From contig JBIOIY010000057.1 of the NCBI GenBank assembly GCA_044450345.1, positions 1 through 19,384 on the forward strand: a stretch of 19,384 nucleotides of DNA. Direction: 5' to 3'. Each line of letters begins with the position of its first letter. Position 1 is the first letter of the stretch. The position numbers were made by a program, and so were the translations under genes. Below, in pieces: positions 1 to 19,384 of this stretch. The notes under the pieces were generated by a model, which saw only the letters and a list, made by a program, of their open reading frames with translations, was not told where the DNA came from and ran no database searches. This DNA comes from Thermodesulfovibrionales bacterium. GTDB taxonomy: Bacteria > Nitrospirota > Thermodesulfovibrionia > Thermodesulfovibrionales > UBA6898.

Positions 1-2
1 AA

Positions 3-92
3 TTTAAACGCGTGAACGGCTACAAGGAAATCCCAAAACTCATTGCTGCCTTGCAGCGAAAATCCATTGACAGAAAGGAGGCCGCAGCTTAG
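3..92 (+). CDS. C-terminal fragment of an IS256-family-like transposase (truncated by window edge)
   Basis: Manual translation FKRVNGYKEIPKLIAALQRKSIDRKEAAA* resembles the F(R/K)R(V/I)xGY..(L/I)P.L tail of IS256/Mutator transposases; followed by an IR-like end. Confidence 0.7.
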   Translation, partial: FKRVNGYKEIPKLIAALQRKSIDRKEAAA

Positions 93-111
93 GATATGAA
101 CCGGGGTCCTT

Positions 112-141
112 TCTACTTCAACGAAAGGACGGGACAACTTC
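112..141 (+). mobile_element. Putative right terminal inverted repeat of the IS256-like element
   Basis: TCTACTTCAACGAAAGGACGGGACAACTTC about 20 nt after the transposase stop resembles TTCAAC....CGGGACA ends of this IS group; the left end is outside the window so pairing cannot be confirmed. Confidence 0.5.
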
Positions 142-343
142 ACATTAGGATCGACCCTGCGTCGAGCAGACTCGATTCAGGTATGCTTTCACGTCTCAAT
201 TCTTGCATATTTTTGGATGTACTCTTTTGGCGTTGTATCGCCTGATAACGGCGATGTTTCCGTCGATAATTCTCAGCAGTTTCAGCTTGCGGTAACAGAC
301 CGGAAGGAGACGTCTTCCAGGCCCTGTCGAGCGAAGTCCTTCG

Positions 344-1279
344 TCAGGGTTTCTTATTAGGAGTGAACTCGATCGAAATCTCCCGTTCCGTCGTGATCTT
401 GAGTCCCTTGATCCCCTTCAAGACCTCCATCGTCTTTCGGTCGTCTCCCATAGCCTTTTCCATCTTCTCGCTCAATCCCTTGAAGCCCTTCTCGTCGGAC
501 AGAAGCGGATCGAAGTCGATATCCATCAGCGTGACCTTCGATCCTTCGACATACGGGCTGTTTGTCTTGACTACTTTGCCCTCGACATTGATCGCTATGC
601 CCATATGGAGGCCTTTGAACATCTGCATCATCATTGACATATTCTGGGCCGGCTCCCCCGGAGAAGCCGCAGCCGGCGGAGTGGCTGGTTGTTCTTTTGC
701 CGCATCCGGTTTGGGAGGAGGCAATACCACCGTGAGAACGGCGTTGCCGGTTGGCATGCGGGTGAACCTAAACTTCAGCGCGTCCTCAGAGGAAGCTCCT
801 GCCCCTGTCGTCCCCATCGCAGCGGCGGGCTTGGGGTTAACGGCCAGTTGATTTATGTCCTTGAAGGCATAGGTCACGCGGACGCCGGCTGCCGTCTTCG
901 TGTCGATTTCCTCCGCAGACACGAACGTGACGCCAGGCCCCAGGTCTGCAGCCTTGTCCTTGAGATCACTCTCCTTGAAAGGGCCCTTCCCCGAGGCCTT
1001 CGATGGCTTATTTTTTGTATCCTCTTTCGATTCGGTCGTTGCCGCTCCCATCTGCTTCGCTATCCCTTCCATCGATTCTTTTATCTGCTCCGGGTTCATG
1101 GTTATCGTCTGCACCATCGTCCCGCTTCCGTCACCCTTTACGTTGATCTGGGTCAGGAAGGTGATGCAGCCGGGGAGAGATATTGACACAGCCGCGATCA
1201 GCAAAACAGCTCCGATCCTTTTCAAAAATGTCTGACGGCCTACTGGAAATTGCTTTATTAACATGTAGAAGAATATCAC
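344..1279 (-). CDS. Hypothetical lipoprotein
   Basis: 311-aa ORF; basic N-region, hydrophobic stretch and lipobox LPGC, then 'INVKGDGSG' beta-hairpin as in LppM/DUF3153-like lipoproteins; Pro/Ala-rich linker. True start may be ATG at 1264. Confidence 0.75.
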   Translation of the reverse strand: MIFFYMLIKQFPVGRQTFLKRIGAVLLIAAVSISLPGCITFLTQINVKGDGSGTMVQTITMNPEQIKESMEGIAKQMGAATTESKEDTKNKPSKASGKGPFKESDLKDKAADLGPGVTFVSAEEIDTKTAAGVRVTYAFKDINQLAVNPKPAAAMGTTGAGASSEDALKFRFTRMPTGNAVLTVVLPPPKPDAAKEQPATPPAAASPGEPAQNMSMMMQMFKGLHMGIAINVEGKVVKTNSPYVEGSKVTLMDIDFDPLLSDEKGFKGLSEKMEKAMGDDRKTMEVLKGIKGLKITTEREISIEFTPNKKP

Positions 1280-1304
1280 GGGCAGCGGAATTTCTCAATC
1301 ATTC

Positions 1305-2711
1305 TCAATGCCTCGCAAGCCCCGTCTTTTTTGCTACTTCGGCGACTGCGTGCGCAACGGCAGACACCACGCTTTTATCGAAGATGCTCGGGATGATGTA
1401 ATCCTCATGCAGTTCGTCATTCTTGACTGTATACGCGATAGCTTTTGCAGCGGCAAACTTTACCTCCTCGTTCACCCCCGTTGCCCGGACATCGAGAAGC
1501 CCCCTGAATATTCCGGGAAATCCGAGCATATTGTTGATCTGGTTAGGGTAGTCGGACCTGCCAGTTGCCAAGACCCTGACGAGGGGCAATGCGTCTTCAG
1601 GGGAGATCTCGGGTTCGGGGTTTGCAAGGGCAAAGACAACCCTGTCCTTCGCCATCTTCCTCACATCGTCAGGCGTGACGATATTGGGAGCGGAGAGACC
1701 GATGAAGACATCCGCCCCTGTGACAGCCTCCGAGATGCAGCCCCGTATCTTTTTGAGGTTCGTTTGCTTCGCCAGGGCCTTCTTGTATGTAGTCATATTA
1801 TTTTTTCTTCCTGTGTATATAGCGCCCGACCTGTCACATACGACGATATCTTTTACCCCGTAGGAGGTGAGCATAAAGGCATTTGCCGCCCCGGCCGCCC
1901 CGGCCCCGGAGATGACCACCCGGAGTTTTGAGATGTCCTTTTTCAGCAGTCTTCCGACGTTGATGAGCGCGGCGAGGACGACCACCGCAGTGCCGTGCTG
2001 GTCGTCGTGGAAAACAGGGATATCGAGCATTTTTCTCAATCTGTTTTCGACCTCGAAGCATCGCGGCGCAGAGATGTCTTCAAGGTTAATCCCGCCGAAA
2101 GAAGGAGAGATGTTCCTGACGGTAGCGATGATCTCCTCCGGTTCCTTTGTGGCCAGCACTATGGGAAAGGCGTCGATACCCGCGAATTCCTTGAAGATCA
2201 TCGACTTGCCTTCCATGACCGGCATAGCCGCTTCGGGCCCGATGTCCCCAAGCCCGAGCACGGCCGACCCGTCGGTCACTATCGCGACTGAATTGCCCTT
2301 TATGGTGTAGCGGTACGCATGTTCTTTGTTATCATGGATGTCCATGCAGACCCTTGCCACACCGGGGGTGTATACCATCGAGAGGTCATTTCTGCTCCGT
2401 ATTGCCAGCTTGCTGTGTATCTCGATCTTGCCGCCATGATGGGCGGAAAAAGTCTTGTCCATCACCCTCAGGACCTTGATGCCTGATATCTTTTTGATAG
2501 ACTTAACGATCGACTTCTCGTGCTCTTCATTCCGTGCGTTGACCGTTATGTCCCTTACGACCTTCCCCTTTTCGACCCGGACTATGTCGACAGACCCGAG
2601 GTCCCCTCCGGCCTGACTGATTGCTGTTGCTATCTGCGCAAACATCCCGATGCGGTTTTCAATCTCGGCCCTGATTGTGATGCTGTAACTCGGACTTGGA
2701 ACCTGTGCCAT
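1305..2711 (-). CDS. NAD(P)-dependent malic enzyme with N-terminal ACT domain
   Basis: Motifs VYTPGVA, TDGSAVLGLGDIG, INLEDISAP, FHDDQHGTA, GAGAAG, ATGRSDYPNQINN; ~80-aa ACT-like N-terminus; GGAGG RBS upstream. Confidence 0.95.
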   Translation of the reverse strand: MAQVPSPSYSITIRAEIENRIGMFAQIATAISQAGGDLGSVDIVRVEKGKVVRDITVNARNEEHEKSIVKSIKKISGIKVLRVMDKTFSAHHGGKIEIHSKLAIRSRNDLSMVYTPGVARVCMDIHDNKEHAYRYTIKGNSVAIVTDGSAVLGLGDIGPEAAMPVMEGKSMIFKEFAGIDAFPIVLATKEPEEIIATVRNISPSFGGINLEDISAPRCFEVENRLRKMLDIPVFHDDQHGTAVVVLAALINVGRLLKKDISKLRVVISGAGAAGAANAFMLTSYGVKDIVVCDRSGAIYTGRKNNMTTYKKALAKQTNLKKIRGCISEAVTGADVFIGLSAPNIVTPDDVRKMAKDRVVFALANPEPEISPEDALPLVRVLATGRSDYPNQINNMLGFPGIFRGLLDVRATGVNEEVKFAAAKAIAYTVKNDELHEDYIIPSIFDKSVVSAVAHAVAEVAKKTGLARH

Positions 2712-2881
2712 GGTGGTATCTCTCCTCCCGACTGTGATAGCCCTATTATCTCACAGCAGGCGTTACAATTCATCGCCCCCTTTAAAAAAATTTGGTTCCT
2801 CGATCAAGACGGGGGAATGAGCTATGAATAAATCTTGATTTACGGGCAGACGCTAAATGGACATTATCTTCTGTTAATCGA

Positions 2882-2909
2882 TTGCAGAATCGGACTCTTC
2901 CTGTATAAT
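2882..2909 (+). promoter_or_regulatory. Putative sigma70 promoter of fumC
   Basis: TTGCAG (2882-2887), 16-nt spacer, TATAAT (2904-2909), 80 nt upstream of the fumC start. Confidence 0.6.
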
Positions 2910-2988
2910 GGATTTATGACTCATGATTTGGGCCCCGTCATCTTGGCCCCCGGTCTTGCCGGCCGCGGGCAGCAGGAGAGAAATCGCA

Positions 2989-4389
2989 ATGGCTGATTTC
3001 CGCATAGAAAGAGACTCTCTCGGCGAGGTGAGGGTCCCGGCGGGTGCGATGTACGGGCCGCAGACCCAGCGCGCGGTCGAGAACTTTCCGGTGAGCGGGA
3101 TACGTTTCCCCCGCGTTTTTATCCGCGTATTAGGGCTCATCAAGGGCTGCGCCGCCGACGTGAATTCAGAACTCGGCCTTCTTGAAAGCCGCAGGGCCTG
3201 CGCCATCCGGCAGGCTGCGGACGAAGTTGCCGCGGGCAGATGGGACGAGCATTTCCTCGTTGACATCTTTCAGACCGGATCGGGCACCTCGTCGAACATG
3301 AACGCAAACGAGGTGATCGCAAACCGCGCATCCCTGCTCATGGGGAAGGAGATCGGCTCAGGGGCGGTCCATCCGAATGACCACGTGAATCTCGGCCAGT
3401 CGTCAAATGATGTGATCCCGACGGCGGTCCATATCAGCGCATATCTGGAGACAGTCGAGAACCTGCTCCCGGCGCTTGCCGGTCTTGCGGCCGCACTGAA
3501 GGGGCGGGCCGAAGAGTTGTCGCGTGTGGTCAAAACCGGACGCACGCATTTAATGGATGCGATGCCCCTCACCCTTGGCCAGGAGATAGGCGGCTGGGTC
3601 TATCAGATCAGGCAGAGTGAAGAAAGGGTTCGTTCAGCCCTTGAGGGCATGGGGAAGCTTGCGATCGGCGGGACAGCGGTAGGAACAGGGGTGAACGCTC
3701 ACCCCGAATTCGGCAAGAGAATGGCGGCCAAACTTGCTGAGCGCACCGGCTTGTCCTTTGTAGAAACGGATAACCATTTTGCTGCGCAGGCTGCAATGGA
3801 TACGGTGGCGGAATTCAGCGGGCGTCTCAAGACCTCGGCTTCGTCATTGCTTAAGATCGGAAACGACCTGCGGCTGATGAACAGCGGCCCCCATGCCGGG
3901 TTTTCCGAGATCATTCTGCCACCCCTGCAGCCGGGATCGAGCATTATGCCCGGCAAGATCAACCCGGTGGTCCCTGAGGCGGTGATCATGGCCTGCGTCC
4001 AGGTGATCGCAAACGACAGTGCGGTGACGATCTCCAACAGCCGGGGCGAATTCGAGCTGAACGTCATGCTACCCCTTATTGCCTATAATATTCTTCAGTC
4101 TATTACCCTTCTGGGTAACGCCGCCAGGCTGCTCGCTGACAAGGCTGTCTCGGGCTTTTCGGTCAACAGGGAGAAGATATCGGAGGCCCTCGGTCATAAC
4201 CCGATCCTCGTGACCGCGCTTGTCCCGGTCATCGGCTATGATAAGGCGGCAGAGATCGCAAAGAAGGCGTATGCGGAACGCAGGCCGATAAAAGACGTTG
4301 CTGCAGAAATGACAGGTCTCCCGGCAGATGAACTTGAGAGGCTTCTCGATTCCGGGTCGATGACAGGGCAGAAAGATACACAAGGCTAG
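2989..4389 (+). CDS. fumC: Class II fumarate hydratase
   Basis: Motifs FQTGSGTSSNMN, HPNDHVN.GQSSND, KTGRTHLMDA, GSSIMPGKINP. Start reassigned to ATG 2989 (MADFRIERDSLG) with AGGAG RBS. Confidence 0.93.
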   Translation: MADFRIERDSLGEVRVPAGAMYGPQTQRAVENFPVSGIRFPRVFIRVLGLIKGCAADVNSELGLLESRRACAIRQAADEVAAGRWDEHFLVDIFQTGSGTSSNMNANEVIANRASLLMGKEIGSGAVHPNDHVNLGQSSNDVIPTAVHISAYLETVENLLPALAGLAAALKGRAEELSRVVKTGRTHLMDAMPLTLGQEIGGWVYQIRQSEERVRSALEGMGKLAIGGTAVGTGVNAHPEFGKRMAAKLAERTGLSFVETDNHFAAQAAMDTVAEFSGRLKTSASSLLKIGNDLRLMNSGPHAGFSEIILPPLQPGSSIMPGKINPVVPEAVIMACVQVIANDSAVTISNSRGEFELNVMLPLIAYNILQSITLLGNAARLLADKAVSGFSVNREKISEALGHNPILVTALVPVIGYDKAAEIAKKAYAERRPIKDVAAEMTGLPADELERLLDSGSMTGQKDTQG

Positions 4390-4395
4390 GCCCCG

Positions 4396-5868
4396 TCACT
4401 CAGTCAACGAAGTCCCCCACCCACCTCCTAAGGCCTTGATCAGGCGTACGCTTGCAGCGAACCTTTGACCCTCAAGCTGGACCTGCTGGCGTTCCTGGCG
4501 GAGCATGTTCCTCTTGGCATCAACCACTTCGAGATAACTGACGGTGCCTGCCTCGTAGCGGGCTTCGGCCAATTCGGTCACCCGCATTGCCGAAACAACG
4601 GCTTGGGCGAGTGCCGATGCCTGTTGACCTCGCAGGACTATTTGCGCCAGCGAATCCTCGACGTCTTTAAATGCCTTGAGCACGGTCTGGCGATAGTCGG
4701 CAAGGGCTTCCCGGTAATGCGCCTCCGCTTGCCCGACCTCTGCGCCGGTTCGGCCCCCATTGAATAAAGGCAGCCTGATGCTTGGCCCGACTGCCCAGAT
4801 AAAACTGTCTCCCGAGAACAAATCTCCGGCCCTGGCGCTCAGATATCCGGCGTCTCCTGTCAATCGAAGGTCCGGAAAGTAACCTGCTGTCGCAACGCCG
4901 ATCTGTGCATTGCTGGACGCCAAAGTCCTTTCCGCCCGGGCTATGTCGGGTCGCCTTTCGAGAAGTGATGAAGGCAAGCCGGGCGGGACAGCGGGCGGCA
5001 AAGCAGTCATAGGGCGTTCAGCGAGGTCAAAAGAACTGGCGGTTTTGCCGCAAAGGAGTGCCAGTGCATTGAGAGTTTCGGCACGCTGCCGCGTCGCATC
5101 TGCTAAATCCGCTTCGGCGCTTGCGAAGTCGTTTTTAGCCTGGTCGAGATCAATTTCCGAGATTGTACCGGTTAGAAAACGGTCACTCAGGATGCGGACA
5201 GATTCCTTCCGAAGTTCGATTGTTTGCCGCAAAATTGCGATTTCAGAATCCAGAGAGCGGGCCAAGAAATAATTCACGGCAACATCGCCCGTAAGCGTGA
5301 GTAGCACATTCTGATAATCCGAGATACTTGCCTGGGCCTCGGCCTGAGCAGCCTCGAAAGAGCGGCGAACCCGGCCCCAAAGGTCGACTTCGTAACTTAA
5401 ATCCAGAGGGGTGCTGTACGTGTTCAGATGCACTGAAGGCAGCGGGAATGGGATAGGGGTCGGAAGGTTTGCAGAGGTGCGCTCCCGCCTGAAAGAAGGG
5501 TCGAGCGAGACTTCCGGAAAAAACCTGCTGCGGCTGAGCCTCGCCGCGGAACGGGCCTGGTCGACGCGGGCTACGGCCGCGCGGAGGGTCTGGTTATCGG
5601 CAACGGCATTAGTTTCCAAATGATCGAGAACAGGGTCGCTAAAGACTGTCCACCACTCTCCTTTAGGAACCGCATCCATCGGCTCCGCGATCTTCCAGTG
5701 CCAGTCGGGCGGCATAAGATCCGTAGTATCCGGCTTTTTGTAATTCGGGCCCACTGTACAGGAACAGAGCAAAAAAAACAAAATCAGAACTGAGAAGTAA
5801 GCAATGAAAACTGAAAACCGCGAGAGCTTCACCTTTAAATTCTTGTTCTTCGTTTCTTTTATTTTCAT
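4396..5868 (-). CDS. Efflux outer membrane factor lipoprotein (NodT/OprM/TolC family)
   Basis: Lipobox LCSC then TVGPNY, WW..F.DP.L, SYEVDLWGR, PSSLLERRPDI, C-terminal LIKALGGGW. Confidence 0.93.
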   Translation of the reverse strand: MKIKETKNKNLKVKLSRFSVFIAYFSVLILFFLLCSCTVGPNYKKPDTTDLMPPDWHWKIAEPMDAVPKGEWWTVFSDPVLDHLETNAVADNQTLRAAVARVDQARSAARLSRSRFFPEVSLDPSFRRERTSANLPTPIPFPLPSVHLNTYSTPLDLSYEVDLWGRVRRSFEAAQAEAQASISDYQNVLLTLTGDVAVNYFLARSLDSEIAILRQTIELRKESVRILSDRFLTGTISEIDLDQAKNDFASAEADLADATRQRAETLNALALLCGKTASSFDLAERPMTALPPAVPPGLPSSLLERRPDIARAERTLASSNAQIGVATAGYFPDLRLTGDAGYLSARAGDLFSGDSFIWAVGPSIRLPLFNGGRTGAEVGQAEAHYREALADYRQTVLKAFKDVEDSLAQIVLRGQQASALAQAVVSAMRVTELAEARYEAGTVSYLEVVDAKRNMLRQERQQVQLEGQRFAASVRLIKALGGGWGTSLTE

Positions 5869-5871
5869 GAT

Positions 5872-7019
5872 TTAGTCCAAAGTCTTCCGGTAGCGCTTTA
5901 CGCCGATCGTGAGTGCGATTACAGCAAAGAGTGCTATTTGCCAAAGCTGGTGGGAGACCTCTTCCAGGCCGTTGCCCTTAAGCACGATCCCGCGGACTAT
6001 TCGGAGAAAATGGGTGATCGGCAATAGTTCTCCGATCGTCTGCGCCCAGCGCGGCATACCGCGGAAGGGGAACATGAACCCGGAAAGCAGTATTGACGGC
6101 AAAAAGAAAAAAAACGCCATCTGCATGGCCTGGCGCTGGTTCTCGGCTATGGTGGAAAAGGTGATCCCCATCGCCAGGTTTGCCGTGATGAATACCAGGG
6201 CGACCACGAGTAGCAGGACGAGACTGCCGACCATCGGCACGTGAAAAAGAAAACGCGCCGCGGCAAGTATCAGGCCTACCTGGATGTATCCGACGAGGAT
6301 ATAAGGGATTATTTTGCCGATCAGCACCTCAAACGGGCGCGTAGGCATGGAGAGGAGGTTCTCCATCGTGCCGCTCTCCCTTTCCCGCGTTATCGCCAGG
6401 GCCGTAATCACAATCATTGTCATCGTAAGTACGACGCCCAAAAGGCCCGGCACGATATTGTATTGCGTGATGGCTTCAGGGTTGTAAAGCGCATGGACAC
6501 GGAGGTCGATCGGCCCGCTCGCCGTCGCGAGATATGTAAGAGGCCCCTTGAGGTCGTTTTGCAAGGCCGTATTCAGCAAAATATTCAAGGACCCGAGCGC
6601 ATTGCCGGTGGTGCCGGGATCGGTCGCATCCGCCTCGACGAGAATGGAGGGCCTGTCGCCCCTGACGAGATCTCGGCTGAAATTCTCCGGGATGTTTATG
6701 ACGAACTGGACTTCGCCGCGCGAGAGCGCATCACGGCCTTCCCGCTCTGTCTTTATCTCGCGGACGAAATCGAAGTAGCTGCTGTTTCGGACCGCATAGA
6801 GCAAACTGCGGCCCTGCGGCCCTGCGGCCCGTTATCTGCAAGGAGCAGGGCGGCGGGCAGGTGCTTCGGGTCCGAATTGATTGCAAAACCGAAGAGGATC
6901 AACTGAAGGAGCGGGATCCCCACCATCATCCCGAATGTCAAACGGTCCCGGCGCATCTGGATGAACTCCTTCACGACCATTGCCCTGAACCGCGCCGGAG
7001 AAAACTCCCATCTTTTCAT
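5872..7019 (-). pseudogene. ABC-2 type transporter permease (YbhS/YbhR-like), frameshifted at 6806-6829
   Basis: N-terminal part from ATG 7019 (MKRWEFS...KEFIQMRRDRLT...FGFAINSDPKHLPA) and C-terminal part (RERESGTMENLL, LSGFMFP) are in different frames; removing one CTGCGGCC copy joins them. ATGA overlap with the ATPase stop. Confidence 0.88.
6806..6829. repeat. Perfect tandem repeat (CTGCGGCC)x3
   Basis: Direct reading: ctgcggcc ctgcggcc ctgcggcc. Confidence 0.95.
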
Positions 7020-7948
7020 GACGACACCGGACTTTTGGATCTGTCCATAAGATGTATGAAAACATCCTCGAGGCCGGAAGCGATCCGCTGCCATTCATAC
7101 TGATTAGTCCGAAAGGGGGCTATCGCCTCTTCGAGCGCCGCTTCATCGTCTCCGCTTACGTGCACCGTGTTTCCGAAGAGTACGGCCTGCTCCACGCCGG
7201 GCCTTCCGCGGAGTTGCCCTGCGATATTCAGAAGGTCAGGACCGCTGACCGACCAAGTCGAAAGGTGGGCCTGTTCGATCACCTCGGCGGTCGTGCCCTG
7301 GGTCAGCAGCGCGCCTTCGGCGATAAAGGCCAGCCGGTGACAACGCTCGGCTTCGTCCATATAGTGCGTGGCGATCAGGAACGTCAGTCCCTGCCCGGAA
7401 AGTTCATGGATTTCTTCCCAGAATTCGCGCCTCGCCTTCGGGTCCACGCCCGCCGTAGGCTCATCGAGCAGGAGCAGCTTCGGATCATGTATCATGCATG
7501 CGGCGAGGGCGAGGCGCTGTTTCCAGCCGCCTGAAAGCTCGCCCGCAAGCTGCTCTTTCCGTTGCGCGAGCCCGAGCCGCTCGATGCTTCCTCTCACCGC
7601 TTCACTGCGGTCCTTCAGCGAATACATTCGGGCCACGAAATCGAGGTTCTCTGAAATGCTCAGGTCCTCCCAGAAGCTGAAGCGTTGGGTCATGTATCCG
7701 ACCTGTCGTTTGATGGCCTCGCTTTCCTTGATCACATTGTAGCCGAGGCAGGTCCCGCTGCCCCCGTCCGGGCGGAGAAGACCGCAGAGCATGCGGATAA
7801 AGGTTGTCTTGCCGCTGCCGTTCGGACCGAGAAAGCCGCAGATCTCGCCGGTTCGGACCTGCAGATCCACATGGTCCACGGCCGTGCGGCCGCCGAAACG
7901 TTTTGTCATTCCCTGCACATCAATCGCGAGGTCTCCTGCCATAATCAA
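7016..7948 (-). CDS. ABC transporter ATP-binding protein (multidrug/ABC-2 type)
   Basis: Walker A GPNGSGKT, signature LSGGWKQR, Walker B LLLLDEP, H-loop THY. Start may be ATG 7942. Confidence 0.95.
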   Translation of the reverse strand: MIMAGDLAIDVQGMTKRFGGRTAVDHVDLQVRTGEICGFLGPNGSGKTTFIRMLCGLLRPDGGSGTCLGYNVIKESEAIKRQVGYMTQRFSFWEDLSISENLDFVARMYSLKDRSEAVRGSIERLGLAQRKEQLAGELSGGWKQRLALAACMIHDPKLLLLDEPTAGVDPKARREFWEEIHELSGQGLTFLIATHYMDEAERCHRLAFIAEGALLTQGTTAEVIEQAHLSTWSVSGPDLLNIAGQLRGRPGVEQAVLFGNTVHVSGDDEAALEEAIAPFRTNQYEWQRIASGLEDVFIHLMDRSKSPVSS

Positions 7949-8928
7949 AACCCGAACTGCACATCCACCGGCTGGCCCGGGTGAAGGGTCGCCGCCGCTT
8001 TACTATCGAAGATCGCCTCGATCATAAAAACAAGTTTGTCGCGAGTTTCCCTGCTGTAAATAACAGGAGGGGTAAATTCCGCCCTTGGTGAAATGAAGCC
8101 CACTTTCCCGGTAAGCGGCTTGCCCATGCCGTCCGCGAAGACCTGCACATTGTCTCCCGGATGGATTTTCCCGATCCAACTTTCCGGTACGAATGCCCGT
8201 ACTTTGATATTCTCAGGCGGCAACAAGGCAACCACCGGCCGGTCCGCCGGAACCCATTCCCCCTCGCGGTAAAAAGTGTCGAAGACCAGGCCGGACTGAG
8301 GTGAACTTCGGCGCTTCTGCAAAAGGTTCCATTCCGCCCTCGACAGCGCCGCCTGCATAACCTGCATATTCGCCTCTGCCGCGGCGATCTGATCGGTCCG
8401 GGCGCCGAGACGGGCCGTCTTCAGGTCGGCTTCCACCTGTGAAACCCGCTGCCGGTTCTGGTCATGCTCGGAACGGGCGCGATCAACATCCTGCGCTGCC
8501 GTTGCCTTCCGGGGAAGCAGTTTTTCCTGCCGTGCAAGTTCTTTTTCCGAAAATGTCAGCGCATCCTGCGCTTGCCTGAGCTGCGCCCCGATTGATTCGA
8601 CTTCCGTCGGACGTTTGCCTTTCTTCATGTCTTCCAAATTTGCGCGGGCTTGATCCAAACGCCGCTGTGCTTCATCCCTTGTGTCTCTTTCAGGGGACCT
8701 GTCGAGCTCAAAAACGATGTCGTCCGTCTTCACCTGCATCCCCCGCTGCACACGCAGTGACTTCAGCTCGCCCGGAACCGGCGACGCCAGATAGACGAAC
8801 TCTCCTTCGACATAGCCCTGCACCCGATTGGGGGCCGGGCGGTTGCAACCCGACAAACTACTGTAAATCGCCAGCGCGGCACAAATACTAAAGAGCAATC
8901 TCCGATGCCTTGTCACAAAGCACGTCAT
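7945..8928 (-). CDS. HlyD-family periplasmic adaptor (YbhG-like)
   Basis: Lipobox LSGC, QGYVEGE, lipoyl-like halves flanking a coiled coil, ISPRAEFTPP motif, C-terminal LHPGQPVDV. Confidence 0.92.
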   Translation of the reverse strand: MTCFVTRHRRLLFSICAALAIYSSLSGCNRPAPNRVQGYVEGEFVYLASPVPGELKSLRVQRGMQVKTDDIVFELDRSPERDTRDEAQRRLDQARANLEDMKKGKRPTEVESIGAQLRQAQDALTFSEKELARQEKLLPRKATAAQDVDRARSEHDQNRQRVSQVEADLKTARLGARTDQIAAAEANMQVMQAALSRAEWNLLQKRRSSPQSGLVFDTFYREGEWVPADRPVVALLPPENIKVRAFVPESWIGKIHPGDNVQVFADGMGKPLTGKVGFISPRAEFTPPVIYSRETRDKLVFMIEAIFDSKAAATLHPGQPVDVQFGF

Positions 8929-8989
8929 AGAGTCACCCTCTTTTCCCTCACTTTGTGATGATCCGTAGATGTAATGGCGGCCATACCAA

Positions 8990-9017
8990 GGAAACTATAA
9001 CAGTCTTATAAGTTTCC
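8990..9017. promoter_or_regulatory. Imperfect palindrome, candidate operator of the efflux operon
   Basis: GGAAACTATAA-CAGTC-TTATAAGTTTCC (one-base bulge), about 60 nt upstream of the adaptor start. Confidence 0.45.
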
Positions 9018-9149
9018 ATCAAGCAGATTTTGCGCACGGCACAACTAAAGGGTCGCGTCTGCATTCTATAACTCTGCTGTGAAGTCGGTGCCGGCCCGAT
9101 GTAAGATAGAGAATGCATACCGTACGTATTATTCCTTCGACGCGCGGGG

Positions 9150-9158
9150 TGTTATAAT
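9150..9158 (+). promoter_or_regulatory. Extended -10 promoter candidate upstream of uup
   Basis: TG-T-TATAAT exact consensus; no good -35. Confidence 0.45.
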
Positions 9159-9225
9159 ACGGAAGGAGTTCTGCAGTCCGGCATTACTTATTAACGGTCT
9201 CAAAATAATGTGGACATTAATTTAT

Positions 9226-9302
9226 AAAATCCCTCCTTGTCCTCCCTTTTCCAAAGGGAGAAAGTATACCCCTCTATACCAGAGAGGGGATGGGGAGATT
9301 TT
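9226..9302. repeat. REP-like double-hairpin intergenic element
   Basis: Two inner hairpins (CTCCCTTT..AAAGGGAG 9242-9260; CCCCTCT..AGAGGGG 9269-9289) enclosed by AAAATC...GATTTT arms. Confidence 0.6.
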
Positions 9303-9431
9303 TCGGATAGAGTTTTTTCTATTATGAAACGATTAATAAGAAAGAGGAGCATGTTGGCGGCAGACATTAAACATGCCGGCATGATATGCGAGCGGCGGAG
9401 ACTTTTTGATCTTGTTTCTTCGAGGTGAGAC

Positions 9432-11336
9432 GTGGCATTAGTGAGTTTGCAAGAGGTGAGGATCGCCTTCGGCGGCCCCGAACTTCTCGACGGGGTTACC
9501 CTCCAGATCGAGCGGGGGGAACGGGTCTGCCTGGTGGGCAGAAACGGGGCAGGCAAATCCACACTGATGAAGATCGTGGGCGGCGAACTCACCCCTGACT
9601 CAGGCGAGGTCATAAGAGCCGGAGTCGCCCGGGTCTCGTCCCTCGAACAGGAAGTGCCGCGGGAACTGTCCGGAACGGTCTTCGACGTCGTCTCCGAAGG
9701 ACTCGGCGACATCGTCGACCTGCTCTCTGAATATCGCTCCCTGGGCCACAGCCTCGGCTCAGGCGAAGACGCCGGCATTATCGCGGACCTCGAACGGGTA
9801 CAGCATCTTATCGAGTCCTCGGGCGGCTGGCAGATACAACAGCGGGTCGAGACGGTCCTTTCCCGCCTCGGGCTGGACCCTGATGCTGCTGCGGCCGGGC
9901 TCTCCGGCGGCTATAAAAGAAGGGTCCTTCTTGCGAGGGCGCTCGTGAACGAGCCGGACCTCCTGCTTCTCGACGAGCCTACGAACCATCTCGATATCGA
10001 ATCGATCGGCTGGCTTGAGGAATTTCTCCTCGAATTCCGGGGCGCCATACTCTTCATAACCCACGACCGGAGGTTTCTCGACACCCTCGCAACGCGCATA
10101 ATCGAACTCGACCGGGGGCAGGTCACCGACTGGCCCGGAGATTACAAAACCTACCTCGCGAGAAGGCAGTCGGAGCTCGATGCAGAGGCCGCTCACAACT
10201 CACTCTTCGATAAGAAACTCGCGCAGGAGGAGGCCTGGATACGGCAGGGGATCAAGGCCCGCCGCACCCGCAACGAAGGAAGGGTGAGGGCATTGAAGGA
10301 GTTGAGGATGGAAAGGTCGGCAAGGCGTGAGCAGACAGGGTCCGCCGAGATGAGACTGAACGAGGCAGAAAGGTCCGGCAGACTGGTCCTTGAGGCCAAA
10401 GGGATAGGGCATAGCTATGAGGGCATTCCTTTGATCCGCGATTTCTCAGCGGTCATCATGAGGGGCGACAAGATCGGCATCATAGGCCCTAACGGCTCGG
10501 GAAAAACGACCCTGCTCAATATCCTGCTCGGCTCACTCGCGCCCCTTCACGGTTCAGTGCGCATGGGTACCCGCCTCGAAGTCGCCTACTTCGACCAGCA
10601 CCGCATGCAGCTGGACGACGAAAAATCGGTCAGGGACAACGTAGGAGACGGATGCGACAATGTGACGGTCAACGGAAGGACGAGGCACATAATCGGCTAC
10701 CTCGAGGATTTTCTCTTCCCCCCTGAAAGATCGCGGTCGCCGGTAAAGGTCCTTTCCGGCGGGGAGAGAAACCGCGCTCTTTTGGCGAAGCTCTTTACGA
10801 AGCCTTCGAATGTGCTGGTACTGGATGAACCGACGAACGATCTGGATGCCGATACCCTGGAGCTCCTGGAAGAGATGCTGATGGAATACCAGGGCACCGT
10901 TTTACTGGTGAGCCACGACAGGGAGTTTCTTAATAACATCGTCACCAGCACGATAGTGTTTGAAGGCGACGGGAGGCTCGTCGAATATGTGGGAGGCTAT
11001 GACGACTGGCTGCGACAGCGCAGTCTCTCGTCCCCGGCAGGGACAGAGAAGGCGAAAAAGAAGGAGAAGCCTGAAAAGTCCAGGCCGCAGCGGGAGCGTA
11101 TGCGCATCCTGACATTCAAAGAGAAAAAGGAGATCGAAACGCTGCCCGGGCTCATAGAGTCCATGGAAGCGGAGCGGTCGGCCCTTTATGAAACACTTGC
11201 GGACCCCGACTTCTACAGACAGGACGGAAGCAGGATCCCGGCAGTTAAGGCGAGAGTGGCGGAACTCGATAAAGAGATCCCCGCAGCATATGAGCGCTGG
11301 GAACTGCTGGAATCAATACCTAAAGGGCGGGAGTGA
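9432..11336 (+). CDS. uup: ABC-F family ATPase Uup
   Basis: Two ABC domains (GRNGAGKST / GPNGSGKTT), linker EEAWIRQGIKARRTRNEGRVRALK diagnostic of Uup, C-terminal coiled coil ending ERWELLE; GAGGTG RBS and GTG start. Confidence 0.93.
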   Translation: MALVSLQEVRIAFGGPELLDGVTLQIERGERVCLVGRNGAGKSTLMKIVGGELTPDSGEVIRAGVARVSSLEQEVPRELSGTVFDVVSEGLGDIVDLLSEYRSLGHSLGSGEDAGIIADLERVQHLIESSGGWQIQQRVETVLSRLGLDPDAAAAGLSGGYKRRVLLARALVNEPDLLLLDEPTNHLDIESIGWLEEFLLEFRGAILFITHDRRFLDTLATRIIELDRGQVTDWPGDYKTYLARRQSELDAEAAHNSLFDKKLAQEEAWIRQGIKARRTRNEGRVRALKELRMERSARREQTGSAEMRLNEAERSGRLVLEAKGIGHSYEGIPLIRDFSAVIMRGDKIGIIGPNGSGKTTLLNILLGSLAPLHGSVRMGTRLEVAYFDQHRMQLDDEKSVRDNVGDGCDNVTVNGRTRHIIGYLEDFLFPPERSRSPVKVLSGGERNRALLAKLFTKPSNVLVLDEPTNDLDADTLELLEEMLMEYQGTVLLVSHDREFLNNIVTSTIVFEGDGRLVEYVGGYDDWLRQRSLSSPAGTEKAKKKEKPEKSRPQRERMRILTFKEKKEIETLPGLIESMEAERSALYETLADPDFYRQDGSRIPAVKARVAELDKEIPAAYERWELLESIPKGRE

Positions 11337-11348
11337 GAGAGTGTGGAG

Positions 11349-11505
11349 GAAGGCAGACACCCGAAAAAACGCCATACAATCGGCGGAATTATTATGATAC
11401 ACGTAAACGCAGACTCTGGCCTTAGTGATTTTGAAGGATGTGATAGGGGTTGTCCATGCGGCTGCGGAGCCTCGACTATGGCCGTTTTTTCGGATGTCTG
11501 CCTTC
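11349..11505. mobile_element. MITE-like element with ~28-bp terminal inverted repeats
   Basis: GAAGGCAGACACCCGAAAAAACGCCATA (11349-11376) versus the reverse complement of 11477-11505, GAAGGCAGACATCCGAAAAAACGGCCATA: one mismatch plus one indel; 100-nt core without transposase. Confidence 0.6.
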
Positions 11506-11558
11506 TTTTTTATGAATTTATTTCGGAACTGTAAGGGCAATAACACAAAAGGAAATAT

Positions 11559-12053
11559 ATGAAAAAGGGAAAGACTGACAGAGTGACCGGCGTAAAGAAA
11601 CGTGCTGAGTTTCCTGACGAGGGACAGGTCGAATTTCAGGAAGGCCAAGGCGTGGAATTGTTGATTTGCGACCGGACCGATATCGGGTATAAGGCGATTA
11701 TAAACAACTCCCGCGAGGGCCTGCTTTATAAAAACGAGGTGTTTCAGACCTTAAGAAAAGGACAGCATATCGCGGGATTCATCAAAAAGGTGCGGGATGA
11801 CGGAAAGGTCGATCTCTGTCTTCAAAAACCCGGTGCTGAAAAGGTTGATGATGTATCGGGAAAAATTATCGACAAACTCAAGGCGCAGGGCGGATTTATT
11901 GCCGTGGACGATAAAAGCCCGCCTGAGGTTATCTACCGTCTGTTCGGGGCAAGCAAGAAGACATATAAAAAGGCGATAGGCGCTCTTTACAAGAAGCGGC
12001 TTATTCTTATAGAGAGTGCCGGGATAAGGCTCGCCGGGAAAGGGGGCCTGTAA
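11559..12053 (+). CDS. CvfB-like S1/winged-helix RNA-binding protein (short form)
   Basis: S1-like region (TDIGYKAIINNSREGLLYKNEVF...GFIKKVRDDGKVDL) and CvfB C-terminal motif DKSPPEVIYRLFGASKKTYKKAIGALYK. Confidence 0.85.
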   Translation: MKKGKTDRVTGVKKRAEFPDEGQVEFQEGQGVELLICDRTDIGYKAIINNSREGLLYKNEVFQTLRKGQHIAGFIKKVRDDGKVDLCLQKPGAEKVDDVSGKIIDKLKAQGGFIAVDDKSPPEVIYRLFGASKKTYKKAIGALYKKRLILIESAGIRLAGKGGL

Positions 12054-12071
12054 TTGAGGATGAAGGCGTCA

Positions 12072-12293
12072 TTAATTATCAAGGCAAGCTGACTGAAGTA
12101 TATCCCCAACCATTTCTTCGGGTGTATATATTCCGCTTTCCAGTTCACCCAGAGCGACTGACATGAAGGCTATCTGCTGGGCCTTATACCCGGTATGTCC
12201 GACCCAATCTTCGACTATCTCCCTGGTAATATCCTTGTTCGCTATTTGTACTTTTTTCGTCAGCGCATTATATAAGTTATCCAGTGTGGACAT
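12072..12293 (-). CDS. Small acidic hypothetical protein
   Basis: 73-aa ORF with a perfect AAGGAGG RBS upstream (cctcctt at about 12301-12307); no recognisable motif. Confidence 0.75.
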   Translation of the reverse strand: MSTLDNLYNALTKKVQIANKDITREIVEDWVGHTGYKAQQIAFMSVALGELESGIYTPEEMVGDILQSACLDN

Positions 12294-12465
12294 TGTAATC
12301 CTCCTTGCCCTTACCTCTTTAGCATAGCACGCCGTGCCGGTAGAGGATATTCAGGGATGAATTAAGTGTCTGTTAAGTCACTCCCATAAAATCAATAATG
12401 GTCTTCTGTGTTAAGGTAAGTATGTACTCGTAATGTTTATCGGTGTTAATAAAGGGGGAAGGATC

Positions 12466-12726
12466 TTGGAAAGTAACAAAAACATGCAATGCTGGAATTA
12501 CAATAACTGCGGTCATGGAAAGGATTCATTATGCCCTGCGGTTGATCAGAAGGCAGGCAGATCGTGCTGGCTCGTGGCAAAGACATTATGTGGGGGTAAC
12601 GTGCATGGTAAGCACACCGAAAGGACCAAATCATGTGAGGGATGTGCCTTTTACATATATATTCATGTATTGCTTTCCAAACTGTCCTCAGCACCTCAAC
12701 CCTATGATGAAAGAAGAGGGGTTTAA
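12466..12726 (+). CDS. Two-CW domain (Cys-rich, putative metal-binding) protein
   Basis: Pattern CW...C...CPA...GRSCW.VA.TLCGG...CxxC.FY. Start uncertain (12433 ATG, 12466 TTG with purine-rich RBS, or 12484 ATG). Confidence 0.7.
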   Translation: MESNKNMQCWNYNNCGHGKDSLCPAVDQKAGRSCWLVAKTLCGGNVHGKHTERTKSCEGCAFYIYIHVLLSKLSSAPQPYDERRGV

Positions 12727-12767
12727 GTACGCCGCAGCAATCTATCCCGTAAAGTCCGAAACATAGT

Positions 12768-14765
12768 CTAAATCGGGGTCCTCCCGCCGTCGAGCACTTT
12801 TCTGACCTCGTTTAAAAGAGTGTCCGGCGAGATAGGCTTTGACACGTAATTTATGGCCTCTTCGAGGATTTTTTTGTCTTGCAGAATGTTTGCTGAGTAA
12901 CCACTTATAAAGAGGGCTTTAATGTCGGGGTTCACTTGTCTGATTTCTTCGTAAGCCCGGTACCCGTTTTTCTTAGGCATCACTAAATCAAAAAGCAGGA
13001 AGTGTATCTTGTCCTTATTCTTGATAAACTCGGAGACTGCTTCCTCTCCGTCCCGTGCCTCTATCACCGTATATCCGTCCGTTTCGAGGATGCGCCTTGA
13101 AAGGCCTCTGACGCCTTCGTCATCCTCTGCGAGAAGAACGGTTTCACTGCTCCGGGATCTCTGCCTCTGTTCTGAACGGTTTCTTCCTTCCAGCCCTTTC
13201 TCCTCAACGAGTGTTTCATATAGGGGTAAATATATATTGAAGGTAGTCCCTTTCCCTATCTCGCTTTCAACCTCGATATAGCCTTCATGCTGCTTGACTA
13301 TCCCGTATGCCATAGCGAGACCGAGGCCGGTGCCTTTTCCGACTTCCTTCGTCGTGAAGAAAGGATCAAAGATCCGTTTCTTGTTTTCCTCGCTTATGCC
13401 CTCACCGGTATCAGAGACGGATAAGAGGGCGTAGCGGCCCGGCTTCTTAAAGCCTGCCTGCTCTTCTAATTCGATATATTCAGCTGCTATGGTGAGAACT
13501 CCTCCTCCGGGCATTGCGTCCCGCGCATTTGTGGTGAGGTTCATAAGCACCTGGTCTATCAGACCGGTATCTGCCATAATGACCAAATCCTTGTTGATAA
13601 GGCGCGTCCTGAATTCTATATCCTCGCTGATCAACCGCATAAGAATTTTCTCGACTGATAAGACGATGTCATTGATCTTTACCGGCTGGACTTTGATCAG
13701 CTGTTTTCTGCTGAAAGCCAGCAGGCTGTGGGTAAGCGTGGCCCCTTTCTCCACGGAATTCACTATTTGCTCCGCATAGGACTTTAATCGTTCGTCATGC
13801 TCAACCCCCATCCGTATAAGATGGCCATACCCCCCTATAGCCGACAGGATATTGTTAAAGTCGTGGGCGATTCCGCCTGAGAGGGTCCCGATTGCTTCCA
13901 TCTTCTGGGCCTGCCTCAGTTGTCCCTCTAACTGCTGTTTTTCCGTCTCCTTTTTTTTGAGTGAAGCCGCCATTTGATTGAAAGCCAGTGCAAGCTTCCC
14001 AATTTCGTCATTCGTCTCGACCCGGAGGGGTTCGACCGTTGATCCCTCTTCTATGGCCCGCACGCTTTCAGTCAGCTTGTCGAGCGGCCTCGTCACCTTT
14101 TTTACCATGAAATATAAGATAGCCGGGATGAAGGTAAGAAAGACCAGACATATAAAGATACCCTTTACTAAAAGAAGTGCTTGCTGTCTGTTCAGCATGC
14201 TTTTGTCCAAAACTATCCTTACGTAGCCTATCGTGCGTTTGACATTAGGATTGGCCTCGGGAAAGAACATGGACTCCTCGTTTGCGTAGGACAGCCCCGA
14301 AAGCACGGGGGTCCAGATCTCAAAAGTGTTCAGTGAATCCCTGTAGTAGAACTGTGCATGAGTTTCTCTCAAGTCCTTGAGAATCGGGGGGACCTGACTT
14401 TCATCCTGAGTCGGGTCTTCTGCCGTCCCGCTGCCACGTTTATTTTTTTTGACAAGAATTTTTCCTTCGGAGTTAAAGGCCGTCACGGAGAGGGTCTTTT
14501 TGTTTTCGAGATATGTCCTGAGGACGTCTTCCATGAGCGCCGTATTCTCGGAGAAGATACTAAGTCTCAAACTGTGAGCAACAAGCTGCGCGAACAGCTC
14601 GCCTTCATTCCTGATACCTTGTTTGAGGGTCCTGGTTTGTTCGTAAAGAAAAACTGCTGTGAAACTGATTGTGATGATTAAGATAAGAATAGTCAACCTT
14701 AGAAATACCTTTGTGCCGAAGCTCTGGCCTATTTTTCTCAAAGAACTGCTTAATTTCGCTTTCAT
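12768..14765 (-). CDS. Membrane hybrid sensor histidine kinase (periplasmic sensor-HAMP-HisKA-HATPase-REC)
   Basis: Two TM segments, HAMP (TRPLDKL...DEIGKLALAFNQM), H-box GGIAHDFNNIL, N-box NARDAM, G-boxes DTGEG/GTGLGL, receiver (LAEDD...DLVMP...KP). Confidence 0.95.
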   Translation of the reverse strand: MKAKLSSSLRKIGQSFGTKVFLRLTILILIITISFTAVFLYEQTRTLKQGIRNEGELFAQLVAHSLRLSIFSENTALMEDVLRTYLENKKTLSVTAFNSEGKILVKKNKRGSGTAEDPTQDESQVPPILKDLRETHAQFYYRDSLNTFEIWTPVLSGLSYANEESMFFPEANPNVKRTIGYVRIVLDKSMLNRQQALLLVKGIFICLVFLTFIPAILYFMVKKVTRPLDKLTESVRAIEEGSTVEPLRVETNDEIGKLALAFNQMAASLKKKETEKQQLEGQLRQAQKMEAIGTLSGGIAHDFNNILSAIGGYGHLIRMGVEHDERLKSYAEQIVNSVEKGATLTHSLLAFSRKQLIKVQPVKINDIVLSVEKILMRLISEDIEFRTRLINKDLVIMADTGLIDQVLMNLTTNARDAMPGGGVLTIAAEYIELEEQAGFKKPGRYALLSVSDTGEGISEENKKRIFDPFFTTKEVGKGTGLGLAMAYGIVKQHEGYIEVESEIGKGTTFNIYLPLYETLVEEKGLEGRNRSEQRQRSRSSETVLLAEDDEGVRGLSRRILETDGYTVIEARDGEEAVSEFIKNKDKIHFLLFDLVMPKKNGYRAYEEIRQVNPDIKALFISGYSANILQDKKILEEAINYVSKPISPDTLLNEVRKVLDGGRTPI

Positions 14766-14766
14766 C

Positions 14767-15663
14767 TCAGTTGATTCCCTTCCCCCGGAAAATGGTCTCG
14801 TTGCTGATGGGTCTCCCTATTTTTTTTGCCGTTATCTGATTTACCGTGACGTTGGCTTTCCGCGCATCAACACTTGGGATATCCGCAACATCGGCCCCCG
14901 ACAGGATCTTCTCTACCATTTCTCCGGCCTGCCTCCCGATATCTCTTGCATCTATATTTGCGGATATTACCGCGCCCATTGACAGGTATTTCTCCGAAAA
15001 GGTCATGACAGGTATCTTGTTCTCAAAGGAAAAGAGAAAGAGATATTCTACAGTCACGGGGGAGAAAACCGTTGAGTCGGGTATCATCCAGAACACGTCT
15101 ATTTTGTCTTTGAGACTGTTAATTTTCAAAGGAACATCCCTGGGATGATGGATTTCCTTCACAATGATCTTTATCGGCGTGTCCCTGGATGAGGCAAGTG
15201 CTTTTTCGACGAAGCCTCCGGATGTTAGAGGGTTGTAGAGAAGACCTACCTTGTGGAGGCCGGGGAAGGCCTCCTGGAGCAGAGACAACTGCTTTTTAGG
15301 CGCTATATTCATGCTGACACCCGTAACGTTAGCAGCCGCCAAGTATATAGATTCCGGGTTGGACACCATTGCATACACAATGGGAATATCTTTGATCGCT
15401 TTAAGTCCGAGAAGCGCGTTCGCCCCGACGGCCAGAATGACATCAGGCTTGGAGGAACGGATTTCTCTGAATATATTCAGCCCTTCCGCTTCTGAAAGGA
15501 CCAACTCCCTTACCGTGCAACGACATGTGTTCTTGAAGCCTTCGACCGCCTCGTTGTAAGGCCCTATCTTGCTGCTTTGGACTATGAGTACGCTCTTTTG
15601 GCCCGCATAGGCGTGTGCGAAGGTAAGGAAGAAAAGTAATATAAGTATTAAATACTTTTGCAA
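14767..15663 (-). CDS. Periplasmic substrate-binding protein (ABC_sub_bind-like), orphan from any ABC transporter
   Basis: Signal peptide ending AHAYA; type-I PBP pattern (PYNEAVEGF, VILAVG, NVTGVSM, VGLLYNP, IGRQAGEM, VNQITAKKIG); TTG start with GGGGGA RBS; stop 1 nt before the kinase ATG. Confidence 0.85.
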   Translation of the reverse strand: MQKYLILILLFFLTFAHAYAGQKSVLIVQSSKIGPYNEAVEGFKNTCRCTVRELVLSEAEGLNIFREIRSSKPDVILAVGANALLGLKAIKDIPIVYAMVSNPESIYLAAANVTGVSMNIAPKKQLSLLQEAFPGLHKVGLLYNPLTSGGFVEKALASSRDTPIKIIVKEIHHPRDVPLKINSLKDKIDVFWMIPDSTVFSPVTVEYLFLFSFENKIPVMTFSEKYLSMGAVISANIDARDIGRQAGEMVEKILSGADVADIPSVDARKANVTVNQITAKKIGRPISNETIFRGKGIN

Positions 15664-15763
15664 ATCAAATTTCCCCCGCTTGTAGACATGAGGCGATATT
15701 TCTTATATAGTTAGTTTAAACGCTGTAACCTTATAAGCAACTAAATACACTATATCAAACTTT

Positions 15764-17643
15764 ATGAACAGAGACCAATTAATAAAAAAAATAATGGCCC
15801 TCTGTCTTTTCGCCTTTTCTGTTTCATTTATCTCTGATGCCTGGGCACAGTCTGAAGATGAAATCAATACGCTCCGGATGTTCTACGAAGAGAAAGACCT
15901 CGTCGTGACTCCCACGAGGCATCTTAAGCCCACCTCCCACGTGGCCGAGAACATGACGGTCATCACCTCCGGTGATATCGAAGAGATGAACGCTCATACG
16001 CTGGCCGATGTCCTCTTTAACGTAACCGGCGTTCAGGTGGACTCACGGGGCGGCCCGGAAGCGCTGATACCGTCCGGATACAGGGCTCGGAATTCAGGCA
16101 TGCAATTGTGATAATCGATGACGTAACACTCAATAACCTTTCCGACAGCTTCGCCGATATTGCCGCTGTCCCTGCCCAGATTATCGATAGGATTGAAATT
16201 ATCAAAGGGCCGGCCTCTTCCGCATGGGGTTCGTCGCTGGGGGGAATAATCCACATTATAACAAAGGGTGGCGATGTATCACGGAAGGCAGGAGGAATGC
16301 TTTCTGCGTCTTACGGCGAGAGGAACACGGGAGATTACAGGGCTGAGGTTTCCGGGAAGGTGGAGAGTCTTTCCTATTACCTGTACGGCGGAAATCTTGT
16401 TTCGAATGGATTAAGGCCAAATACTCCTTTTTATGAGAACAATATTTATTCAAAATTTAAATGGGATGTCTCGTCAAAAGCCAACGTTGCCTTCACCTTT
16501 GGCTATAACCAGGGGACAAGGGGAGAGGGGCAGTATCCAGCCGTTGATCTCTCCTTCGGCAACGCCTTCGAGTATCTTTTTTCTACACTAGCCTTCAATT
16601 ATTCGCTGACCGATACCGCAGACCTTAATGCATCTTTGAGGACCTCACGTCAGCGTGCAGAACTCATCAATAACAGCCTCAGTACCGGTGAAATCCTATC
16701 AGACAGCAACATTGACGATAAGAGCAGCGGCGGGAGCCTCAAGTTCACATGGAAAAACAGCATTCATGATGTGGTCTCAGGCTTTGACTATGACTACGGG
16801 GAACTAGTGTCAAATAATATCACCGGCGGAAAACAGAGCCTTGGCAAATGGGCGGTATTTGTGAATGACACGATGACAGCCGCCAAGTTCGCCTTCACTC
16901 CAGGCATCAGGTATGATCACACAACCACAAACGGCAGCTTTGTGAGTCCAAGCCTGGGGGTGACCTATAATCTTGGTGAAAAAACGATGCTGAGAGCCGT
17001 CGGAGCAAGAGGGTTCAGTACCCCTCCCCTTTCGGCGACCTTCGGCACCGGGACCTTCTTTGTGCCAAACCCGGATCTAAAGATGGAGAAGGTATGGTCT
17101 ATGCAGGCCGGCATCGAATCAACTGGTCTGAAATACCTCTGGGTGAAGGCTACTGCGTTCAGGCATGAAATTACTGATGCACTTTTCAATGAGACCTTGA
17201 GTGACGGGACGTTTACGGCTGTCAACCAGGGAAGACAGAGGAGACAGGGATTCGAGTTCGAGTTGAAAACAGTACCGGTCTATGATGTCTCCCTTTCTGC
17301 AGGCGTTGCCTTTACCGATGCCACGGATAGAGATACCGGGGAAGTAGTGCAGGATATCCCCCGATATACTTATGATGTGGGGATCCATTACAACGACAAC
17401 AAATCGCTCAGGGCCTTGCTAAAGGGCCATTATATCTGGTGGAACACGGAGTCAGTAACCAATGCTCAGTATAACTCTATGATATGGGACCTCAGCCTCA
17501 CTAAAAAGATTTTTTCTTCCGGTAAGAGAAGCGTGGAGTTTTTTTTTACAGCCCATAATATCTTTAACGGCTCTCAATATGCGGTGGATGTCTTCAAGAA
17601 CCCCAGAAGATGGGTCGAGGCAGGACTGCGGCTTAAGATATAG
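15764..17643 (+). pseudogene. TonB-dependent receptor (BtuB-like plug + barrel) with a 1-nt frameshift near 16055-16058
   Basis: Signal peptide, VVTPTR, plug motifs (VITSGDIEEM, IDRIEIIKGPASSAWGS..GGIIHIITK), barrel motifs (PGIRYD, NPDLKMEK, HNIFN, PRR). Adding one base gives continuous RGGPGSADTVRIQGSEFRHAIVIIDD, about 626 aa. Confidence 0.88.
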
Positions 17644-17727
17644 AAATAGGAGATCGTCTCATTTTCGAAATATAAACGATAGGGCCTCCATTGGAGGCGT
17701 TCTGAGATCATATGAGAGGAGGAAAAG

Positions 17728-17826
17728 ATGAAAAAGGCGATAGTCGTCCTCAGCAAAGGGATAAAGGATTCAGCCGGCCCGACAGGTCTCTGCTGCTACT
17801 TGGCCTTCGTGCCGTTAAGGTGGTAG
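17728..17826 (+). CDS. 32-aa RiPP precursor peptide, geopeptide-like: MKKAIVVLSKGIKDSAGPTGLCCYLAFVPLRW
   Basis: Manual translation; strong GAGGAGG RBS; leader-like IVVLSKGI followed by a CC-containing core; lies immediately upstream of a radical SAM/SPASM gene. Absent from the ORF track because it is under 60 aa. Confidence 0.88.
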   Translation: MKKAIVVLSKGIKDSAGPTGLCCYLAFVPLRW

Positions 17827-17850
17827 GGCTAGGTTTAAGATTTACTCGAT

Positions 17851-17877
17851 GGGGGGAGACAACTCCCCCCCTTTTTT
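17851..17877 (+). terminator. Intrinsic terminator / attenuator between peptide and maturase
   Basis: GGGGGGAG-ACAA-CTCCCCCC perfect 8-bp stem followed by C and T6. Confidence 0.8.
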
Positions 17878-17885
17878 CAAAGGCA

Positions 17886-19187
17886 ATGCAATTATCCAGA
17901 TATATTAAGACATATACGTATGAAGGTGATCCCGACTACCTGGTTCTTTATTCCACCAGGCGGGCATCGACGATCCTCCTGCCTAAGACCGCGCTTGAGC
18001 AAATAGAAAAGGGAGAACTGGAGCCTTCTGACCAGGAAGTTCTTTTTGATCTCGGGTTTTTGGTCCCTGACAGGGATGAAGAAAAAAAGGAGATGCTCGG
18101 TCTTATTGATGTCATTAACAAACGTGCGAGAAGATTCAATGCCATTGTGGTTATGAACCTCGACTGTAACCTGCGCTGCACCTATTGCTATGAAGGAAAC
18201 ATGAAGGGGGAGCGCTATATGTCCGCCGAGACCCTCGGGCTTCTGGCAGATTTTCTCGAAAAACATGCCCTTTCTCGGGGCAAAGACGTACATATCGATT
18301 TCTACGGCGGCGAGCCCCTCTTAAGCTTTGATGATATCAGGAGGGTCTCTGAGAGGCTGAAATCGTTATCTGCAGGTCGGGGGCTCACGTACTCCTTCAA
18401 TCTCGTGACAAACGGGACCCTGTTGACGCGGGCCAGAACAAAGGAGCTTGCAGCCCTGGGAATGAAGAGTGCAAGAATAACGCTCGATGGTCCAAAGGGT
18501 AACCATGATGCCTTCAGACCCTTCAAATCCGGGAGCGGGACCTTTGAAACGATCGTAAAGAACATCAGGGATGTGTATGATATCCTGAGCATCCAGATCG
18601 GCGGAAACTATACCCAGGAGAACTACACGAGGTTTCCAGAACTCCTTGATTATCTCATCGCAGAGGGTCTTTCGCCGGACAAGTTTCTCATCGTCAAATT
18701 TGATCCCGTCGTAAAGCCGGGGGGGAGGTTTGCACTTCCGGAATTCAGGGACGGCAGCGAATCGATCAATGAGCCCTGGATATTCAGGGCCACCCTTTTC
18801 CTTAGAGAGGAGATCCTTAAGCGGGGCTTCAAGACCCCTAAAATCCTCCCCTCCCCTTGTATGATAGGGCTGACGAATGATGTTGTGGTGAATTATGACG
18901 GGACGATCTACAAATGCCCCGGGTTTATCGGGTGGGAGGGGTTCGAGGCCGGTGATCTCAGGACAGGCATGGCGGATATTGAGGGGTCTCATGCCCTTGA
19001 TATCTGGAAGAACGAGCAGTGCCTCGACTGCGAATACCTGCCGCTCTGCTTTGGGGGATGCAGGTTTATGAAGGTCCTGAGAGACGGAAACATTCACGAG
19101 ATCGATTGCAAAAAGCCTTATCTGGATGCAACACTTGAGACCCTTGTCGGACAGGACATAAAATACATGCCGGAGACCGGCGATTGA
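17886..19187 (+). CDS. Radical SAM/SPASM peptide maturase (geopeptide maturase-like)
   Basis: CNLRCTYC (18165-18188), FYGGEP, VTNG, ITLDG; full SPASM motif C-x13-G-x4-C...C-x2-C-x5-C-x3-C-x15-C; ~85-aa N-terminal RRE-like extension. Start reassigned to ATG 17886 (MQLSRY), 433 aa. Confidence 0.93.
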   Translation: MQLSRYIKTYTYEGDPDYLVLYSTRRASTILLPKTALEQIEKGELEPSDQEVLFDLGFLVPDRDEEKKEMLGLIDVINKRARRFNAIVVMNLDCNLRCTYCYEGNMKGERYMSAETLGLLADFLEKHALSRGKDVHIDFYGGEPLLSFDDIRRVSERLKSLSAGRGLTYSFNLVTNGTLLTRARTKELAALGMKSARITLDGPKGNHDAFRPFKSGSGTFETIVKNIRDVYDILSIQIGGNYTQENYTRFPELLDYLIAEGLSPDKFLIVKFDPVVKPGGRFALPEFRDGSESINEPWIFRATLFLREEILKRGFKTPKILPSPCMIGLTNDVVVNYDGTIYKCPGFIGWEGFEAGDLRTGMADIEGSHALDIWKNEQCLDCEYLPLCFGGCRFMKVLRDGNIHEIDCKKPYLDATLETLVGQDIKYMPETGD

Positions 19188-19384
19188 TCACGACGAATGA
19201 AAGGAATCTCCGCATATTCACGAGTGTGAGCTCTATCTGGGCTGTTGTCATGGGATTCATCGGCCCTTTTTATGTGCTTCAGGTCGCGAAGCTCAGCGGC
19301 GGGGTGGAAAAACTCGGTTTGGCCTTCAGTATAATGGTGCTGCTCCAGGCGGCTACTACCTATATTGTCGGCGGCTACTCCGAT
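19184..19384 (+). CDS. MFS transporter, N-terminal part (runs off the window)
   Basis: TTG start overlapping the rSAM stop (TTGA); MITTNERNLRIFTSVSSIWAVVMGFIGPFYVLQVAKLSGGVEKLGLAFSIMVLLQAATTYIVGGYSD gives two TM helices and the start of MFS motif A (G..SD). Confidence 0.75.
   Translation, partial: MITTNERNLRIFTSVSSIWAVVMGFIGPFYVLQVAKLSGGVEKLGLAFSIMVLLQAATTYIVGGYSD

Follow-up and report, generated by a model that had tools for sequence, protein, structure and literature searches.

A geopeptide-class maturase cassette in a Thermodesulfovibrionales bacterium and its possible path for peptide perception

Why would the gene for a 32-codon Cys-Cys peptide and the radical SAM enzyme beside it share a locus with a TonB-dependent receptor, a periplasmic binding protein and a hybrid sensor kinase? 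This arrangement lies in a 19,384-nucleotide stretch of a Thermodesulfovibrionales contig, which we refer to at its full length as the window (Table 1). The original prediction held that the modified peptide is exported, recaptured through the receptor, bound by the binding protein and sensed by the kinase, and every gene that it listed lies at the coordinates it gave. Our analysis describes a RiPP cassette of the geopeptide class to which a dedicated route for perception appears to be attached. We favor the reading in which the cell makes, re-imports and senses its own peptide, and we put its probability at about 0.45, somewhat short of an even chance.

Table 1. Positions of the cassette genes and associated features in the window.
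Feature	Position	Strand	Size	Remarks
Hybrid sensor histidine kinase	12768..14765	-	665 aa	Pfam matches
Periplasmic PF04392 (ABC_sub_bind) binding protein	14767..15663	-	298 aa	Pfam match
Divergent intergenic region	15664..15763	.	100 bp	Sigma-70-like site
TonB-dependent receptor, whole	15764..17643	+		Split into two ORFs
Receptor N-terminal piece	15764..16111	+		Plug positions 4-44
Receptor remainder, -1 frame	16054..17643	+		Listed ORF 16108-17643; Plug 61-106 and barrel
Short G+C-rich hairpin	17684..17698	+		Between receptor stop and peptide gene
Precursor peptide gene	17728..17826	+	32 codons	Cys-Cys
Terminator-like hairpin	17851..17877	+		Between peptide gene and maturase gene
Geopeptide radical SAM/SPASM maturase	17886..19187	+	433 aa	TIGR04280
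Half-size MFS transporter	19184..19384	+	First 67 codons	Runs off contig end

The maturase clearly belongs to the NCBIfam family TIGR04280 ("geopeptide radical SAM maturase"), scoring 617.3 bits where the cut-off is 400, with residues 1-427 aligned to model positions 1-427 of 428, and three paralogous maturases in the same genome scored 578-613 bits. Read in the translation, its CxxxCxxC motif is CNLRCTYC and seven C-terminal cysteines are present; Pfam detected Radical_SAM and Fer4_12, and the Pfam SPASM model gave no report on the enzyme at E 0.01. The closest solved chain is 5wgg (4.3e-23), which we take to be CteB, the SCIFF maturase. Membership in the proven thioether families was rejected, as the scores of 130 bits against the PapB-family model (cut-off 340) and 107 bits against the SCIFF maturase model (cut-off 425) are far below what those families require and mark them as related enzymes only. 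The nearest relatives of the maturase convert cysteine thiols to thioethers.

Preceded by a GAGGAGG ribosome site, the peptide gene encodes MKKAIVVLSKGIKDSAGPTGLCCYLAFVPLRW, which has a conserved leader (MKKxIVVLxKG), two cysteines at positions 22-23 that are invariant, and a tail of hydrophobic character with a PLRW end. The gene stops 59 nt before the maturase start on the same strand. A Cys-Cys peptide with the same leader occupies the same place in all four maturase cassettes of the genome and in 46 of 59 related loci, and this recurrence of leader and position argues that the gene is not a chance ORF. The TIGR04229 precursor model (22 positions, cut-off 30 bits) did not match the window peptide at E values up to 10, and its best score in the genome was 17.3 bits, for the cassette peptide on contig C9. 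The vicinal cysteines are invariant across the peptides compared; across all loci only the leader and a CC-x-[GL]-[AS] centre are conserved, and the tails differ strongly between clades.

Two hairpins flank the peptide gene. The upstream one holds a position common to all four cassettes of the genome, and its folding energy is ordinary when compared with shuffles (z -0.93), so the case for it is one of positional conservation only. The downstream one is terminator-like, with a stem of 8 pairs (7 G-C) and then six T; each of the three other cassettes has an equivalent 3′ of its peptide gene, and the folding z-score by itself is not significant. This hairpin probably serves as an attenuator, fixing how much peptide is made relative to enzyme. 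Rfam returned no match within the window. The AT-rich divergent region of exactly 100 bp that was said to drive both gene sets is present (G+C 32% vs 52.7% for the window), and a role in driving transcription would be suggested on the + strand only, by a single sigma-70-like site at 15683-15711 (10/12). Promoter-like sites as a whole are not enriched in the region (9 observed, 7.7 expected from shuffles), and the sigma-54 consensus has no match anywhere in the cassette.

The TonB-dependent receptor is present where it was predicted, with its gene split by a one-base deletion. Instead of a Plug and a 22-strand barrel in one ORF, the window has both domains and a frameshift: the frame is lost at 16053/16054, where one C is absent relative to the paralogues on contigs C7 and C67 and to the closest relative (L009). 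The extra C is present in one public contig that is ~90% alike. The N-terminal piece carries a signal peptide, the first half of Plug and the motif DLVVTP, a putative TonB box resembling that of BtuB. The remainder, with the second half of Plug and TonB_dep_Rec_b-barrel at 1.9e-37, is 90-92% identical to intact paralogues, and the receptors on C7, C67 and C9 are unbroken. If the frameshift is real, the window copy would rely on these paralogous receptors. The genome, which is 91% complete, has only four Plug-domain genes, namely the four cassette receptors, and a search of it found no TonB_C domain. One ExbD (C14:35662-36015) adjoins one TonB_2 (C14:34988-35230), a pair that could equally well belong to a Tol system.

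The predicted MFS exporter was retained in part. Its gene start is present and overlaps the maturase stop; the gene is of a half-size type, is cut by the contig end and falls outside the conserved set, as only 9 of 59 loci have a half-size MFS gene next to the maturase gene. The 67 codons in the window have no Pfam match by themselves, so the identification comes from a paralogue fragment on C67 (144 aa, MFS_1 at 4.2e-13) and from full-length orthologues of 185-194 aa (the half-size type being ~190 aa). Contig C3 begins with the 3′ end of one MFS copy. No leader peptidase was found in the surveyed flanks, of which 150 of 199 ORFs were scanned.

On the opposite strand, the binding-protein gene is translationally coupled to the hybrid kinase gene, its TGA stop lying one base from the kinase ATG. 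The binding protein matches PF04392 at 1.7e-35 and has a signal-peptide-like N-terminus. The kinase is ordered as TM1, an sCache_4-like periplasmic domain (~residues 42-198), TM2, HAMP, HisKA, HATPase_c and a receiver (Response_reg), and its sCache_4 match is weak (E 0.0032) compared with those of orthologous sensors (5.5e-08 to 1.9e-05). In relatives, the sensor gene is followed by a gene for a LuxR-type or sigma-54-type regulator. Judging from this gene content, import into the cytoplasm would not be the purpose of the binding protein: genes for an ABC permease or ATPase are absent from the cassettes, and what follows the binding-protein gene is a sensor and then a regulator.

Docking between binding protein and kinase, one step of the predicted loop, was supported in silico. 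Co-folding the binding protein with the kinase periplasmic domain gave 0.72 (median of three runs) and the best control gave 0.00, with contact agreement of at least 43% and partner pLDDT of at least 86 across the runs. In a calibration that holds only roughly for these runs, which used custom alignments, 116 of 157 solved complexes attained the mark, compared with 2 of 215 mismatched pairs. Most of the predicted interface is formed by a loop of the sensor and by residues of the binding protein, both of them conserved; the loop at kinase residues 162-167, EESMFF, follows the pattern [DE]E[AST][LM][YF]F in 20 cassette sensors. Together, the models support docking of the binding protein on the kinase periplasmic domain.

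The same parts could serve metal acquisition. On the model of methanobactin, a modified Cys-Cys peptide would be secreted to chelate a metal in short supply and would come back loaded, by way of the receptor, to the binding protein; the kinase would sense this loaded form and adjust production. The layout of the genes agrees with that of methanobactin operons as given in the consulted sections of PMC7558416. The invariant vicinal cysteines fit this explanation too, as do the cassette receptors, which are the genome's only TonB-type gates and belong to a class that normally serves metal chelates; the nearest NCBIfam models of the window receptor are siderophore and B12 receptors, though below every cut-off. 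We nevertheless consider it unlikely, since there is no permease for entry of metal into the cytoplasm, thioether formation as in the nearest enzyme relatives would use up the thiols needed to hold a metal, a maturase of the MbnB/MbnC type is lacking, and PF04392, not the OppA type, is the family of the binding protein. Several cassettes with different tails in one genome also fit signals better than a single metal. If this explanation were true, anaerobes would have in this locus a metal carrier made from a ribosomal peptide, the second such class.

The copies within the genome and the related loci bear on both signalling and its alternatives. Of the four maturase cassettes, three are recent copies and one is old, and peptide, enzyme, receptor and binding protein were duplicated together as a whole cassette. 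Because only two of the four have a kinase, the two kinase-less copies may report via the window kinase; the fourth, older cassette carries its own kinase and a sigma-54 regulator. As predicted, receptor, binding protein and sensor genes adjoin maturase homologues, and they do so in two phyla. Among 59 Nitrospirota-type maturase loci, the receptor is found in 53, the binding protein in 52 and the sensor in 44; for the 35 loci with at least 5 kb on both sides, the counts are 34, 31 and 29, with all three together in 29. In Thermodesulfobacteriota, 21 maturase genes are accompanied by 21 receptors, 19 binding proteins and 17 sensor domains. Maturases over the cut-off occur in 44 of 401 sampled Nitrospirota genomes and in 22 of 301 from Thermodesulfobacteriota. 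The association is tight in both phyla despite rearranged gene order and strand, and in many relatives the genes form a single co-oriented operon.

This linkage holds when one starts from the maturase. Starting from the sensory genes, the original prediction had named a receptor, binding protein and kinase that mostly occur without peptide and maturase as evidence against it, and such occurrence was found for the binding-protein/sensor pair, with the receptor joining only sometimes. The binding-protein subfamily is present in 179 of 401 Nitrospirota genomes, 130 of which are without a maturase. Of the 59 maturase loci, 44 preserve the pair, as do 19 of the 20 binding-protein loci examined in maturase-free genomes; in none of those 20 does a maturase or a CC peptide occur. 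Loci L097 and L098 combine the pair with a closely related receptor and no peptide. The binding-protein/sensor pair is older and wider than the maturase, and because it is widespread without either peptide or maturase, its ancestral ligand was something else.

These distributions also suit an explanation in which receptor, binding protein and kinase sense an unrelated external ligand, such as one resembling an aromatic amino acid, and merely regulate the peptide operon, whose product would act elsewhere, e.g. as an antimicrobial or within the cell. A profile of 12 cassette binding proteins matches the solved PF04392 proteins 3lkv, 6hni and 3lft, and solved members of this family bind the single aromatic amino acids L-Trp, L-Tyr and L-Phe, not peptides, according to the consulted sections of PMC10443332. 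That the exporter is not conserved is in keeping with this explanation as well. What makes it rather improbable in our judgment is the tight association in two phyla, which has outlasted rearrangements of order and strand, and the way that receptor and binding protein duplicate and diverge with the peptide core, which is hard to explain if the ligand is the same common metabolite. The binding-protein clades match peptide-core classes: the clade with the C9 copy goes with peptides that have basic, hydrophilic tails, and in the clade with the window copy the tails are hydrophobic and include Pro-Leu, a match that common descent of the whole cassette may explain. A third alternative, in which the Cys-Cys-x-Gly-Ala centre is excised as a shared cofactor or small molecule on the model of PQQ and later retrieved from the environment by receptor and binding protein, would account for a leader and centre that alone are conserved everywhere while tails vary, for maturase-free genomes that have the other three parts (which could be scavengers) and for the parallel with the PQQ-importing TonB receptor family PqqU of NCBIfam. 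It is very improbable given that the flanks show no conserved enzymes for additional tailoring or for excision, that the binding protein feeds a kinase and not a transporter, and that tails are conserved within clades, e.g. Ile-Pro-Tyr-Leu-Trp in L071, L072 and L074.

We therefore return to the loop of making, re-importing and sensing the cell's own peptide. We hypothesize that the enzyme reads the leader, which is conserved, and introduces cross-links into the Cys-Cys core; by analogy with its nearest characterised relatives, these are most likely thioethers. The product would exit the cell, with the half-size MFS protein as the putative inner-membrane carrier in this clade, and the receptor would return it to the periplasm. 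There it would be captured by the binding protein, which in its loaded form would alter the activity of the kinase, and the peptide would thus act as a self-produced, autoinducer-type signal.

Peptide signalling is textbook material for Gram-positives, and two-membrane bacteria are mainly known for small diffusible signals. Quite tentatively, and with the odds against the full set of claims, we speculate that outer-membrane bacteria use a radical-SAM-modified peptide as a cell-to-cell signal whose perception needs TonB-dependent import and passes from a PF04392 protein to an sCache_4 kinase, that three channels in this genome converge on one hybrid kinase with the fourth having its own, and that genomes with only receptor, binding protein and sensor are eavesdroppers. 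In this reading, since the co-fold sets the aromatic sensor loop against conserved binding-protein residues and the ligands of solved PF04392 proteins are Trp, Tyr and Phe, the aromatic/hydrophobic tail of the peptide may compete with or complete the contact. If true, signal perception would be energy-dependent and gated by outer-membrane import, which is a different design. The cassette is widespread in anaerobic Nitrospirota and Thermodesulfobacteriota, and with relatives of Geobacter, which can be cultivated, among the hosts, the idea is open to laboratory testing. For its part, the older pair of PF04392 protein and sCache_4 sensor is without a described ligand or function and does not appear in the consulted sections of the review PMC8050422.

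How does the cassette compare with known systems? The gene set is named in databases, and we found no paper on the system. Both models of the geopeptide system, TIGR04229 and TIGR04280, are computational only: the window maturase is a full-length match with a Cys-Cys precursor upstream, whereas the window peptide is unlike the TIGR04229 precursor and its C9 paralogue remains below the cut-off. We found no paper on either model, and among the titles listed 'geopeptide' concerned other subjects (e.g. 'gageopeptides'). CteB (SCIFF), PapB and the ranthipeptide maturases are the best characterised sequence relatives and act on short Cys-containing peptides, but unlike the window maturase they are not known to be linked to a TonB receptor.

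In methanobactin operons, a precursor of 22-40 aa and its maturase or maturases are encoded together with an efflux pump of the inner membrane, a TonB-dependent importer for re-uptake and a periplasmic binding protein that has no known inner-membrane partner (consulted sections of PMC7558416). The original prediction that no characterised system has such a layout was thus too strong. MbnA, MbnBC, MbnM, MbnT and MbnE are of the same part types as the window cassette, which has a radical SAM/SPASM enzyme and a PF04392 protein in place of MbnBC and an OppA-like binding protein; domains of the MbnB/MbnC or OppA type were found in none of the seven cassette proteins. Methanobactin operons also use an ECF sigma pair, in contrast to the two-component kinase of the window cassette. 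For a binding protein coupled to a kinase in the service of a ribosomal peptide, we found no precedent.

A parallel for the sensory half is LuxP/LuxQ, a precedent for a binding-protein-dependent kinase (PMC8050422, consulted sections, in which the terms 'ABC_sub_bind' and 'TonB' do not occur). Both systems place a transporter-less binding protein beside a membrane kinase, with docking predicted in the present case. The domains differ, Peripla_BP_4 and the LuxQ periplasmic domain there and PF04392 and sCache_4 here, and the presumed ligand here is a ribosomal peptide that would first need a TonB gate. The agr/Com systems of Gram-positive bacteria likewise gather in one locus the genes for a small precursor and its modifying enzyme and those for a membrane kinase with its response regulator. 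They have a processing exporter of the AgrB or ComA type, for which the window cassette has no counterpart, and in this cassette access to the kinase is proposed to run via an outer-membrane gate and a binding protein.

The window holds every element named in the original prediction, namely a kinase, a binding protein, a spacer, a receptor, a peptide, a radical SAM enzyme and an MFS gene, and two of them have a different form than expected. The receptor is present but is not one intact open reading frame, and the MFS gene begins in the window but is of a half-size type (185–194 aa), with only its start preceding the contig end. The window is the entire contig C57 of a genome that measures 3.19 Mb in 86 contigs, is 91% complete, and has uncultured Nitrospirota as its nearest named relatives. 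The Pfam match of the kinase to sCache_4 is weak in the window copy and clear in orthologues. Downstream of the kinase, about 700 bp (12054–12767) are without a convincing gene; a cysteine-rich ORF of 97 codons (12433–12726, plus strand) has no Pfam match, and the region has no Rfam match. Contig C35 opens with the same 141 bases as the window (positions 1–141), a contig-end repeat.

Features of the cassette in the window and of its relatives on other contigs of the same genome
Feature	Location	Strand	Remarks
Hybrid kinase	12768-14765	-	two membrane spans flanking a periplasmic sCache_4-like domain
PF04392 binding protein	14767-15663	-	one base between its stop and the kinase start
Spacer between binding-protein and receptor genes			100 bp, 32% G+C
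TonB-dependent receptor	15764-17643	+	split into two ORFs
Precursor peptide gene	17728-17826		32 codons; strong ribosome site precedes
Terminator-like hairpin and T run	17851-17877		between peptide and enzyme genes; terminator scan
Radical SAM enzyme	17886-19187		TIGR04280
MFS transporter			first 67 codons present; cut by contig end
Second cassette	C7:1-4683
Third cassette	C67:1-4900
Fourth cassette	C9:47153-54631
MFS 3' end	C3:2-268

Comparison with both recent paralogues in this genome and with the nearest relative shows that a C has been lost at 16053/16054, which splits the receptor into two ORFs. The extra C is also carried by a public contig that is about 90% alike. Among public DNA runs the best matches contain at most 0.26 of the sampled words, and no RNA run with the window stretch is listed. 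The public contigs are 88–95% alike and so derive from relatives; in this strain the missing base may be an assembly error or a genuine frameshift. The genome, at 91% completeness, has four Plug-domain genes, all of which are cassette receptors. No TonB_C domain was found in it; one ExbD gene adjoins one TonB_2 gene (C14:34988-36015), a pair that could be a Tol system. We rejected a B12 receptor, since BtuB models, the best match for the N-terminal piece, give only 33 bits against cut-offs of 600 and 836, and there is no cobalamin riboswitch.

The radical SAM enzyme is a full-length member of TIGR04280, the NCBIfam "geopeptide radical SAM maturase", scoring 617 bits against a cut-off of 400. 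The next-best families are other cysteine-peptide maturases, every one far under its cut-off, and the nearest solved chain is 5wgg. The peptide starts with the leader MKKxIVVLxKG, which is conserved, and its Cys-Cys pair does not vary. As the window peptide does not match TIGR04229, the curated geopeptide precursor model, it represents a divergent precursor type; neither it nor the 50-codon ORF that overlaps it has any NCBIfam match. Several surveyed loci carry variants of these genes. Four peptides have a long lysine-rich insert of KKKA/KKKT repeats between leader and Cys-Cys core (L050:6166-6378, L053:1746-2099, L063:10724-10945 and L069:147-341), and two loci have tandem precursor genes before a single maturase, with slightly different cores in one (L061:8960-9293) and identical cores in the other (L048:8716-9241). 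Maturase ORFs of 690–735 aa, as opposed to the usual ~435, occur at L131:5019-7100, at L132:9320-11500 and in another genome, G613, and appear to be fusions to an extra C-terminal part.

The TIGR04280 cut-off is exceeded on four contigs of this genome (C57, C7, C67 and C9). The window, C7 and C67 copies are recent, with identities of 89–90% for the enzyme, 90–92% for the receptor and 85–88% for the binding protein, and the C9 copy is old (52–53%, 48–50% and 36–38%, respectively). Duplication covered the stretch from window position 14703 up to the contig end, kinase codons 1–20 included. The C7 and C67 copies are without the kinase and retain a 20-codon remnant of it (L119 4621-4680, 80% identity, and L120 4842-4901, 70%, in the respective cassette regions), which marks the edge of the duplicated segment. 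Beyond the remnant, C7 has a nucleotidyltransferase/HEPN pair and C67 has a long ORF, which from its translation alone we read as rpoC. The C9 cassette comes with a separate kinase of 526 aa and with a sigma-54-type regulator. The peptide leaders are nearly identical in all four cassettes; the cores are CCYLAFVPLRW, CCYGSFVPLRW and CCYLSFVPFRS in the recent copies and CCKPGIAQNKV on C9. The window contig, C7 and C67 each break within the MFS gene, the 3' end of which opens contig C3, and the three-copy repeat probably broke the assembly. We rejected strain variants binned together as the source of the three near-identical copies, as the flanking genes differ for each of them.

To see what accompanies the maturase, we compared 59 non-duplicate loci (50 from a sample of 401 Nitrospirota genomes, five further and the four of this genome, with L010, L011 and L013 dropped as duplicate contigs), using profiles built from the cassette proteins of this genome for the receptor, binding protein and sensor. 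The receptor was found at 53 loci, the binding protein at 52, the sensor domain at 44 and a CC peptide at 46, counts that are not independent because they include close kin (e.g. L015 and L082), and many of the missing partners fall at contig ends. At the 35 loci with at least 5 kb on both sides the figures were 34, 31, 29 and 28, and receptor, binding protein and sensor stood together at 29. Sensors overlooked by the HisKA-type profile were HisKA_3 kinases with a LuxR-type regulator encoded next. In Thermodesulfobacteriota the maturase exceeded its cut-off in 22 of 301 sampled genomes, and 20 regions with 21 maturase genes had 21 receptors, 19 binding proteins and 17 sensor domains; in one further region a kinase adjoins without a sensor-profile match. 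The set is kept together there despite varying order and strand. The predicted co-occurrence of receptor, binding protein and sensor with maturase homologues is thus borne out in two phyla. The MFS protein, proposed as the exporter, is not a conserved part of the set, as it adjoins the maturase at only 9 of the 59 loci, and no conserved peptidase was found among the 150 of 199 flanking ORFs scanned with Pfam. One Thermodesulfobacteriota locus, L123 (G568:C1:373000-392900), has two full cassettes of maturase, peptide, receptor, binding protein and kinase about 6.6 kb apart.

For the reverse survey, the same 401 genomes were searched with a profile made from 12 binding proteins of such cassettes (E ≤1e-25), which matched 179 of them. 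The maturase is in 55 at E ≤1e-60 (44 over cut-off), and comparison of the two lists gives 49 genomes with both and 130 with the binding protein and no maturase. At 20 loci from maturase-less genomes (L096-L115), none of which has a maturase or CC peptide, a sensor directly adjoins the binding protein in 19 and 18 of these match the sensor-domain profile, with outputs that include plain kinases, hybrid kinases and one GGDEF-EAL protein (L113). A receptor adjoins at six, three of them close homologues of cassette receptors. The original prediction had tied receptor, binding protein and kinase to the peptide and its maturase; the binding-protein/sensor pair, at some loci joined by a close relative of that receptor, mostly occurs without them, which counts in part against the prediction. 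L097 and L098 have a receptor closely homologous to those of the cassettes and no peptide, and a sensor ORF at L097:10373-12778 continues in frame from HAMP-HisKA-HATPase-receiver into a RadC-like JAB domain, either as a fusion or through a missed stop. The PF04392 binding protein with an sCache_4-type sensor is a widespread standalone pair for which we found no published description. In a rapid tree built from 72 binding proteins, with SH-aLRT support, the maturase-linked proteins cluster (6 label changes versus 19.8 in shuffles, near-copies inflating the clustering), and the unlinked ones branch deeper, with a few nested within the cluster. We take the binding-protein/sensor pair to be old; in one large clade it would have gained the receptor, the peptide and the maturase, and losses would have followed.

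Structure prediction bears on the last step. We co-folded kinase residues 42–198 with binding-protein residues 21–297, supplying alignments of our own (20 and 12 rows). The median score was 0.72 and that of the best control 0.00; 116 of 157 solved complexes attain this mark, as do 2 of 215 mismatched pairs. Contacts agreed by at least 43% between runs and partner pLDDT was at least 86. This model supports the predicted binding of the binding protein to the periplasmic domain of the kinase. The closest predicted contacts link I32, P34, M117, P194, F221 and S222 of the binding protein, all conserved, with the EESMFF loop of the sensor, whose consensus is [DE]E[AST][LM][YF]F. Residues in which the three recent copies of the binding protein differ are no more frequent in the predicted interface (5 of 29) than over the whole protein (58 of 298).

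The terminator-like hairpin has equivalents at the same place in the paralogue cassettes, and a second, short hairpin stands ahead of the peptide gene (17684–17698). Folding energies of the hairpins are ordinary against shuffles (z -0.93 and -0.58), so support for them comes from position and the terminator scan. No sigma-54 consensus match lies within the window cassette, with 2 matches elsewhere in the window versus 7.2 expected and 5 versus 4.7 expected in the C9 copy. No Rfam family reaches its gathering score in the window, and thus there is no riboswitch ahead of the receptor.

We suggest, with a probability of roughly 45%, that the cassette makes, releases, re-imports and senses its own peptide. 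Such a loop is favored because the genes stay closely linked in two phyla, because cassettes are duplicated whole, receptor and binding protein included, and have diverged in step with the peptide core, and because the binding protein feeds a kinase, not a transporter. A methanobactin-like metallophore is a weaker candidate, and about as doubtful, by a shade more so, is an unrelated external ligand that merely regulates the peptide operon; the ligands of solved PF04392 proteins are single aromatic amino acids (PMC10443332). A scavenged peptide-derived cofactor is improbable.

We found no paper on this cassette, most subscription journals lying outside search coverage, and none mentioning TIGR04280. 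Among the matches listed for "geopeptide", the titles are on other subjects and one passage concerns "gageopeptides"; searches for "ranthipeptide" with "TonB" gave genome surveys and reviews by title and abstract start, and PF04392 titles point to nothing on signaling. Among known systems, methanobactin operons are the closest in layout (PMC7558416), and LuxPQ-type binding-protein-dependent kinases are the closest for the last step (PMC8050422). To the computationally defined geopeptide system the cassette belongs by its enzyme, but not by the precursor model.

Follow-up and report, generated by a model that had tools for sequence, protein, structure and literature searches.

The geopeptide system is known from the NCBIfam/TIGRFAMs collections, where it has been defined by comparative genomics as a pair of models, TIGR04229 ("geopeptide", 22 positions, cut-off 30 bits) for the peptide and TIGR04280 ("geopeptide radical SAM maturase", cut-off 400 bits) for the enzyme. 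Among the better described enzymes of the radical SAM/SPASM type, the first auxiliary cluster of CteB reportedly has one site free to take a Cys of the substrate, according to the structure paper of 2017. In the field of signalling, LuxP/LuxQ represents a binding-protein-dependent hybrid kinase. For PapB and Tte1186, X-ray spectroscopy has placed the cross-linking Cys (as Sec) on an Fe of an auxiliary cluster before the S-C bond is made, as stated in PMC10177961. Methanobactin, as outlined in PMC7558416, is served by an exporter (MbnM), a TonB-dependent importer (MbnT), and the periplasmic MbnE, and the product is exported, loaded, and re-imported. No paper on the chemistry or role of the geopeptide family was found among open-access PMC papers and bioRxiv preprints, which is consistent with the opinion of an earlier note on this DNA that the chemistry is uncharacterised. 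In PMC4289311, Geobacter comes up only in connection with lasso peptides, and the strings Geobacter, TIGR042, TonB, and Nitrospir are all absent from PMC10288494.

The DNA analysed here (the window) is a stretch of 19,384 nucleotides on contig C57 of a Thermodesulfovibrionales bacterium, the genome of which (G000) comprises 86 contigs and is 91% complete with a contamination estimate of 1.94%. It holds a short unannotated gene, the product of which is very probably the precursor of a RiPP of the geopeptide type. The pairing of this gene with a radical SAM gene that starts 59 nt further on the same strand can be proposed with still greater confidence. The features of the cassette around this pair are collected in Table 1.

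Table 1. Predicted genes and sequence elements of the window.
Feature	Positions	Strand	Remarks
Hybrid sensor histidine kinase	12768–14765	-	HAMP, HisKA, HATPase, and receiver domains; directly downstream of the binding-protein gene
Periplasmic binding protein (PF04392)	14767–15663	-	Signal-peptide-like N-terminus; divergent from the receptor gene
TonB-dependent receptor	15764–17643	+	Split into 15764–16111 and 16108–17643; frameshift near 16048–16057
Small hairpin	17684–17698	+	GCCTCC-ATT-GGAGGC; in the 84-nt gap between receptor and peptide genes; invariant columns in four close copies
Shine-Dalgarno sequence	17718–17722	+	GGAGG; 5-nt spacing to the start codon (ATG, 17728); invariant in four close copies
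Precursor peptide gene	17728–17826	+	32 codons and stop; profile E 3.5e-9; frame-specific purifying selection; family architecture
Terminator-like hairpin with T-run	17851–17877	+	8 pairs, 7 of them G-C; loop of 4; between precursor and maturase genes
Radical SAM/SPASM maturase, 433 aa	17886–19187	+	TIGR04280; invariant Cys columns; CteB match
MFS efflux-type transporter, gene start	19184–19384	+	Begins with a TTG that overlaps the stop codon of the maturase gene; incomplete at the window end

The precursor gene had been proposed in the earlier note as a hidden ORF of 32 codons with its own ribosome-binding site, masked in a different frame by an over-extended radical SAM ORF. The same ORF was recovered by a profile for which 24 peptides were taken from other genomes, with the four peptides of this genome and the two nearest look-alikes (L011 and L046) left out. 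The search space consisted of 88,747 stop-to-stop ORFs of at least 20 aa in six frames of the whole genome. Exactly four ORFs matched at E values of 8e-10 to 2e-8, the next best ORF having an E value of 0.057, and each of the four directly precedes a different one of this genome's four TIGR04280 paralogues. The ORF in the window scored 38.2 bits (E 3.5e-9). Selection of the coding type was also seen in this frame alone. Pairwise counts among four close copies, which are small with only 32 codons to compare, gave pN/pS values of 0.2–0.75 in the peptide frame, about 0.7–1.4 in one of the two other frames, and 1.5–9 in the frame of the supposed enzyme extension. At the protein level the peptide is the fastest-changing product of the cassette (pN 0.08–0.15). 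When these copies are aligned, conservation is seen in the ribosome-binding site, the reading frame of the peptide, the stem of the hairpin, and the first codons of the enzyme. The exact peptide sequence is absent from about 15 billion predicted proteins. For positions 17300–18600, all the 20 matching sequencing runs listed are of DNA, with shares of at most 0.11, and no RNA run is among them. The comparative sequence evidence confirms the ORF as a real unannotated gene and more than a chance ORF.

The listed ORF that covers the peptide gene runs in another frame from 17712 to 19187 (+ strand, 491 aa). It is open in this copy, as it would have to be if the short ORF had arisen by chance and the true start of the enzyme were 17712, giving it an N-terminal extension of 58 residues. 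However, stop codons close the extension frame in the three closest copies (C7, C67, and G004), its pN/pS exceeds 1.5, and the significant profile match belongs to the peptide frame. Moreover, a G+C-rich terminator-like hairpin with a T-run sits within the supposed extension, and model position 1 of TIGR04280 aligns with the Met at 17886. Owing to the start of the model, the stops in close copies, the hairpin inside the extension, and a coding signal confined to the peptide frame, the 17712 start is rejected, and a genuine extension is next to impossible. The true start of the predicted maturase is 17886, and the masking of the peptide gene by an over-long ORF, as first suggested, holds on all four points.

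The hairpin between the peptide and the enzyme deserves attention on its own account. A hairpin followed by a T-run occupies this place in 29 of 39 loci with unrelated sequences, and in the four close copies the stem is kept while the loop varies. As the folding energy is ordinary in comparison with shuffled sequences (z -0.71), the support for this element lies in its recurrence. It would act as a leaky terminator that sets the ratio of precursor to enzyme. A short ORF followed by a terminator-like hairpin 25 nt on, recurring in so many loci, is at the same time the classical layout of an attenuator. The peptide could then be a functionless regulatory leader, in which tandem Cys codons and the terminator attenuate the radical SAM gene by the supply of Cys-tRNA. 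This is countered by conservation at the amino acid level over the whole peptide, including leader, spacer, and tail, which extends across phyla despite the divergence of the DNA. The fold of 17827–17885 consists of the terminator-like stem and a weak upstream stem with no anti-terminator, and the ORF lies outside the folded stretch. Furthermore, the hairpin is missing from 10 of the 39 loci, one locus (L031) has two tandem peptide genes, and the downstream enzyme is of peptide-modifying families. Attenuation is thus a highly improbable explanation, and a precursor peptide with a leaky terminator behind it is preferred.

The small hairpin ahead of the peptide gene has a centroid energy of -10.7 kcal/mol with a z-score of -1.2, which is not significant. 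It is a candidate RNA 5' end, processing site or protein-binding site. No Rfam family reached its gathering score in the window, and the best match at 17400–18000 (E 0.19) is not credible. Control by sigma-54 was considered and rejected as well. The pattern TGGCAC-N5-TTGCW with up to three mismatches gave 51 matches in the window against 67.7 expected. Additionally, GG-N10-GC (up to three mismatches) was absent upstream of the receptor and peptide genes in the window and in 12 of 13 loci, the sole match being a 3-mismatch site in L056. Sigma-54 activators are encoded nearby, and no sigma-54 promoter ties them to the peptide gene.

The enzyme that follows the peptide can be placed firmly. The predicted maturase scores 617.3 bits with TIGR04280 (E 1.4e-185), and from the start at 17886 its residues 1–427 align with model positions 1–427 of 428. 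On this side the geopeptide link, which the earlier note had suggested, is borne out. The CxxxCxxC motif (C94/C98/C101) is invariant in 14 maturases. The same holds for seven Cys in the SPASM region (C325, C344, C379, C382, C388, C392, and C408), which include a CX2CX5CX3C run. Among Pfam models, Radical_SAM matches with 52.4 bits and SPASM only with an E value of 0.054, under its gathering score. The next NCBIfam models after TIGR04280 are TIGR04463, CefB, PapB, the nif11-peptide maturase, Clo7bot, the SCIFF maturase, CcpM, and QhpD. These are mostly maturases named for Cys-rich or thioether peptides, and all of them are far under their cut-offs. For instance, the PapB, SCIFF, and QhpD models match at E values of 1e-26 to 1e-38, with 130 bits against a cut-off of 340 for PapB and 107 against 425 for the SCIFF maturase. 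The closest solved structure is that of CteB (PDB 5WGG), which is reached at E 2.4e-33 with a profile and is aligned by the single sequence over residues 90–394. With regard to signs of an RRE, the N-terminal region gave no match to Pfam PqqD, its profile had no PDB match better than E 0.98, and the Atlas offered a weak lead to a PqqD cluster (rank 26, score 0.90). The neighbouring peptide is most likely modified by this enzyme.

Pairs of this kind are not restricted to the window. Four TIGR04280 genes over the cut-off occur in the genome, on contigs C57, C7, C67, and C9, and a short Cys-Cys ORF is located just upstream of each. Among 41 related genomes, this one included, TIGR04280 is matched in 21 at E <= 1e-60 and in 20 over the cut-off, and when 301 genomes were sampled from the phylum, the corresponding numbers were 40 and 32. 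A conserved short ORF ahead of maturase homologues, which had been named as a check on the proposed precursor, is present in 25 of 30 loci of the relatives. The remaining five loci comprise one with masked bases (L016), one with 35 nt upstream (L020), and three partial matches (L029, L036, and L037) that begin only at model position 125–134. A scan of one genome per species found maturase relatives in MAGs labelled Nitrospirae/Nitrospirota, Thermodesulfovibrionales, Geobacteraceae, Desulfuromonadales, and Desulfobulbia, and in Geotalea toluenoxydans. Of the 80 public loci listed by the scan, the 17 closest were examined, 16 of them with the N-terminus of the enzyme. The Cys-Cys ORF was present in 15 of these 16, the exception (L048) having 47 nt upstream.

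From 1.84 billion representative proteins, a profile built on 17 peptides gathered 110 clusters at E <= 1e-3. Their representatives are all 30–77 aa long and have CC in 110 of 110 cases, an invariance which is partly built in, as the profiles were made from CC peptides. The leader is a hydrophobic strand ending in Gly. From this Gly to CC the spacer measures 10 residues in 72 of the 110 and 9–12 in all, and the tail after CC has 7–10 residues in 99. Within the tail, G stands at CC+2 in 55 of 110, A, G or S at CC+3 in 88 of 110, P at CC+6 in 46, and R or K at CC+8 in 58 of 101, while K or R is found among the last four residues in 93 of 110. An aromatic residue occurs in the core of only 46 of the 110. 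The predicted precursor of the window consists of a leader (residues 1–11, MKKAIVVLSKG), a spacer of 10 residues, Cys22-Cys23 as the Cys-Cys that is invariant in the family, and a tail of nine residues (YLAFVPLRW) which conforms to the family consensus. The partition into leader, linker, and core that had been read from the single sequence fits the family alignment. By these features, the predicted peptide clearly belongs to a wider geopeptide-like family.

Membership of the curated peptide family is a separate matter. TIGR04229 gave no match to the peptide of the window at E <= 10, and in a search of the whole genome only the C9 peptide was listed, at 17.3 bits. When the model was run on 40 peptides, one passed (from Geotalea toluenoxydans, 40.5 bits), 11 scored 11–20 bits, and 28 gave nothing. 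The suggested link to TIGR04229 therefore fails for the curated model and stands for the wider homologous family. In the NCBI records, the Geotalea peptide is named "geopeptide", and other peptides of the family are "hypothetical protein" or unnamed. As the model passes one peptide in 40, naming based on TIGR04229 leaves most such precursors outside Geotalea/Geobacter without a name. The geopeptide system has already been named in databases, and the predicted precursor of the window is a newly found member of it.

The family also bears on the chemistry of the modification. The earlier note had suggested cross-links from the two Cys to aromatic residues of the core, alongside thioethers. A Cys-aryl or cyclophane link cannot be the conserved chemistry of the family, because an aromatic core residue is present in only 46 of 110 members and CC in all. 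A thioether formed from Cys stays the best guess, and thioether cross-linking of geopeptide-type precursors is given a likelihood slightly under one half. A link to a backbone carbon or to the carbon of a small residue would fit better with the variable tail. Apart from CC, no tail residue is invariant, and conservation therefore does not single out an acceptor residue.

The peptide may alternatively be a true substrate of a conserved chemistry other than thioether formation. This could be a C-C or C-O cross-link, an epimerisation, or the excision of a Cys-Cys-derived cofactor or metal ligand that is imported by the TonB receptor, and PqqE and MftC make small molecules from peptides in a comparable manner. 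Such alternatives would suit a core in which CC alone is invariant, and PqqU, a PQQ-importing TonB receptor family of NCBIfam, shows a weak match to the cassette receptor. The reactions of SPASM enzymes are many, as described in PMC10114670. However, the nearest characterised relatives of the maturase by sequence (CteB, PapB, the SCIFF maturase, and QhpD) are all Cys-thioether synthases. Likewise, the length of the tail and the small residue at CC+3 are conserved, which suggests that the tail matters. Such other chemistry is considered unlikely. Thioether formation is retained in the mechanism that follows.

In the proposed mechanism, precursor and maturase would be made from one transcript, on which the leaky terminator hairpin keeps the peptide in excess. 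The N-terminal domain of the maturase (residues 1 to about 88) would then bind the conserved leader, that is, the hydrophobic strand followed by Gly. The fixed spacer of about 10 residues would put Cys22-Cys23 at the active site. There, a core Cys would bind to the auxiliary Fe-S cluster as in CteB, Tte1186, and PapB, and the 5'-deoxyadenosyl radical would take H from a residue of the short tail. One or two S-C thioethers would result, with a loss of 2 Da for each.

Beyond the precursor and the maturase, the cassette contains a receptor, a binding protein, a kinase, and a putative pump. In G004, a relative of the same genus, the receptor orthologue is intact with 636 aa, and the orthologue of the MFS gene matches MFS_1. 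The window's own receptor copy is frameshifted, a point against the explanation proposed here. A stretch of the window (14702–19384) is about 90% identical to C7 1–4685 and C67 237–4900. Among these three copies, dN/dS amounts to 0.13–0.19 for the maturase, 0.10–0.13 for the receptor, and 0.24–0.29 for the binding protein, at dS values of 0.2–0.5, and all the cassette genes are thus under purifying selection (0.10–0.29). Strain mixture was considered as the source of the three cassettes and rejected, the flanks of C57, C7, and C67 being unique in the bin, and for this reason the cassettes are read as paralogues. With the contamination estimate given above, a mixed bin is a less likely source of them. 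The fourth copy, on C9, has the order receptor, peptide, enzyme, binding protein, kinase, and sigma-54 response regulator.

The association of these genes is close. The genome encodes four receptors of this subfamily, four binding proteins, four peptides, and four maturases, always together in the four cassettes, and PF04392 has one further, distant copy beyond them. The kinase adjoins only two of the four cassettes (C57 and C9). Among the 41 relatives, which are kin and not independent, the receptor was found in 21 of 21 maturase-positive and 3 of 20 maturase-negative genomes. Of the 17 public loci, 13 have the receptor, 11 the binding protein, and 10 the kinase, with flank length as the limiting factor. 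Two relatives (G025 and G026) have receptor, binding protein, and kinase without peptide or maturase. The ligand of the module need not be the peptide, as these genomes keep the three genes alone. The receptor was also considered as one of the Cys-selenocysteine motif type, which was rejected, the NCBIfam matches being sub-threshold only. For the cassette kinase, LuxQ, TorS, and VirA-like models are among the sub-threshold matches, and none reaches its cut-off. Neither a protease nor a motif for leader cleavage could be recognised in the cassette.

As the last step of the proposed mechanism, the product would act outside the cytoplasm. The MFS pump would export it, and the cognate TonB-dependent receptor would return it to the periplasm, where sensing would fall to the PF04392 protein and the hybrid kinase, with the product serving as a signal or a metal carrier. 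Whether the product is an extracellular ligand of the receptor/sensor module is an evenly balanced proposition. A more far-reaching view, which is offered tentatively and is unlikely to hold as a whole, would regard geopeptides as ligands made by oxygen-independent radical SAM enzymes in anaerobic bacteria of the Nitrospirota/Geobacter type. They would be exported, re-imported by a private TonB-dependent receptor, and sensed by a dedicated binding protein and kinase. In this capacity they might be signals that the cell makes for itself or, for settings that are sulfidic and poor in metals, metal carriers of the thiol/thioether type. The genome described here would then run four channels with four cores, and G025 and G026 would be listeners or pirates.

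These results have consequences for annotation and for further work. The peptide gene was missed in this genome, and the start of the maturase was called 174 nt too early. The geopeptide-type family is widespread, extending over genomes of the Nitrospirota phylum, Geobacteraceae, Desulfuromonadales, and Desulfobulbia, and it combines an invariant Cys-Cys target with a genomic link to an importer of the outer membrane and a sensor in the periplasm. This linkage raises the testable question of what anaerobes do with a modified peptide that is apparently taken back up. Possible outcomes are a new thioether topology on adjacent Cys and, in bacteria that cycle iron and sulfur, a route for signalling or metal uptake that is based on a peptide. 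The present analysis adds a peptide wholly missed by the curated model and found in no public protein set searched, as well as a single genome with four cassettes, in each of which one receptor, one binding protein, one peptide, and one enzyme are strictly paired. It further adds estimates of the selection acting on the individual parts, and the receiver-only modules of maturase-negative relatives.

Compared with known systems, the closest likeness is to the geopeptide system itself, of which the predicted maturase of the window is a full-length member. The Geotalea geopeptide and the peptide of the window have in common their size, the leader motif, the fixed spacer, Cys-Cys, and the place just upstream of the maturase. 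They differ in that the window peptide is missed by TIGR04229, has a tail of the CC-x-x-A-F-x-P-L-R-W type, and comes from a Nitrospirota-type genome with four cassettes instead of a Geobacter. CteB, Tte1186, and PapB, which act on SCIFF/ranthipeptide and sactipeptide precursors, are likewise radical SAM/SPASM enzymes with the same cluster motifs, and the Cys of their substrates lie in a short core next to the leader. Unlike the substrates of these enzymes, with six Cys or CxxxD repeats, the peptide of the window has two adjacent Cys and the family tail of 7–10 residues. As in methanobactin operons, the gene of a small ribosomal peptide that contains Cys is accompanied in the cassette by those of an efflux pump, a TonB-dependent receptor, and a periplasmic binding protein. 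However, Pfam and NCBIfam scans of the cassette revealed radical SAM, TonB receptor, PF04392, kinase, and MFS families and none of the MbnB/MbnC-type enzymes that accompany the precursor MbnA. The modifying enzyme is instead an oxygen-independent radical SAM protein, and the binding protein, which belongs to PF04392 and does not resemble OppA, has a sensor kinase coupled to it. This coupling recalls LuxP/LuxQ, in that the gene of a periplasmic binding protein abuts that of a hybrid histidine kinase, whereas the module of the window additionally includes a TonB-dependent receptor.

The TonB-dependent receptor gene of the window's cassette is made up of two frames, of 115 and 511 aa, whereas its orthologue in a genome of the same genus (G004; 636 aa) and the copies on two further contigs of the same assembly, C7 and C67, are unbroken. 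Since the C-terminal part of the split gene still has a dN/dS of 0.10, the break is read either as a recent lesion or as an assembly error among copies that are roughly 90% identical.

The MFS pump gene that belongs to the cassette may be broken or repeated. The window's contig, C57, and contig C7 stop at an identical position within this gene, another piece of it lies at the start of contig C3, and the corresponding region of G004 is divided between an ORF of 194 aa and one of 155 aa. The opposite end of the window carries a repeat that is 100% identical to the beginning of contig C35, placing it at contig ends in both. The remaining genes of the window encode a malic enzyme, a fumarase, an outer-membrane/ABC-2/HlyD efflux set, an ABC-F protein, and a CvfB-like protein. 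A 311-codon ORF, also in the window, matches no Pfam family at E <= 0.001.

Upstream of the peptide gene, a 6-bp hairpin (GCCTCC-ATT-GGAGGC) stands 30 nt before the start codon. It is invariant across the four close copies of the cassette, and the adjacent DNA has a 14-nt indel. In the alternative gene order, typified by contig C9, a sigma-54-dependent response regulator follows the kinase, with 61–71% identity across loci. Despite this regulator, no sigma-54 promoter was found upstream of the receptor or peptide genes.

Coordinates of the features discussed
Feature	Contig or locus	Position (strand)
Repeat shared with first 141 bases of C35	window	1-141
311-codon ORF	window	344-1279 (-)
TonB-dependent receptor, split	window	15764-17643
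Receptor break	window	near 16048-16111
Hairpin	window	17684-17698
MFS-gene piece	window	end, 19384
MFS-gene piece	C7	1
MFS-gene piece	C67	1-437
MFS-gene piece	C3	2-265
MFS-gene piece	L039	8087-9160
Sigma-54 response regulator	L041	11289-12632
Sigma-54 response regulator	L042, L044, L045, L050	
Tandem precursors	L031 (G008:C70)	1094-1258; 1290-1421
Lys/Ala/Thr-rich leader	L014, L022, L023, L025, L026, L034, L035, L044, L050	

Two loci in related genomes, L122 (G025:C10) and L123 (G026:C64), arrange receptor, PF04392 binding protein, and kinase as in the cassette; neither the Cys-Cys peptide nor the maturase is present there, and TIGR04280, the maturase family, was not found in either genome. 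The precursor itself varies among loci. At one locus in the relative G008, a single maturase is preceded by two precursor genes in tandem, whose leaders are nearly identical and whose tails differ slightly. At nine loci, the precursor leader upstream of the maturase bears a long, Lys/Ala/Thr-rich N-terminal extension, giving total lengths of 38–92 aa with the layout of Gly, spacer, and CC retained. This extension resembles histone H1, and NCBIfam histone H1-like models match these precursors, but under the cut-off.
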